A DNA stretch of 64,000 bases from NCBI GenBank assembly GCA_000092065.1, contig CP000600.1. One strand, written 5' to 3'. The translations under genes and the position numbers were made by a program. The notes under the pieces are model-generated. The model saw only the letters and a list, made by a program, of their open reading frames with translations, was not told where the DNA came from and ran no database searches. The DNA comes from Ostreococcus lucimarinus. Lineage: Eukaryota. Positions 1-64,000 of this stretch are shown in pieces; the stretch's first letter is position 1; each line of letters opens with the position of its first letter.

Positions 1-794
1 CGCGCTTGGAGAATACGCGGGGTGCGGCGACTGCTCTCGAGCTTGCGCCTCAACAAATTCTCTAGCGTAATCCGTGTCGACGACTTGCTTCACCTCCAAT
101 ATCGTCGTCGACCCATCTTCGTGTTTCAAGGCAAAATCTGGTCGGTATGAATTCGACGCGCTCTCCGTCACTTCGCGCTTAAGAGTTTTCTGCGTCTTGA
201 TTTCGTCTCTGATGATCGGCGACGCGTGCAGGCGGTCGTCCAGCGCCCCGTTCTCCAACAGCGCCAGAGCGATTTTCTCCACCAAGCTCGGATGCGCGCT
301 CAACCACACCCCTCCCAAGTGTTCGTTCTCTCTCTCCTCGCACCGCAACAACCGACATATCAATTCACACTTTGGCGTCCCGTGCTGTCCGAGCGTCGTC
401 GCCGTCACGCCCTTTTGCCGCGAGCACAGCGCGCGCGCTCCTTCCCGCAGTTTCCCTCCCGAGTCCAGATTCGGGACGTGCGCGATCGCGACGCTTTCAT
501 CGCTCTTCACGCGCACGTCCGCGACGTACGGGCTCTTATTTCGCGCGCTCGGTCGTCGCATCACGACGACGTCCTCGAGCGCACCCAAGTCGACGAGCGT
601 CGTCGCCGTCGTCGTCGCCGTCGATCGCGCGCGTTTCTTCCCTCCCGCGTCGCGACCCGCGTCGGCGTTCCGTTTCACGCCTCGCCCGCCGCGCGCGAAT
701 CGCGCGAGACCGGCGACGACGCCGCGCATCGCGCGACGCGCGTCCCGGTGTCCCGGTGTCCCGGCGGCATTCGGCGCCGCGCGACCACGGACCG

Positions 795-1829
795 ATGCCG
801 CCCGACGACGCGCGCGCGAGCGCGAAAGATCGCTCGAGCGCTCCCGCGGAAACCTCCGTCGACGAGACGTCGCGCTACTTCACCGACGGCGAGCGCGAGT
901 GGTACGACAGCGAACGAATCCGAGCGTGCGCGACGCACTTGCTCGAGCGGTGCGCGACGTGCGGCGAGGATCAGAGCGTGAGCAACGATTACTGGAGACG
1001 CGTGCAGCGGGAGAGGTACGTGCGAGCGGTCGCGACGCGGGTGGCGACGAAAGACGCCGCGAAACCGCGCAGAGTGGTGGTGGAGGTGGAGTGTCCGCTG
1101 TTCGCGCTCGCGCGCGGCGGAAACGCCGTCTTCAACGTGAGCGTCGTCGCGCCTCTGGAGAACTTGTACGCGAAGGTGCGCGAGCGCATAGCGAAGGTCG
1201 TCGAAAAATTAAGGCACGAAGGCTTTCCTTTCCAGGCTTCGGGCCTGGGAGAAGAAATCAATGATTACGTGAATCAATTCTACCTCTCCAGGATGGATTC
1301 TGAACGATACACGGAAAACGGCGTACACGTATTCACACACATTCTCTATCGCGATGAAACCCTGCTGGATTGCATGCCGACCGTGATTGCAAACCAACCG
1401 ACGTTGTCGAAGTTGATTACCGAAAAATCGATGGAATTACCTCCATATCCGCTACTTACGGCTGTCCTGAAGTCGTGCGTCCAACACATGTTTATCATCG
1501 CCGACGCGTACGAAAGCACGGTGCAGCAGTTGGGTGAACCGAATCATTCACTTTCGGACGAAATTTTCTGGATGAATCCAGGCGATACATTTCAGCGGCA
1601 CTTCGTCGATATGTGCAATTTTTTCAATCGTCCAGTAGACGATGTGCGTTTCGTGGCGTGCGATTCGGATAGAAAATTCTTCGTCGTGGAGCCGACGGAT
1701 ACGCCTGAGAAGTTGCATTTGAGAGACCAAACCGAATTAGTGATGGTAAACAGAGCTTTGATGTCTACGATTGAGTTTCTTCAGCACAGGGGAAGCAAGC
1801 TGTTCACACGACCAGCAGGGGGTGTTTAG
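795..1829 (+). CDS. Hypothetical protein: C-terminal, non-repetitive ~340 aa of ORF 372..1829, with a possible ubiquitin-like/RA-type segment (VVVEVECPLFAL...). The 5' limit is uncertain and there may be upstream exons.
   Basis: ORF 372..1829 is low-complexity Arg/Ala junk up to ~790. It then becomes a normal-complexity, lower-GC sequence with high GC3. An in-frame ATG lies at 795 (MPPDD...), and an AT-rich 3' flank follows the stop. Confidence 0.45.
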   Translation: MPPDDARASAKDRSSAPAETSVDETSRYFTDGEREWYDSERIRACATHLLERCATCGEDQSVSNDYWRRVQRERYVRAVATRVATKDAAKPRRVVVEVECPLFALARGGNAVFNVSVVAPLENLYAKVRERIAKVVEKLRHEGFPFQASGLGEEINDYVNQFYLSRMDSERYTENGVHVFTHILYRDETLLDCMPTVIANQPTLSKLITEKSMELPPYPLLTAVLKSCVQHMFIIADAYESTVQQLGEPNHSLSDEIFWMNPGDTFQRHFVDMCNFFNRPVDDVRFVACDSDRKFFVVEPTDTPEKLHLRDQTELVMVNRALMSTIEFLQHRGSKLFTRPAGGV

Positions 1830-1871
1830 CGTCCTAAAAACATTTGTACAATTAAATTATACAGTATCCGG

Positions 1872-2639
1872 CTAAGCGTGCTCGACGACGTCGTCAATCA
1901 TCGATTCTAATTCCCTCGCGAACGCGTGCGCGGGAAGCCCCATGACGTTAAAATAATCACCGACGATTCCTCGAATGAACACCGCCGCCGGTCCCTGTAT
2001 GCCGTACCCGCCCGCTTTATCGTACGGTTCCTTTGTCGCCACGTACGCCGCTATCTCCTCCGCCTTCAGTTCCGCGAATTCGACCCTCGTCGTCTCGCTA
2101 AAGCTCTTCCCATATATCTTCCCAGTCTTCTTCGAAATTTTACCACCGATGATCGCCACTCCCGTGTGCACTTTACTCTCCGACCGCGACAACGCTCGAA
2201 GCATCGCCGTCGCGCTCGCCGCGTCCGCCGGTTTCTCCATCGTCGTCCCATCCGCGGATTCCACCACGGTATCGGCGCCTATGATGACGTCGGGCATTTC
2301 GCTCCCTCGTTCGTTCGCGTCCCAATTTTCGTACACGTCCATCGCTTTCATCCACGCCGTCGCGCGCGCGTACGCCGCCGCGCCGTCGTAGTCTTCGTGC
2401 GGCAAATTCTCGGCGAACGCGCTCGGCGCGATGTCGCACTCGACGCCGACGACGTCGCGCAGGATCTCTCGGCGTCTCGGCGACGCCGACGCGAGGACGA
2501 CGTGCAGCGCGTTCAGCGCGCTCAGGCGGTGCAGGATCATCGCGCGTCGCGCGGTGCCGGGTCCGACGCCGCGCATCGGGACGCGAGACGGTCGTCCCGG
2601 CGCGCGCGATCCGACGCGCGCCGTCTTCGCGAGTCGCAC
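1872..2639 (-). CDS. Maf-like nucleoside triphosphate pyrophosphatase (septum formation protein Maf family).
   Basis: Translation contains the Maf signature LASASPRRREIL, together with GADTVV, GYGIQG and MGLP motifs. The first Met of the ORF is at 2639; a more likely start is MILHRLS at ~2540. Confidence 0.85.
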   Translation of the reverse strand: MRLAKTARVGSRAPGRPSRVPMRGVGPGTARRAMILHRLSALNALHVVLASASPRRREILRDVVGVECDIAPSAFAENLPHEDYDGAAAYARATAWMKAMDVYENWDANERGSEMPDVIIGADTVVESADGTTMEKPADAASATAMLRALSRSESKVHTGVAIIGGKISKKTGKIYGKSFSETTRVEFAELKAEEIAAYVATKEPYDKAGGYGIQGPAAVFIRGIVGDYFNVMGLPAHAFARELESMIDDVVEHA

Positions 2640-2743
2640 TGCGCGACGCGAGGCGACGACGAGAGAAGACGCGCGAAGACGGCGAAGACCGCGAAGACGG
2701 ACGCGTCGACGACGGGAAACCGACCGAGAGGCGACAGCGGCCG

Positions 2744-4006
2744 ATGGCGAGCGATGAACGCGAACAGCAGGCGCTGCAAAAGCGCCTGCTGGAGTGCCTG
2801 AAGCGACCGGAGAATTTGACGTGCGCGGAGTGCGCGATGCGACTGCCGCGATGGGCGTCGACGTCGCTCGGAGTGTTCTTTTGCACCAACTGCAGCGGAT
2901 CGCATCGCGGACTCGGGGTGCACATATCCAAGGTGAAGTCGACGACGCTGGACAAGTGGACCGAGGCGCAGGTGGCGCACATGGAACGCGTCGGGAACGC
3001 CAAAGCGAACGCGTATTGGGAGGCGAACGTGCGCGCAGGGGTGAAACCAGGAGCGACGAGCGGTCGGGATGCGTGCGAGAGGTTCATTAGGGATAAGTAC
3101 GAGCGACAGTTGTACAAGGATACGACGCGGGACGGGCCGGAGGCGTCGATTCACGCGAGCGCCTCCGCGCCCGCGGAAGCGGCGGTGCCGGCCGCGGTGC
3201 CGGCCCAGCAGAGTGGTGGTATGTTTGATTTGATGTCGTTGCACGAACCCGCGCCGGTTCAAGCGAGTGAAGCGTCGACGACGTTCGGTGGCAGTCAATG
3301 GACGGATTTCAACGTCGCGCCGGCGCCGACCGCGCAAGTTCAAGCGGCGCCGGCGCCGGCGCCGAACGCGGGAGTGATGGACCAATGGAGCGATTTCACG
3401 ACGTCCACCGCTGTGCAGGCTCAAAATTCCGTCGCGGACGATGGCTGGGGGGATTTTACTGCGGCACCGCCAGCTGTCGCGGCGCCGGTTGCCGTCGAGC
3501 CCGCGCAAGCGCAAAAACCTGAAATGTCAAAAAATGACATCATGAACTTGTTCGACGCTCCTGCGGTACCTGCGGCGACAGCTCCGAGCGCATCGGCTCC
3601 GATTGGAACAAACATGGCGATGGGGGGCTTCGATCAGCTTCAAGCGGGGATGATGCCGCAAGGTGGGCAGGGGATGATGGGGGGCTACGGTACACAAGTG
3701 CCGCCGCAGCAGCAGTACGCGATGCAACCGATGCCGGGGATGCAGCAACAGCAATACATGGGAGGCGCTCAACAGTATGGCTATCCACCGCAGCACCATT
3801 ATCCGCAAATGGGCGTCGGCATGATGCCGCAAATGGGAGGAATGATGCCGCAAATGGGAGGAATGATGCCGCAAATGGGGGGCACGATGCCGCAAATGGG
3901 GGGCGCCTCGACGTACGGCGCTCAACCGTACATGCAGGCACAACCGCAGGCGCCGCAGAGCCCCCCGAAGCCTGACACGCAAAACATTCCGGAATTCAAG
4001 TGGTGA
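2744..4006 (+). CDS. ArfGAP-domain protein with a Gln/Met/Pro/Gly-rich low-complexity C-terminus.
   Basis: N-terminal C4 zinc finger CAECAMRLPRWASTSLGVFFCTNCSGSHRGLG... with the spacing and residues characteristic of the ArfGAP domain. The C-terminal half is QQYM/MMPQMGG low complexity. Confidence 0.85.
   Translation: MASDEREQQALQKRLLECLKRPENLTCAECAMRLPRWASTSLGVFFCTNCSGSHRGLGVHISKVKSTTLDKWTEAQVAHMERVGNAKANAYWEANVRAGVKPGATSGRDACERFIRDKYERQLYKDTTRDGPEASIHASASAPAEAAVPAAVPAQQSGGMFDLMSLHEPAPVQASEASTTFGGSQWTDFNVAPAPTAQVQAAPAPAPNAGVMDQWSDFTTSTAVQAQNSVADDGWGDFTAAPPAVAAPVAVEPAQAQKPEMSKNDIMNLFDAPAVPAATAPSASAPIGTNMAMGGFDQLQAGMMPQGGQGMMGGYGTQVPPQQQYAMQPMPGMQQQQYMGGAQQYGYPPQHHYPQMGVGMMPQMGGMMPQMGGMMPQMGGTMPQMGGASTYGAQPYMQAQPQAPQSPPKPDTQNIPEFKW
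3821..3904 (+). repeat. In-frame 21-nt tandem repeat (atgatgccgcaaatgggagga, ~4 copies) encoding (MMPQMGG)n inside the ArfGAP CDS.
   Basis: The unit is directly repeated in the sequence and appears as a repeat in the translated ORF. Confidence 0.8.
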
Positions 4007-4053
4007 ATGATTAGGCTTAAAAATAGCATTCTTCAATTCATTACACGGCGTTC

Positions 4054-4922
4054 TCATTCATCGTCTTCCCACTCGTCGTCGTCTTCCCATTCGTCGTCGT
4101 CGTCGTCTTCCTCTTCTGGAGTAGGGGTCGCCGGTAATCCGCGTTCAGCTTGCGCGACCCTTCTTCGGCGTTCTTCGATCTCTTTTTGCTTACGAGTTCG
4201 CTCCGCGAGCACGCGAGCTTCTTCGTCTTTGATCGCTCTCGCCTCGCGCGCCTCCACCTCGTGCTTGAGTTTAATCACCCCCACGATCCCACCCACGATG
4301 GCGAAGATAAGCCCCAGAGCTTTCTTCAACCCTCCCGCGGCGTCTTTCACGTTATGTTCCTTGAGCATGGCCACCAATTTCGAAGGCAACGCCCCGCTCA
4401 TCTCTTCCAACTTTTCTCCATTCTTGTACAACTGATACGTCGGAAGCGCCTTGACGTTACACTTCTCCGCCACCGCCGGAACGGCTTCGATATCCACCCT
4501 CACGAAGCGTATGCGTTTAAATTCCGCCGTTCTCGCGAGCGTCTGCATGTACGGCGCCATGGATTTACTCGAAGGGCTGTAGTTCTGTTCGTCGAACGCG
4601 CGCGTCGGGCGACCCCCGCGTCCTCGTCAGTCCTCGCGTCCTCGGTCCTCGGTCCTCGGTCCTCGGTCCTCGATCCTCGATCCTCGCCTCGTTTCCCGCG
4701 CGTCCTCGGTCTCGTCCTCGCGACGGTCTCTCGTCGTCGTCGTCCGCGCTTCGCTTCCCGCGGTCTCGACGCGCGCGTCGGACGCACCGAGACGAACTCC
4801 ACGAGCACGAGCTGATCTTTCCTTCGCAGCGCGCGATCGAACGCCGTCGCCGTCGCGAGCGTCTCCACGCGCGAGAACGCCTTCATCTTTCGCGCCCCGC
4901 CGGCGCGTCGTCGCGTCGACAT
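4054..4922 (-). CDS. Thioredoxin-fold protein with the active-site CGPC replaced by SPSS, a C-terminal TM helix and an acidic tail. It is spliced: exon 1 ~4788..4922, intron ~4585..4787, exon 2 4054..4584.
   Basis: Exon 1 ends ...KDQLVLVEFVS before a gtgcgt donor. Exon 2 begins after a cag acceptor with NYSPSSKSMAPYMQ...FVRVDIE...ALPTYQLYKNGEK. The joined sequence aligns colinearly with thioredoxin (VVVDFTASWCGPCRFIAP...KVDVD...AMPTF) and the phases match. The C-terminus is LGLIFAIVGGIVGVIKL (TM) followed by EEEDDDDDEWEDDDEWEDDE. Confidence 0.55.
4633..4690. repeat. Heptanucleotide microsatellite (cctcggt/cctcgat)n, ~8 units, inside the intron of the thioredoxin-like gene.
   Basis: Direct tandem copies are visible at 4633-4690. 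Confidence 0.8.
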
Positions 4923-5091
4923 CCCGCGTCGTCGTCGTCGTCGTCGTCGAGTCGCGCTCTGCGGGTCAGGTTTACGCGCGCGTCGTCGCGCGTCGCTCGG
5001 GACACCGCGACGCGACGCGCGCGCGACGAGCGACGCGCCGCGCGACGAGCGACGACGCGCCGGTCGAGCGTCGAGCTCGACGCGCGCCCGG

Positions 5092-8000
5092 ATGAGCGAC
5101 AGCGAGAGCGATTACAGCGACGACGACGCGCACATCGGCGGCGGCGATCGGGATGCGGAGGAAACGTACGACGGCGCGGGAGGCGAGGCGACGCTGAACG
5201 TGGACGTCGGATCGTCGCTCACGAGCGCGGATTGGGCGGACATCGATAACTCGGACCTCGTGGCCAAGGTGCGCGGGAGCGCGGGGTTTCGAATCATGCG
5301 AGAGATTCAGCCGTGGGACGGGGCGCTGGACGCGCCGCCGGATTTGATGAAACGACACGTGTTTGAATACTTTTACACGCAGCGCAAGGACAGTGACTTT
5401 TATAAAAAGTTGGCCAAGGATTGCTTCCCGAGCGAGTACGAAAGAGCGGGGGCGGATAAATCGGAGAAGAAGCGGTTGGCGAACCTCTGGGCGGGGGCGG
5501 TTTTGGACGAGTTGAAGGCGATGCGAGACGGGGCGAAGCACACCTTGCGATGGATCAACGCCATCAAGGAAGCGCAGGCGGGTGATTTGTTATTTTTAAA
5601 GCGTGAGGCTCTGACTCACGGGCCCGGGAGCGTGCAGGAGATTGCCAGTCAAATTGTTTGGGACAACGTGAGTAATCGCATCAAGGATCAAACCTTTGCG
5701 GCGATGCACGCGTGGACGAACAAATCGGGTGCTCAATCCGGTGGCGTCGCGCGCATGTACAAGCATCAGCACGAACTCATCGATCAACTGGACAAGCACT
5801 ATGCCGCCATCGGGAAAATGCAAGAGGCGAAGAAGCCGTTACCCAAGCCGTTGCACGTCATCTTATCGACGCCGACGGGGTCGGGCAAGACGTTCACCGC
5901 CATTCTCGTTCACCTGCGTCTTTTGAAGGTCAAGTACCCGGACGCTATCTTGCTCTACTCAGTGCCGACGAAACAAGTTTTGAAGCGCGTTGGACAAGAG
6001 TGTGAAGCGCACGCGGTGCCGTACTGGACGGCGGCGCGCGACAACACGGGCGATGGAACGCTTCACCAAGTGCGTCGTCCGTATTCCATTCGTGATAAGG
6101 CTCGAAACAAGAAAGCACTTCGTGCGGCGCGTGCTATCGGTGAAAAGGTCAGCGCTGGTTCCGGTACGATTCAACAACAGCTCGAATACGCCGCAGATGT
6201 GGGTTACAAGCTCAAGGATCACGGCGCTGGTAAACCGGATATCATCATCGCGGATCTCAATACCACGGCGGCGTTGCTCAAAGCCTGCAAGGAAGAAAGC
6301 TCCAGCTCGTTCTACCACGAGTCTAAGATTCTTTTGTACTTTGACGAGCCGAATATGGGTATTCACCTCGATCCGAATGTTTTGGGTGTGGTTTCGTCTA
6401 TCCAGGCCAACATGCCGCTCACCGCCGTACTTGCTTCGGCGACCCTAGGCGCGTGGGAAGGTTTGGAGCCTTGGTGGCGCGGCCCGACCGATGCGAACCA
6501 AATTACTATTAGTTTGGAGCCGTACGAGTTGCCAATGGCGAAGCTCGCCGTTTTCAACGAAGGCACGAGCGAGTTTTCTCCCATGAGTCCGCTCAACTTG
6601 ATTGAAAATTATGCCGAATACCAACGAGTGATGGAGGATTACCGTTTGCCCACGCTTCTGTTGCGTCACTTGACAGCTCGACATGGTAATGATTTATTGC
6701 AGATTCAACCGCCCGGTGGACCTTGGGATAAGGTGCAGGGTGACGTGAAATCGTTGCGTTTGGCAATCGAACCGACGTTTACGAGCCTGTCGCAAAAAGA
6801 ATTTGAACGACTGCAAGGTCGATGGAAGATGGGCGAGGACGCTCCTACCAAGGTCGATGGCATCCGTGGTGCACTCTCAAAAGAGGGCGTCACTATGGTC
6901 GGTTGCTTGGATCCGCGCAAGGTGGCGTTCGAGCTCGCCGGCTTTGCTGACCAGGAGGCTTGGATCCAAGACGTTCATAAATTGAACAACAAGCTCAAGG
7001 AAGCGGAAAGAATGGTAAAAGAGAACGCCAAGGCTGAAAAACGCAAAAAGAAGGATGACGAAGACGAGGCTAAGGATGGTGGCGACGAAGGCGGCGTCGG
7101 AGTCGTGACTCTTCGACCGATGTTAAAGATTAGTCTCGCCGAAGCTCTCGAGGCTGACATCAACACCTTGGTCATGCTTTCTAAGGGTATCGCTTATGCG
7201 TGCGGGTCAGGCACAGAGCCTATGGTGAAACGTCTTTATAACCAAGCGTTGCTCACCGTTCCCGATTCTCTTCGAGGACGATCTCCGCCGCTCAACGTGC
7301 TGGTTGTCGACTACTCGTCCATTTACGGAACGGATTGTCCCGCGGTTGATACTTTGTTGTTGCAAGAGGATTTGGGTCGACTCTTAGCTTGGGAAGATCT
7401 TCAGCAGTTCCTTGGTCGTCTTCGACGCGATGGAACAGCCGTTTTCTACTCCAAGAAAACTCTTCGCCGGGCCGCTCTCGGCGCCGCGGTCGAAGAGGAA
7501 GAGACGACGGCGCTTATTGAATTCCAAAAGCTTGTTGAAAACTCTGTGCTGGATCTCGAAAAGGCTCAAAAACGCGACACCGACAGCGTCACCGCCCTCG
7601 TGACCAAGCTCTCTGCGTCTTCTGGTCGCAGTGCGGGAGAAGTCGCTTCGTACGTGTTGGCGTCTGTTATATCGTTTGCGCTATCTGCTCCGTCTCATCT
7701 CGATGGTGCGGGCGTGTACCCGGCGACCATCCCGGAGAGCGACAAAGAGCTCTTAGCCGCGATCACAAAGCGCGTGGAGGGTTACTCGGACGCATTGGAA
7801 AATGTGTTGAAAAAGATGTCGGAGCAAGTTCGTGCCGTGAGCGCGATCGAAGCCCTCTCGCTCTCTGCGAACCCGTTCGCCAGCCGTACCGGCGGCGCTC
7901 GCGTGCTCGGCATTGCTGCGCAAGTGTTGAAAATGCTGTACGATGCTGATATCCTCTCCGAAGAAGCACTCTTTGCTTGGGCTAATGCGAAGCGCAAAGA

Positions 8001-8109
8001 ACTTCTCGCTGAGTCAGACGGTGACGCTCGCTTCTTTGGCAAAGCAAAGCCATTCATTCAGTGGTTATCCGAAGCAAGCGATGAAGACAGCGATGAAGAA
8101 GAAGAATAG
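5092..8109 (+). CDS. 1005-aa protein with a superfamily-2 helicase core (degenerate motif II, DEPN) and a C-terminal W2 (eIF4G/eIF5/eIF2B-epsilon type) domain.
   Basis: Helicase motifs: motif I LSTPTGSGKTFTA, motif II LLYFDEPNMG, motif III LASATLG, candidate motif V YGTDCPAVDTL, motif VI QQFLGRLRRDG. The C-terminus ...DILSEEALFAWANAKRKELLAESDGDARFFGKAKPFIQWLSEASDEDSDEEEE matches the acidic/aromatic AA-boxes at the W2 C-terminal end of eIF4G (AFYSW...FFKWLREAEEESD). It is a continuous ORF with an acidic N-terminus. Confidence 0.7.
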   Translation: MSDSESDYSDDDAHIGGGDRDAEETYDGAGGEATLNVDVGSSLTSADWADIDNSDLVAKVRGSAGFRIMREIQPWDGALDAPPDLMKRHVFEYFYTQRKDSDFYKKLAKDCFPSEYERAGADKSEKKRLANLWAGAVLDELKAMRDGAKHTLRWINAIKEAQAGDLLFLKREALTHGPGSVQEIASQIVWDNVSNRIKDQTFAAMHAWTNKSGAQSGGVARMYKHQHELIDQLDKHYAAIGKMQEAKKPLPKPLHVILSTPTGSGKTFTAILVHLRLLKVKYPDAILLYSVPTKQVLKRVGQECEAHAVPYWTAARDNTGDGTLHQVRRPYSIRDKARNKKALRAARAIGEKVSAGSGTIQQQLEYAADVGYKLKDHGAGKPDIIIADLNTTAALLKACKEESSSSFYHESKILLYFDEPNMGIHLDPNVLGVVSSIQANMPLTAVLASATLGAWEGLEPWWRGPTDANQITISLEPYELPMAKLAVFNEGTSEFSPMSPLNLIENYAEYQRVMEDYRLPTLLLRHLTARHGNDLLQIQPPGGPWDKVQGDVKSLRLAIEPTFTSLSQKEFERLQGRWKMGEDAPTKVDGIRGALSKEGVTMVGCLDPRKVAFELAGFADQEAWIQDVHKLNNKLKEAERMVKENAKAEKRKKKDDEDEAKDGGDEGGVGVVTLRPMLKISLAEALEADINTLVMLSKGIAYACGSGTEPMVKRLYNQALLTVPDSLRGRSPPLNVLVVDYSSIYGTDCPAVDTLLLQEDLGRLLAWEDLQQFLGRLRRDGTAVFYSKKTLRRAALGAAVEEEETTALIEFQKLVENSVLDLEKAQKRDTDSVTALVTKLSASSGRSAGEVASYVLASVISFALSAPSHLDGAGVYPATIPESDKELLAAITKRVEGYSDALENVLKKMSEQVRAVSAIEALSLSANPFASRTGGARVLGIAAQVLKMLYDADILSEEALFAWANAKRKELLAESDGDARFFGKAKPFIQWLSEASDEDSDEEEE

Positions 8110-8174
8110 GTCACACACACATCACATTTAATACAAATCAGTACACTAGTCAATTCAATCAGTCAATTTCTATT

Positions 8175-8966
8175 CTAAAATGCTATCCTATTACTTCCCG
8201 GAGCGGTGTACGCGACCTGGTGCGACGCGCAAAAGCCAAGCGACCGCAAACAGTCAGCGACGACATCTCTCCATGTAGCGACGGCGGCTTCAAACTTTAC
8301 CCTCGCGTCGTCATCCATGATCAAAGAGCTCGGTATACTCCACCCATACGCCAGTTCGCTCTCGTTGTCCACGCCGTCTCGTCGTCTACACTCTAACGAG
8401 TGTACGCTTAAACTGCACGACGATAACATCGCCGCCGCGCTTGACATAGACTCGGTCGGAAATGCGTACACGCACGGAAAATCCAATAATACTCCAGAGA
8501 CCGTCGGCGGTCCTATCGCGTCCGACTGCGCGTCAACGATATCGCTTATATCAATCACACCTTCGCGAGCGCGCAATGCCTCCAAAAGCGCCGCCTGGAC
8601 GCGCTCCCACGCGTCCGTCGCCGCCGTCCCGGTCGCCGGCTCCGGCGCGTGACCGCTCAAGTCGACGAAAATTCCCCGCCAATTCGACGCCTCGCGCGCC
8701 AGTACGCGGACATTCACCACAAACGTCGTTCCATGCATCGTCATAGCGCGCAGCTCGCGAGCATCGACGGCCAGAGTGCGCGCACATTCGCTCGAAAGCG
8801 TCGCCAAAAGTGCGGGCGTGACTCTCGGGGCGTAGTCGTTCATGAAGCTCGTGCGCGCACCGAGGGCGACGACGGCGAGGTCTCGGGCAAGAAGACGCGA
8901 CGTCGAGGCATCACACGTCGAGCGCGCGCGCACGATGGCGTCGACGGCGTCGAGGAGGGTTGACAT
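8175..8966 (-). CDS. Hypothetical protein (263 aa), family not recognised.
   Basis: Non-repetitive ORF with moderate GC and high GC3. Its stop lies 65 bp from the convergent helicase gene, across an AT-rich shared 3' region. Confidence 0.5.
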   Translation of the reverse strand: MSTLLDAVDAIVRARSTCDASTSRLLARDLAVVALGARTSFMNDYAPRVTPALLATLSSECARTLAVDARELRAMTMHGTTFVVNVRVLAREASNWRGIFVDLSGHAPEPATGTAATDAWERVQAALLEALRAREGVIDISDIVDAQSDAIGPPTVSGVLLDFPCVYAFPTESMSSAAAMLSSCSLSVHSLECRRRDGVDNESELAYGWSIPSSLIMDDDARVKFEAAVATWRDVVADCLRSLGFCASHQVAYTAPGSNRIAF

Positions 8967-9121
8967 CGCGCGAAAGCGTGGTGCTCGCGGCGACGAGTGC
9001 GGTCAACCGTCGGCTGTGCGTCAAGAGTCTGCGTTTGTTGTACAAATAAAATCATCTAGATGCGTCTAAGCAATGCGCGAAGAAAGAATTGTGAAAGTAT
9101 CGGTGATCGAACTTTACTCGA

Positions 9122-11671
9122 TCACTCGATGGGAACCGCTTGGAAGATTACAGCGGAGCGGTCGACGCACACATAAGCGTTACGACGAAGCGAAGGCAAA
9201 ATCATAGCCTCCGCGGTGTATAAATCAGCCTCGGCGACATCATCGCCGGACACGAAGTCAAACGGTGTCTCCAATGCGGTGTCGAGAACGAGTTTCCATC
9301 GCTGGCCCTCGGGAGGGGTTGGAAGCTTCACGAAGGCTGGTTCGTGGTGCGCGTTGAAGGCGACGTAAAACTTTGGTGACTCCGTGGTATCCTGCAAAGT
9401 GAACGCCACAAATCGCGAATCTTCCTCCCAGAGCGGAACTTCAGGTTTATGTCCGTGCCATTGAATGTTCTCGGCGGTCGGAAACGCTGGAAGTCGGAAT
9501 GCACTGTTGTCCTTGCGAAGCGTGGTGAGTTGGCGGACGAATCTCGCAAGTCCTTCGCCGGCGAGTGGATCGTTTGCCTCGTCCCAATTAACCCAATTCA
9601 TCCAGTTATCGTGACAATACGTGTTGTTGTTACCGCACTTAGTGTGTCCGTATTCATCTCCCATGTACAACATCGGCACACCCTGAGCGACGAATAGTGC
9701 AACCATGAAGTTTCTCATTTGTCGATCTCGCAACGAGCAAATCTCAGGATCGCACGACTCACCATCGTCCTCGCACGTCAAACCGCAATTCCATGATTGG
9801 TTGTGCTCTTCCCCGTCGCGGTTCTCTTCTCCGTTTGCGATGTTGTTCTTCTCGTTGTACGTCACGCAGTCGCGCAACGTGAAACCGTCGTGAGCGGTGA
9901 CAAAGTTGATGCTCGCCGCGGGAGTTCTACCATCGGCGTAGAGCTCGGGGCTACCACACAAACGTTCGGCAAACAAACCAGCGTAACCATCAACGCCTCT
10001 GATGAAGTTACGCACGTCATCACGAAACTTCCCGTTCCACTCAGACCACACGCCAAAGTGCGGGAACGAACCGACTTGATACAATCCGCCGGCATCCCAC
10101 GCCTCGGCGATCAGCTTCGTCCCGGCCAACACGGGATCATTGCTAACGGCATCGATTAACGGTGGGTCTTGAAGCGGAGTTCCAATCGCCACCTCTTCTA
10201 ACATCGGTGTCTCTGCCGTTGATTCGCCAAAAATGTTTGCGCGATCCCACTCGCTTGAGGCGCGCGTGAGAATACTCGCCAAGTCAAATCTGAAGCCATC
10301 GATGTGATATTCGAGCACCCAGTAGCGCAAGCATTCGACGATAAATTCGCGCACCACTGCGTGGTTGCAATTCATTGTGTTACCGCATCCGCTGTAGTTG
10401 TAGAACTGCCCCTCCGGGGCGACCATGTAATACACGCGATTGTCCAAGCCTCGGAACGAGAGTGTCAAACCTTCCTCGTTCCCTTCAGCCGTGTGATTGA
10501 AGACCACATCCATGATGACCTCAATGCCGGCTCGATGTGCCTCTCGTACCATGTACTTGAACTCTTGAGCCGCCGCGCGACCGCAATCTTTGTCACCAGC
10601 CTCGGCGTATCGAGTCATCGGACTGAAAAAGTTGACGGTGCTGTATCCCCAAAAGTTTCTTCGAAATTCCCCCGTGGCTGGGTTCACGCTGTGATATTCC
10701 AACTCATTGAATTCATGGCAAGGCATGAGCTCAATAGCATTCACTCCCAGTGTCTTCAAGTACGGCAACGTCTCCACGAGCGCGGCGTATGTACCGGGTT
10801 GCGCCTTGGTTTTCAAATCCGCCGTCATCCCTCGAACGTGCGCCTCGTACACGACGAGGTCGCTCATCGGACGATTCGGCGAAGTCACGCCTTGCCAGTC
10901 AAAATCTTCTCGATCGTCCTTTTTATTCTTTTTCGGCACCGCACCCGCGTATTGCGGCCAGCAATCTTCGCTCCCGTCCGCCTTCTTACCCAGTTCGCCG
11001 TACCGAGGTCGACTCACCGTCGCCTTGGCGTACGGATCGAGCAAAACCTTACTGCGATCGAATCTGTGCCCTTTCTCGGGTTCGTACGGCCCATCGACTC
11101 TGTACCCATAAAGCACGTTCTCCGCACACTTCGGCAGCGCGACGTGCCACACGCTCCCAGTCTTATTGACTCTATCGTCGAGCTCAATCTCGGCGGTAAT
11201 CTCGCCCTTCGCCAACGCCTCGGGCGTCCACAACACCAAACTCACCGCCGTCGCCGACGACGAAAACACCGCAAAATTCACACTGTCATCCTTATCTCCT
11301 CTCACGCGCGTCGCTCCCAGCGCCTGCGCGTTCCCGCGCGTCGGCGTTTCGCACACGCCTCGCACCGCCGCCGGCGGCTTCGGCGGCGTCCGCGTCGTCG
11401 TCTTCACCACCGTCGTCATCGGCGCCTTCCCGCGCGCCATCGGCGGGTTCGCCTCCACCCTCCCGCTCGCTCCCGTCGTCGCGTCGCTTCGCGTCGTCGT
11501 CGTCGTCCGCGCTCGCGCGCGCGCGCTCGCGCGCCTCGTCCCCGTCCCAAACGTCCCCGTCCCCGTCCCCGTCCCTCCGCGCGTCGTCCCGCGCGCATCG
11601 CGCCTCGCGCGTCGCGCGTCGCATCGCGCGACGCGCGTCGTCGCCGCCGCCGTCGTCGTCGTCGCCGCCAT
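9122..11671 (-). CDS. ISA: Isoamylase-type starch debranching enzyme (GH13 with N-terminal CBM48), carrying a low-complexity plastid-targeting extension.
   Basis: NFAVFSSSATAVSLVLW, YGYRVDGPYEPEKGHRFD and LLDPYAKA (CBM48/isoamylase N-terminus). GH13 regions DVVFNHTAEGNE, GFRFDLASIL, LIAEAWD and NFVTAHDGFTL. The N-terminal 100 aa are Thr/Ala/Arg/Gly low complexity. Confidence 0.9.
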   Translation of the reverse strand: MAATTTTAAATTRVARCDARRARRDARGTTRGGTGTGTGTFGTGTRRASARARARTTTTTRSDATTGASGRVEANPPMARGKAPMTTVVKTTTRTPPKPPAAVRGVCETPTRGNAQALGATRVRGDKDDSVNFAVFSSSATAVSLVLWTPEALAKGEITAEIELDDRVNKTGSVWHVALPKCAENVLYGYRVDGPYEPEKGHRFDRSKVLLDPYAKATVSRPRYGELGKKADGSEDCWPQYAGAVPKKNKKDDREDFDWQGVTSPNRPMSDLVVYEAHVRGMTADLKTKAQPGTYAALVETLPYLKTLGVNAIELMPCHEFNELEYHSVNPATGEFRRNFWGYSTVNFFSPMTRYAEAGDKDCGRAAAQEFKYMVREAHRAGIEVIMDVVFNHTAEGNEEGLTLSFRGLDNRVYYMVAPEGQFYNYSGCGNTMNCNHAVVREFIVECLRYWVLEYHIDGFRFDLASILTRASSEWDRANIFGESTAETPMLEEVAIGTPLQDPPLIDAVSNDPVLAGTKLIAEAWDAGGLYQVGSFPHFGVWSEWNGKFRDDVRNFIRGVDGYAGLFAERLCGSPELYADGRTPAASINFVTAHDGFTLRDCVTYNEKNNIANGEENRDGEEHNQSWNCGLTCEDDGESCDPEICSLRDRQMRNFMVALFVAQGVPMLYMGDEYGHTKCGNNNTYCHDNWMNWVNWDEANDPLAGEGLARFVRQLTTLRKDNSAFRLPAFPTAENIQWHGHKPEVPLWEEDSRFVAFTLQDTTESPKFYVAFNAHHEPAFVKLPTPPEGQRWKLVLDTALETPFDFVSGDDVAEADLYTAEAMILPSLRRNAYVCVDRSAVIFQAVPIE

Positions 11672-11875
11672 CGCGCGCGGTCGCGCGGTGCGGGCGCGCG
11701 TCGTCGCGAGGCGTTATCCGCGCGAAAAAGCGACGTTCGCGCGGCGCGTCTGGTGGCGTGCGTCGATCGGGCGGTCGCGAACATCGCGCATCGCGCGTAT
11801 TGCGCGCGCGTATTGTGCGCCGTGCGCACGCGATGGGTGCGCGCGATGCGCGTGCATAAATAAATAAACGACCCG

Positions 11876-11915
11876 GTCGGTCGGTCGGTCGGTCGGTCGG
11901 TCGGTCGGTCGGTCG
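11876..11915. repeat. (GTCG)n tetranucleotide microsatellite, ~10 units, in the divergent intergenic region between the isoamylase and lumazine-synthase genes.
   Basis: gtcggtcggtcgg... tandem run, preceded by an aaataaataaa tract. Confidence 0.9.
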
Positions 11916-12361
11916 CCCGACCGCGCGGCAAAAGGAAACGGGGGGGTTCTTCGCTCATCAGTCTGACCGCGCGCCGTCCTCTGTGACTTGGAATGTGACG
12001 ACACAGGGCCTTCATCAAGCTAGCGCGCCGCGCGGCGTCCGAGACGCCGCGTCGTCGCGAAGCGGATTGTCGAGCTCGAGCGCGCGGCCTTCTCGGTCGT
12101 CGTCTGAGGTAAGAAGCTTGTTTTCATTTGGAGAAAACTGATTAGGTGTACGAAATGTAGAATACGATCCTGTATTAGTACAATCGTGATGTGCAGACGC
12201 GAGACCCCCCTGGACGTCGCGCGCGCGCGTCGCGGCGCGCGTTGTTACGGGTCCGCCGACGCGCGACGTTCGGGCGGGCGCGGAACGCGCCGAAAACGCG
12301 TTCTAGGGTTGTGCGCCGCGACACTCGTCGTCGCGCGTCGCCGCGCCGCGATTCGCGATCG

Positions 12362-13087
12362 ATGGCCGCGACGCGCTCGACGCGCGTCGCGCGCGCGCCG
12401 CGCGTCGCGCTCGACGCGCGCGGACGCGCGCGCGCGCGCGTTCGCGCGAATCGCGCGCGAATCGCGCGCGAGGCGAAAAAGGGCGAGGCGGACGACGCCC
12501 CGACGCGGGCGCCGCTGCCGCGGGAGTACGAACACCACAGCCCGGGATCGGTGCAAGAGACGGACGACGCGGTGACGTTCGCGCACGAACGCGCGGAAGA
12601 GCGAGAGAAATGGGCGAAGACGACCGTCGTGCACGTGGGCGAGGGGTCGCGCGAACGCGTGCGCCTCGGCGTGTGCATCGGCGAGTTTCATAATAAACTC
12701 ATGGATCGCATGCTCGAGGACGCGCGCGTGAGCGCGGAGGCGATGGGAGCGACGATCGATAAGGTGGTGTGGGTGCCGGGGACGTACGAAGCGCCGCTGG
12801 TGGTGGAGAATATGTTGCAGGATCCGACGCTGGACGCGTGCGTCGTGTTGGGATACATCGAAAAGGGATCGACGCTGCACGGGCAAGAGATGGGGGCGAC
12901 GTTTTCCATCATCGCGAAGCAATTAGAGTTAGAGTATGGGAAACCGGTGGGAATGGGGATCATCGGACCGGGCGCGACGGCGGAACAGGCGGAGATGCGC
13001 GTGGCGTACGCGGGCAACGCCGTTCGCGCGAGCGTGCGCATGGCGAGAACGTTCGTGCCCGCGGAAGAAGACGTGGAGACGGCGTGA
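12362..13087 (+). CDS. RIBH: 6,7-dimethyl-8-ribityllumazine synthase (riboflavin synthase beta subunit) with an N-terminal transit peptide.
   Basis: VRLGVCIGEFHNKLMDRMLEDA (the ARFNE-type region), VVWVPGTYEAPLV, VVLGYIEKGSTLHGQEM (= LGAVIRGxTxHFDYV) and GIIGPGATAEQAEMRVAYAGN align with lumazine synthase. I took the start at MAATRS (12362). ORFs 12186 and 12191 begin at non-ATG or upstream artefacts. Confidence 0.8.
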   Translation: MAATRSTRVARAPRVALDARGRARARVRANRARIAREAKKGEADDAPTRAPLPREYEHHSPGSVQETDDAVTFAHERAEEREKWAKTTVVHVGEGSRERVRLGVCIGEFHNKLMDRMLEDARVSAEAMGATIDKVVWVPGTYEAPLVVENMLQDPTLDACVVLGYIEKGSTLHGQEMGATFSIIAKQLELEYGKPVGMGIIGPGATAEQAEMRVAYAGNAVRASVRMARTFVPAEEDVETA

Positions 13088-13212
13088 GTCGTCGACGAGC
13101 GATCACCGACCGCGGGTGGCGTTTAGTTTAAATTTTTATCTCATGGTTAGGATTCTCACGCGACGCTCGCCGTCGTCTCGCTCGCGCTCGCCTCGCTCGG
13201 TCGCCGCACACG

Positions 13213-14436
13213 GTGACGCCGATGCTCGCCGCCGCGCGTCGCCGCGCGTCCGCCGCGCGAGCGTCCACGGTCGAAGCGTGCGCGCGAGCGCTGGCGTCGG
13301 GGTCGGCGACGCGCGCGCGGGCGTCGGCGTGCGCGAACGCTGCGCGCGGGACGTGGGCCGAAGCATCGACTTCAACGCCGCCTCGCGCCGCGCACGCGAG
13401 CTCTTTCGTCGCTCGACGACCGAGAACGGGCGATGGTGAATATTTCCGTTCGTTCGCCGCGTCGGCGTCGACGTCTCACTCGTCGAGGGTGAAGGCGGAC
13501 GAAGAAGCGTCGTCGGCGTCGTCGGCGGCGACGCCGGCGCCCGAGGCGGAGAACACCTGGGTCGATCGCGTCGTTCCCTCGTCCTTGGTGCCGTACGCCA
13601 AGCTCGTGAGATTGGACCGACCTATCGGGACCGCGCTTTTGGCGTGGCCGTGCTTCTGGTCGATCGCGCTGGCGGCGGACGCGGGCGCGCTTCCGGACGC
13701 GCGTCTGCTCGGACTGTTCGGCGTCGGAGCGCTTCTTCTTCGAGGCGCGGGGTGCACGGTGAACGATCTGTGGGATCGAGACATCGATAATAAAGTTTCG
13801 CGCACGCGTAACCGCCCGATCGCGAGCGGGGCGGTGAGCGTTCCGAAAGCCATATTGTTTTTAGGCGCGCAACTCGCGCTCGGACTCGGCGTGTTGGTTC
13901 AGCTGAACGATTATTCAAAAATTCTGGGCGCGAGTTCGTTGGCTCTCGTCGCAGCGTATCCCGCCATGAAACGCATCACGAATTATCCACAGGCGTTTCT
14001 CGGGTTGACGTTTAATTGGGGGGCTTTGCTCGGCTGGGCCGCCGTGCACGGCTCGTGCGACTGGGGCGCGGTGCTGCCGCTCTACGCCTCAGGCGTGGCG
14101 TGGACTTTGGTGTACGACACTATTTATGCGCATCAAGATAAGCACGACGACGCCAAGGTCGGTATCAAGTCGACTGCGTTGCACTTTGGTAAAGACACAA
14201 AGAAATATTTAGGAGCGTTCGCGCTCGCCGGCACTTCGGCGCTTTGCGCATCTGGGGCGTACGTCGGTTTAGATTATCCGTTTTACGTCGGCGTCGCAAC
14301 CGCGACGTCACATTTGTTTTGGCAAATCGCGACGGTGGATTTGGACGATCGAGAAGACTGTGCGGCGAAGTTTCGCAGCAACTCGACGTACGGCGCACTG
14401 GTGTTCGCGGGGATAGTCGCAGGAAAGGTGTTTTGA
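13213..14436 (+). CDS. COQ2: 4-hydroxybenzoate polyprenyltransferase (UbiA family, COQ2 type) with a mitochondrial presequence.
   Basis: RLDRPIGTALLAWPCFWSIALA and NDLWDRDIDNKVSRTRNRPIASG (the NDxxDxxxD prenyltransferase motif) with multiple TM helices. The N-terminus is an Arg/Ala-rich presequence. Confidence 0.85.
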   Translation: MTPMLAAARRRASAARASTVEACARALASGSATRARASACANAARGTWAEASTSTPPRAAHASSFVARRPRTGDGEYFRSFAASASTSHSSRVKADEEASSASSAATPAPEAENTWVDRVVPSSLVPYAKLVRLDRPIGTALLAWPCFWSIALAADAGALPDARLLGLFGVGALLLRGAGCTVNDLWDRDIDNKVSRTRNRPIASGAVSVPKAILFLGAQLALGLGVLVQLNDYSKILGASSLALVAAYPAMKRITNYPQAFLGLTFNWGALLGWAAVHGSCDWGAVLPLYASGVAWTLVYDTIYAHQDKHDDAKVGIKSTALHFGKDTKKYLGAFALAGTSALCASGAYVGLDYPFYVGVATATSHLFWQIATVDLDDREDCAAKFRSNSTYGALVFAGIVAGKVF

Positions 14437-14491
14437 TAGTATCTAGATAGATGAAATTGTTTATACGCGTATTCGGTTCTCATATTTTTCA

Positions 14492-17419
14492 TCACGCCGA
14501 CAGAGACGCATCAATGCTCTCGATACGCTCCTCGACGTCACCCCCCGCGGCGAGAGCGGCCAATTTTGCCATCGACAACATTCGTCGTTTTTCATCCTCA
14601 GCGGTACCGGCACGATTACCGATGGACGCCAACGTCTCGCTAGCTCGAGCGTACTTACCCATGCGAAGCTCCATCAACCAACGAAGATCGGGATGGGACG
14701 ACAAGAATCGTTCCAAGTCGCCGTGGAATTCTACCGGTAGGTCGCGCAACAACGCCGCTGCACGATCTTGCACTATGGCCAACTTACGATAGACAAAGTG
14801 CGCGAAAGTCTCTTCGCCGTCTTCTTGGGCACCTAGAAGCGTGCGCATATAATGATGAAGACGGCCCGTAGCATTCGGCGCGTCACAAATCTCGAAAAGC
14901 TCGGCGTAGCCAAAGTGAGCCTCTGCCACAGCGGCGACGGATTCGACGGACACATCAACGCCTTCCGTCAGGGAGCCACGTTGAGGACGATCTTGCTGTG
15001 GTACCGTTGTACTGTGCGTGGCGCACTCAAGAAGTGTGGGCAGGACCAACGCCCGATCGGCCACGTACTCATCGTGCGCTTCAATGCGGTCTGTCGAACT
15101 CGGCAGCGCTGCGTTGAGGTTTGCAGCCGAGGCGTCGAGCAACGGCGCCGCTGAAGCCATCAAGCGTGATCCTAGAACTGGAGCTAGCCCAACATGTGTC
15201 TTACTCAGCGCAGCTTCTTTGTAAAGAGTAATTGCCGTTTTCGACAGCGCGCGAAGGGCTTCGCGTGCTTCAATCTCACACGTCCAATTCACGCCAACGC
15301 TCGATGAAAACGGTGGATATAGCCCAGTACGTCGCCTTCTAAAATCGTTCGCCGCCTCCAAAGCCACTAGTAACCCGCGAGCACAAGTATCGAGCGTGAT
15401 CGCACGCTTTTCTAATGCCTTATTTTTCGCAAGATTCTTTTCTAAAACGTACACGACGGCTGGGAACATCAAGCGTGCTTCGCTCGAACGGCTGAAACAA
15501 ACTTCCACATCTGATCTTTCATCCAACGCGCTGTCGGTCTCTTTGATCGCAGCACCCGCATGCGTGACAATTTCTTCTAACATAGGTTTCATCTCATCGT
15601 CGACGGTGTGTTGCAAACCACGAAGCTGTGAAAGGGCTGCAATCATTTCACCGTGCATCAGTATCTCTGAGCGTTCCTCGGCGTTGATTTCGCTCCAGGC
15701 TCCGCTCTCGGTCAAGAAATCTAGAAAGAGTAGATGTCTGTTTAACTTTTCAGCACCGTGCTCTTCAATGGTTGGACCACCGCCACGGGTGGATTTGCCC
15801 GAAAGCTTCTTTGGCAACGCATCGACGAGACCTTTGCTCATCGTTGCAAACGGCGCAGCGTCGCTCACAAACGCTCCCGACGCTCGCAGGCGGGACTTCG
15901 TCTGACCAAGAGGACCACTTTGCCCGGCGAAGTAGTTTTCAAATTCTACGCGCACGCACTCACTCGCGTTCGTATCGTCCACCGGATTTGCACTGGGACT
16001 AGTCACGTGTGACGACGACCGCGTGGTGCGCTTCGGCGTCTCCTTTGCAGAACGCCGCGGGGTCGTCTGCCTCCCGCTCGCGTGCGGTTTGAACGTAGAA
16101 CAACCACTCTCTTTCGTCAAAATAAGCCACTCACCCGTACCGACGCGTTTAATGTCGATGATTGGTTCGTGGTTGGATGCGTCCATGCGCGCCGATACTC
16201 GAGAATAATCCACGCCTGAGAACATCACGGCGGAACCGTCGCCAGCGAGCACGAACGTATCCTCTCCATCGACGACAACTTTTGCGTGCAAGAAGTTATT
16301 GGGCAAAGCACCCGCGGGAGGCACGGCGGAGGCGATGAGGTTCATCGTATCCGTGCCGTGAGCGCGTTGAAAACGATGGAGCGATCCTCTACCGTCGCAC
16401 TCGACGAGCACGGTGATGTCCACGCCAGCCTTCGTCAGCGTCCAATCTGCAGAAACGAAGACGATATTGGAAGACACGCGCAACGATTTCTGAATTTTCT
16501 TACCGAGCTTGTGCACATGCGCCAAAGTGGGCGACTTCTCCGACACCGAAACGTCGAGCGACCATTCCTCGAGCTTTCCATCCGCCACGCAAACGAGCAA
16601 TCGTCGCTTCGTTTCCGTCGAACCATCGACAAAGCTGAGCGATCGCACGCCCCCCACATTCACTCTTCGACTTAAAAGCGCACCAGCCGCCATCGTGGCA
16701 GACCTGATCGCTCCCCAAGCTCGACTCTTTCCCGGAGTTTTCATCGGCGAGCCCGGCGCGCTCCCTCCGTTCCCCTCCTCCTCTTCTTCGTCGTGCATAT
16801 CATCCACCCAATGACTCGTATTCGTTCGATCAAACACTTTCCACGTCACCCCATCCTTTCCATCGCTCTCGACCGCGTAGAGATTCCCATTAGAATCCCC
16901 CACCACCGCGCGCGCCGTCCCGCTCGTCGTCTCCGTCGCCGCGCACCGCGTCGCCCTCGCGCGCGCCCCCTTCACCTCCACGTACGCCGTCTCGATCGCC
17001 GTCGCTCGCATCGTCGGCGAGTACACATCTCTCACGTACGCCCCATCCCCCGCCTCCGTGAACACCACGCACGCATCATCGTCGACGAACGTCGCGACTT
17101 CGCACGCGTCTCGCAAGCCCAAGTCCCGCGCCGCGTCCAGCGCGCGCCACCGCATCGGTTCCCGTCCCCCCGGGCGCGCGCGTTCGACGCAGAACGCGCG
17201 TCCAACGTCGCGCGCTCTCGTTTCATCGTCCTCCGCGCCGTGCGCCCGCGTCAGCGCTCCGTCGCGTCGCTCGCCGCGCATCCAGACGTTTGTCCCATCG
17301 CTCGCGTTCGCGCGCGATTTCCGCGCGTCCAGCCCCCCGCGCGGGCGCGCGTCGGCGTCGATCGCGCGCGCGATGCCCTCGCGCGCGTCCTCCGCGCGCG
17401 CGGCGTCGTCGCGCGGCAT
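14492..17419 (-). CDS. NUP133: Nup133-like nucleoporin (N-terminal beta-propeller region plus C-terminal alpha-solenoid).
   Basis: 975-aa non-repetitive ORF. The C-terminal DLRWLMELRMGKYARASETLASIG...LSMAKLAALAAGG resembles the Nup133 C-terminal region (..LLWLHEI...TLLGLA...LSKLAALA). This is a family-level call from memory. Confidence 0.5.
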   Translation of the reverse strand: MPRDDAARAEDAREGIARAIDADARPRGGLDARKSRANASDGTNVWMRGERRDGALTRAHGAEDDETRARDVGRAFCVERARPGGREPMRWRALDAARDLGLRDACEVATFVDDDACVVFTEAGDGAYVRDVYSPTMRATAIETAYVEVKGARARATRCAATETTSGTARAVVGDSNGNLYAVESDGKDGVTWKVFDRTNTSHWVDDMHDEEEEEGNGGSAPGSPMKTPGKSRAWGAIRSATMAAGALLSRRVNVGGVRSLSFVDGSTETKRRLLVCVADGKLEEWSLDVSVSEKSPTLAHVHKLGKKIQKSLRVSSNIVFVSADWTLTKAGVDITVLVECDGRGSLHRFQRAHGTDTMNLIASAVPPAGALPNNFLHAKVVVDGEDTFVLAGDGSAVMFSGVDYSRVSARMDASNHEPIIDIKRVGTGEWLILTKESGCSTFKPHASGRQTTPRRSAKETPKRTTRSSSHVTSPSANPVDDTNASECVRVEFENYFAGQSGPLGQTKSRLRASGAFVSDAAPFATMSKGLVDALPKKLSGKSTRGGGPTIEEHGAEKLNRHLLFLDFLTESGAWSEINAEERSEILMHGEMIAALSQLRGLQHTVDDEMKPMLEEIVTHAGAAIKETDSALDERSDVEVCFSRSSEARLMFPAVVYVLEKNLAKNKALEKRAITLDTCARGLLVALEAANDFRRRRTGLYPPFSSSVGVNWTCEIEAREALRALSKTAITLYKEAALSKTHVGLAPVLGSRLMASAAPLLDASAANLNAALPSSTDRIEAHDEYVADRALVLPTLLECATHSTTVPQQDRPQRGSLTEGVDVSVESVAAVAEAHFGYAELFEICDAPNATGRLHHYMRTLLGAQEDGEETFAHFVYRKLAIVQDRAAALLRDLPVEFHGDLERFLSSHPDLRWLMELRMGKYARASETLASIGNRAGTAEDEKRRMLSMAKLAALAAGGDVEERIESIDASLSA

Positions 17420-17541
17420 CGCGACGACGCGTCGGCGTGTGCGGCGTCGTCGGCGCGCGCGCCATCGCTCCGCCGAGACATCCGCGCGCGGAGGACGCGC
17501 GCGGCGTCGATTCGTCGCGCGGCGACCGGCGACGTCGAGCG

Positions 17542-18711
17542 ATGGGGCTGTACGACGACTTGCCCGAGGTGACGCGCGCGGAGGCGGGCGCGCGCGCGCG
17601 AGAGGGCGGCGAGGGCGCGGCGGGCGGTTGGGGCGGGACGACGACGACGACGACGACGGAAGCGACGACGGAAGCGACGACGACGAAGGAAGGAGGCGCG
17701 AGCGAAGCGATGCGCGCGAAGGGCGCGATCGGGGGGAAGGCGGGCGTGCTGCGCGCGCAGGCGAACGCGCTCAGGGCGGCGCGGTCGAGGACGCTTCGGG
17801 ACGCGGAGGCGAGACGCGCCGAGTCGAAGAAACGCGCGCGAGAGCGAAAAGAGGACTCGAGAGGAGGCGAGGACGAGGTAAAAACGATCGAAGTCGCCGT
17901 GGCGAGCGATGAGGAGGAGACGGATGATGTGGACGATGGGTACGATCCGGCGGCGCCGAACGACTACGAGCGAACGCTCGCGGAGAGAGCGGAGCGGGCG
18001 AGACGGAGACGGGATTTAAACGCGAACGAGGAGTTGCGAAAGGAGTTAGAATCGAAGAGAAAAGCGATGGAGTCGCAGAGATCGGCGATGGATCGCGAGG
18101 AGGTGTTGGGGGTGGATGGTCGAGAGGCTCGGCGACGGCGGCTGGCGATGGGCCGAGACGCGGGCGCGAGTCGAGATACAAACAGCGCTAGTGGCGCTCA
18201 GAAGGCGAACAAAGGGAAGAGCGCGGCGGAGAAAATGATGGAAAAAATGGGTTGGACGAAAGGTCGAGGCTTGGGTAAGTCTGAGCAAGGGATGACGACG
18301 CCTCTGGAGGTCCGAAAAGACTCGGCGACGAGCGGTAAAATCGTCAACGCGGCGCCGGTGATTTTCGAAAAGAAAAAAGTACCGCTGCGCGGTAAGCCGA
18401 CGCCAGTGCTCTTGCTTCGTAACGTCGTGCTCGCGGGCGAAGTCGTCGATACGCTCGAAGACGACGTCGCCGAGCACTGCGAAAAGTTTGGCGACGTGGT
18501 TCGAGTTTTCATCTTTGAGATCGAAGAAGAGGGTTTCGCCAAAGAAGAGACGGTTCGTATATTCGTCGAGTTCGTCGACACGAAGACCGCCATAAGCGCA
18601 GGTGCCGAGCTCGATGGTCGCGTGTTCGCGAACCGAGTCGTCAAGGCGAGCTATTATGATGTCGAAAGATTCGAAGCCGGCGATTTGGGCCCGCAAGCGG
18701 GCGAAACGTAA
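17542..18711 (+). CDS. SPF45: Splicing factor 45 (SPF45/RBM17/DRT111 family): G-patch domain plus a C-terminal UHM/RRM-like domain.
   Basis: Starts MGLYDDLP (conserved SPF45 N-terminus). G-patch GWTKGRGLGKSEQG. The C-terminal RRM-like region ends ...GRVFANRVVKASYYDVERFEAGDL. ORF 17290 upstream of Met-85 is Arg-rich junk. Confidence 0.85.
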   Translation: MGLYDDLPEVTRAEAGARAREGGEGAAGGWGGTTTTTTTEATTEATTTKEGGASEAMRAKGAIGGKAGVLRAQANALRAARSRTLRDAEARRAESKKRARERKEDSRGGEDEVKTIEVAVASDEEETDDVDDGYDPAAPNDYERTLAERAERARRRRDLNANEELRKELESKRKAMESQRSAMDREEVLGVDGREARRRRLAMGRDAGASRDTNSASGAQKANKGKSAAEKMMEKMGWTKGRGLGKSEQGMTTPLEVRKDSATSGKIVNAAPVIFEKKKVPLRGKPTPVLLLRNVVLAGEVVDTLEDDVAEHCEKFGDVVRVFIFEIEEEGFAKEETVRIFVEFVDTKTAISAGAELDGRVFANRVVKASYYDVERFEAGDLGPQAGET

Positions 18712-18837
18712 TCTAGGAGCACTCCTCGCATAGCGCTAGCAAACACATAGACGCCTTAGTTTTTGTCTCGATGACGCAGTTGATTGATTTACACGCAACA
18801 AGCCAGTAGAGCTACGACTCGACTCGAATTCTTCTTC

Positions 18838-19674
18838 TCATTCCGTCTTCGTCTTTCCCCGCGTCGACTCGCGCGTCGGAAACGTGACCACAGCCAAAAC
18901 ACTCGCCGTGACTATTATGACGCACCCGACGATCATTAAAAGCAACCCGTACTCCGACGATGAATTCGAAATCGCCTTCTCGACGTGCTTACGCGCAGCC
19001 TTGAGCCCTTCTCGCGAAAACGCGCGTCGAGCCGCCGCGTAATCCGCCGTCAACACGTGCGTCATCTTATCCGTCTTCGAGTACAACCGCACCATCGCCA
19101 ACGCGATCGCGCTCGTTATTCTCGCGAATTTCTTCTGAATGTACGTCAACGGCACCGGGACGTCGTGCTCGGCGCCCTCCGTCCCGAACGTCTCCGTCGC
19201 GAACCTTCGCGCGCTGTCCCCGTCCTCCTCCGGCGTCACCTCTCGCGCGTACGCCTTGCCCCCGCGCAGCAGACACCAGCTCGGTGTTCTCTTCACCACG
19301 AATCTAAACCGATCGTACGTCTCCGGGGACTCTCGCGCGTCGATCGTCGCCGCGACGACGCCGTCGTCCAGGAGCGCGTCCTTCGCCAGCGCCAAAGCCC
19401 TCTCCGCGCGCGCGCCTCTGGGACCGTCGCCGTCGGTGAACAGCACCAGCCACGTCCCCGCGGTCTGCCCGCTCGACGCTTGCGTTTCGCGCTCGAACGA
19501 GGCGTCGTCCAGGCGAGGAAGGCCGCGAAGGGTGGGGACGACGGCGAGCGCGCGGGACGCCGACGCGAGGACGAAGACGACGGCGAGGGCGACGCGCGAC
19601 GCGCGACGGCGGCGCGCGCGGAACGTCGTCGTCGTCACCGTCATGGACGCGTCGCGCGCGCGAGACGTCGTCAC
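18838..19674 (-). CDS. Membrane protein with a signal peptide, a thioredoxin-like luminal domain lacking CxxC, and one C-terminal TM helix. Function unknown.
   Basis: Signal-like RVALAVVFVLASASRALA, then TWLVLFTDGDG in a thioredoxin-fold-like context, then C-terminal LLLMIVGCVIIVTASVLAVV. Confidence 0.4.
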   Translation of the reverse strand: MTTSRARDASMTVTTTTFRARRRRASRVALAVVFVLASASRALAVVPTLRGLPRLDDASFERETQASSGQTAGTWLVLFTDGDGPRGARAERALALAKDALLDDGVVAATIDARESPETYDRFRFVVKRTPSWCLLRGGKAYAREVTPEEDGDSARRFATETFGTEGAEHDVPVPLTYIQKKFARITSAIALAMVRLYSKTDKMTHVLTADYAAARRAFSREGLKAARKHVEKAISNSSSEYGLLLMIVGCVIIVTASVLAVVTFPTRESTRGKTKTE

Positions 19675-19809
19675 CGCGCGCCGGAGCGCGGATCTGTGAC
19701 GCGTCTCGCGCGCGAGACGTCTCGCGCGCGTCCGCGCCGAGATATTTTTAGAGACGTCTGATATTGCATGTTGTACTTCTCGTGTCGATCGCCGCGAACG
19801 AGCGCGCGA

Positions 19810-19826
19810 TCACTCACTCGCCCGGT

Positions 19827-19857
<31 letters not shown>

Positions 19858-20397
19858 GTCGACCTCCTTGCCGAACCACTTGGCCACCATCGGCGTCAGC
19901 GCCACCGTCGGCCCGAACCTAATCGGCGAACTCGCCTTATGCGCCGCGTACGCCAGCGCGAACGTCCCGAACTGTTCGCTCGTCGCGTTCACGCTGATCC
20001 CAATCTTATCCAACAGGCTCGCCACGTCCACCCCGCCCGCGACGAGAAAATAAAACACCGTGATCGAAATCAAGCTCAGCGAAATCGACGTCGCCAGATA
20101 CGCCGACCCGTACCGCTTGAGCAATTTCTTCGCCATGTCCATGCGCGACGTCCCGAGCTCTTCCGCGCCCTCGCTCGCGCCCTCGCCCGTCTCCGTCCCT
20201 CCCGCCGCGCCGCCGCCGTTCTTGAACACCTTCCACAGCCCCGCCTCGAGTCCCCACTTTCGCGTCGTCGCGTCGATCTCTCGCTCCTTCGCGTTCTTCG
20301 CCTTCGCCCGCGTCGTCGTCGTCGTTCGCGCCGTCGCGCGTCGCCGTCGCGTCGCGCGTCGCGCGCGCTTCGCCGTTCGCGTCGCGTCGTCCATCGC

Positions 20398-20436
<39 letters not shown>

Positions 20437-20529
20437 GATTCGCGTCGTCGCGATTCGCGTCGTCGCGCGCGTCGTCGCGCGTCGCGATCGCGCGCCGTTC
20501 GCGACGGGCGCGATTCTCGCGCGGTGCAT
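19810..20529 (-). CDS. DUF1279 (FAM210-like) protein with a Thr/Arg-rich N-terminal extension.
   Basis: C-terminal LLKRYGSAYLATSISLSLISITVFYFLVAGGVDVASLLDKIG...FGTFALAYAAHKASSPIRFGPTVALTPMVAKWFG matches the DUF1279 pattern. Only the 3' 720 nt of ORF 19810..21759 are credible. Alternative start MDDATRT at ~20394. Confidence 0.65.
20396..20460. repeat. (GTC)n trinucleotide run followed by two copies of gtcgtcgcgattcgc.
   Basis: Direct repeats in the sequence. They encode the poly-Thr/Asp tract of the DUF1279 gene's N-terminal extension. Confidence 0.7.
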
Positions 20530-20802
20530 CGCGCGCGCGGCGTCGCGCGCGCGGCGCAATCGCGACGCCGCGGATCGCGACGACGCGCATCGCGACGACG
20601 CGATTGCGCCGGACGATGCATAAAACAATACGCGCACTGTTTGCGCACACGTATGTAGACACCGAATGTCCGAATACACACCTTTCATATAATAACCACA
20701 CAAACACCGATCGAGCAAACCCAGCCCGACGCCGCGTCGGATTCGCCAACCGCCGGCGGCGGCGCGCGATCGCACACGACGCCGCGCCGCGCGGACGCCG
20801 CG

Positions 20803-22941
20803 ATGTCGCGCGTCTCGAGCGCGACGCGCCGATGCGTCGCGCGACGCCCGTCCGCGGCGACGCTCGGACGCGCGACGGGACGACCGCGCGCGACGACGCG
20901 ACGACGGACGACGCGCGGTTGCCCTCGCGAGGACGCGCGAGGACGCGCGACGCGCGCGCGAGCGACGACGCGGGACGCGCGCGCGAGCGACGACGACGAG
21001 GGATGCGACGACGACGCGCGCGACGACGTCGGGACGGGCGCGGCGCGCGCGCACGCGGAGATCGGGCGCGAGGAGGATGAGGAGGGCGACGCGGAGGCGC
21101 TGCTGCGAGAGATTTTCGAAGACGCGGGCGTCGACGCGAGGTGGATCGCGCTGGAGGACGACGAGGACGTGGAGATATCGGGAATAGCGAACGATGTGAA
21201 CGCGCTGTTGAGCGGGGATCTGTTCGTGTGCGGGTCGGCGCGAGAGGGAGGGGCGATGGAGGACGCGGCGAGGGAAGCCGTGGCGGCGGGCGCGGTGGCG
21301 GTGGTTTCGGAACGCGCGATCGAGGGGTTGGCGGATGTCCCGATCGCCGTGGTCGAGGACGTGGACGAGGCGTTGGCGGATATCGCGAGAGTGTTTTACG
21401 GCGATCCGTCCAAGGCGCTGACGGCGATCGCGCTGACGGGGAGCGTGGGGAAGACGACGACGTCGTACCTCGTGAAAGCCGTCTTCGAGGAGGCGGATAT
21501 TCGCATGGGGCTCGTCGGGTCGAATGGGAATTACGTCGGCGATGAACTCAAGCTCACGGCGCAGGGTGGGGTGTGGGAGAGCGATGAAGAAGACACCACG
21601 CGCGGTCGCACGAGCACGGCGCCGGGGTGGTTGGCACCGTATCGAGGCAAGTACGAATTCGAAGAGCGCGGTTCGGACGCGCTTCAGTTTCAGCAACTCA
21701 CCGCGGGCATCGCCGATAACGGCGCGCAGGCGGCGGTGATGGAGGTGAGCGCGGAACAAGTGCGGCGAAAGGCGACGCGTGGGATGAACTTTGACATCGT
21801 CGCACTGACGTCACCGCTCGAAGGCCCGGACGCGATGAGCGATCGGCGTAAGGATTATCGAGGGTTGGACGCTGAGTACTCGTCGCACGTCGCCGAGGTC
21901 TTCAAAGCGCTCGAAGACGCCGAGACGCAGCGAGCGGTGATCAACGTGGATGCGATTGATGACAACGATAAGACCCCTTATCACGAGTTATGCAAAGAAC
22001 ACGCCAAGGGCGTTCCTCAGTTGACGTATTCTGTGGATCCCGAAAACCCGAACGGGGCGGACGTTTACCCCGCGCGCGTCGACTATTCCCTCTTCGAGAC
22101 GGCGGTGTCGCTGAGCACGCCCGCTGGCAACGTCGAGGTCGTCGTCGGTCTCGTGGGTGAGCATATGGTCAACGCGATCTGTTGCGCTACCGCGATAGGT
22201 CTCGCGGCGGAAATTCCCCTCGACGTCATCGCCGCCGGATTGGAGGCGACGGATTCGATTCCAGGGCGCATGGAGCTCGTGGACGCGGGTCAAGATTTTT
22301 CGGTGTTGGTGGATAGCGCGAACACTCCCGAAGCGATCAGAAGTGTGATTGATAGCGTCAAAGCGACGAATTGTAGGCGAGTCATCACCGTCATCGGTTG
22401 TGAGGGCGAAATGGCGGAGAGCGAACGAGGGCAGCGCGCCGTCATCGGTAAGACGGTGCACGACCATTCGGACGTCGTCTTCGTCACGAACGATTCCCCC
22501 AAGGCTGAGGACCCGTACAAAATCCTTGAAGACATCTGCGCTGGATTTAGAGACGAAATTTATTCCAAGCCCGGCATGGAGGACGAGGCGCTGTTCCCAT
22601 TCTTGAAGGACATGTACGAGGTGCACGAAAACGCCCAATACGAGTGCATGCGGCTTCAAAACTTAGTTCGTAGATACGTCATGGTGGACCGGTACCACGC
22701 CATTCGCGCCGCCATCGGTATGGCGGAGCGCGATGACGTGGTGCTCATCATAGGTCGCGGCGCGAAGGATTACTTTGTCGTCGGTCGCGAGAAGCATTGG
22801 TTCGACGACGTCGTCGAGGCTCGAGACGCGCTTCAGAAAATCGGCGCCATTCAGGACAGCGGCGTCGACACCCACAACCTTCCGTGGATGTCCCTCGCCG
22901 CTCGAGCCACCAATCCGGGCGCGGGTAACTTACTCGGATAA
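20803..22941 (+). CDS. MURE: MurE-like Mur ligase family protein (UDP-MurNAc-tripeptide synthetase homologue), probably plastid-targeted.
   Basis: P-loop IALTGSVGKTTT. AAVMEVSAEQV (= MEVSSH region). PGRMELV. VDSANTPEAI (= DYAHTPDAL). IGCEGEMAESERG...VFVTNDSPKAEDP (= GCGGDRD...TDDNPRTEEP). Several catalytic motifs are substituted (SSH to SAE, DHLDYH to PDAMSD, DNPR to DSPK). Confidence 0.8.
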   Translation: MSRVSSATRRCVARRPSAATLGRATGRPRATTRRRTTRGCPREDARGRATRARATTRDARASDDDEGCDDDARDDVGTGAARAHAEIGREEDEEGDAEALLREIFEDAGVDARWIALEDDEDVEISGIANDVNALLSGDLFVCGSAREGGAMEDAAREAVAAGAVAVVSERAIEGLADVPIAVVEDVDEALADIARVFYGDPSKALTAIALTGSVGKTTTSYLVKAVFEEADIRMGLVGSNGNYVGDELKLTAQGGVWESDEEDTTRGRTSTAPGWLAPYRGKYEFEERGSDALQFQQLTAGIADNGAQAAVMEVSAEQVRRKATRGMNFDIVALTSPLEGPDAMSDRRKDYRGLDAEYSSHVAEVFKALEDAETQRAVINVDAIDDNDKTPYHELCKEHAKGVPQLTYSVDPENPNGADVYPARVDYSLFETAVSLSTPAGNVEVVVGLVGEHMVNAICCATAIGLAAEIPLDVIAAGLEATDSIPGRMELVDAGQDFSVLVDSANTPEAIRSVIDSVKATNCRRVITVIGCEGEMAESERGQRAVIGKTVHDHSDVVFVTNDSPKAEDPYKILEDICAGFRDEIYSKPGMEDEALFPFLKDMYEVHENAQYECMRLQNLVRRYVMVDRYHAIRAAIGMAERDDVVLIIGRGAKDYFVVGREKHWFDDVVEARDALQKIGAIQDSGVDTHNLPWMSLAARATNPGAGNLLG

Positions 22942-22942
22942 C

Positions 22943-23003
22943 CGCGCCGTCGCGCCGTCGCGCCGTCGCGCCGTCGCGCCGTCGCGCCGTCGCGCCGTCG
23001 CGC
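22943..23003. repeat. Decanucleotide minisatellite (cgcgccgtcg)x6, followed by a (cg)n run, immediately after the MurE-like stop codon.
   Basis: Perfect tandem copies at 22943-23003. Confidence 0.9.
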
Positions 23004-23422
23004 GCGCGCGCGCGCGTCTCGACGTCTCGACATCTGTATCACACGACGCGACGCCGCTAGCTTGTCACCGACATCGCGCACCCTCACCGTCTACTCGTCC
23101 TCCGCGAACAGCTCGTTCGCCTTTCGCATCACCGCCGCGACGTTTTCCCTGATGCACGCGCGCTCCTCCGCCAGTTTCGTCACCCGTCGTTCCATCGCGT
23201 CGCGCAGCTTTGCCCCGCTCGCGCGCGCGCGTCGCGCGTCCTCGCCCGCGCGCGCGCACGCGTCCGCCATCTCGCGCGTCGCGCGTTCGCACGCGTCCGC
23301 GAGCGCCGCGCGCGTCGCTCGCTCGCTCGCGTCGTCGTCGTCGTCGCGCATCGCGTCGCCGTGTCGCGTCTCGGACGTCTCGGACGTCGCCGCGACACTT
23401 CGCGACGCCGACGCCGCGCGCG

Positions 23423-24931
23423 ATGCGCGACGACGACGACGACGCGATGCGCGACGACGCGACGGCGACGCGGTCGACGACGGCGACGACGGGACGCGCG
23501 TGCGCGCGCGCGCGCGACCTCGCGGACGCCGCGCGAAAGGGGTGCCGAGAATGCTACGCGCGTCTGCATCGCGACGAGTACGGATCGCCGCCGTGGAGGC
23601 GCGACGACGACGCGATGCGCGACGACGACGAGGAGACGTACCTGGGATACAGTCTGCGCGGCGTGCGAGAGGCGCTGCAGACGCTGGTGGACGCGACGAC
23701 GATGAAGGACGTCGAGAGGGAACGCGACGACGACGACGCGAAGGCGCGCGCGTCGATCGAGCGCGAGACGCGGCGATCGTTCGCGCTTTGGATTCTTGAG
23801 TTCATGACCGAGCGAGAGTACGAGTGGAAACACATAAACGCGCGAGATTTTCCGAGTCTTGAAGATGGGTTCCGCGTGCTGCGGGAGATTCGATATTTGA
23901 TTTGGAAAATCGGCGACGTCGAGATTCTGCGGGCGGCGGCGAACGTCCGAGAGAGCCATCCCGGGACGGGCGCGCCTCTGGGGGACGGTTTGAGAAATCT
24001 GGACATGTTCGATCACTCAAACTTTGTGATTGCATATTTCCATGTTCCCGTTGAGATCTATCGATTCTATCACGAAGAAATGCCATCGTTGGTGCCAGAT
24101 TTGGAAGATCGGAAAAAATGCAAAGTCTTAGCGACGCAAGGCGGATTGTATCGGAAAAACATGAGCGAATGGTGGTGCGTTGTCGATTATCTTCTCGCGA
24201 TAGGTTACGAGTGGCCCGTGGAAACGATGGCGAAACTTGTTCATTGGCACAGAAAGTTTGACGACACCGAGAAGAAGGCGCTCGAAGATTACAAAGCGGC
24301 CGGGTGCCCGTATCATCCCCGCGTAGTTCGCGAGGCGGCAAAGCAAGGAAGTCTGGATGCTCTCAAGTGGCTGCGTGAGAAAAATGCGCCTTTCGACAAG
24401 TACGCGGTGAGCTGGGCGGCGAATTCCGGGCAAGTGGAGACGCTTAAGTATCTTGTGCAAGAAATCAAGGTCAAACCGGATCCGATGATGTGCGCGCGAG
24501 CGGCCGAGGCGGGCGAGTTGACCGCTTTGCAGACATTGCACGAAGCCGGCGTTCCGTGGGATAAGCGATGTATAATCGCCGCGGCGAAGGAGAAAAAATC
24601 CAAGAAGAAGCGCAAGCGCGAGGAATGGAGTTCGTGGAATAAGCTCGGTCGCATTCGATGTCTGCAATTCGCGCTCGCCTACGGCTGTCCGGGCGCCGAA
24701 GACGCGCTCGCCCTCTCCGACCAAATCTCGGAGAACACCCGCATCTACCTTCGCCAAGTCGTCCGATGCCCCGGCATCAACCACTGGTTCTTCCGAATCA
24801 GCCGCATCCTCGGCAAAACGGTGCAAACCAAGATGCCCGCCGCGGAGCGAACCGTCCTCGAAGTCTGCACCAACGAGCTCCGACTTCGACAACTGAATTT
24901 CGAGAGCGACGCCTTCGCCGGCATCGTTTAG
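23423..24931 (+). CDS. Ankyrin-repeat protein, function unknown (C-terminal ~400 aa well defined, N-terminus acidic).
   Basis: Ankyrin-like repeats (VVREAAKQGSLDALKWLREKNAPFDKYAVSWAANSGQVETLKYLVQE..., AAEAGELTALQTLHEAGVPWDKRCIIAAA). The region is non-repetitive with lower GC. I chose the start at MRDDDDDAMRDD (23423). ORF 23210 upstream is Arg-rich junk. Confidence 0.5.
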   Translation: MRDDDDDAMRDDATATRSTTATTGRACARARDLADAARKGCRECYARLHRDEYGSPPWRRDDDAMRDDDEETYLGYSLRGVREALQTLVDATTMKDVERERDDDDAKARASIERETRRSFALWILEFMTEREYEWKHINARDFPSLEDGFRVLREIRYLIWKIGDVEILRAAANVRESHPGTGAPLGDGLRNLDMFDHSNFVIAYFHVPVEIYRFYHEEMPSLVPDLEDRKKCKVLATQGGLYRKNMSEWWCVVDYLLAIGYEWPVETMAKLVHWHRKFDDTEKKALEDYKAAGCPYHPRVVREAAKQGSLDALKWLREKNAPFDKYAVSWAANSGQVETLKYLVQEIKVKPDPMMCARAAEAGELTALQTLHEAGVPWDKRCIIAAAKEKKSKKKRKREEWSSWNKLGRIRCLQFALAYGCPGAEDALALSDQISENTRIYLRQVVRCPGINHWFFRISRILGKTVQTKMPAAERTVLEVCTNELRLRQLNFESDAFAGIV

Positions 24932-25112
24932 ATCGACGCGCGCGCGAGCGACGCCACACGATACATTTTTCACCGCGATCCACGACCCTGTGACCCTATC
25001 GCGACGCCGATTCCAAAAATCCAATCGCTTCGCGACGACGTCGCCTTCGCCGCTCGCCTTCGCCGCCCTCTCGTCCACCCTCTTCGCCCGCAGACGCCCG
25101 CGCGCGCGCATC

Positions 25113-26838
25113 ATGCTCGCCAGGCGCGCCCGAAACGTCCGCGCCCTCGCGCACCGCGCGCTGTTCGCGCGCGCGAACGCCTCCGCGGCGTCCGCGGCCG
25201 ACGCGGCGCCGATCTGGACCGGCGACGACGACGATCGGGCGTCGGACGCGACGAACGTTTGGACGCGTCACGGCGCGCCGGAGGCGCGATCGTTCGCGCA
25301 TCGCGGGATATTGGCCGGCGATGACACCAAGGTGAGCGCTCAGCGCGCGCGCGGCGCGGAGGTGGACGAACGAGGCGAGAGGAGGGCGCGCGGAGGCGAG
25401 AAGAGGGCGATCCGCGGGGGGTTTCGAGGACGCGCGAGGCGGGGACGGCGCGAGGCGACGACGCGAGAGAGAGAGCGCGGCGAGGAGAGAGGGATGGTGA
25501 CTGACGATGGAGGCGTGAATGAATTTGTAGGTGACCACGCTCGCGAACGGGCTTCGCGTGGCGACGGAGGCGGTTCCGTACGCGGAGACGGCGACGGTGG
25601 GCGTCTGGATCGACGCCGGGTCTCGATACGAGGACGCGCAGACAAACGGAACGGCGCACTTCCTGGAGCACATGGCGTTTAAGGGCACGAAGACGCGATC
25701 TGCATCGGGATTGGAAGAAGAGATCGAGAACATGGGTGGTCACTTGAACGCGTACACGAGCCGAGAGCAGACGACGTATTACGCCAAGGTTTTCAAAAAG
25801 GACGTCGGCGCGGCGGTGGACATTTTGAGCGACATCTTGCAAAACTCTGCGTTGGAGAACGCGCAAATCGAGCGTGAGCGCGGCGTGATTCTTCGTGAGA
25901 TGGAAGAAGTTGAAAAGGACATCGAAGAAGTGCTCTTCGACCACTTGCATGCGACGGCTTTTCAGCAAACGTCCCTCGGGACGACGATTCTCGGATCGGA
26001 CAAGTGCGTGCGCTCGGTGACGCAAGAAGACTTGCAAACGTACATCAAGACCCACTACACCGCCCCGCGCATGGTCGTTGTTGGCACCGGTGCGGTTGAT
26101 CACGATGAGCTCGTCAAGCTCGCCGAAAAGGCTTTCGCCAGCCTCCCGACGGAGGGTGCGAGCACCAACGCGCTCGTCGCCAAGAACCCGGGACACTTCA
26201 CCGGTAGCGAGGTGCGCATCCGCGATGACGACATGACCACGGTGAACTTCGCCGTGGCGTTCAAGGGCGCGTCTTGGACGTCTCCCGATGCCGTCCCGCT
26301 CATGGTCATGCAAGCCATGCTCGGGAGCTGGGATAAGCAAGCCATCGGCGCGGATGACATGATGTCCCCGCTCGCGCAAGCGTTCTCCGCCAACAAGCTC
26401 GGTAACTCGTTCATGGCGTTCAACACCAACTACGCCGACACCGGTTTGTTCGGTGTGCACGTTTCGAGCGATAACATCGACGGTCTCGACGATACCGCGT
26501 TCGCGGTGATGAGAGAGTTCCAAAACCTCATCTATTGCCCGGAGGAGAATGACTTGTTGCGCGCCAAGGAAGCGCTCAAGTCGTCCTTGTTGTTGCACTC
26601 TGAATCCGGCACCAGCGCGGTGGCGGAAGAAGTTGGTCGTCAACTTTTGACGTACGGCAAACGCATGTCGCGCGCCGAATTGTTCGCGCGCATCGACGAC
26701 GTCAACATCGAAACCGTCAAGTCTGTCGCGTGGAAGTACATTCGCGACCAAGAACTCGCGATCGCCGCCATCGGCCCGACTCAGTTCTTGCCCGACTACC
26801 TGTGGTTCCGCACGTCCACCTACAACAACTTCTATTAG
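25113..26838 (+). CDS. MPPB: Mitochondrial processing peptidase beta subunit / bc1 core protein (M16 insulinase family). Two exons: 25113..25331 and 25531..26838, with a 199-bp GT-AG intron.
   Basis: Exon 1 encodes the presequence MLARRARNVRALAHRAL...ILAGDDTK and ends aag|gtgagc. Exon 2 begins ttgtag|GTGACC..., giving ...DDTK|VTTLANGLRVATE (the conserved M16 N-terminus). The inverted zinc-binding motif HFLEHMAFKGT is present. The exon 2 frame is the 25531..26838 ORF of the track. Confidence 0.9.
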
Positions 26839-26948
26839 CTTTAAAGCGACTTTTTAATCGACGTCAAACACATGTATAGCTACTCGGCGACCCACCGCGT
26901 ATTTTCTTTTCGCTACGAATATGATTACAACTAGGGCGAACTACGTCG

Positions 26949-27158
26949 TCAGTGATGGTCATCGTCGTCGTGTTCAAAGTGCGGTGCGTGACCGTAAATC
27001 AACGTGTCACCGTCGTGATAAAATCTATAGAACACCCAAAACCACATCACCGCGCCGAATCCGGTGCCCAACGCCTTGTGCGCGAAGGACGCGTCGTGCA
27101 GCGTCACGCCCTCGTGCGTCACCCCGCCACCTCCGCTCGCTGCGCGTCGTAAAACCAA
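26949..27158 (-). CDS. NDUFB2: Complex I accessory subunit NDUFB2 (AGGG subunit), 69 aa.
   Basis: ASGGGGVTHEG...FGAVMWFWVFYRFYHDGDTLIYGHAPHFEHDDDDHH matches the NDUFB2 core (AGGG...[28 protein letters not shown]...DDED). It lies 110 bp from the convergent MPP-beta stop. Confidence 0.65.
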   Translation of the reverse strand: MVLRRAASGGGGVTHEGVTLHDASFAHKALGTGFGAVMWFWVFYRFYHDGDTLIYGHAPHFEHDDDDHH

Positions 27159-27553
27159 CGAGTGCGATGTCAGTCGATGGATGCTGGTGTCATGCGTGTT
27201 TCGCGCGCTTTCGCTCGATACGCGCGCGCGTGGATGCGACGCGACGTTGGAGCGCGCGCGCGCGTCGAACGATCACGAGCGCGACGACGACGCGTCTGTT
27301 GACGCACCGAAACCGCGCGACGCCCCTGAGGCGGGGCGCATCGGTTGAGCTAATCGTAATCTCGCGCCGAGACGCAACAGAGCACCGCGCGCGGCGGACA
27401 TCGTGCGCGGAAGACGGTCGTTGGGCGACGCGTTGTGAGGTTTAGCGCGCCGGCGCAAAGACGTCGAGGCGAAGACGTCGAGGCGAGAACGCTGGCGGGC
27501 ACGCGCCGTCGTAGAGGACAACATAAAGCTACGTATGAATCGGTAGGTTTGAA

Positions 27554-29038
27554 TTACACCGCGCTGGCGGCGAGCATGGCGCGCGCCTCTTTGAAAATCA
27601 AACGCGTCAAGAGCAAACCGGCGCACAAATCTGCGACGTAGAGCATGTAAAACACGTGATTCCAATCGTCCGAAAAAGATGTAATGAAGCCGGTGAGCAT
27701 GGGACCGATGGCGGCACCGATAGATCCCGTACCGTCGATGATCGCGGTCACGGTCGCGAGCGCTCGGGAGTTACCCTTTAAGCTTTCGTGCGTACCCAAA
27801 TCCGCGCTCACCGCGGTGGTGATGAGGGCGTACGGGCCATTGACGAGCATACCGCTGAGAGCCATGAGACCGAGGTTCATGGACATCGATCGTGACCCGA
27901 ACTCGCGATACATGTACAGCACGGGGATGGATAAGTACACGAAACCGGCCGCAGTCATCGATCGCGCGTTGTACTTGTCGCTGACGTATCCGGCTAAAAT
28001 CCCGCCCAAAATCCCGCCGAGATCAAAGACGATGCTCAATTCACCCGCCTTCGCCGCGCTCAGATAATTCCCCGCGATTTCAGTGCGTTCGATGTAAAAC
28101 GGCAGCCAGTACAAGAACGTGTACGCGACAAGCTTGGTGAAGAATAGGCAGAGCGAAAACGTAATCACGCCGGGAATTTTGAGCGCCGCGACGAAACCCA
28201 CCGCTTTTTCGCGCTCCGTGCCTCGCGAGGAGCCACCTTCGATCAACCTACGCCGCGCCATGGACTCTTCATCGAACTCATCCAACGCAGTCGCCGAAGA
28301 CGACGACGTCGGGGCGTTCGCCGGGGGCAGCCCGACGTCTTCCGGAGCGACGACGAGAAAGTTCCAAACCAACATCCCCGTCACCATCATCAACACCCCA
28401 GGAATGATAAAACTCATCCCCCAGTTCGAATTCCGAAGCGCAGAAGCGGCCAAAATGCTCCCGAGCATGTTCCCCACCGACGTGTGCGCGTTCCACACGC
28501 CCATGATCAACCCTCTCTTACCCTTACCGAACCAGTTCCCCATGACGCTCACCACCGACGGCCATCCCGTCGATTGCATCACTCCCGCCACCATTTGCAC
28601 CGCGACGTAATACCAAACGCTGTGCACGTTCCAATAATACCCCATCCCGAACATCGACACCCAAAACCCACTCATCAGCATCCCAAACGTCAAAAACTTT
28701 CTCAAATCCATCCTATCGCCGATGTGTCCGCTGAAAAACATCCCCACGCTGTAGCTCGCCAAAAACGCGAAATCGCACGTCCCGATCACCGTCGTCCCGT
28801 CCTCGCCGTCGAACGGCGCCCATCCCCGCGCGCCCATCTTCACGCTCTCCTCGTCCGGGTGCAACACGCTCTTCACGATGCTCGGCGGCTTTCTCGACGC
28901 GTGATACATCGCGTACGCCGCGAACGTCACCGCCAGCACCAAGCTCCGATGTTGGCTCGCCGTCAGCGGTCGTCGCCGTCTGTTCAGATACGCCCGGATC
29001 CCCGGCGCGACGCGCTTCGCGTTCGCCGCCGAATCCAT
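27554..29038 (-). CDS. Glycerol-3-phosphate / organophosphate:phosphate antiporter-type MFS transporter (plant G3Pp-like).
   Basis: [54 protein letters not shown]...[44 protein letters not shown] aligns closely with plant G3P permease-family proteins, with 12 predicted TM helices. I chose the start MDSAANAKR (29038). The ORF extends to 29230 with an acidic low-complexity N-terminus. Confidence 0.85.
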
Positions 29039-29173
29039 CCCGCGTCGTCGATTTAAATCTCCAATCGCGCGCGCCTCCTCGTCGCTCTCCTCGTCGCTCG
29101 TCGCCGTCGCGCCGTCGCGCGCGTCGTCGCTCGAGTCCGAGCTCGCGCCGTCGCGCGCGCGCGCGTCGTCGCG

Positions 29174-29204
<31 letters not shown>

Positions 29205-29262
29205 GCGTCGCGATCTCTCGTCGCGCACACGTCGACGCGCCGCCCGGCGCCGCGCGCGCGCC

Positions 29263-30084
29263 ATGGCGCCGCGCGCGCGGCGCATCGACGCGCCGCGCGT
29301 CGCCCGCGCGGACGCGCGCGCGACGTCGACGCTCGGCGACGCGTGCGCGTCGTGCGACGCGTGCGCGTGCGACGACTGCGGCGGATTCATCGTCGACGGT
29401 GGACCGGCGTACGGGCCGAAGCGCGCGCTCGGGGCGCACTTCAGATCGGGCGCGCGCGAGTGGTTCGACACGAGCGGGATGTGCGGGTGCGAGCGACACG
29501 CGCGCGAGGCGTGCGAGACGTGCGAGACGACGCTGCGGCTCGACGGGTTCGCGGGGGGCGGGGATCACGCCGAGTATAACGAGTTCGTGCGACAGTATTT
29601 GCGCGCGGTGCGTCTGCACTGCGACGCGAAGCGTGAGAGTCGCGAGGGCGCGCGCGACGCGTACCATCCGAGCGCGCGACGCGGGACGGCGGTGGAGTGG
29701 GCGAGGGACGGCGCTCTTTTGGGCGCGCTCGTCGTGGCGGCGATTCACTTGAGCCTCAAGCGCGCGAAATCGAAGCGCGGTTCCGACGCGGAGTCGTCGA
29801 GGGTGCTGCAGATGTACGTCGCTTTACTCTGGCGTCGGCCGTTCCCTGAGACGGCGGATCTGATGGACGTCATCGCGAGCGCGGTCCGGAGCGCCGACGC
29901 CGACGCCCGAGCGAAGATTTTTGACGCCCTCGACAAGCCGCGATCGAACGACTTGATGGACTTTGAGGACGCCATTGAGACGCTGATGAGAAGTATGCAG
30001 GCCGGCAGAGTTCTGGGCGTCCGCGACGACTTCATAGCCGCCTTGACCGCGTTGAAGGCCGCGTTGAGCAGAAATCTGCGGTAG
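29263..30084 (+). CDS. Hypothetical protein with a Cys-rich N-terminal region (CASCDACACDDCGG...CGCERHAREACETCETT). Family not recognised. See the finding on a possible additional 3' exon.
   Basis: The 3' half is non-repetitive with lower GC. It lies divergent from the G3P transporter gene. Confidence 0.4.
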   Translation: MAPRARRIDAPRVARADARATSTLGDACASCDACACDDCGGFIVDGGPAYGPKRALGAHFRSGAREWFDTSGMCGCERHAREACETCETTLRLDGFAGGGDHAEYNEFVRQYLRAVRLHCDAKRESREGARDAYHPSARRGTAVEWARDGALLGALVVAAIHLSLKRAKSKRGSDAESSRVLQMYVALLWRRPFPETADLMDVIASAVRSADADARAKIFDALDKPRSNDLMDFEDAIETLMRSMQAGRVLGVRDDFIAALTALKAALSRNLR

Positions 30085-30157
30085 CGCCGACGCGCGCGCC
30101 GTCGTCGCGCGCGCGCTCTCGCGCGGCGTTCGTCATTCTCACCACTCGCGCTCAGTC

Positions 30158-30232
30158 TCCGTCGCTCTCACTAGTCTCGCGTAGTTTCCGTTAGTCTCAC
30201 TAGTCTCACTAGTCTCGTTTGTAGTCTCGCCG
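30158..30232. repeat. Short tandem/dispersed repeat of tcactagtctc units (~4-5 copies).
   Basis: ctcactagtctcgc...ttagtctcactagtctcactagtctcgtttgtagtctcgcc. Confidence 0.7.
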
Positions 30233-30773
30233 TTTGCGCTCGCGTCGACGCCGCACACGATGGCGCCGCGAACTACATCGACATTCTCTTTGATCGTGCC
30301 GACAGCGAGGTTATCGCATTCGATGAAGTGCACCGCTTGGCCTCGACGTACCTCGAGGTGTACGACGCGGTCTATACTCCGGATTTAGCCATTAAGTTCC
30401 CCTCCAAGATGACTAAGGCGCTTGGCGCGTTGGCTAAAGCGCTCTTGCACTAGAAAGGCTTGGTTTTCAATTAGAGCCCCTGATTCTTGTAGTTGTATCG
30501 CCAACGGTCGCCGCCATCGCGGCCGCGATCGTGCGTAGAGATTTATTTCTATCACCGCAATCCGGTGCCGAAACCGAATTCGTCGCGATTCGAATTTCAC
30601 TTTTCCTTGTCTCGCGCGGCGTCTCCGCGCGCCCTACTGGTTAACCTGAAGCCGAGGGTCCCAGCATCAGCAAACTCGCGCCGCAGTCTCGCGCGCCCGG
30701 CGCCCGTACGACCGTGTCGCGCATCACGCGCGCCCAGTAACGTATCCACACTCGCGGAGACACACCGAGAACG

Positions 30774-31370
30774 ATGCACGCCGCCGCACACGCGCGCACG
30801 AGCGCTTTCGCCGGCGCAATCCTTGTCCCGAAGCGCGCCGCTGTTCGATCGCGAAACGCGCGCGCCGCGCCCGTGCGCGCGGCGACGACGGAAGAGCGAC
30901 AAGAGCTGTGCAAAGCGGAAATCCCCCCGCACTTGCCGCGAGCGGATTTCGTGAAACAAATGTATCGATGGGCGACGAGCGAGTTCGCGGAGTCCGGGCT
31001 ATCGCGCTACGGCAAGCGCATGGCCGTGGAGTGCATAAACGAGTTAGAAAACGGCGATACGAATGGCGTCTTGGTGCGGTTGTACGATTTCGAAGACGGT
31101 AAGGAAGTTGAAATCGCGCGGTTGATCGCGCAAATGGACGACGAAAAGGTGCAGGTGTGGGACACCATCGTGCCCACGAAGGACGGGGGCATCGAAAAGA
31201 TGAACAGAGACGGCAAGGATAAATTCATCGATGGACGGTTTTTTGTCATTTCTCGACCGTTGCCCGCGAACGAAAACGCCAACGCAGCTTTGAAGGCGAT
31301 GATTAAAAATTTGATGTTGGCCATCAACGCTTACTACTCCTTCGGTTCTCCTTTTGCGGAGGATTTCTAG
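30774..31370 (+). CDS. Hypothetical protein, probably plastid-targeted. Family not recognised.
   Basis: N-terminal Ala/Arg-rich transit-like sequence, then non-repetitive sequence (KQMYRWATSEF...GIEKMNRDGKDKFIDGRFFVISRP...). AT-rich 3' flank. Confidence 0.5.
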   Translation: MHAAAHARTSAFAGAILVPKRAAVRSRNARAAPVRAATTEERQELCKAEIPPHLPRADFVKQMYRWATSEFAESGLSRYGKRMAVECINELENGDTNGVLVRLYDFEDGKEVEIARLIAQMDDEKVQVWDTIVPTKDGGIEKMNRDGKDKFIDGRFFVISRPLPANENANAALKAMIKNLMLAINAYYSFGSPFAEDF

Positions 31371-31523
31371 GTCATCGCAGAAGAGCTTTTTCTCCGCGTC
31401 TCGCGGCGGGCGCTTCCGCCCGACCATCGAGCTATATACGTTTAAAAGTTGATCACGCGCACGATGATGTAAGCCTACATTTTCTATTCACTAAAAATCT
31501 ACGACACCTCCTCTCACGCGCCC

Positions 31524-31964
31524 TCAATCCATCCCTCGCATGTACCGCACGCGGTCCACGAGCGCCTTGAAGCTCTTCGGCTCATTCACCGCTAATTCAG
31601 CCAAAATCTTCCGATCCACGCACACGTTCTCCGCCGTGAGCGAGTTAATAAACTCATTATACCGCACTCCGTGCTCCCGCGTCGCCGCGTTGATTCGCGT
31701 GATCCACAGCGCGCGCCAATCGCGTTTTTTATTCCGTCGATCGCGGTACTGGTACTGCCACGCCTTCTCCACGCGATTCCGCGCGATTTTGACGCACGAT
31801 TTCGCTCGACCGCGGAACCCTTTGGCGGCTTTGAAGATCTTATCCTTGATCGCCATCGTCCGCGACGCCCCGACGCCGTCGACGCGCGCGCGTCGCGATG
31901 CGGACTCGCGCCGTCGCGGCGCGCGCGCGTCCCCACACTGTCTTGAGTCATGATCCATCACCAC
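31524..31964 (-). CDS. RPL20: Organellar ribosomal protein bL20 with an N-terminal extension.
   Basis: MAIKDKIFKAAKGFRGRAKSCVKIARNRVEKAWQYQYRDRRNKKRDWRALWITRINAATREHGVRYNEFINSL aligns with bacterial/organellar L20 (...YRDRRxxKRxFRxLWIxRINAAxR...). The mature-type start MAIKD is at ~31856. Confidence 0.8.
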   Translation of the reverse strand: MVMDHDSRQCGDARAPRRRESASRRARVDGVGASRTMAIKDKIFKAAKGFRGRAKSCVKIARNRVEKAWQYQYRDRRNKKRDWRALWITRINAATREHGVRYNEFINSLTAENVCVDRKILAELAVNEPKSFKALVDRVRYMRGMD

Positions 31965-32091
31965 AAAATAAATAACACAATCATAGACTTAAAAACACCT
32001 TCAACGCATGAAACCGGACAAACGGAGAACAGCCGAACCGCGGACGCGATCGCCCCGATCGCGCGCCGCGCCGTCTCTTTGCGCCTCTTAA

Positions 32092-33125
<1,034 letters not shown>

Positions 33126-33778
33126 ACGGACGGCGCCTTCGGTGGCTCGTATTCCATTTGTCATATCATCGAGAGCTAGTCTCGTGAACGCTCGAACGCG
33201 TCCTCGATCGTCGTCTCGCCCTCGCCCGCACGCACATTCGCCGCGAGCGATCAATCGCGCTACCGCTGCGCGGCCCAGCCGCGCGACCCCTCGCGACTTT
33301 TCCGTCTGTCCGCCGCACTCGCCGACGCGTCGCGATGCGCCGTCGCGTCGGCGTCGATCCCCCCGTCCCCGTTCTCATGGCTCGCGCCCTCGCCGATCGC
33401 GCCCTCGGTGCCGTGCGCGTGACGTGTTCCGTGCGCGGTCTCGACGCCGTCGCGCGCGCTCACGGTAGCGCGCTCGCGTCGTGCGACGTCGTCGATCGAG
33501 ATTTGCCGCGCCCGGTGCGATGCGCCGACGACGACGAATCACGCGCGGCGACGTCGCGCGCGGACGCGGTGGCGCGTGAGCGCGCGGTGGTGAGCGCGAG
33601 CGACGCGCCGCTGTACGCGCGGAGAAAGTGGAAGGCACCGATGCGGCTCGACGTCGAGGTGGGCGCGAGTCTGGGCGACATCGAAAGCGCGAGCGCGTGA
33701 GTCAGAGTAGTCAAAAGGACATACAGTAGCTTCGTTCGTATTAATAGGACGAAATAGTTAGTGCATCACGATGCCAAA

Positions 33779-36013
33779 TTATGCGCCGCAGTCGACGGCG
33801 CGCAAGGATGCGGACATCTCGGCCGCCAAATCAAACTTGAATCCGCCCAATCCGTATCCTTCGGCGGCGAAATTGGAGGCGATGTACATGAAGCTTCGCA
33901 CGTTCCATTTCGCCGAGCCGTCGTACGCCATGGAATCGCTCGTCTGAAGATCAGTCGCGACTCGAATATGACTGACGTATCCAGCTGCGATGACTTCAGC
34001 GTTCACGGCGTTGTCGTCTCCGAGGGTGATGGCGACGCGAATCATCTTGAAATACACGTGCTCGACAACAATGAAGAGCCAATCTTTTCTCGTCTTGGAC
34101 GGGCCTGAGTACCCGGAAACGGTGTCCTTTAGGGCGAACGCCTTTCCAAACATGCAGTTGGAAGAGTGGATCGATCTACCGCACATGACACCGTTCTTCA
34201 AGATGAGGCGGCGCACATCCATATCTTCGCCCCATGCGCCCGGGGCAAGAATCATTTGCGGAGACGTCAAAAAGTTTGGCTCGAACAAGACGTTGTGACC
34301 TGTCGGTGGAGCATCGCCGAGAGACAGTTTCGTGTATTCCATGCGAGTGAGTGACGCGGTAAACGCGGTCGTCTCCACGCCTTGCTCGTAGAAAGACGGA
34401 ATGTCGTACCTGGCTGTGTTGCAGTATTGTCGTCCGCAGCCGGTGCCGCTGATTTGCCCAACGTTAGAAGTACCGTATTCGTAACCGGCGCCGGATCGCA
34501 GCGTGTAACGGCGCTTGCCAGAGATCCAAGCCGAAGCCCGTCCGCTCGCGGGATCACGACGAATGGTTATCTGGACCATTTTTATGTAAGCGCGGTAGTA
34601 ATCGCTCGCGGCGATGATCCATTTTTGTTCACTTTTTGAACCGGCATCTTGGCGGAATGTTTCCGCTCGTCCACTCGGATTCATGACCGTCTCACTCGTA
34701 GAATATAATAAGGCGGAAGCCATATTGATGAGACGTGCGTCGTCCACCAAACCAAGATCCATGGGATCGGCCTCAGACGTTCCAGGTTCACCCGTGAACG
34801 GCTGTCGACAGTAGGCTTCGTCCACGTAGTCCTCGGGACACACGCTATCGCAGTCGCCAAAGACGGCTCCGATCGTTGATTGACCCCGATTGAGCGTCAC
34901 GACGCGATTGAAGAACTCCCCATACCGCTGAACGCAACTCTCTCGGCGCAGGGTGGTGCTTGCGCCGATGTCTTTGTAAGAATTCCCCGCGGCGTTCTCA
35001 AGTTCAAAGCCGTATTCGAAATCCACATGCGATGTTGTCACTTCGTATCCGTAGAGTCCGTCCGAAAGTTCCTTGCGTTCCATCTTAATGCGGTTTTTTT
35101 TGGTGAAGAATTTATCTGACTCGAAATTGTGCCTGACGATGTACGCCGCCTTGGGCGCGGAAAACCAGAATTCTCCGCCGGCGACTTTCACTTCCCGTGT
35201 CTTGCACTGCGTATATAATTTGAAAGTGATCGGGTCACGATCAGGAGCTCTCTCGTGCGCGTTTGGGAGAGGCGCCAGAAACGTGTGTCTGCCGTTTACG
35301 ACGTGCCCACGCCAAACATCTTGCTCGCCCAAAGCCGCCGCCGACGCCATCATCGCTCGCTCGACATCCGAGTATCCACGCGGAAACAGTTTCGCACCGA
35401 GTCGAGACGTCGAATTCGTCGAATTCGTCGATGCCTGCGTCGTATCGAGTTCATTTCCTACGACTTCATGTCCTTGAATCTCCTCGTCCGTTCGTTCGCC
35501 GGTTGCCTGGTAGTCGCTTGAGCACTCCGCCTTCAACTTTGCGTTGATCTTCGTCGTCCAGAGTTCGTCGTCCATCGTCGCGTGCGTCGCGTCTTCGCCG
35601 ACATTCGTCGCGCACAGCACCTTTCGTCGCTCGTTAAAATCAACCTTTCCGAAGCAATCGCACTTTGCGAAGCAATCGCTCGCCGAGACCGAGTTCACCG
35701 TCTCGCACGTCCCCGTGCCGTTCGCGAGCCTCGCAACCGCCTCGCGCGTCGGTCCCGCTTCGCACGCCGCCAGGCACGGCACGTCCGCCAGTTGCGACAG
35801 CTGACCCCCTGACACTTCGCCCAGTCGCGCGCGCGCGTCGCCGACGCCTCGCGACGCCATCATCGCGCACGCGACGCCGAAAACGCCGAGCGCACCGCTC
35901 AGAATCGCGCCGAGTCGGCGTCCCGTCGCGCCGTGCGCCGCCGTCGCGCGCGCCGGAGGCGCGCGCAGCAGCGGTGTGCTTTCGCACTCGGGCGCCATGC
36001 CCTCGAGCGCCAT
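33779..36013 (-). CDS. Large Cys-containing secreted or type-II membrane protein (~745 aa). No family recognised. The N-terminal signal-anchor lies in GC-rich DNA and the body lies in a lower-GC stretch.
   Basis: MALEGMAPE...RRLGAILSGALGVFGVACAMMA (a hydrophobic anchor) is followed by ~680 aa of non-repetitive sequence with many Cys (DCFAKCDCFGK, CRQPF, GTGCGRQYC, SSNCMFGK). Roughly 33780-35600 is ~50-55% GC (contains ttttttttt and atataat), whereas flanking DNA is ~70%. The ORF continues upstream to 36139 with a GTG. Confidence 0.6.
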   Translation of the reverse strand: MALEGMAPECESTPLLRAPPARATAAHGATGRRLGAILSGALGVFGVACAMMASRGVGDARARLGEVSGGQLSQLADVPCLAACEAGPTREAVARLANGTGTCETVNSVSASDCFAKCDCFGKVDFNERRKVLCATNVGEDATHATMDDELWTTKINAKLKAECSSDYQATGERTDEEIQGHEVVGNELDTTQASTNSTNSTSRLGAKLFPRGYSDVERAMMASAAALGEQDVWRGHVVNGRHTFLAPLPNAHERAPDRDPITFKLYTQCKTREVKVAGGEFWFSAPKAAYIVRHNFESDKFFTKKNRIKMERKELSDGLYGYEVTTSHVDFEYGFELENAAGNSYKDIGASTTLRRESCVQRYGEFFNRVVTLNRGQSTIGAVFGDCDSVCPEDYVDEAYCRQPFTGEPGTSEADPMDLGLVDDARLINMASALLYSTSETVMNPSGRAETFRQDAGSKSEQKWIIAASDYYRAYIKMVQITIRRDPASGRASAWISGKRRYTLRSGAGYEYGTSNVGQISGTGCGRQYCNTARYDIPSFYEQGVETTAFTASLTRMEYTKLSLGDAPPTGHNVLFEPNFLTSPQMILAPGAWGEDMDVRRLILKNGVMCGRSIHSSNCMFGKAFALKDTVSGYSGPSKTRKDWLFIVVEHVYFKMIRVAITLGDDNAVNAEVIAAGYVSHIRVATDLQTSDSMAYDGSAKWNVRSFMYIASNFAAEGYGLGGFKFDLAAEMSASLRAVDCGA

Positions 36014-36165
36014 GCCCGCCGCGCGCGCCGCGCGCGCCGCGAGTCGGCGAGTCGGCGAGCGCGAGAGTGAAAGCAGGATGTTGGCGACGCGAGTGCGGGA
36101 CTGTTGGCGCACGCACTCGGTAGTTTGGTTCTGTTTCACGTACGCGTGCGTCGATTTCCCGAAGG

Positions 36166-37608
36166 CTAGTAGCTAAGATTTTTCAGGGTCGTGACAAACT
36201 TGGGAAACTTTTCGAACAGGGCGACGGAACAGTGCTCGCGGTCTGTGACAGAGGTGGAGACTCGATCGAAGGCGGAGGCGCCGGAGAGCGACTTGCATTT
36301 TCCCAAGGCTTCCGCCACCGCGCGGCGGTTGAGAATGCCGTTTTCGTACATCCCGAAGAGCGTGAGCACGAACATTTTGAAGAACTCGTCGCTAACTTTC
36401 AGTTTATCGCCATGCACGCGCACGAACGCTTCGCATAGCGAGGGGGCTTCGTAATCCGCGACGCAGCGAAATTTCATCGCGACGTCGTTCCAAGCCTCCA
36501 TGAATGACAGTTCCTCGGTGCTAAAATCCACGAACTCTTCCATGAAGCGTTTGCTTTCCATGATTTCTACGGGAATCAAGTTCTCATCGTCAGAATCTTG
36601 CTCTGGAATCTCTGACATCTCGACGAATGACCTCGAATTGTAAAACGGTCCAAGTGGTTTCTTTGGCGGTTTTGGTTTTGGTTTCGTCGCGGCGGCGCTC
36701 GCCGCCCCATTCGCGTTCTTCTTGCATACCATCGGCTTGAAAGGTAACGCCGCGATTCTTCTCCGTTCTTCTTCTTGCGCGCGTTTGCGCTTCTCTAATT
36801 TTACACGATCGTAGTGATCATCATTCGGCACCGCGCGCCAAACCACCCGCGGCGGCGGCGCCGCTCGCACGTCTCGCTCGTACAACGCGTCGAGCTCCGC
36901 CTTGGTCACTCTCTCTCTAAATACCTCCCTCTTCGACCGTTTCCCTCGATAAAACGAAAACTCCTTATCATTTGCCGTCTGAATATCCGTCTGCGACCGC
37001 AACACGAAGCTCCTATCCGCGGTAAAATTCTCCCCCTTTGGATAAATTCGCACGATGGCTCGCCGTCCCTCCCGTCTCGCGCTGTACCTAAACAAATCAT
37101 GCGACGCCCTCAGGTGCGTCATCAACCCCCGCAAGCCGACGCACACGCATTTACACATATTACACCCGTATCCTCGCACTCTGACTCTCGTCGTGCATCG
37201 ATCGTACTCGTACGTCGTCTCGTATTTTTCCGCGAGTTCGCGTTCGCGCGCCGCCGCGCCGCGCGCCCGCGCGCTTCCTCGCTCATCCCTCGACCCCGCG
37301 CTCGCGCGTTCGACGTGATAACTCAGATTCCGTCGCAAGAACACCTGCCTCGGCGACCGTCGATCGCGAAACTCGCCGTAGACGCTGATCGCGCCCGTGT
37401 ACGTCGCGAAACGCGCGTCCGGCTCGCTCTCCGAGTCCCCGAAACAATCGCTCTCCACGGGCGAGCTCACGGGGTATTCGTCCACGTCGTCCGCGCCCGC
37501 GCTCGCCGACTTGTAGTCCGGTCGCAGCGCGCGACCGTCGAACGTTTTCGACGTCGACGGCGTGTACGCGCTCGGCGCCATGATTGATTTGAAGTTGGCG
37601 TCAAACAA
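36166..37608 (-). CDS. SUZ12: Su(z)12/EMF2/VRN2-family PRC2 subunit (C2H2 zinc finger plus VEFS box).
   Basis: Zinc finger CNMCKCVCVGLRGLMTHLRASHDLFRY. The C-terminal VEFS box GPFYNSRSFVEMSE...DSDDE...FMEEFVDFSTEELSFMEAWNDVAMKFRCVADYEAPSLCEAFVRVHGDKL...FFKMFVLTLFGMYENGILN closely parallels the SUZ12 VEFS box (FYHS...DDFVDVTKDEKQMMHLWNSFV...CEAFSRLHG...LWNHGLL). Confidence 0.75.
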   Translation of the reverse strand: MFDANFKSIMAPSAYTPSTSKTFDGRALRPDYKSASAGADDVDEYPVSSPVESDCFGDSESEPDARFATYTGAISVYGEFRDRRSPRQVFLRRNLSYHVERASAGSRDERGSARARGAAARERELAEKYETTYEYDRCTTRVRVRGYGCNMCKCVCVGLRGLMTHLRASHDLFRYSARREGRRAIVRIYPKGENFTADRSFVLRSQTDIQTANDKEFSFYRGKRSKREVFRERVTKAELDALYERDVRAAPPPRVVWRAVPNDDHYDRVKLEKRKRAQEEERRRIAALPFKPMVCKKNANGAASAAATKPKPKPPKKPLGPFYNSRSFVEMSEIPEQDSDDENLIPVEIMESKRFMEEFVDFSTEELSFMEAWNDVAMKFRCVADYEAPSLCEAFVRVHGDKLKVSDEFFKMFVLTLFGMYENGILNRRAVAEALGKCKSLSGASAFDRVSTSVTDREHCSVALFEKFPKFVTTLKNLSY

Positions 37609-37860
37609 TGCGGCACTTCATCGCGCTCGCCCGCGTCGCGCGCGTCGTTTTTCGTCCGCGCGCGCGTCGCGCGACCGCATCGAGGCGTTCACGAGGCGCG
37701 CGACCGATCGCGCGCGCCGCGAAGCGCGTCTGCGAAGCGCGAGAGAACGAGAAGCGCGATTAGTTTGATGGATTGGCGTCGAGCCGACGGTTTCGAAACG
37801 ACGCGGCGTCGCGGCGACGGCGCGACGCGCGCGGCGCCGGCGACGACGTCGCCGGAGACG

Positions 37861-38763
37861 ATGCGATTGGTGTACGCGGACGTCGGCCCGCTGAGCGCGC
37901 GGACGTCGGCGGCGCACGTGAGAGAAATATTCAACGCGGCGAGCGCGACGGTGACGAGCGAGGCGCGCGCGACGAACGGAAGCGCGAGGGAAGGGCGAGC
38001 GCGCGCGTCGAACGCGACGCGAACGTACTTCGCGAGGGTTGGATTCGCGAGCGAGGGCGAACGGGAGCGGGCGATGGCGCGGATGGATGGTGGGGAGATC
38101 GACGGACGAACGGTGCGGCGCGGCGGCGGCGGCGGCGAGCGGTTCGGGAAGGACGCGATGAGCGACGGGGGGCGAAGACGCGAGGAACACGATCGCGCGC
38201 GACCGCGAAACGACGGGCTCGGTGGGCGACGGGACGATCGCGATCGCGACGGTGGCGTGGAGTCGCGTTTCGGCGGCGGCGAGCGTTCGCGAAGGTCTCG
38301 CTCGCGGTCTCCGCCGCGCGGCGATCGCTTCGCGCGCGCGTCGAGACGCGATGAAACCACCGGGCATCGCGACCGTGGCAGATTCAGCGGTGGTTCGCGC
38401 GCGAACGCCGGGCGTGGACGCCGGTCGCCCGCGCCGCCTCGTCGAAGGTCGCGATCGAGGTCGCCGTCTCGTCGCCGCGACGAACGACCGCGCAGTCCCG
38501 GCGCCGGTCGCGATCGAAAACGCCACCGCCGACGATCGAGATCCTCGTCGAGATCTTTAGACGACGATCGTCGCCACCGCGACGCGCGCGATGGGCGCGA
38601 CGGTGGTCGAAGGCGTCGCCGAGACGGTCGAAGACGCCGCGACCGTTCGCTTTCCAGCTCGCTCGAAAGCCGCAGCGACTCGTCCTCGCCGGACGCATCG
38701 CCTAGACGTCACCGCCGCGACGGCGGCGGTCGCTCGCGCCACCGCGCGTCACCTATGCGTTAA
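37861..38763 (+). CDS. SR-like protein: divergent N-terminal RRM followed by a long RS/RD domain.
   Basis: RLVYADVGPL (RNP2-like) ... RTYFARVGFASEGERERAMARMDGGEIDGRTVR (RNP1-like), then RSRRSRSRSPPRGD...RRRSRSRSPSRRRDERPRSP...RSRSSSRS. Much of the length is low complexity, so confidence is limited. Confidence 0.45.
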   Translation: MRLVYADVGPLSARTSAAHVREIFNAASATVTSEARATNGSAREGRARASNATRTYFARVGFASEGERERAMARMDGGEIDGRTVRRGGGGGERFGKDAMSDGGRRREEHDRARPRNDGLGGRRDDRDRDGGVESRFGGGERSRRSRSRSPPRGDRFARASRRDETTGHRDRGRFSGGSRANAGRGRRSPAPPRRRSRSRSPSRRRDERPRSPGAGRDRKRHRRRSRSSSRSLDDDRRHRDARDGRDGGRRRRRDGRRRRDRSLSSSLESRSDSSSPDASPRRHRRDGGGRSRHRASPMR

Positions 38764-38939
38764 TAGCACACGTTTCTTTCAGCGCGCGCGCGTCGACCGA
38801 ACCGTCGCGACGACGTCCCGTCTCGTCGACTCGCGCGCGCGCGCGAAAACCAACAGACGCAAACCGTCGTCACACCCAGTCGCGCGCGTCGACGGCGCGC
38901 TCGTCGCCGCCGCTCGATCGCGAACGCGCAGCGCGCGCG

Positions 38940-39959
38940 ATGCCACCCGTGGACGCCAGAGACGACGTCGTCGAAGCCGCCGCCGGCACGCTCGGCGCGT
39001 TATTAGCGCTCGTGACCACGTACCCACTCATCACCCTGAACACGCGACAACACGTCACGCGACGCCGCGAACGCGACGGCGACGACGGCGACGACGCGCC
39101 GAGCACGTCCTCGCTTTCGTCCATGTACGACGGCATCGAACCCGCGCTGGTCGGGACGGCGTGCAGCCAAGCGGTGTACAACTACTGGTACTCGCGCGCG
39201 AACGGGACGTATCGAGCGAGACGCGGAAGGGACGCCACGGGGGCGGCGAGCTTGGCGATCGCGTCGTTCGCGGGATGCGTGAACGTGCTGATGACGCTGC
39301 CGATATGGACGATCGTGACGAAGATGCAAGCGGACGTGCGAAGGCGAGAGAACGATCGGGATGACGGGGAGGAGGCGGCGTCGGTCGAGCGGGACGTCGA
39401 CGCGGAGACGGCGGCGGCGAAGCTACGATCGGCGACGAGTGAAGGAGGGAAGAAAAACGGAGATCAAAACGGGAGCGGGAAGAAGAAACGTTCGTTCTTC
39501 GACATCGCGCGCGAGGTGGTACGGGATGGTGGCGTGTGCGGATTATGGCAAGGGTTGACCCCGTCGCTCGTCATGGTGGCGAATCCCGCGTTGCAGTACG
39601 CGTTTTACGAAACCGTCGCCAAGTGGAGGCTCAAACGCGATCGTAAAACGACGTTAAGCGCGCCTGAAATTTTTGTATTCGGCGCGTGCGCCAAATTTGG
39701 CGCCACGATGTTAACCTACCCCTTGATGGTCGTCAAATCTCGTCTCCAAGTCGTCTCCAAAGACATGGCGGACGACCGCATGCGCTACCGCGGCACAGCG
39801 CACGCCGTCCGATGCATGGCAGCCGAGGAAGGTTTGGGCGTTTTTTACAAGGGCATCGAAACCAAGCTGACACAGACCATCCTAGCCGCCGCGTTGATGT
39901 TCACCGTGAAGGAGAAGCTCGCCGAGAGCGTCTACGCCGCGCGTCGCGTCCTCGTCTAG
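38940..39959 (+). CDS. Mitochondrial carrier family (SLC25) protein, possibly peroxisomal-type nucleotide carrier.
   Basis: Threefold carrier repeats: AGTLGALLALVTTYPLITLNTRQ, GLWQGLTPSLVMVANPALQYAFYE, TYPLMVVKSRLQ, GVFYKGIETKLTQTILAAALMF. Confidence 0.75.
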   Translation: MPPVDARDDVVEAAAGTLGALLALVTTYPLITLNTRQHVTRRRERDGDDGDDAPSTSSLSSMYDGIEPALVGTACSQAVYNYWYSRANGTYRARRGRDATGAASLAIASFAGCVNVLMTLPIWTIVTKMQADVRRRENDRDDGEEAASVERDVDAETAAAKLRSATSEGGKKNGDQNGSGKKKRSFFDIAREVVRDGGVCGLWQGLTPSLVMVANPALQYAFYETVAKWRLKRDRKTTLSAPEIFVFGACAKFGATMLTYPLMVVKSRLQVVSKDMADDRMRYRGTAHAVRCMAAEEGLGVFYKGIETKLTQTILAAALMFTVKEKLAESVYAARRVLV

Positions 39960-40045
39960 CTGATCTTCATCAGTGCGCTGTAATATTACAAGAAAGACAT
40001 GAATGAATGAAAGAAATGAATGCACGTTTGCCCTCGTCATCGTCG

Positions 40046-40813
40046 CTAAAACCATTCCTGAAAGTCTATCGGAGCGTCGCACGCCGGGCACGTGTCGTCT
40101 CGCGACTGCACCGCCAAGTACTCTTGCCACTCCAAAATGCACGCCAAGTGGAAGTGGTGTCCACATCGAAGCGTTATCTTCGGATTCTCGGCCTCGTATT
40201 CCTCGAAACACGTCGGACAGGAGTTATCGTAATCTTCCGTCTCACTCCTGTGCGACTTTCTCGGCTCGCGCTCGCTCGATTTAATCCGCGCGAACTCGCG
40301 CTTAATCTCCGTCAAGTTGACCCCTCGCACGTCCGCCGTACTGAGACTCACGCTCGCCGCGCGTCGATGACCGATCGCGTCCTCATCCCTCGACATCATT
40401 TTTTCACCGTCACCGCTCGCCAATTCTCTCGCCGATCCACCGTTCGCGTCCTCCGCGCTCCCCTTGGCTCGCTCGACTTTCGCCTCGCGTCCCCGTCCCG
40501 TGCCGTCTCCCTCTCTTCGCATCATCCTCGACGCCCTCGGCGGCGCGCTCGTCGATCGCGCGTGTCCGTACGCCATCAGCGCATCGTCCGCGAGCGCGCC
40601 GTCGCTCCGTTTCGCGTGTTCACGCAGCAAATACGAGGAATCGAGCGCGCAGAGTTCGGCGCTTTCGGTCGTCGTCGTCGTCGTCGCGCTCGCGTCGTCG
40701 GCGCGCGCGTAGCCGCGCTCGGCGCGTCGGTCGAGCGCGTCGTCGTCGTCGTCGTCGTCGTAGCGCGTTCGCGCGCGAGGCGCGACGACGTCGTCGTCGC
40801 CGCAGCACCACAT
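40046..40813 (-). CDS. RING-H2 finger protein (putative E3 ubiquitin ligase). The N-terminal part is low complexity and the start is uncertain.
   Basis: C-terminal CPTCFEEYEAENPKITLRCGHHFHLACILEWQEYLAVQSRDDTCPACDAPI has C3H2C3 RING spacing. Confidence 0.7.
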   Translation of the reverse strand: MWCCGDDDVVAPRARTRYDDDDDDDALDRRAERGYARADDASATTTTTTESAELCALDSSYLLREHAKRSDGALADDALMAYGHARSTSAPPRASRMMRREGDGTGRGREAKVERAKGSAEDANGGSARELASGDGEKMMSRDEDAIGHRRAASVSLSTADVRGVNLTEIKREFARIKSSEREPRKSHRSETEDYDNSCPTCFEEYEAENPKITLRCGHHFHLACILEWQEYLAVQSRDDTCPACDAPIDFQEWF

Positions 40814-40948
40814 CGCCGACGGAATGTGACGCGTCGACCGGAGAAGACGCCTCGAAATCGAGCGCGAGAGAAGAGACGCGCGTCGGTCGAGGAGCGATGA
40901 CGCGCGCGACGTCGAGACGGTGCGATCGATGCGATGCGTTCAGTGAGA

Positions 40949-42220
40949 TCACAATGGGGCGAAGAACAAGTCCGGGGACAGGAACGCGCGCTGGGCGACG
41001 ACGCCGAGGGCGAGCAGGACGCCGTGGACGACGTGATAGCGCACGGCTAAATACTTGGTGTAGAACAGGTCTTCGATCGCGCCGGCGTCGGCGCGGTCTT
41101 GAGCGAAATCGACGATGTGCCGAGCGAGGGGGTAGGTGATGATTAAGCCGAAGACGGCGGTGTAGGGAAGCCAACCGGCGGCGGCGAGGGTGGCGATGGT
41201 GGCGTAGTGCGCGCCGATGAGGTTGTCGGCGACGAGGAGGGCTCCGGGTAAACCGAGGCGAACGACGGGACTGAGCTTGCCCGCCGCGCGATCGCCTTGC
41301 TCTTGATGGAAGTGTGAGGTGAACAGAATGAACGCCGTCGTGCATCCGAGCAAGATGGCGACGCTGGCCACGATGGCTGGGACGGTGACCGCCGCGCCGC
41401 CGGCGGCTTTTCCCGCCATGGCGATGTAAAACGCGACCGTCGCCAAAGGCCCGAACGCGGTGAAACAAAGCGGCTCGCCTAATCCTTTATACGATAACCT
41501 GAACGGCGGTCCTTGGTACGCGTATCCGAGCGCCACCGCCGCGACGAGCGCGCGCCACGACGTCGGATTCCCGCTCGCCTCGCACGCGCTCCACAACGCC
41601 GCGGCGCCGCCGACGAGACACCCGATCGCGATCGCGTGCACCGCGCGCACATTTCCATCCATCAATCGCACGATCGATTCCGGTTTCCTCGCGTCGACGT
41701 TCGTCTCCGAATCGAACGCGTCGTTTGACAAATTCAACCACGCGACGGTCGCCGTCGCCCCCGCGGCGAGCGTCCCCGCGTGCCTCCAATCCACGAATCC
41801 AAACTGACAATACGTCAACGCCGCCGCGCACAACAGCGGTATCCACGCCACGGCGTACATCGGCAGCTTCACCGCGCGCCACCACAACTCCAACCCGCGA
41901 TTCGCCGCCGCCTTCGTCGCCGCGCGTCTCGCCCGCGCCGCCTCCTCGTCGAAGCTCTCTCCCGCGCCCAGCGCGCCCGCGCGCGACGTCCGCGTCGCGA
42001 TTTCTTTCCCTCCCTCTCCCCTCGCGCGCCCGTTTTCCCTCGCGCGTCGCGCGCGCGCCTGGAATTCCCATCGCTCGCCGCCGCCGCCGATTCTCGTCGC
42101 GCGCCGTTCGACGTCCCGCGTCGTCGCGCGCCCGCGTCGCGATCGATCGGCGCGGACGCGGTCGACGCGCGCCGCGCATCGCGCCGCGCTCGCGCGTCGC
42201 GTCGCGCTCGCGATCCGCAT
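40949..42220 (-). CDS. UbiA-family prenyltransferase, most similar in pattern to MenA/ABC4 (1,4-dihydroxy-2-naphthoate phytyltransferase), with an N-terminal transit-like extension.
   Basis: LELWWRAVKLPMYAVAWIPLLCAAAL...NLSNDAFDSETNVDARKPESIV (NDxxDxxxxxD motif), then ~8 TM segments and the second Asp-rich region HFHQEQGDRAAG. The ORF runs to 42367. I chose the start MRIAS (~42220, +/-2). Confidence 0.55.
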   Translation of the reverse strand: MRIASATRRASAARCAARVDRVRADRSRRGRATTRDVERRATRIGGGGERWEFQARARRARENGRARGEGGKEIATRTSRAGALGAGESFDEEAARARRAATKAAANRGLELWWRAVKLPMYAVAWIPLLCAAALTYCQFGFVDWRHAGTLAAGATATVAWLNLSNDAFDSETNVDARKPESIVRLMDGNVRAVHAIAIGCLVGGAAALWSACEASGNPTSWRALVAAVALGYAYQGPPFRLSYKGLGEPLCFTAFGPLATVAFYIAMAGKAAGGAAVTVPAIVASVAILLGCTTAFILFTSHFHQEQGDRAAGKLSPVVRLGLPGALLVADNLIGAHYATIATLAAAGWLPYTAVFGLIITYPLARHIVDFAQDRADAGAIEDLFYTKYLAVRYHVVHGVLLALGVVAQRAFLSPDLFFAPL

Positions 42221-42778
42221 CGCGTCGACGTGTCGCGGCGACGACGCGGCCGACGATTCGATCGGTCGGTCCCCTGGATATCGTCTATTTGACGTCTCAC
42301 TGAAACACCATACGAAAATATTCGGACATCCGGTACTATCCAGAAAAGTCGCGCGAAACGTGCGCATCGTGCGATGCGTGAAGCCGATCTATATAGAGCG
42401 CGCGCGCGATAAATCGTCGACGCGCCGCGGCGCTTCCGAAGCGCCGCGGCGTCGCCGGCGCGAGTCGGCGTCGCGCGACGCGCGCGCGCGCGAGCGCCGA
42501 CGGCGCGTCGCGAACGCCGCGTCGCGTCGATGTCGCGCGCGTCGCGCGTCGCGCGCGTCGCGATGCGCGACGTCGCGCGCGCGATGACGGGACGCGACGT
42601 CGCGTCGACGGGACGCGCGCGCGGCGCGACGACGACGGCGGCGACGGCGCGGGCGGCGCGCGACGCGATCGGGGGGACGGGGCGGTGCGCGAGCGCGGGC
42701 GCGACGGTGGCGCGGACGCGCGCGCGCGAGCGGGCGGGGACGGGATGGCGGGCGTTCGAGCGCGCGAGGGGGACGACG

Positions 42779-42820
42779 AGCGCGAGCGCGAGCGCGAGCG
42801 CGAGCGCGAGCGCGAGCGCG
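42779..42820. repeat. (GCGAGC)n hexanucleotide repeat, ~7 units, encoding (AS)n just upstream of the Met of the next gene.
   Basis: gagcgcgagcgcgagcgcgagcgcgagcgcgagcgcg. Confidence 0.85.
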
Positions 42821-42838
42821 GCGACGGCGACGGACGCG

Positions 42839-43660
42839 ATGCGGCGCGTGAACGCGTTCATGGTGCGCGAACGCGAGATTCGAGTGTTCCCGGGGGCGCG
42901 GGGACGCGTCGCGACGTCGCTCTCGTCGGTGGCCGGGCACGTGAGTTTTTTGCTGTTGGGATACAGTTACATGACGAGCGATTTGTTGACGCTGAGGGCG
43001 CTCGCGGTCGGTGGATTGAGCGCGGCGGTCGTGTTTCAGTATTTTCGCGACGTTCCGCTGTGGTTGCCGATTCGCTGGAACGCGCTGTTCGTCGCGATTA
43101 ACGTGTTTTGGGTGGCGAAGTTGTACTACGACGAATACAACGCGGAACACTGGTGCACGACGGAGGAACGATCGCTGTACGATCGACACTTCTCTCACAT
43201 GGCGCTGAATTCGTTCAGAACGCTGTTGAAGCACGGGAAGTGGCGCGACATCGAGCGCGGATTCGAGTTCACGAAGGAGGGGAAGATGAACGAAAACGTG
43301 CACGTGCTGATCGACGGCTCGGCGGAGGTTTACGTCGGCGGGAAATCCGTCAACTCCATCGATGCCGGATCGTTCATCGGAGAAATGAGTTTAATGCGTT
43401 CGATCGCGGGATCGAACGCGAAGAAGCAATCCAAACGTCCGCGCGCGGCGAGCGCCACCGTCGTCGCCGCCGAACGCTGCAGAGTGTTTTCTTGGGACGA
43501 CGGAGAGTTGCGACAGCTCATCCAACAGAACGAACAAATCAAGAGCGGCGTGCAAGCCGCTTTCGGGGTTGGACTCGCTGAAAAGCTACTCACGACGCGC
43601 GTGATGAGCACGAAGGTGTTTGCGCAAGAACCGCAACGCGTCAGTCACGCGCTCGCGTGA
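42839..43660 (+). CDS. Small membrane protein (2 TM helices) with a C-terminal cyclic-nucleotide-binding-like domain.
   Basis: TM segments VSFLLLGYSYMTSDLLTLRALAVGGLSAAVVF and LPIRWNALFVAINVFWVAKLYY. CNB-like HVLIDGSAEVYVGGKSVNSIDAGSFIGEMSLMRS...RPRAASATVVAAERCRVFSWD (the GxxxGExAL...RxAT pattern). ORF 42530 upstream of Met-104 is low complexity. Confidence 0.55.
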   Translation: MRRVNAFMVREREIRVFPGARGRVATSLSSVAGHVSFLLLGYSYMTSDLLTLRALAVGGLSAAVVFQYFRDVPLWLPIRWNALFVAINVFWVAKLYYDEYNAEHWCTTEERSLYDRHFSHMALNSFRTLLKHGKWRDIERGFEFTKEGKMNENVHVLIDGSAEVYVGGKSVNSIDAGSFIGEMSLMRSIAGSNAKKQSKRPRAASATVVAAERCRVFSWDDGELRQLIQQNEQIKSGVQAAFGVGLAEKLLTTRVMSTKVFAQEPQRVSHALA

Positions 43661-43825
43661 GCGACGAAATTATTCGCGCCGCCGCTGTACAACGATATTT
43701 TTCTGGCGATTTTGTACCAACACGCCACGACACGACGCCACGACGAGAGCGACTTCTTACGATTAGTGCTTGCTATACGACTAAAACCTCTCTAACTACG
43801 ACTACCGGTACTACGAACGAATATT

Positions 43826-44833
43826 TCACGTGATGGCGCACCCGAGCCGCAACTTCGGCGGCGGTTGAAACTCGCCGTAGCCTCCCTCGCCGCAGGGAGT
43901 CAGCTTACCCACGCGAAACCTTTCCCAAATCCCTCTCGCTCTAGAACTATGCATCTCTAAATCTTCGGTGTTATCGCGCGCCATCGCGCGCAGTATCGGC
44001 GCCGGTCCGCTCGGGTGCGTCTTTAAAAACTCCGTCGCGTCGAACACGTCGCCCCGCGCGACGAGCATCGCCCTTCCTCGCGCCCTTCCTCGCCGCACCG
44101 CGCACGTCGTCCACGACCCATCGCTCACGCTCGTCTCTCCGCGCCCGTACGTCGCTCGACACGTCGCGCACGTCCAATCGTCGTCGTCGCCGCCTCGCGC
44201 GTCGTCCCCCTCGCCGCCAACCCTCGCGCGCGTCCCGCGTCCGCGCTCTTCGTCTTCCGTCAGCGCGTGCGCCGCCCGCGCGTGCTGCACCGCCAACGCC
44301 CGCGCCCGCGCGTCCTCGCTCGAGTCCTCGGCCGTCCACGCGCGCTCCCGCGTCGGTTTCACGTCCAATCGCGCCGCCGCTTCAACGGCCGTGTTATCCC
44401 TTCTCGACGCCACCGCGCGCGCGCGCGCGCGCGCCAGCGTCCCCATCGCGCGCCGCGCGTTCGCCCTCGACTTTCGCCGCGCGTTCGCGCCGCGCGCGTC
44501 GCGTCGCGACGCCGCCGCGACGCGAGCGCGCGTCTCGAAGTGCCGCGGCGATTCCATTCGCGTCAGAGCGTCGCGCGCGACGCGCGCCATGCGTCGCGCC
44601 GTCGCGTCGTCGGCGACGACGCTCGCGCGTCGCGCGTACCGCGCCGAGGCCTCGCCCGCGGACCGCGCGAGGGCGCTCGCGCTGAGCGCGCCGCTCGGGT
44701 TCGTCGCCGGCGCGTTCGGCGCGTGCGTCGGCGTCGGCGGCGGCGCGCTGATCGCGCCCGTCGTCGCGAGCGCGGCCAAGACGGTGCCGCAGCGCGTCGT
44801 GAGCGGGACGTCGCTCGTCGCCGTCGTCGGCAC
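43826..44833 (-). CDS. Cytochrome b5-like heme-binding domain protein. Only the C-terminal ~110 aa (about 43826..44160) are convincing, and the start is unresolved.
   Basis: GDVFDATEFLKTHPSGPAPILRAMARDNTEDLEMHSSRARGIWERF matches the cyt-b5 motif (VYDVTxFxxxHPGGxxxL...GxDATxxFxxxxHS). Upstream ORF sequence is Arg/Ala junk and overlaps the TauE gene on the other strand. Confidence 0.35.
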   Translation of the reverse strand: MPTTATSDVPLTTRCGTVLAALATTGAISAPPPTPTHAPNAPATNPSGALSASALARSAGEASARYARRASVVADDATARRMARVARDALTRMESPRHFETRARVAAASRRDARGANARRKSRANARRAMGTLARARARAVASRRDNTAVEAAARLDVKPTRERAWTAEDSSEDARARALAVQHARAAHALTEDEERGRGTRARVGGEGDDARGGDDDDWTCATCRATYGRGETSVSDGSWTTCAVRRGRARGRAMLVARGDVFDATEFLKTHPSGPAPILRAMARDNTEDLEMHSSRARGIWERFRVGKLTPCGEGGYGEFQPPPKLRLGCAIT

Positions 44834-45446
44834 GGCGAGCGCGAGCGCGGGGACGTTCGCGCGGGAGGGGCTGACGGATCACGCGGCGGCGGCGCTCCTG
44901 GGCGGCGCGGCGACGCTGAGCGCGCCGCTGGGCGCGCGAATGACGGCGAGGGTGGACTGCGCGGCGCTGCGTCGAACGCTGGCGTGGTTCTTGGCGGGCG
45001 CGGCGCCGATGGTGCCGCTGAAGGCGGTGGCGTTTCGCGCGAGGGAGAGCGGCGAGGGAGGGAAGGAAAAGTTTGACGCGGCGGCGTCGGCGCCGACGCT
45101 CGTCGCGGTGGGAGCGACGGCGGGATTCGCGAGCGGGTTGCTCGGGATCGGCGGTGGAACGCTCGTGACGCCGTTGCTGGCGCTGGTGTCGCCGTTGCCG
45201 CAAGCCGCGGTGCTCGGGACGTCGTTGTTGGCGATGCTTCCGCCGTCCGTCGTCGCGCTCGGGACGCATTATAGGATGGGAAACGTGGACCCGCGCATGG
45301 GCGCCGCGCTCGCGGTCGGCACGGCGTTGGGCGGCGCGTTCGGGAGCTCGTTCGCGGTCGACGCCCCGCGGGGGGCGCTCGAGGCGGTGTTCTTCTTCGG
45401 GATGCTGTTCCTGTCCAACAGGACTTTTCGATCGCTCAGAAAATAG
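44589..45446 (+). CDS. TauE/SafE (DUF81) family anion-exporter-type membrane protein.
   Basis: Duplicated GxGGG motifs: GACVGVGGGALIAPVV and LLGIGGGTLVTPLL, in a 4+4 TM arrangement. I chose the start MRRAVASS. ORF 43968 upstream is non-coding-like. Confidence 0.7.
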   Translation: MRRAVASSATTLARRAYRAEASPADRARALALSAPLGFVAGAFGACVGVGGGALIAPVVASAAKTVPQRVVSGTSLVAVVGTASASAGTFAREGLTDHAAAALLGGAATLSAPLGARMTARVDCAALRRTLAWFLAGAAPMVPLKAVAFRARESGEGGKEKFDAAASAPTLVAVGATAGFASGLLGIGGGTLVTPLLALVSPLPQAAVLGTSLLAMLPPSVVALGTHYRMGNVDPRMGAALAVGTALGGAFGSSFAVDAPRGALEAVFFFGMLFLSNRTFRSLRK

Positions 45447-45525
45447 CGCGAAAGAAACGTCGCGATGGTCGCGAGGTTTGGCTACTAGTCGTTGTATTGC
45501 TACCGTATAGTCGCTATTGTTTTGT

Positions 45526-47250
45526 TCAAATGTCTCCAGAGTCGCGAAACATGGCCACCGCGGCGGCGGTGGACGCGCGGCGCGCGCGGCGCGTCTCCGG
45601 CGACTTCTTCCGCGCCGTCGTCGGTTTCGGGGGCGATCCCGGCGGCGGCGGCGGCTGTTCGACGCCGGGAATGCGAGGCGGAAGACCGCCAGGCTTGGGC
45701 GCAGCGGCTGGCGAAGCGAGCGTGTTCGCCGCTTCTTCCGCCTTCCACTCCGCCATCAACTTTGCCTGCAGTTCCTCCGCGGAAGTCGGCCAACGGTGCG
45801 CTTCTTCGCGTTCTCGCTCTTCTTCTCGTTCTCGTTGCTGGCGCGCGCGCTCGTGCCGATGCGGTCGTCGTCGACTCGCGCCGTCGCCGTCGCGCCAGTT
45901 TCGATCGCCGCGCACGATTTTCTCGTCCCATTTACGCGCGTTCGCCATCTGGTACTCGTGTATCTTAATGTGCTCTTCAAGCCATTCCTCGTACTCTTCG
46001 TTCGTCTCCCGCTGCCCGGGCTGCCAACCCGGCGGCTTTTGATACACTCGTCCGGGCGTCCAAGTCTTCGACGGCACGTCGCCTTCCCAAACGCTCCGAC
46101 CACCTATGAGTCTGACGTCGTGCATCACTTCGTCAAAGTTTCCGATCAGTTCACCGAGCTTATTGAACGGCTCGGGCGCGCGCTGACGAAGTTTGAAGAA
46201 TAAATGCCCCGCCGCCGTGACGCGATCCTCGGGCATGGGCTTGACGCGGACTTCTCTCGTGACGGGATCGAAGTGCATCACACGTCCCTGATAATACTCA
46301 CCGCTCACGCCGGGCGTGGGATGGCGTAATTTGTACGCGATAAAATCCGATCTCTTGAGCGTCGTCGCAGTCGGGAACTCCCGCACTTCGTCGTCCGGCA
46401 ACTCGCTCCGGAAGACGTTGAGTTCCCACGCCCCGGCGCCGGATTCGCGAACATCTCGCCGAAACTGATCTCTCTTTGCCAAAATTCTGGCCGCATCGCT
46501 CTCCGGATCGGGCACATACGGCGTGCTGATGTGCACGTAATCCCCCGCGCGCTTTGGTTTCGGTTTCGCGTCGTAATCCGGCAAAGGCTCGGGCGCGTAC
46601 GTCGTCTTCTTCCGCCGTCTTTCCTCCGCCCGTCCCGCCTCACAGTTTTCCTCATCCGTACTATCGCTCACCACTTGTAAATCCTCCAACGTATCAAATT
46701 CTACGCGTCGTTTCGCGCGTTTATTACTCTTCCGCTTCGCGCTCCGACTCCGCTTCGTCGACGCGCCGCCGTCGTCGCCCAATCGAAGCGTCCTCGCGCC
46801 TTCCTCCTCTCCATCGCTCACCGCCGGCGCCAACGGTCGATGCTCGCTCTGGAATATCTCCCCGATCGCTCGCGGCGAGGCGCGCGCGTCCGCGCGCCTC
46901 CCCGCGTCCGCGCGTCGTCTCGCTCGCACCACGTCGTCGTCCCGCACCACGTCCCTCGCCAAGCACTCGTCCAGCAATTCGTACCCATCGATCTCCAGCC
47001 TCACCTCGGACGCGTCGAAAGCGTCCTCCGCGAGCAGACCGCGCGCGCGAAACGCGCCGGCGATGCGCGCGCGGACGTCGCGAACGAATTCACGCTCGTG
47101 GATTGGCCACAGGAAGCGCTTGAAACCGAGCGCGGTGACGCGCGCGTCGTCGCCGGCGTCCACTTCGACGCGCGCGCGCGTCGTGGACGACGGCGACGAC
47201 GCGCGCGCGAGCTCGGCGGACGCGCTCGGGACGACGGCGCGATCGGACAT
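45526..47250 (-). CDS. Coilin-like protein (Cajal-body scaffold homologue): N-terminal self-association-type domain and an atypical Tudor-like domain.
   Basis: N-terminus RVEVDAGDDARVTALGFKRFLWPIHEREFVRDVRARIAGAF...VRLEIDGYELLDE parallels the coilin N-terminus (VRLRLQFDY...[28 protein letters not shown]...LYLEGGLL). The Tudor-like DFIAYKLRHPTPGVSGEYYQGRVMHFDPVTREVRVKP matches coilin KIAFKLLEL...[23 protein letters not shown]. This is a family-level call from memory. Confidence 0.5.
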   Translation of the reverse strand: MSDRAVVPSASAELARASSPSSTTRARVEVDAGDDARVTALGFKRFLWPIHEREFVRDVRARIAGAFRARGLLAEDAFDASEVRLEIDGYELLDECLARDVVRDDDVVRARRRADAGRRADARASPRAIGEIFQSEHRPLAPAVSDGEEEGARTLRLGDDGGASTKRSRSAKRKSNKRAKRRVEFDTLEDLQVVSDSTDEENCEAGRAEERRRKKTTYAPEPLPDYDAKPKPKRAGDYVHISTPYVPDPESDAARILAKRDQFRRDVRESGAGAWELNVFRSELPDDEVREFPTATTLKRSDFIAYKLRHPTPGVSGEYYQGRVMHFDPVTREVRVKPMPEDRVTAAGHLFFKLRQRAPEPFNKLGELIGNFDEVMHDVRLIGGRSVWEGDVPSKTWTPGRVYQKPPGWQPGQRETNEEYEEWLEEHIKIHEYQMANARKWDEKIVRGDRNWRDGDGASRRRPHRHERARQQREREEEREREEAHRWPTSAEELQAKLMAEWKAEEAANTLASPAAAPKPGGLPPRIPGVEQPPPPPGSPPKPTTARKKSPETRRARRASTAAAVAMFRDSGDI

Positions 47251-47288
47251 CGGCGCGTTGTGCGGCGGCGGCCGGCGGGCGAGCTTTG

Positions 47289-48383
47289 TTACAAACAGTA
47301 CGGATACCACAGTTCAACGACGGAATCGGCGCCGTACCAACGAGTCGGTTTCGTCGGGCCGTGGTACACGCCGGGCAAGATGACGTGTTCAGAGCCCGTC
47401 AGGGCGTGGGCGGTGTCGATCGGGGTGACGCCGTCGCCGCGGACGTCGGCTCTTCCGCAGTTGGCGGCGTACGAAACTCCGATCGTGAACGCTTCCCAAG
47501 CGGCGCGCACGCGATCGACGAGCGGTCGCTTGGTGTCACTCCTATCGCACAGCGCGTCAAAGAGCTCGAAATTCGCCGAGCCGCGGGCGTAATCACCGAC
47601 GACGTCGACGTATCGCACGTCGGCGCGATACGCGCCCGGATAATAATAATTCGTAAACGCGAGCGACGACCCTCGCGCGTCGTCCGGCATCGACTCGCTC
47701 TCCCCCGGTCTATTCTCTCTCACGCGACCGAACGGATACTTCTCCAAGCTCCCGTGCGGCGCGCCGAGCGTGATCAACGCGTCCACGAATCGCGCGCCGT
47801 CGTACGGCGCTTCGCCGCGATACGCCCGCGCGTCGCCCAAATACAACCGCCCCAACCACCCTCCCGCGCTGTGTCCGACCAAGCACACCCTCTCACCGCC
47901 ATCCCTCGCCGCCTCTCGCGCGCACGCGTCGACGACGTCTAAAATCTCCTCGAACGAACCGCCGCGCAGCGTCCCGAACCACATCTCTCGCTTCACCGGC
48001 GCGACGCGCACGCGCGCGTCGTCCCCGATCGCTCGCGCCAGCGCGCGCGCGACGCCCTCGTACGCGTCGCTCCCGGTCAAAAATCCCGGCACGACGACGA
48101 CCCGACGCCCGCGCGCGCGCGCCGCTCGCGCCGCGCCGCGCGCCGCTCGCGCCGCGCCGCGCGAAGCTGCAGATATTTCGAGCGGCGCGAACGACGTCGC
48201 GCGTCGTCCGCGCCCGCGCGTCGCCGCGCGCGCCGCCGACGACGCGCGCCATCGACGCGGCGTATTTTTAACGCGCGTCCGCGCGAGCCGCGACGCCATT
48301 CGCGCCGTCGAGTCGCGGTCGAGGCGTCGTCTCGCGTCGACGACGCGACGCGCGGCGCGCGCGGGCGCGGCACAACGCGCCAT
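47289..48383 (-). CDS. Alpha/beta-hydrolase fold protein (putative lipase/esterase with a GHSAGG nucleophile elbow).
   Basis: VVVVPGFLTGSDAY...RVCLVGHSAGGWLGRLYLG (GxSxG) ... RGDGVTPIDTAH (Asp/His candidates). The N-terminal 80 aa are Arg/Ala-rich (targeting or spurious). Alternative start MASRLART at ~48299. Confidence 0.65.
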   Translation of the reverse strand: MARCAAPARAARRVVDARRRLDRDSTARMASRLARTRVKNTPRRWRASSAARAATRGRGRRATSFAPLEISAASRGAARAARGAARAARARGRRVVVVPGFLTGSDAYEGVARALARAIGDDARVRVAPVKREMWFGTLRGGSFEEILDVVDACAREAARDGGERVCLVGHSAGGWLGRLYLGDARAYRGEAPYDGARFVDALITLGAPHGSLEKYPFGRVRENRPGESESMPDDARGSSLAFTNYYYPGAYRADVRYVDVVGDYARGSANFELFDALCDRSDTKRPLVDRVRAAWEAFTIGVSYAANCGRADVRGDGVTPIDTAHALTGSEHVILPGVYHGPTKPTRWYGADSVVELWYPYCL

Positions 48384-49116
48384 GGTGTTCTTCTTCGACT
48401 GGTTCTACGACGTCCTCGCCAGTCTCGGGCTGTGGCAGAAGAATGCGAAGATACTGTTTTTGGTGCGTCGTTTGAGCGTGCGAGACGGCGCGCGCGCGCG
48501 TCGCGGCGCGCGAAAACGACGGAAAAGATGAAGATCGCGACGCAACGGGCCGCGACGAAAGTCGACGGATTTCGTGTGACTGACGCGCGCGCGAACGGTT
48601 TTAACGCACGCGCAGGGGTTAGATAACGCGGGGAAAACGACATTGATGCACATGCTCAAGGATGAACGATTGGCGCAGCATCAGCCGACGCAGTACCCGA
48701 CGAGCGAGGAGTTGTCGATCGGGCAGATCCGGTTCAAGGCGTTTGATTTGGGCGGACACGAAGTCGCGCGACGCGTGTGGAAGGATTACTACGCCAAGGT
48801 GGATGCGATCGTGTTTCTCGTCGATGCGGTGGATAAGGAGCGGTTCATGGAGAGTAAGAAGGAGCTCGATTCTTTGCTCGGCGATGATTCGCTCGGGAAC
48901 GTGCCGTTTTTGATTTTGGGGAATAAGATTGACATTCCGCACGCGGCGAGCGAGGAGGAGTTACGACACTGCTTGGGATTGACGAATTACACCACGGGGA
49001 AGGGTAAGGTGAACTTGGAGAACACGAACATGCGACCGATTGAAGTTTTCATGTGCTCCGTCGTTCGTCGCATGGGATACGCCGAGGGTTTCAGATGGGT
49101 CAGCCAGTACATCTGA
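48381..49116 (+). CDS. SAR1: SAR1 COPII GTPase. Two exons: 48381..48461 and 48616..49116, with a 154-bp GT-AG intron.
   Basis: Exon 1 [27 protein letters not shown]|gtgcgt. Exon 2 after cgcag| begins [48 protein letters not shown]... and runs to ...[22 protein letters not shown]. It is colinear with SAR1 (MFLFDWF...[23 protein letters not shown]...). The exon 2 frame is track ORF 48643. Confidence 0.9.
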
Positions 49117-49315
49117 GAGTTTTTAGCGCATCTAATTTAGCCGCGGCGCCTCAAACGCGACGCAAATTGTATTGAAAGACGACAGCATCATCATCGGCTA
49201 AATGAGCGAAATGATTTGAAACAAAATCATGGTGTGTGAACATTGCAAATTTCGTAATTCATCGTGCTGATGAGTGATATAAATGAACAGAGTAAAGCGC
49301 GCGCGTTTCAAAAAC

Positions 49316-50746
49316 TCACAGAGACTGCGTGTACTTGCCTTCAGCCTTCTCGAAACCGATGGTCGGGAATTGCGTGGCGAACTCCTCGACATCCTTGGTC
49401 AGTTGCGTGAGCTCCGGCCACTCCTTGGACTCGAGCGCGGCGCGGAAGTCCTTGAGCTTGGTGCCTTCAGACTTGGACTTGACGTCTTGCGCGATTTTGA
49501 TGCCGCGAACGATGAACTCGGCGACTTGTTCAAAATCCTTCTCGGTGAAACCACGCGAGGTCAACGCCGGAGTACCGATGCGCAAACCACCCGGCACCAT
49601 GGCAGAAACGTCACCCGGGACGGTGTTCTTGTTGCACGCGATGTGCGCGAGCTCCAAGACGCGCTCGACGCGAGAGCCGTCGACGCCCATCGGGCGCAAG
49701 TCGAGCAAAGCGAGATGGTTATCCGTACCCCCAGACACAAGCTTGATACCGTGTTGGACGAGGCGGTTCGCCATGGCTTGCATGTTGCTCATGACTTGCC
49801 TTTGGTAAGCCTTGAACTCCGGGCTAGCCGCTTGCTTGAGCGCCACCGCGAGACCGGCGATGGTGTGGTTGTGGGGACCCCCTTGGAGACCCGGGAAGAC
49901 GGCGAAATCAATCTTGCTCTCCAAATCGTACATGATCGGGTTGCCTTTCTTATCCTTGCCCTTCTCACCCTTACGGTAGAAGATCATCGCACCACGCGGG
50001 CCTCGGAGAGACTTGTGCGTGGTCGTGGTGACGACATCGGCGTAGTCGAACGGCGACGGCACCTCGCCCGCGGCGACCAAACCGGAAATGTGCGCCATGT
50101 CGGCGAGCAAGATGGCGTTGGAGTTGTCCGCAATCTTGCGCATTCGCGGGTAATCGTACAAACGCGCGTAGGCGGACGCACCGGCGACGATCAACTTCGG
50201 GCGAACCAAAGCCGCAGTCTTTTCGCACGCGTCGTAGTCAATCAAGCCGGTGGACTCGTCCAAGCGGTACGGCACGGAAGTGAAAAAGATGGACGTCGCA
50301 CTAATCTTCTTCGTGTCGGTTTGGTAACCGTGCGACAAGTGACCACCGTGCGGCAAATCGAGCGCCATGATCTTATCGTGCGGCTGCAAAAGCGCGGTGT
50401 ACACCTGGAAGTTCGCGGGCGAACCCGAGAGCGACTGCACGTTCACCCCCCACTTCGCCGGGTCCAGGTTGAACGCCTTGAGCGCGCGCTCTTGGCACAT
50501 CGACTCAGCCATATCGATGAACTCGTTACCACCGTAATAACGCGCTCCCGGGTAACCCTCAGAGTACTTGTTCGTCATGATGGACCCCACGGCGTCCATC
50601 ACCGACTTCGACACGAAATTTTCCGAAGGAATGAGTTCGAGCCCCTTCCACTGTCGCGCCTTTTCCCGCTCGATGATCTCCGACATCTCCGGATCGACCT
50701 CTTCGATCGGTTTATTGATAATTTCCGGCCACTGCGCGCGCATCAC
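49316..50746 (-). CDS. SHMT: Serine hydroxymethyltransferase (cytosolic type, no presequence).
   Basis: Full-length match: [44 protein letters not shown] (PLP-Lys region), [23 protein letters not shown]. Confidence 0.95.
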
Positions 50747-51199
50747 CCGTCGTCAGTCGTCTTCCCGCGTCGTCCTCGCGCGTCGTCCTCCTCCGTCCCG
50801 CGCCTCGCGTCCCGCTCGATCCCCCACTCTTCTCTTCTCACGCACCGTCACGTTCGCGTGCGTCGCGCGAATCTTCGCGTATTCATCCGCGTTGCTCGTC
50901 GCGCCTCCTGCGCCCTGCGGCACGGCCTGCGTCGCGTTCGTCGCGCGCGTCGCGTCGTCGTCAGTCTTCTCGCTCGAGACGTCATCGTTCGCGCGTCGCG
51001 TTCGTCGCGCGCGTCGGTCGTCGCTCGGTCGCTCGCGCACCGCGAATTGACGCGCGACGGACGTGGAGACGGACGCGCGTCGCGCGCATCGTCGCGCGAT
51101 CGTTCGGGCGGCGGCGTGCATCGCGCGCGCGGGTGTGCGGCGCGTCGCGCAGGCCCCCTCGGCGACGTTGGTGGGCGTTTCTATGGACAAACAGTGAGG

Positions 51200-52345
51200 A
51201 TGTATGTGAATTCGGACATTCGGCACCCGTCGGACGTTATCCGTCGCGCCGCGACGCCGACGCGAGTCGACGACGCCGCGCCTCCGGCGCGCGCGACGGA
51301 TCGAGCGAACGACGCCGCGATGACCGCGATGACGCGCGTCGCGACGCCGACGCGCGTCGCGACGCCGGCGCGCGACGCGACGAAACGAACGACGCGATGC
51401 CGATGGCTGACGCGACCGCGCGACGACGACGCGCGACGACGCGTCGCGACGAACGCGGGGAACGGACGGTTCATCGTGGGAGGAAATTGGAAGTGTAACG
51501 GCACGCGCGCGTCGGTGAAGACGCTGATCGAGGAGCTGAACGCGGGAGAGCTGAGGGACGTGGACGTCGTCGTGGCGCCGCCGTTTTTGTTCTTGGACGA
51601 GGCGACGGAGACGTTGAAGGCGCCGTACGAGGTCGCGGCGCAGAATTGCTGGGTCGAGCCGGGTTTGGTGGATCCGACGCATCATTACGATAGCGATACG
51701 GGGGCGTTCACGGGGGAGGTGAGCGCGGAGATGTTGGAGGATTTACGAATTCCTTGGGTGATTCTCGGGCACAGCGAACGGAGAAATCTCTTCAACGAAT
51801 CGAACGAGTTCGTGGGGAAGAAGGTGGCGCACGCGCGGTTTCACGGCTTGTCCGTGATCGTGTGCGTCGGAGAAACGCTGGAGGAGCGAGAGAGCGGAAA
51901 GACGATGGATGTGATTTTCGCTCAGCTCAAAGCCGTGGCGACGGAGATCGACGACAAGGAGCACTCCAGCTGGGGATCGCAAGTCGTCATCGCGTACGAG
52001 CCGATTTGGGCGATCGGGACTGGCAAGGTGGCCACGCCCGAGCAAGTTCAAGACGTGCACGCGAAGATTCGTCAGTGGCTGGCGGATAACGTCAGCGAAG
52101 AGGTGGCCAAGGCGACGCGCATTCAGTACGGGGGGTCGGTCAACGCCGGCAACTGCTCCGAATTGGCTCGTCTGAGCGATATCGACGGGTTCTTGGTCGG
52201 CGGCGCGTCGCTCAAGGGTGACGATTTCGTGAAGATTTGCAACACGAGCGCGGTGCACTACAAGGCAATCGGACGCAAGCCCAGATCTGGCTCGGTCGTG
52301 ACGTACTCGTTCGACGAAGACGGCGAGCTCCTCGAGACGAAGTAA
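51200..52345 (+). CDS. TPI: Triosephosphate isomerase with an N-terminal transit-like extension, a ~11-aa loop insertion and a ~30-aa C-terminal extension.
   Basis: [11 protein letters not shown] (Lys), HSERR (His), [11 protein letters not shown] (Glu), [18 protein letters not shown]. There is an insertion [18 protein letters not shown] before AFTGEVS. Only the last ~1150 nt of track ORF 49283..52345 are real; the rest is the antisense shadow of SHMT. Alternative start MTAMTR at ~51320. Confidence 0.9.
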
Positions 52346-52412
52346 TAATTCGGCGGCGCGACGCGGTGTGATGTAACGCAATATCTCGTACGTTTACCGC
52401 TAATCTACGAAA

Positions 52413-54644
52413 CTATCCTATTCTAGCTAGGCACTCCGCTCGAAGCGGAGTTTCACTAAACAGCGCACCGATGAAACCGCGAACTTCGCTCGCGGTAAAA
52501 CCGACTTTCTGCAACGATCCGCGCTCCCAGCTCGTCGCGATGTCGCGAAGAGGCGCGCTGAGCATGACGCCGAGCTCTCGAACTTTTTGCCATTCCGGGC
52601 CGACGGCTCGTAAGAGCGCGCGAATCGCGTCTTCGTCGCCCTTCTTGCCCACTAACCCTTCGCTCGCGAACGCGACGCCGATAATCTCCGTCAAAGCTTC
52701 TGATTCCTCCACCGAGATGTCCTCCATGGAGAGGATTTCGAGCGTCACGCGTCTCGCGTAGTGCAGCGCCAACTCGGCCGCGTCTTGCGTTCCGATGGGA
52801 TCGGGCAAGACATACATGCTCGTCGTACCCACGCGGTGGATCACGTGTCGCGCGCGCGCGATGGATTTGACGATGTCTTCTTTCACCTGAACTTCCGCCG
52901 AGCGCAAAAACCCAGACGCGACGTCGAGCGCGGCGTGCAATTCGCGCAGCGCTCGATTATTGGCCTCCGCACGAGTAGCGTCACCTAACGCTCTCAAAGG
53001 CTCGACGGGCCAAATGAGCGCAGGCGTACGACCGATCTGTCGCTCTAACGCCACGCCGCGCGCGAACACGCTCGCGCTGAAGCGATTCGCCAGATGGTGA
53101 CAATCGTTGTAAAACACGAGCGAAGCGGCGTGAATTGTCTTCAATTGTTCTCCCCGCGCGGCGATGACGCAGGCGCGAAACAAATCTAGACAATCCGCGG
53201 CGGCGGCGGCTAAGCTCGCTGACGCCCGGTGGGCGTGCGGATCGAGCTCGGTCGCCGATTGAAGCACGTCGTCGACGTGCGCCGCGAGTAAATCCGTCGC
53301 CTTGCTCACGGTGCGGGGCGCGCCGTCGAGAAGATTGTTTGCGCCTTTCGACGTCTCAGTTTCCTCGCCCGTCCCGCGGCCTACGCCACGCGTTTTCGCA
53401 TCGCCCAAAGTTCGAACGATGGTCTGATCGTCACTCAACGCGAGCTCGCGCGCCCGCGCGAGCACCGCGGCGCGGCGCGTCTCCGCCTCGCGCATCTCCG
53501 TCGCGAGCGCCTCGGCTTCGAGCGGGCCCAAAGCGCCGCCCGCGTACGACGCCGCGCCGTCCGACGGCGGAGGCACGAATCCGCAATTCGAAGCCACGAC
53601 TTCGACCGCGCACGTTCGATCGATCGCGCGCTCGCTCGGTCGCGCGCTCAACCAAGCGTTCACGCACGTCTTCGCGATGTCTCCCCACGCCTCGACGCCG
53701 ACGGCTTTCGCGACGTCTTCGCTCGGCAACTTACTTCTGATCCACCTCAACGCCGTCTCGAGCGAGGCTTGCGCGCTGTCGTCGTCCACGCTTTTCGTCG
53801 TCGCGGTTTCGTACCGCAGCGAATCGCCGCCGTCTTCTTCGACGACTTTGACGACGCTCTTCGCCCCCGCGCGAATCATCGGCGCTAAAAACTCATCCAC
53901 CAGCGCCCTGGCCACGATGGACGTCCTCAGACGCGTCTCATCCGCGCTAATCTCCGCCAAACGCTCGCACGCGCGTCTCAACCGCGCGGCGTCGATGGAA
54001 ACCCGCGACGACCCCTCGAAGACGACGCTCGCGCTCACCTCTTCGTCCACGACGCGTCGAACGCGCTCGACGACGCGCTCGCACGTCGCTCGCGCCTCGT
54101 CGTCCACGCCCCGATCGTCGTCGCTCTCCGCGTCTTCCTCCTCCGCCTCGCCGCGCAGGATCACGTTCGCCGCGCTCGCCGCCCTCGCCGCTTCGCCGAG
54201 ATTCATCGTCCCGAGCGCGTCCTCCGCGTCCCGCTCCCGCGCCTTCGCGCTCGCCCTCTCCCGCGCCGTCCTCCGCGCCCGCGCCGCGTCTTCCCGCGCC
54301 GCCGCCGCCTCTTCCCACGCCCTCGCGCTTCTCGCGCACGCCTCGATCGCGTCGATCGCCGCCTCGCTCGCCCCGCTCGCGCGCGCGTCCCGCGCGAGCG
54401 CCTCCGCGTCGCGCCGCGCGTCTCCCGCCGCGTCCTCGGCGCGTCGTCCTCGCCGCGTCTCGCGCGCGCGCGCCGCGATCGCCAGCAGCGCGCGTCCGCG
54501 TCGCGCGTTCGCCGCGTCGCTCGCGTCGCGCGCGACCGCGTCGCACGCGCGCGCGACGTCGACGAGCGCGACGCGCGCGCCGTCGTCGCCGCGCGATTCC
54601 GCGAGCGCCGTCGCGGCGTCGTCGACGGTCGTCCAGCGCGGCAT
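52413..54644 (-). CDS. ZW10: ZW10-like protein (RZZ/NRZ tethering-complex subunit homologue).
   Basis: C-terminal EWQKVRELGVMLSAPLRDIATSWERGSLQKVGFTASEVRGFIGALFSETPLRAECLARI parallels the ZW10 C-terminus ([60 protein letters not shown]). The helical body is non-repetitive. I chose the start MPRWTTVDD; the ORF extends to 54800. Confidence 0.6.
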   Translation of the reverse strand: MPRWTTVDDAATALAESRGDDGARVALVDVARACDAVARDASDAANARRGRALLAIAARARETRRGRRAEDAAGDARRDAEALARDARASGASEAAIDAIEACARSARAWEEAAAAREDAARARRTARERASAKARERDAEDALGTMNLGEAARAASAANVILRGEAEEEDAESDDDRGVDDEARATCERVVERVRRVVDEEVSASVVFEGSSRVSIDAARLRRACERLAEISADETRLRTSIVARALVDEFLAPMIRAGAKSVVKVVEEDGGDSLRYETATTKSVDDDSAQASLETALRWIRSKLPSEDVAKAVGVEAWGDIAKTCVNAWLSARPSERAIDRTCAVEVVASNCGFVPPPSDGAASYAGGALGPLEAEALATEMREAETRRAAVLARARELALSDDQTIVRTLGDAKTRGVGRGTGEETETSKGANNLLDGAPRTVSKATDLLAAHVDDVLQSATELDPHAHRASASLAAAAADCLDLFRACVIAARGEQLKTIHAASLVFYNDCHHLANRFSASVFARGVALERQIGRTPALIWPVEPLRALGDATRAEANNRALRELHAALDVASGFLRSAEVQVKEDIVKSIARARHVIHRVGTTSMYVLPDPIGTQDAAELALHYARRVTLEILSMEDISVEESEALTEIIGVAFASEGLVGKKGDEDAIRALLRAVGPEWQKVRELGVMLSAPLRDIATSWERGSLQKVGFTASEVRGFIGALFSETPLRAECLARIG

Positions 54645-54891
54645 GTCGGACCCGGACGTCGACGCGATTCGCGCGACGTCGCGGCGATCGCGCGCGACGC
54701 CGCGCGTCGCGAAGCGTCGACGAGCGCCGTCGCGCGAATCGACGGCGAATGCGCGTGGTGGGTATTCACGGACAATCGGGTATGCAGTCCAGTTATACAC
54801 ATAATATATATTTATGACACACTCGACCGCGATGTACCGACGTTATGTATACGAAAAAGGCACGGCGACGACGCGCGCCGCGAGTCCGTGA

Positions 54892-55542
54892 TTATACGTC
54901 GACTTTTGCGGGCGCCTGTTGGACGTAGATGACTTGCGGCTGCTGCGGCCGCGTCGCCACGGCGGTGGCGATGAGCTGGTCGCGTCGGTACGCGAAGCAC
55001 CCGCACCGCCCACAGTAGCAGCACGAGACGATGAGCAACGTCAGGCCGACGACGGTACCAATGATGATGCCCGCGATCGCGCCACCGTCTGGTTTACAGC
55101 AGTCGTCACCGCAGCATACGTTTTGGCCGCCCGTGTACATACTGCACCATTTACCGCCTTTTTTGTGGAGTGGTGGGCACCCGTGGGCGCCGTCCCAGCA
55201 TTTGGCTCCATTGGCAACTTCCGTGGCGATTTCTGTTCCACACGAGGTGTAACTGGAAATTGTGTCCGTACACTTGGACGGGCACGATTGGTCGATCGAG
55301 TTGCCATACGGTGGCGGTCCCGCGCTGCACCCGAAACAGTCTGAGCACACACTGACCGTCACGCCGTTGTAGGTCCCGGTGTTGTAACAGAACTCTTCGC
55401 TCGATGCCCAGGGGTTCGCGCTCGCGTAGCCGCTCGAAACAACGCAGTCGGTGTGGGTTGAACACGTGTCGCCCGCGTCCGCGCGCGCGGTGTGCGCGAC
55501 GGCGAGGCCGAAAACGAACGGTACGAGGAGGTTCTTAAACAT
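54892..55542 (-). CDS. Type-I membrane protein with signal peptide, Cys-rich ectodomain (~20 Cys), one TM helix and a short cytoplasmic tail. Family not recognised.
   Basis: MFKNLLVPFVFGLAVAHTARA signal. CSTHTDC...CSDCFGC...CCGDDCCKPDG. TM AIAGIIIGTVVGLTLLIVSCCYC. Tail ...YRRDQLIATAV... Confidence 0.5.
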   Translation of the reverse strand: MFKNLLVPFVFGLAVAHTARADAGDTCSTHTDCVVSSGYASANPWASSEEFCYNTGTYNGVTVSVCSDCFGCSAGPPPYGNSIDQSCPSKCTDTISSYTSCGTEIATEVANGAKCWDGAHGCPPLHKKGGKWCSMYTGGQNVCCGDDCCKPDGGAIAGIIIGTVVGLTLLIVSCCYCGRCGCFAYRRDQLIATAVATRPQQPQVIYVQQAPAKVDV

Positions 55543-55823
55543 CTTTGGCGTGGGTTTATCTCGCAAAAGGATTTCAGCGAGGCTTGAGGTGCGCCGCAAA
55601 GTGAGGCCCGGAGATCCGGGGATCCTCCGCAGCCCCGCGGGCGTGTGTGTGCCTGGCGTGTGCCCTTCGCGGTCGGTCGGACGAGGGGCCCGTTGGCGCC
55701 CCGCGGGTTTGTGTGCCAGCCCCAGGGTTTAGGGGTTAGGATCGGACATATGGAAACTCACTAATTAGCCGCATGACCTCATACATTAAGTTATTTATAT
55801 CTAGTCATCGCGCGAAATGGCGT

Positions 55824-55851
55824 GGGTAAATTACCGTACAGTAATTTACCC
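55824..55851. repeat. Perfect inverted repeat (11-bp arms GGGTAAATTAC / GTAATTTACCC, 6-bp spacer CGTACA) inside a ~40% GC island, ~280 bp upstream of the 54892..55542 gene.
   Basis: The sequence reads gggtaaattac cgtaca gtaatttaccc. Confidence 0.8.
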
Positions 55852-56092
55852 CCGGAACCGCTTGCGACTTGCGACAGATGGTGTATTGTATGCGATTGTA
55901 TTACAATATATTTTTATATATTTGGATATGCTTTAATAGATATTAAATATCATACGACATACGTGAATGATAAAAAGTTGCTTCACGGATGCGTGCCATG
56001 TGAAGGCTGGACCTCCAGTCCGAGGTGGATGACCATGAATCATGAACCGTGAACAGTAGAGTCGCACCTTTTCTCTACACACGATTCGTCTC

Positions 56093-56740
56093 TCATTCAT
56101 TGTAAGGAGTAGGCAAAGCTTCGCGCCTCATATAGCAGGAGGACATCCAGTCTGCGGGCGGTGACCAGGCTAATGCCTCCTTAGCATGTCGCCTGACTCC
56201 TGGCGCTATGTGTGTTGTCAATTCGTTCAAATCACTAGTACATTTCGGTGTGTCGAACTCATCACGCGTGTCACTTTTTTTTTCCACCAACACGCAGAAG
56301 GCACATACAGGGTTTAGTGGATCTACTCTGTCTGAGACGACTCTGCATTGGAGACCCACATTGAAGAGCTTATCCTCGTTTAATTTCTTGCACACTTTGT
56401 TGAATGCCTCGACCATTTGTGGCGGCGGCCACCTGACGTCCTCGACGCCGGCGCCACAGCATATAGGAAGCCTGGGCCACCCCCCCATGGCCTTCAGTGC
56501 GCCGTTCAAGATATCCACAATCTCGGTCGCCAGCGGTGAGTTTTTCGACCAATCTGAGTCACGGGGACGCGCGGGGGCGGTCGTGGTGCCGTGGTGTACG
56601 TTCCACACGGGGTCTCCCGTCAGCAGGGGACTGTTGAACCATTGGCGCGCGCGATCGCCCTTCCATGAAGTGACGTCACAGCGAAGAACCGCGAGCAGGT
56701 CGGCGTGATAGTACGTTGGGGTGCTCTGCGCACAACCCAT
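56093..56740 (-). CDS. Hypothetical N-myristoylation/palmitoylation-motif protein (MGCAQS...), 215 aa. Family not recognised.
   Basis: N-terminal MGCAQST fits the MGxxxS/T myristoylation consensus with an adjacent Cys. Non-repetitive lower-GC ORF. A TGTAA motif follows the stop (cattgtaagg). Confidence 0.5.
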   Translation of the reverse strand: MGCAQSTPTYYHADLLAVLRCDVTSWKGDRARQWFNSPLLTGDPVWNVHHGTTTAPARPRDSDWSKNSPLATEIVDILNGALKAMGGWPRLPICCGAGVEDVRWPPPQMVEAFNKVCKKLNEDKLFNVGLQCRVVSDRVDPLNPVCAFCVLVEKKSDTRDEFDTPKCTSDLNELTTHIAPGVRRHAKEALAWSPPADWMSSCYMRREALPTPYNE

Positions 56741-57227
56741 GGCGCGCGTCGTCGTGACGTGCGATCGAGATCGAGACCCCGGCCCGTTCGCGCGGCGATG
56801 GATCCGGCGGGACGTGATATTTTTACCGTAGGGGTCATGACTCGTCGTTCGGAGTACGCTGTGCTATTTACGCACGATCGATCGATCGACGCGCGTGGTA
56901 ATACTAATACGCGTACGTTAAATACGAGTCACCGCGCGTCGCACGCCTAAAGAAAGACCCGCGCCGAATCCGATTCGACGCGCGCGGCGACGACGCGTCG
57001 CCACGTCAGCGCCGCGCGACGCGTCGCCACACCGCGACGATTCGCGCGTCGCGCGCGCCGTGTCTTCGCGACATAACGCGTCGCGCGTCGAAGAACGTCG
57101 ACACGACGCGTCGATCGACGCGCGGCGCGCGCGGCGCGACGCGACGATCGCGTGCGGAGGCGCGGCGAGCGGATAACGCGACGACGGGGACGCGCGAAAA
57201 AGCGACGCAAAAAGCGACGCGCGAGCG

Positions 57228-57674
57228 ATGGAGGCGCGAATGCGCGCGACGCGCGCGCGAACGGACGACGCGCGGAGCGATGGGGTGGCGAGGAACGATT
57301 CGTACTACGCGAGCGCGTATAACGCGCCGCGGGCGAGCGAGGGAGGTTCGGACGCGCGACGGGGCGACGCGCGCGCGAGGTGGGGTTTGCGCGGCTTCGT
57401 GCCGCCGGCGCACTTGCGCGTGGATGGGTACGCGTACGAGGGGGCGGAGGACAGCGCGAGCGGGAGCGCGAGGAGGAAGATGTTCGTGGCGCCGAGGACG
57501 ATCGAGGAGCACGAGGTGATGTTCGTGAACGACGGGATGGGCGGGGACGCGGACGAGCGCGAGCACGGCGTCGCGGTGACGCGCGAGGACGCGCTCGCGC
57601 GGCGCGTGACGGGGAACATGAGCAGTCGGCCGAGTTGGACGGCGATGCACGCGTGCGGGGACATCGCGGTGTGA
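57228..57674 (+). CDS. Possible small hypothetical protein (148 aa).
   Basis: ATG-initiated and non-repetitive, with nearly all codons ending in G/C. It is followed by a GC palindrome and a T-rich/TGTAA tract. No homology recognised. Confidence 0.3.
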   Translation: MEARMRATRARTDDARSDGVARNDSYYASAYNAPRASEGGSDARRGDARARWGLRGFVPPAHLRVDGYAYEGAEDSASGSARRKMFVAPRTIEEHEVMFVNDGMGGDADEREHGVAVTREDALARRVTGNMSSRPSWTAMHACGDIAV

Positions 57675-57737
57675 GCGCGCGATGCGTTCGAGCGGCGAGA
57701 GTGCGTATTTAGTGAGCTTTTTTGGCTTCATTCTTTG

Positions 57738-57775
57738 CCCCCGAGGGCGCCGAGGCGTCGACGCGCCCTCGGGGC
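57738..57775. repeat. GC-rich palindrome (>=10-bp arms cccgagggcgc / gcgccctcggg around a gtcgac-containing core), followed by a T-rich tract with TGTAA, between convergent genes.
   Basis: The sequence reads gcccccgagggcgc cgaggcgtcgac gcgccctcggggcgccc ttttattattcatctgtaaaatgtac. Confidence 0.7.
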
Positions 57776-57869
57776 GCCCTTTTATTATTCATCTGTAAAA
57801 TGTACACCGACGATTTTCGAGATTTTCGCGTCCCATCGCGTCGAACGAGGGCGAAAACAATAAAATAAT

Positions 57870-58814
57870 TTATTCCCACACCACGGTGAGCTGTCCGCAC
57901 CGCGGTGGGTCCGGCACGGCGTCTCTCGCCGCCGCGGCGAATTTCTTTTGCATCGCCGCGAGCGCGTCGCCGGCGCGAACGATCGCGCCGCCTGATTTCT
58001 TTCCCTTGTTCGCCGTCGCGCCGTCGCCGCCGAATAACACGCGTTCTGTGGCCATGTACGCCTGAAACTCGTTCACCACGACCTCGCGCACGGACACGTC
58101 GTAACGAAGCTCGCGAAGAAAGTCGACCCAAATCGCGCGCTCCTCGTCCCCGAGCGCGTCGCCGCGATAAAATTCGTAGCACCAACTCGCATAATTTTCC
58201 CTGGCGTACCACAGCCCGTGCATGGCTTCGTGTAAAAGCGCATCCTGGACCTCGCGCGCGTCTCCGCTCGCGCACACGGCGATGACGCACGTCTCCGGAA
58301 CGACGCTCTCCTCGTCGTCGTCTTCGCCGTCGTATTCGCACCACCCTCCGCGCCCCATCGCGCTTTCGCTCACCTCCACCGCGCCATCCTCATTCCTCCG
58401 AAGCGCTCCGCACCGCACCAGCGCCTCGACGACCGCTTCTTCGTCCTCCCAGCACCCGCCCTCGCGCCGCGCCGCCGCGTAAAACGCGCACACCTCCCGC
58501 GCGCGCGCGTTGTGTCCGCTGTAATTCGCCACCCCGCCCCTCGCGCCGCTCGGCAGCGCGTCCGCGATTTTCCCGCGCCACTCCGGGTCCTCGATGAACA
58601 TCGAAAGTCGTCCCAGCGCCCGTCGCTGCGTCGCGGCGTCGCGAAACGTCAGCAAGAGCACTTTTTCATTCTCCAACCACCGCGCGACGCGCACGGCGTC
58701 TCGCGACGCGCTCGCGCGCGCGTGCGACGCGTGACGCGCGCGCGAGGGCGTCAACGACGCGACGTAGGCGTCGAGATCGATCTCGGGCGCGTCGACGCCT
58801 CGAAACCGTCCCAT
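57870..58814 (-). CDS. Hypothetical protein containing an HExxH motif (LLHEAMHGL), a possible zinc metallopeptidase-like fold. Family not assigned.
   Basis: 314-aa non-repetitive ORF. The HEAMH motif is followed by aromatic/Cys residues (WYARENYASWCYEF) and there is an upstream Glu-rich region. Confidence 0.45.
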   Translation of the reverse strand: MGRFRGVDAPEIDLDAYVASLTPSRARHASHARASASRDAVRVARWLENEKVLLLTFRDAATQRRALGRLSMFIEDPEWRGKIADALPSGARGGVANYSGHNARAREVCAFYAAARREGGCWEDEEAVVEALVRCGALRRNEDGAVEVSESAMGRGGWCEYDGEDDDEESVVPETCVIAVCASGDAREVQDALLHEAMHGLWYARENYASWCYEFYRGDALGDEERAIWVDFLRELRYDVSVREVVVNEFQAYMATERVLFGGDGATANKGKKSGGAIVRAGDALAAMQKKFAAAARDAVPDPPRCGQLTVVWE

Positions 58815-59336
58815 GGGCGCGGGCGAACCGTCACTTTGTGCCGCAATTTCCTCGCCGCGTCTCGTCGACGCGCGCGCCTCTTCCGTCCCGTCGACGGGCC
58901 GCGTGAGAACTTAAACATGTCTGCCGCGTCGTGCGCGACGCGCGCGCGCGCGAGCGCGCGCGGGGACGGCGCGCGGGGGGCGCGAAGATTCGCGACGCGT
59001 TCCAGGGTATGTTTTTCGACGCGGCGACGCGGCGCCGAGGGCGCGCGCGCGGGATCGAGCGCGCGCGGCGAACGACGATGTCGTCGCGATGCGCCGCGCG
59101 CGCGGGTCGCGCGCGACGGTGGCGCGCGCGCGAACGCGCGGGCGTCGGACTAGGTTTTGAACGCGGCGCGGCGACGACGCGCCGAGGCGCGGGGAATACG
59201 ATTGGAGACGGCGCGCGATCGACGGAAAGCGCGAGACTGACGAGCGGGTTCGCGATCGCAGACTTCAACCGCGCATCGCGCGCGCGCGATCGCGCTGAGC
59301 GCGGAACAGGAGAGCGATAATCAAACGCGCGTCAAG

Positions 59337-60176
59337 GTGCTGTCGGAGGCGTTGCCGTATTTGCAACGCTTCGCGGGGCAAACCGTGGTGGTCAAGTACG
59401 GCGGCGCGGCGATGAAGTCCGAGGAACTGAAGGCGGCGGTGATTCGTGATGTGGTGTTGCTGTCGACGGTGGGCATTCGGCCGGTGCTCGTGCACGGGGG
59501 TGGGCCAGAGATTAACGCGATGCTGAACAGGGTCGGCGTCGAGGCGAAGTTCTTAAACGGGCTGCGAGTCACCGACGCGCAGACGATGGAAATCGTCGAG
59601 CAGGTGCTCACGGGTAAGGTGAACAAGTCCATCGTGAGCTTGATTTCGTGCGCAGGCGGGAAAGCTGTCGGGATCTGCGGCAAGGATGGGAATTTATTGC
59701 GCGGCGTGGTGAAGAGCGAGGAGTTGGGTTTCGTCGGCGACGTGACGCAGGTGGACACGCGGTTGATTCGTGAACTCGTGAATGTGGGGTACATTCCCGT
59801 CGTCGCCACTGTCGCCATGGATGCAGACGGTCAGGCGCTTAACGTGAACGCGGATACCGCGGCTGGTGCAATCGCGGCCAAGCTCGGGGCGGAGAAGCTC
59901 ATCTTGATGACGGACGTTCCGGGCGTGTGCACCGATAAGGATGATCCCAACACTTTGATTCGCGAGCTGACCATGAAGGAGACGGAAGAAGCCATCGCGA
60001 AGGGTGTGATTGCGGGAGGCATGATTCCCAAAGTCGAATGTTGCATGACCAGCATCACGAACGGCGTGAAGAGCGCGCACATCATCGACGGTCGCGCCAA
60101 GCACAGCCTACTCCTCGAAATTCTCACCGACACCGGCGTCGGCACCGTCATCACTTCCCCCGTCGTCGCCGTATAA
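59337..60176 (+). CDS. ARGB: N-acetylglutamate kinase (ArgB). This is the mature-domain exon; an upstream transit-peptide exon is expected.
   Basis: [26 protein letters not shown]...[14 protein letters not shown]...[10 protein letters not shown]...[29 protein letters not shown] is full-length amino-acid-kinase/NAGK. The frame opens at a GTG with an in-frame stop ~45 nt upstream and no ATG between, so a 5' exon is expected (a candidate ATG with aaacATGtc context lies at ~58917, encoding MSAASCATRARASARG...). Confidence 0.9.
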
Positions 60177-60269
60177 TATTTTGTAATGAAAATATTATCA
60201 CAATCACCTATACCGAACTAAGCTACAAGCTACGTGTCTAACATCGAGCGCGAGGCGACTCTGGCGTCT

Positions 60270-61376
60270 TCATCGCTGCGCGTGACGAAGTCGGCGTTCG
60301 CGCGATTCGAATGAGTCACACTCGCATGCGCGCCGTCTGAAGTTGTCCTCATCCAAGCGCGCTCGCTCTGTTTGATCACGGCAGCTCGTGCAACAGTACA
60401 CGGTATCGCCGCAGCGCTCGCACGCGATGAGGATGACGTGACACGACTTTCCGACGCACTTTGAAATTCGACCACTCGCGTCGCCGCATCCGTCGCACCA
60501 AGACGTCGATGGTAAGTCTTGACCGACAGGAGTCGAACCGCGCGCGTCGAAAACATAATTGGAGCCCTTGAATAAACCGTCACGTTCGTTTATTCCAGAC
60601 TTGGCGTACGCCACGATGCCGCCGGCTAGTTTACGAACGGTCCTCGGCCGCGAGCCCTCGGGTAGCCGCGTCGTCAAATACGTCGCCACCTTTTCGCACC
60701 GTACGCCTCCGGTGCAGAAAATATACAGGTCCTTATCCTTGATTTCTCTCTCGAGCACGCCATCGCGTGCCAGCCACTCCTTGAACTGCGAAAACCGGCG
60801 AATGGGCGCGCAAGTGCTGCCGAAAAAATGGCCAAGGCGGCTCTCGTAGAAATTTCGAACGTCCAATAAACTCGACTTCGTCGTATCTCGCGATCGAACC
60901 TCCGCCGCCCATTCCTCAGGCGTCAAACTTTGCACGCATTCTCCATCCACGCCCAAGTTCACTTCACCGAACGGACACAACTCGTCGACGACGCGCACGC
61001 TCAGCGTCTCGAAACAGTGCGCGCACCCCGGTTCGAGCTTATAGTCTACCCCGTACAGCGCCTGCTCGAGATCTGGCTCGCGCTCTAGAAACGACAAAAA
61101 TGCATTCATCGTCGTCGCATCGCTCGCAGCCGCAGTGGCGTTGATTCCCTCGCGCGCGAGACGGATTTTACCAGTCACTTCGGCTGGGGACAAAGTCGAC
61201 GCGAAATCGAGAATGCGACGCGCGACCGACGCTGGATCGCGTATAAGAGTGTACGAATAAAATAAAGCCACCACACCGCATCCACGGCAATCGCATCGCA
61301 AGCGAAAAGCGTCAGATTGGCCTCGAGGAGTCCGCCGTTTGTTGAGCATCACCGCCGCGCACTGAAGTCGGGACAC
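60270..61376 (-). CDS. Rhodanese-domain protein of the TrhO/YceA (UPF0176) family with a C-terminal Cys-rich extension.
   Basis: VALFYSYTLIRDPASVARRILDFASTL...GKIRLAREGINATAAAS (the N-terminal YceA domain). LLDVRNFYESRLGHFFG...DLYIFCTGGVRCEKVATYL (rhodanese with active-site Cys in CTGGVRCEK). C-terminal CDGCGD...CVGKSCH...CERCGDTVYCCTSC. Confidence 0.8.
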   Translation of the reverse strand: MSRLQCAAVMLNKRRTPRGQSDAFRLRCDCRGCGVVALFYSYTLIRDPASVARRILDFASTLSPAEVTGKIRLAREGINATAAASDATTMNAFLSFLEREPDLEQALYGVDYKLEPGCAHCFETLSVRVVDELCPFGEVNLGVDGECVQSLTPEEWAAEVRSRDTTKSSLLDVRNFYESRLGHFFGSTCAPIRRFSQFKEWLARDGVLEREIKDKDLYIFCTGGVRCEKVATYLTTRLPEGSRPRTVRKLAGGIVAYAKSGINERDGLFKGSNYVFDARGSTPVGQDLPSTSWCDGCGDASGRISKCVGKSCHVILIACERCGDTVYCCTSCRDQTERARLDEDNFRRRACECDSFESRERRLRHAQR

Positions 61377-61417
61377 GCCGGCGACGACGGCTTGCGCGTC
61401 GCTTCATTTCATTCGTT

Positions 61418-63937
61418 TTACAATTCTTCTACGTACGCCGCGGCGCCGAGTTCTAAGGGTTCGACCGCGACGGCTGCAGTTGGATGATTATCAGATTCGT
61501 GCATCGCGCGAGCGGCGGCGATGCGTCGAGCGGTGGGATCTTGGAAAACCTCGCCGTCTTGGAATTCCTCGCGAAGCGCGGCTCTTGTCCAAATCGCGCC
61601 GAGGAGGAGACGCCAGTGCAGGCAGGCTTCTTTGTATACCTTGGCCTCGATCGCGAGTCGGCGCGTTTCTTCGGCTTCTTCGTGTTTCGAGAGTAAGTCG
61701 TCTTTGAATTCTTCGCAGACGACGATACCGTTGAAGACGGGGAGCGTCTTGCCGCCGGCTTTGTACTCGAAACCGACGAGCGCGGGGGCATAGTCAATAC
61801 TCATCGATTTGGCGGTTTTTGCGATTCGCGGCAAGTTCACGTGCACGGTTCCCGGTGGTGGTAATGCATTACCGTACAAATCGACGTTTCCGCGATCGTT
61901 CTTCGGCACAAGACCGCCCACGGCGGCTGGAGGCGTCCAAGGTTCGGTTTGCCATTCGCCGTAGAGCGCAACGTCGCCGGGAATTCTCTGCGGATCGTCC
62001 GGACAATCGTCGTGCTCGGACATCGAGACGCGCCACTCTTCTGAGTCTAAGCGTTCTTTTGATCCTTCCGCTTGCGTCATGAACCAGCCTTCGCGCGCGC
62101 GCGTGAGAGCCTTGACGCGCGCCTGAGACGCTCTGCTGTGAATCTTGCGCACGGGCGAGTTCATCAACGTGTCGATGACGCGTCTTCTGCACTCGCTCTT
62201 CCAGCGCTCGGCGCTCTTCAACTCCTTCACACACGATCTCGGAAATACTGGTTCGCCGGCGATGAGACCTTTCACGGGATGTCGAGGGTGAATGCACTGT
62301 GATCGCGACAAAAAGCGCTCGACGACCCAGAGCGGATGATTTTTAATCTCAGTCATCGTCCCGGGCACGCGCTCTTTCGAGCTTCTCACGTCCATCTCGA
62401 ATAACTCTGTGGCATCAGCCGTTTCTACGACTTTCCGCAGCTCGGGTGAGGCATCGCGCGCGATCGCGTCGCGATGGATTCTTTCGACGTGCTCTGTGAT
62501 TTTCTCCCACCACTTCCAATCTGGCGTGCGGTGGTGCAATGCCTGTGAAAACGCCGCGGAGTACTTGCGTGTGACATCACGCGCGCCCGAATCGGCGTAA
62601 AACGCCACGACGTACGGCATAGACGACGTCGCATCCGCAGTCGTGCCACGTTTGCGATTGCCAAAAATAATCTCTGGAGCGTCCACCGATGCTCGCGTCG
62701 TCGGCACAACGCTCACCCAGCGAGCGTTTCCTTTGTCATTTGATTCCGCATCGTGTCGCGCGCACAACACCTCGCACCAGTGTCGGACAAGTCCTTCGCG
62801 ACGTCGCACAGTCTCTAACGGCAGTGGCTTAGGTGTATGCAGCACGCCCATGGATTCGAGTTTCGCTGCGCTCGCGCGAACCGGCACTGGCTCGAGCGAC
62901 GACACTACGCGACACATCAAACCCAAACCTTGACACAACGCCGCGAACAGCGCCGCGCACTCTTCTTCACTTATTTCAGTGCGACCTCGAAGCGCCCAAA
63001 GCGACGCAAGTCTTGCGGCGATACCACACGCGCTGCCTGTCGCGCCGGCGCTCGCGCGATGCATCGCCGCTCGAAACGCTAAGCGACGCCATCGAGCGTC
63101 CTTCACCGCCTTTTTCGCGCCTAAAACGTCATCACCATCGATCGCGATCGGCGGTGCTGTCGCATCGGCAAACCAATCTACTAATCTCGCCAGCGCACTC
63201 ACCTCAACCGTCGCCGTCGTAGTCGTGCACGCGTCCACCAACCGCCGCGGCGCGCACGACGTCACGAGCGCTCGCAAAATCTCGCTCGACGCCGCCGCCC
63301 GCACCAACCTACCGCGAGCCACTAAGCACATCACGTGCGTATGATGCGTCTCCAACAAATTCCTCCGCTCATCATCGCTCAATCGACGCGATTTCTTTTT
63401 CTTCTTCGTCGTCGACGCGTCGCCGCCGCCGCTCGCTCGCCCCACGTTTTCCGGCGCATCCTCCAACCCCACGCGTTCCTCCGGTTCAACGTCCGGGACG
63501 TACGCTCCGTAGTCACGCTCATCATCGACGTCATCCCACTCCTCTTCGCTGCTCTCGGCGTTCGTTTTCGCGTCGACGCCGCACGCGCCGACGTCGTCGT
63601 CCGTCGCCGCCGTCGACCCGTCGCCGCGCGCGAACGGCAGCGCCACTCCGAGCTGCGCCGCGATGGACGCCGCCGACCGCCCAGGGATCGTTCGCCGCGC
63701 CTCTGCGTCGTCGTTGACGCGCGCGCGCGCCGTCGTCGTCGCGTTTCCTTCCGCCAGCTGTGCTTTGTCATCGTCCCTTCGTCGACGCTTCTCGCGCTTC
63801 TCCAGCGTCGCCTCGACCGCACGCTTGGACGACGATCGCAGTGACGTCGCGTCGGCGCGGCGCGCCGCGTCCGCGTCTCGCATGACGCCGAAGCTTACGA
63901 CGACATGGAGCGGCACAAAGTGCCGCGTCGCGCGCAA
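61418..63937 (-). CDS. XPC: XPC/Rad4-family nucleotide-excision-repair protein (transglutaminase-like plus BHD domains).
   Basis: TEIKNHPLWVVERFLSRSQCIHP...GLIAGEPVFPRSCVKELKSAERWKSECRRR...ALYGEWQTEPWTPPAAVGGLVPKNDRGNVDLYG...NGIVVCEEFKDDLLSKHEEAE is colinear with the XPC C-terminal region ([20 protein letters not shown]...[25 protein letters not shown]...[30 protein letters not shown]...[21 protein letters not shown]). Confidence 0.85.
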   Translation of the reverse strand: MRATRHFVPLHVVVSFGVMRDADAARRADATSLRSSSKRAVEATLEKREKRRRRDDDKAQLAEGNATTTARARVNDDAEARRTIPGRSAASIAAQLGVALPFARGDGSTAATDDDVGACGVDAKTNAESSEEEWDDVDDERDYGAYVPDVEPEERVGLEDAPENVGRASGGGDASTTKKKKKSRRLSDDERRNLLETHHTHVMCLVARGRLVRAAASSEILRALVTSCAPRRLVDACTTTTATVEVSALARLVDWFADATAPPIAIDGDDVLGAKKAVKDARWRRLAFRAAMHRASAGATGSACGIAARLASLWALRGRTEISEEECAALFAALCQGLGLMCRVVSSLEPVPVRASAAKLESMGVLHTPKPLPLETVRRREGLVRHWCEVLCARHDAESNDKGNARWVSVVPTTRASVDAPEIIFGNRKRGTTADATSSMPYVVAFYADSGARDVTRKYSAAFSQALHHRTPDWKWWEKITEHVERIHRDAIARDASPELRKVVETADATELFEMDVRSSKERVPGTMTEIKNHPLWVVERFLSRSQCIHPRHPVKGLIAGEPVFPRSCVKELKSAERWKSECRRRVIDTLMNSPVRKIHSRASQARVKALTRAREGWFMTQAEGSKERLDSEEWRVSMSEHDDCPDDPQRIPGDVALYGEWQTEPWTPPAAVGGLVPKNDRGNVDLYGNALPPPGTVHVNLPRIAKTAKSMSIDYAPALVGFEYKAGGKTLPVFNGIVVCEEFKDDLLSKHEEAEETRRLAIEAKVYKEACLHWRLLLGAIWTRAALREEFQDGEVFQDPTARRIAAARAMHESDNHPTAAVAVEPLELGAAAYVEEL

Positions 63938-64000
63938 AAGTTTTCTCTCTTCGCTCGCGCGCGCGGGACGCGCGCGACGCGCGCGACGCGCGCGAGATAT

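Follow-up and report, generated by a model that had tools for sequence, protein, structure and literature searches.

Gene structure, topology and module layout of the encoded protein

The window analysed here was a 64,000-nucleotide stretch of the Ostreococcus lucimarinus genome. On its minus strand, a reading frame was open without interruption over positions 33779-36139, and within this frame we placed a complete coding sequence at 33779-36013 (minus strand). This sequence consisted of a single exon that encoded 744 amino acids plus a stop codon, with the first ATG at 36013; an ORF of about 745 amino acids had been proposed in the initial annotation, and it proved to be a real gene. The gene call was based on the end-to-end alignment of the coding sequence with 13 homologous clusters, and 744-amino-acid versions of the protein were also present within its own 90% cluster. 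Prokaryote-style gene callers chose the GTG at 36139 as the start, which yielded a product of 786 amino acids. A 15-bp tandem duplication that spanned the start codon (35987-36017) created two in-frame ATGs, one at 36013 and one at 35998; apart from this duplication, scans for tRNAs, Rfam families and tandem repeats returned nothing relevant. No paralogues or tandem copies of the gene were found within the window or at five homologue loci.

The protein began with a predicted cytosolic tail (amino acids 1-33; 35915-36013, minus strand), which was located upstream of the sole membrane segment. This signal-anchor/transmembrane segment (amino acids 34-53, LGAILSGALGVFGVACAMMA; 35855-35914, minus strand) had a Kyte-Doolittle 19-residue mean of 2.0. 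The next-best hydrophobic segment scored 1.58 and corresponded to a predicted beta strand, and the N-terminal hydrophobic anchor noted previously was thus a single strong segment. Nearly all full-length relatives carried an equivalent segment. In the case of the target protein, RR directly preceded the anchor, and the family-wide count of K plus R residues was 2.9 before the anchor versus 1.8 after it, a modest charge bias. Hence, Kyte-Doolittle and charge counts gave the picture of a type-II single-pass protein: one N-terminal segment, no other segment and a more positive N-terminal side. The earlier reading of a type-II membrane protein also agreed with the position of the conserved cysteines, all of which followed the anchor.

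The tail contained the acidic dileucine motif E11-S-T-P-L-L16 (35966-35983, minus strand), which had the form [DE]xxxL[LI] and was located 17 residues before the anchor. The motif was conserved in alignments A1 and A3. Among full-length family representatives (50%-identity clusters), 32 of 63 carried a motif of this form, versus 1.9 expected from shuffled tails, and about half lacked it; the distance between motif and anchor was 8-52 residues, with a median of 15. ESTPLL was therefore conserved, several residues from the membrane and on the predicted cytosolic side, as is expected of an acidic dileucine sorting signal. We also considered whether a dileucine motif followed by an anchor was a general feature of local ORFs and rejected this idea, because, of the ORFs in the window and at the first five homologue loci, only the target showed the pattern.

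Beyond the anchor, the first element was a Cys-rich helical module (amino acids 75-172; 35498-35791, minus strand) with eight conserved cysteines in alignment A1. Its helices were predicted with pLDDT values of 73-84, and the module was present only in closer orthologues and absent from distant members. It was followed by a variable linker (amino acids 173-255; 35249-35497, minus strand) that was poorly conserved, predicted to be disordered (pLDDT <50) and contained N-glycosylation sequons at N197 and N200. Module M (amino acids 258-400; 34814-35242, minus strand), a beta-sandwich of about 140 amino acids with four near-invariant cysteines, was the hallmark of the whole superfamily. The remainder was largely made up of a beta module of about 150 amino acids that occurred twice. 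The first copy, R1 or C1 (amino acids 414-580; 34274-34774, minus strand), had the pattern DDARL ... WII ... KMVQITI ... YD and a pLDDT of about 90. The second copy, R2 or C2 (amino acids 585-735; 33809-34261, minus strand), had the pattern WGEDMDVRRL ... DWLF ... FKMIRVAI ... YD ... GYGLGG, and was followed by a conserved C-terminal AAEMSASL motif and C742. R1 and R2 were homologous (hhalign probability 97.9%, E = 4e-13, 126 columns); homology between M and R was rejected, with an hhalign probability of at most 2.1%.

The common plan of the family was a tail with the acidic dileucine motif, then the anchor and then M. In relatives, M or R was joined to furin-like repeats, Tectonin, Laminin-G or PAN modules, and one relative, P0140, carried seven tandem copies of R together with a Laminin_G_3 domain. 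The structural model of amino acids 250-744 had a pLDDT of 90.1 and a pTM of 0.87, and M, R1 and R2 formed a single rigid body in the prediction. The protein contained 20 cysteines; 18 were conserved, and these, all located beyond the anchor, made up the full set of ectodomain cysteines (18 of 18). The initial description of the protein as rich in cysteine therefore stood, but in a mild form: the content was 2.7%, whereas most neighbours had 0.6-2.3% and one had 6.0%.

Base composition and relatives of the gene

The body of the gene (33780-35600) was 54.9% GC and the 5' part that encodes the signal anchor (35601-36013) was 70.0% GC; both values matched the initial annotation, which had given about 50-55% for the body and had called the 5' part high in GC. 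Two AT-rich strings had been singled out, and both were located in the gene body. Specifically, ATATAATTTG was found at 35213, where it codes for K-L-Y in a conserved TFKLYTQCK motif, and the T run at 35094 was T8 rather than T9. The proposed background of 65-75% GC did not hold, as the mean of the window was 62.1%. When the stretch was divided into 300-bp windows, 35% were below 58% GC and only 33% were above 65%, and 5.9% of windows equal in length to the gene body were as GC-poor as the body itself. Four other GC-poor places were located at about 5.1-9.6 kb, 13.7-17 kb, 48.5-50.7 kb and 54.6-57 kb, and their genes included those for a helicase, an isoamylase, a nucleoporin and SHMT. The SHMT was encoded on the strand opposite a run-on plus-strand ORF at 49283-52345.

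We used 16 Pfam-validated genes of the window as the reference for composition. Relative to these genes, the target coding sequence had a GC content of 0.576 (z = -0.79) and a GC3 of 0.668 (z = -1.01), which ranked fourth lowest of 17; its codon adaptation index had a z of -1.1 against the pooled neighbours. A GC-rich 5' end joined to a lower-GC body was the rule in the neighbours, with the isoamylase, nucleoporin and ankyrin genes as examples. Thus, the target gene was not a compositional outlier. The gene had previously been described as compositionally distinct, and a comparison of GC, GC3 and codon adaptation with neighbouring genes had been suggested as a check; in that comparison all three measures were within the range of housekeeping neighbours, and the GC difference vanished. 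The GC mosaic of this genome, which consisted of GC-rich 5' ends and spacers with lower-GC conserved bodies, should not be taken as evidence of foreign DNA.

Homologues of the target protein fell into 14 clusters with 36-63% identity. In a search of 1.84 billion proteins, the family numbered at least 146 representatives at a threshold of E<=1e-3, of which 42 remained at E<=1e-30. Every homologue locus that we examined was in a compact eukaryotic nuclear context, and the neighbouring genes included those for ABCE1, ArfGAP, clathrin, tocopherol cyclase and ACCase. No synteny was conserved across six contexts, and no orthologue from any known housekeeping family was found. Scans with four peptide patterns found no viral relatives in IMG/VR viral contigs, and no bacterial or archaeal relatives were found in the 185,579 species genomes of GTDB; both scans rest on few conserved peptide patterns, which very distant relatives could escape.

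The gene had also been described as possibly rapidly evolving, which did not fit its conservation. Amino acids 258-744 shared 50-63% identity with the nearest clusters, where dozens of alignment columns were invariant, and variation among these clusters was restricted to the tail, the N-terminal module and the linker. The suggestion that the protein is undescribed, restricted to a lineage and located at the surface or in endomembranes did hold, and we found no description of the family in the literature on CBM20 or dileucine motifs in Mamiellophyceae. The locus is best explained as an ordinary nuclear gene with a single exon, inherited vertically in a green picoalga with a compact, GC-rich genome, and its product as a type-II (N-in) single-pass membrane glycoprotein from a family that escaped recognition by the methods applied here.

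Domain and fold searches

The initial annotation had reported no recognisable domain, and our searches agreed: the target protein had no match in Pfam at E<=1 and none among PDB sequences. When 37 M-module sequences were searched against Pfam at E<=10, scattered single chance matches were obtained and CBM_20 was not among them, and the M profile had 0 matches to PDB sequences at E<=10. The A3 profile, which covered M and both R modules, produced one marginal PDB match (6w3g, a de novo designed NTF2, E = 0.012) that we judged to be due to chance.

A Foldseek search of PDB with the whole first model returned nothing below E = 1e-3. With both models and the PDB libraries, the best structural matches were the starch- and glycogen-binding modules of CBM20, 25, 26, 41, 48 and 21. 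One beta-sandwich of the target superposed on solved CBM20 domains; the tool was silent on which module this was, and M is most likely the CBM20-like part. The likeness is at the level of fold only, and this common beta-sandwich fold does not fix the ligand.

Homology to CBM20 at the sequence level was rejected. For this comparison, we used the starch-binding domain of Aspergillus niger glucoamylase, identical to PDB 1ac0, and three other glucoamylase starch-binding domains from PDB; the hhalign probabilities of M, R1 and R2 against these four domains were 0.3-1.1%. In the insignificant alignment of M, FEYGF was placed on FEYKF of CBM20 and near-invariant F303 on W543. The same alignment placed W590-E591 on the Y-E of the family motif 'YEIG' (K-D in the target) and replaced K578 with Gly. 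In A. niger glucoamylase numbering, the conserved aromatic residues of the CBM20 binding sites are W543 and W590 at site 1 and Y527 and Y556 at site 2.

Candidate functions and comparison with known systems

We give about an even chance to the reading that the target is an adaptor-sorted, disulfide-bonded type-II receptor that binds glycans or other ligands at an endosomal/vacuolar or surface membrane. Judging from the sequence features, the ectodomain would face the lumen or the outside of the cell and would be disulfide-bonded and glycosylated. AP adaptor complexes may read the tail motif, and the protein would therefore reside in or cycle through the endosomal/vacuolar system. In Arabidopsis, N-terminal (D/E)X3-5L(L/I) signals such as ETSLL of DMP1 direct membrane proteins to the tonoplast (PMC5383025); the default destination is the plasma membrane. 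The ectodomain itself probably binds a glycan or glycoconjugate without catalysis, and would act as a receptor or tether and not as an enzyme. Seven tandem copies of R, as in P0140, are what is typically seen with modules for binding or structure, rather than with catalytic modules.

An enzymatic role in the lumen or outside the cell is an unlikely alternative. Specifically, R1-R2 would be catalytic on a polysaccharide or glycoconjugate, and M would be an appended carbohydrate-binding module, an arrangement that resembles many CAZymes. The R modules contained charged residues that were invariant throughout the family (D176/R178, R200, D348/D350/R352/R353 and D444 in A3 numbering), and the prediction of a single rigid body is compatible with such an enzyme. 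The invariant acidic and basic residues (DDAR, WGxDxDxRR and D688/D693) could equally form a catalytic site or a Ca2+-binding site. However, duplication of R, let alone its sevenfold repetition in P0140, is unusual for catalytic domains, and the D-x-R motif recurred in both copies and in each of the seven P0140 repeats, which suggests a structural or binding role. Furthermore, searches of the PDB libraries gave no fold match to the catalytic domains of hydrolases, lyases or transferases.

We consider it doubtful, and somewhat more so, that the target is a plasma-membrane contact protein, such as an adhesin, a gamete-recognition protein or a prasinovirus receptor, with a dileucine motif that serves endocytosis only. 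The architecture is of an extracellular type, and relatives carry lectin-like Tectonin, Laminin_G_3 and PAN modules and furin-like repeats. In addition, the family has multiple paralogues whose membrane-distal part is variable, and the N-terminal module and linker differ between orthologues. N-terminal acidic dileucine motifs, however, are dominant vacuolar signals in plants (PMC5383025). The strong conservation of the M-R-R body is not the pattern of an arms race, and the gene was located among housekeeping genes, with normal composition and outside any outlier region.

A plastid or starch-associated protein is a still weaker candidate that we regard as improbable. On this view, the N-terminal region would serve as a targeting peptide, and starch granules would be bound by the CBM20-like module, in the manner of laforin, SEX4, PTST or the membrane-anchored STBD1. 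The starch- and glycogen-binding modules among the best structural matches favour this idea, and STBD1 likewise pairs an N-terminal membrane anchor with CBM20. Nevertheless, no starch-binding family was matched by sequence, the 18 conserved ectodomain cysteines and the extracellular-type partner modules argue for the secretory pathway, and a transit peptide would not be expected to show a conserved tail motif and then a genuine hydrophobic anchor. Finally, horizontal acquisition from a prasinovirus or bacterium, which the initial annotation had proposed from the lower GC of the body (54.9% versus a window average of 62%) and which the lack of a named homologue beyond uncultured marine assemblies might favour, is hardly credible and close to refuted, given the normal GC, GC3 and codon adaptation, the similar 5' ends and bodies of neighbouring genes, the empty viral, bacterial and archaeal scans and the eukaryotic nuclear setting of all homologue loci.

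As it stands, the target is one among many conserved hypothetical proteins of a picoalga. If the receptor function is correct, M and the duplicated R would constitute a family-specific module pair in abundant marine picophytoplankton, and the target would offer a clean case of an acidic dileucine sorting signal on a single-pass protein in a minimal green alga. It could also hint at a family of lectin-type receptors in organisms whose endomembranes and cell surface have hardly been studied. A bolder and rather unlikely proposal is that M and R are two new lineage-restricted glycan-binding modules: M would found a CBM family of its own with distant ties to CBM20, and the fold of R would have no solved relative. 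The M-anchored proteins would then make up a multigene family, hitherto overlooked, of adaptor-sorted lectin receptors, lumenal or at the surface, in marine picoalgae; this family could matter for vacuolar polysaccharide handling or for the recognition of viruses or partners.

Among known systems, M was closest to CBM20 domains, as in the A. niger and H. jecorina glucoamylase starch-binding domains, laforin, STBD1 and GDE5, in which the number and order of strands are identical to those of M. CBM25, 26, 41, 48 and 21 are beta-sandwiches related to these CBM20-type domains. M departs from CBM20 by an additional helix that follows strand 1, by about 18 inserted residues and by two probable disulfides, and no relationship was detected at the sequence level (Pfam and PDB profile searches were empty and hhalign reached at most 1.1%). 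The target shares an N-terminal membrane anchor with STBD1. It differs from the usual CBM20 setting in its predicted compartment, the lumen or the outside of the cell; to our knowledge, starch is not found in either place in green algae.

The tandem beta modules and disulfide-rich ectodomain were also reminiscent of lectin-type ectodomain proteins with Tectonin, Laminin-G/ConA-like, PAN/apple or furin-like repeat modules. These modules were absent from the target itself in Pfam searches, and the link consists of domain co-occurrence in distant relatives only. In the case of the tail, the target resembled the Arabidopsis tonoplast proteins DMP1 (ETSLL), INT1, PTR2/4/6, TPC1, MOT2 and VIT1: ESTPLL has the (D/E)X3-5L(L/I) form and is located in a predicted N-terminal cytosolic tail ahead of a membrane segment. 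These Arabidopsis proteins are polytopic transporters or channels, whereas the target crosses the membrane once and carries a large ectodomain.

Gene structure and modular organization

The minus-strand open reading frame (ORF) at 33779-36139 ran without interruption, and its first ATG, at 36013, gave a protein of 744 aa. Because homologues could be aligned end to end, from the first residues through the C-terminal cysteine, we consider the target gene (33779-36013) to be complete and intron-free. The start codon was spanned by a 15-bp tandem duplication (CTCGAGCGCCATGCC, 2.1 copies; window 35987-36017), which also created a second in-frame ATG at 35998 (MALEG-MAPE...). The initial annotation described an N-terminal hydrophobic anchor, many cysteines, and no recognizable domain, and this description held. 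Specifically, one strongly hydrophobic segment (aa 34-53) followed a 33-residue tail, 20 cysteines and three N-x-S/T sequons were counted, and the protein had no match in Pfam at E ≤ 1 or among PDB sequences.

The protein was divided using two alignments of the target with its relatives (A1 and A3) and local HMMs. The tail (aa 1-33), which holds E11-S-T-P-L-L16, and the anchor, the sole hydrophobic segment, are followed by a Cys-rich helical module (aa 75-172) that has eight conserved cysteines and was found in closer orthologues only, and then by a variable linker (aa 173-255) with predicted disorder. The remainder consists of module M (aa 258-400), which is the superfamily hallmark, two copies of module R, designated C1 (aa 414-580) and C2 (aa 585-735), and a C-terminal motif beyond aa 735 (AAEMSASL and C742). 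When C1 and C2 were compared via hhalign, they aligned over 126 columns with a probability of 97.9% and an E value of 4e-13, and the pairings included DDARL/DVRRL, WII/WLF, and KMVQITI/KMIRVAI. These profiles show C1 and C2 to be homologues, and the C-terminal half therefore consists of a single beta module of ~150 residues that was duplicated in tandem. No relatedness was detectable between M and R (at most 2.1% in hhalign).

Of the representatives that begin with Met and are at least 350 aa long, 30 had the M-R-R architecture, 30 had M with a different sequence after it, and one, P0140, combined seven tandem R modules with a Laminin_G_3 domain. This 1,414-aa metagenomic protein, in which Laminin_G_3 follows the R copies, was encoded at 987-5231 of contig L008 (5.5 kb; GC, 0.53). 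M or R also occurred together with furin-like Cys-rich repeats (5 of 48 scanned representatives), Tectonin (three), and PAN (one).

Predicted fold, topology, and proposed role

A full-length model built from 14 sequences was mediocre (pLDDT, 66.5), and a Foldseek search of the PDB with it returned nothing significant. The model of aa 250-744, built from 31 diverse sequences, had a pLDDT of 90.1 and a pTM of 0.87; thus, M, R1 (C1), and R2 (C2) were predicted to form one compact, almost all-beta body. The top structural matches were starch- or glycogen-binding domains of family CBM20 (laforin, 8.5; H. jecorina glucoamylase, 8.3; STBD1, 7.9; GDE5, 7.7; beta-amylase, 7.6), with CBM26, 25, 41, 48, and 21 below them, and the same CBM matches had emerged from the first, poorer model. 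Each match spanned only 80-106 residues and none of those listed exceeded one small beta-sandwich, which left the greater part of the 495-residue body unmatched and with no detectable solved relative. The matches were listed for the model as a whole, not by residue or module. M is the candidate CBM20-like part because its strand number and order were those of CBM20 and because hhalign placed FEYGF on FEYKF and the near-invariant F303 on W543 of A. niger CBM20, in an alignment that was insignificant (0.7-0.9%); an alignment of R2 with CBM20 was equally insignificant. At least one predicted module, most probably M, has a fold like that of CBM20, but no CBM family was detected by sequence, and CBM20 membership is not established.

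Eighteen of the 20 cysteines were conserved (9/11 to 14/14 aligned sequences), all of them C-terminal of the anchor; of the two that were not conserved, one lay in the tail and the other in the anchor. This even number, together with the linker sequons and the extracellular-type partner modules, indicates that the body would be on the lumenal or extracellular side. Basic residues within 15 residues of the anchor numbered 2.9 before it versus 1.8 after it (n = 63). The tails of 32 of 63 full-length representatives contained [DE]xxxL[LIVM], versus 1.9 expected from shuffled tails, at a median of 15 residues ahead of the anchor. A stricter Pro form, [DE]x2-3P[LIM]x, was present in 31 representatives versus 0.9 expected. 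The motif was retained even in paralogues whose only common part with the target was M, and in the ~145 kb examined it was uncommon among other ORFs. The acidic dileucine form is a signal recognized by AP adaptor complexes. Arabidopsis membrane proteins with an N-terminal (D/E)X3-5L(L/I) motif, such as DMP1 with ETSLL, are directed by it to the tonoplast and go to the plasma membrane when it is lost (PMC5383025). The target motif has the same acidic dileucine form as that of DMP1 and, by analogy, may act as a tonoplast-type signal.

The target combines one anchor and a conserved tail motif with an ectodomain that has conserved cysteines, M, and a duplicated R; a CBM-like fold is predicted, and its relatives carry lectin-type partner modules. 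The joint reading that we propose, which has about an even chance of being correct, is that of an N-in, type II membrane protein with a glycosylated and disulfide-bonded ectodomain. The protein would reside in or cycle through the endosomal/vacuolar system in an adaptor-dependent manner, and the ectodomain would bind a glycan or other ligand noncatalytically. The noncatalytic role is suggested because of the repeat nature of R and the lectin-type company of the modules. The predicted fold would also suit an enzyme to which M is appended as a CBM, a reading that we consider fairly unlikely given the repeat nature of R. A surface adhesion, virus, or gamete protein would be compatible with the lectin-type partners; set beside the adaptor-type tail motif, it seems quite improbable. 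The CBM20 matches could point to a starch-associated protein, and with no CBM family detected by sequence, we regard this as very unlikely.

Base composition, genomic surroundings, and origin

The GC figures that the initial annotation gave for the gene were correct (54.9% in the body, 33780-35600, and 70.0% in the 5' part); the 65-75% GC background was not borne out. The window mean was 62.1%, in a fine mosaic where 35% of 300-bp windows were below 58% GC and 33% were above 65%. Windows of target-body length that were equally GC-poor made up 5.9% and occurred at four other places, and the genes there include those for a DEAD/W2 helicase, isoamylase, nucleoporin, and SHMT. Relative to 16 Pfam-validated window genes, the target coding sequence had a GC of 0.576 (z, -0.79) and a GC3 of 0.668 (z, -1.01; fourth lowest of 17), and the CAI z was -1.1 with pooled neighbors as the reference, all within the neighbors' range. 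Among window genes, the local rule is that the first 100 codons are GC-rich and the body is lower in GC (isoamylase, 0.78/0.55; nucleoporin, 0.77/0.57; ankyrin, 0.79/0.58; target, 0.75/0.55). The reported A/T homopolymers were present, save that the T run at 35094 was T8, not T9. The AT-rich strings were within body codons, and ATATAATTTG, at 35213, codes for K-L-Y of the conserved TFKLYTQCK motif. Measured across the window and at the gene level, the GC difference vanished, and the compositional island pointing to foreign origin, for which the gene had been flagged, is not real.

Most window genes had a strong GC gradient (first 100 codons, 0.70-0.79; remainder, 0.55-0.61), as at 9122-11671, 14492-17419, and 23210-24931, and this gradient plus GC-rich spacers made up the 52-77% GC mosaic. 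Candidate causes of the gradient are N-termini of low complexity rich in Ala, Arg, and Gly, biased gene conversion, and promoters.

Genes are dense in the window, a stretch of eukaryotic nuclear DNA. A SUZ12/VEFS polycomb gene on the same strand ends 152 bp upstream of the target, a convergent ribosomal protein S8e gene lies on the downstream side, and further genes encode an MFS transporter, a mitochondrial carrier, a UbiA prenyltransferase, isoamylase, Rad4/XPC, ZW10, SHMT, and triose-phosphate isomerase. Scans of the window for tRNAs and Rfam RNAs found none, and the window held no second copy of the target gene or its modules. Because the S8e ORF (32592-33125, plus strand) begins at position 40 of the Pfam profile, the gene probably includes a first exon farther upstream, separated by an intron; few introns are suggested within the window. 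The isoamylase gene (9122-11671, minus strand; CBM48, alpha-amylase, and ISOA C-terminal domains) is 22 kb from the target, and no link with the CBM20-like fold is implied.

Long spurious antisense ORFs were common in GC-rich window sequence. The plus-strand ORF of 1,020 aa at 49283-52345 was a run-on artefact: the triose-phosphate isomerase domain occupied only the last ~290 codons (about 51473-52345), and serine hydroxymethyltransferase is encoded opposite it (49316-50746, minus strand; Pfam E, 4e-206). A 1,005-aa ORF (5092-8109, plus strand) had weak DEAD/ResIII helicase matches near residue 250 and a C-terminal W2 (eIF4G/eIF5/eIF2B-epsilon) domain, an unusual pairing. The very short spacer between two convergent ORF ends at 8110-8174 was 31% GC versus 62% for the window.

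A word-seeded search identified 14 clusters (90% identity), excluding the target's own, related to it at 36-63% identity; all came from metagenomes or run assemblies, were unnamed or called "hypothetical protein," and lacked Pfam domains. When 1.84 billion cluster representatives were searched exhaustively with a profile, 146 passed E ≤ 1e-3, 103 passed E ≤ 1e-10, and 42 passed E ≤ 1e-30. All six homologue loci inspected were in compact eukaryotic nuclear contexts (GC, 0.56-0.61), with neighbors such as ABCE1, ArfGAP, importin, clathrin, tocopherol cyclase, acetyl-CoA carboxylase, Slu7, and RTEL1. No neighbors were common to these loci or shared with the window, and thus there was no conserved synteny. 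Two distant paralogue types (P0090 and P0020) lay on separate scaffolds of one assembly, which fits a multigene family. A prasinoviral or bacterial origin had been suggested; searches of IMG/VR viral contigs with four peptide patterns and of 185,579 bacterial and archaeal species, one genome each, gave no confirmed relative. With the nuclear contexts, these blanks leave horizontal acquisition unsupported and extremely unlikely, and the target is a vertically inherited nuclear gene. The data would fit a green picoalga of the Mamiellophyceae type.

Comparison with known proteins

The target family was not covered in Pfam-A (2025 copy), had no solved relative detectable by sequence, and carried no informative name in the sources compared, and a literature search found no description of such a protein. 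In kind, the target is familiar: it is a membrane protein of the single-pass type that carries a sorting motif and whose ectodomain is modular, with predicted beta-sandwiches.
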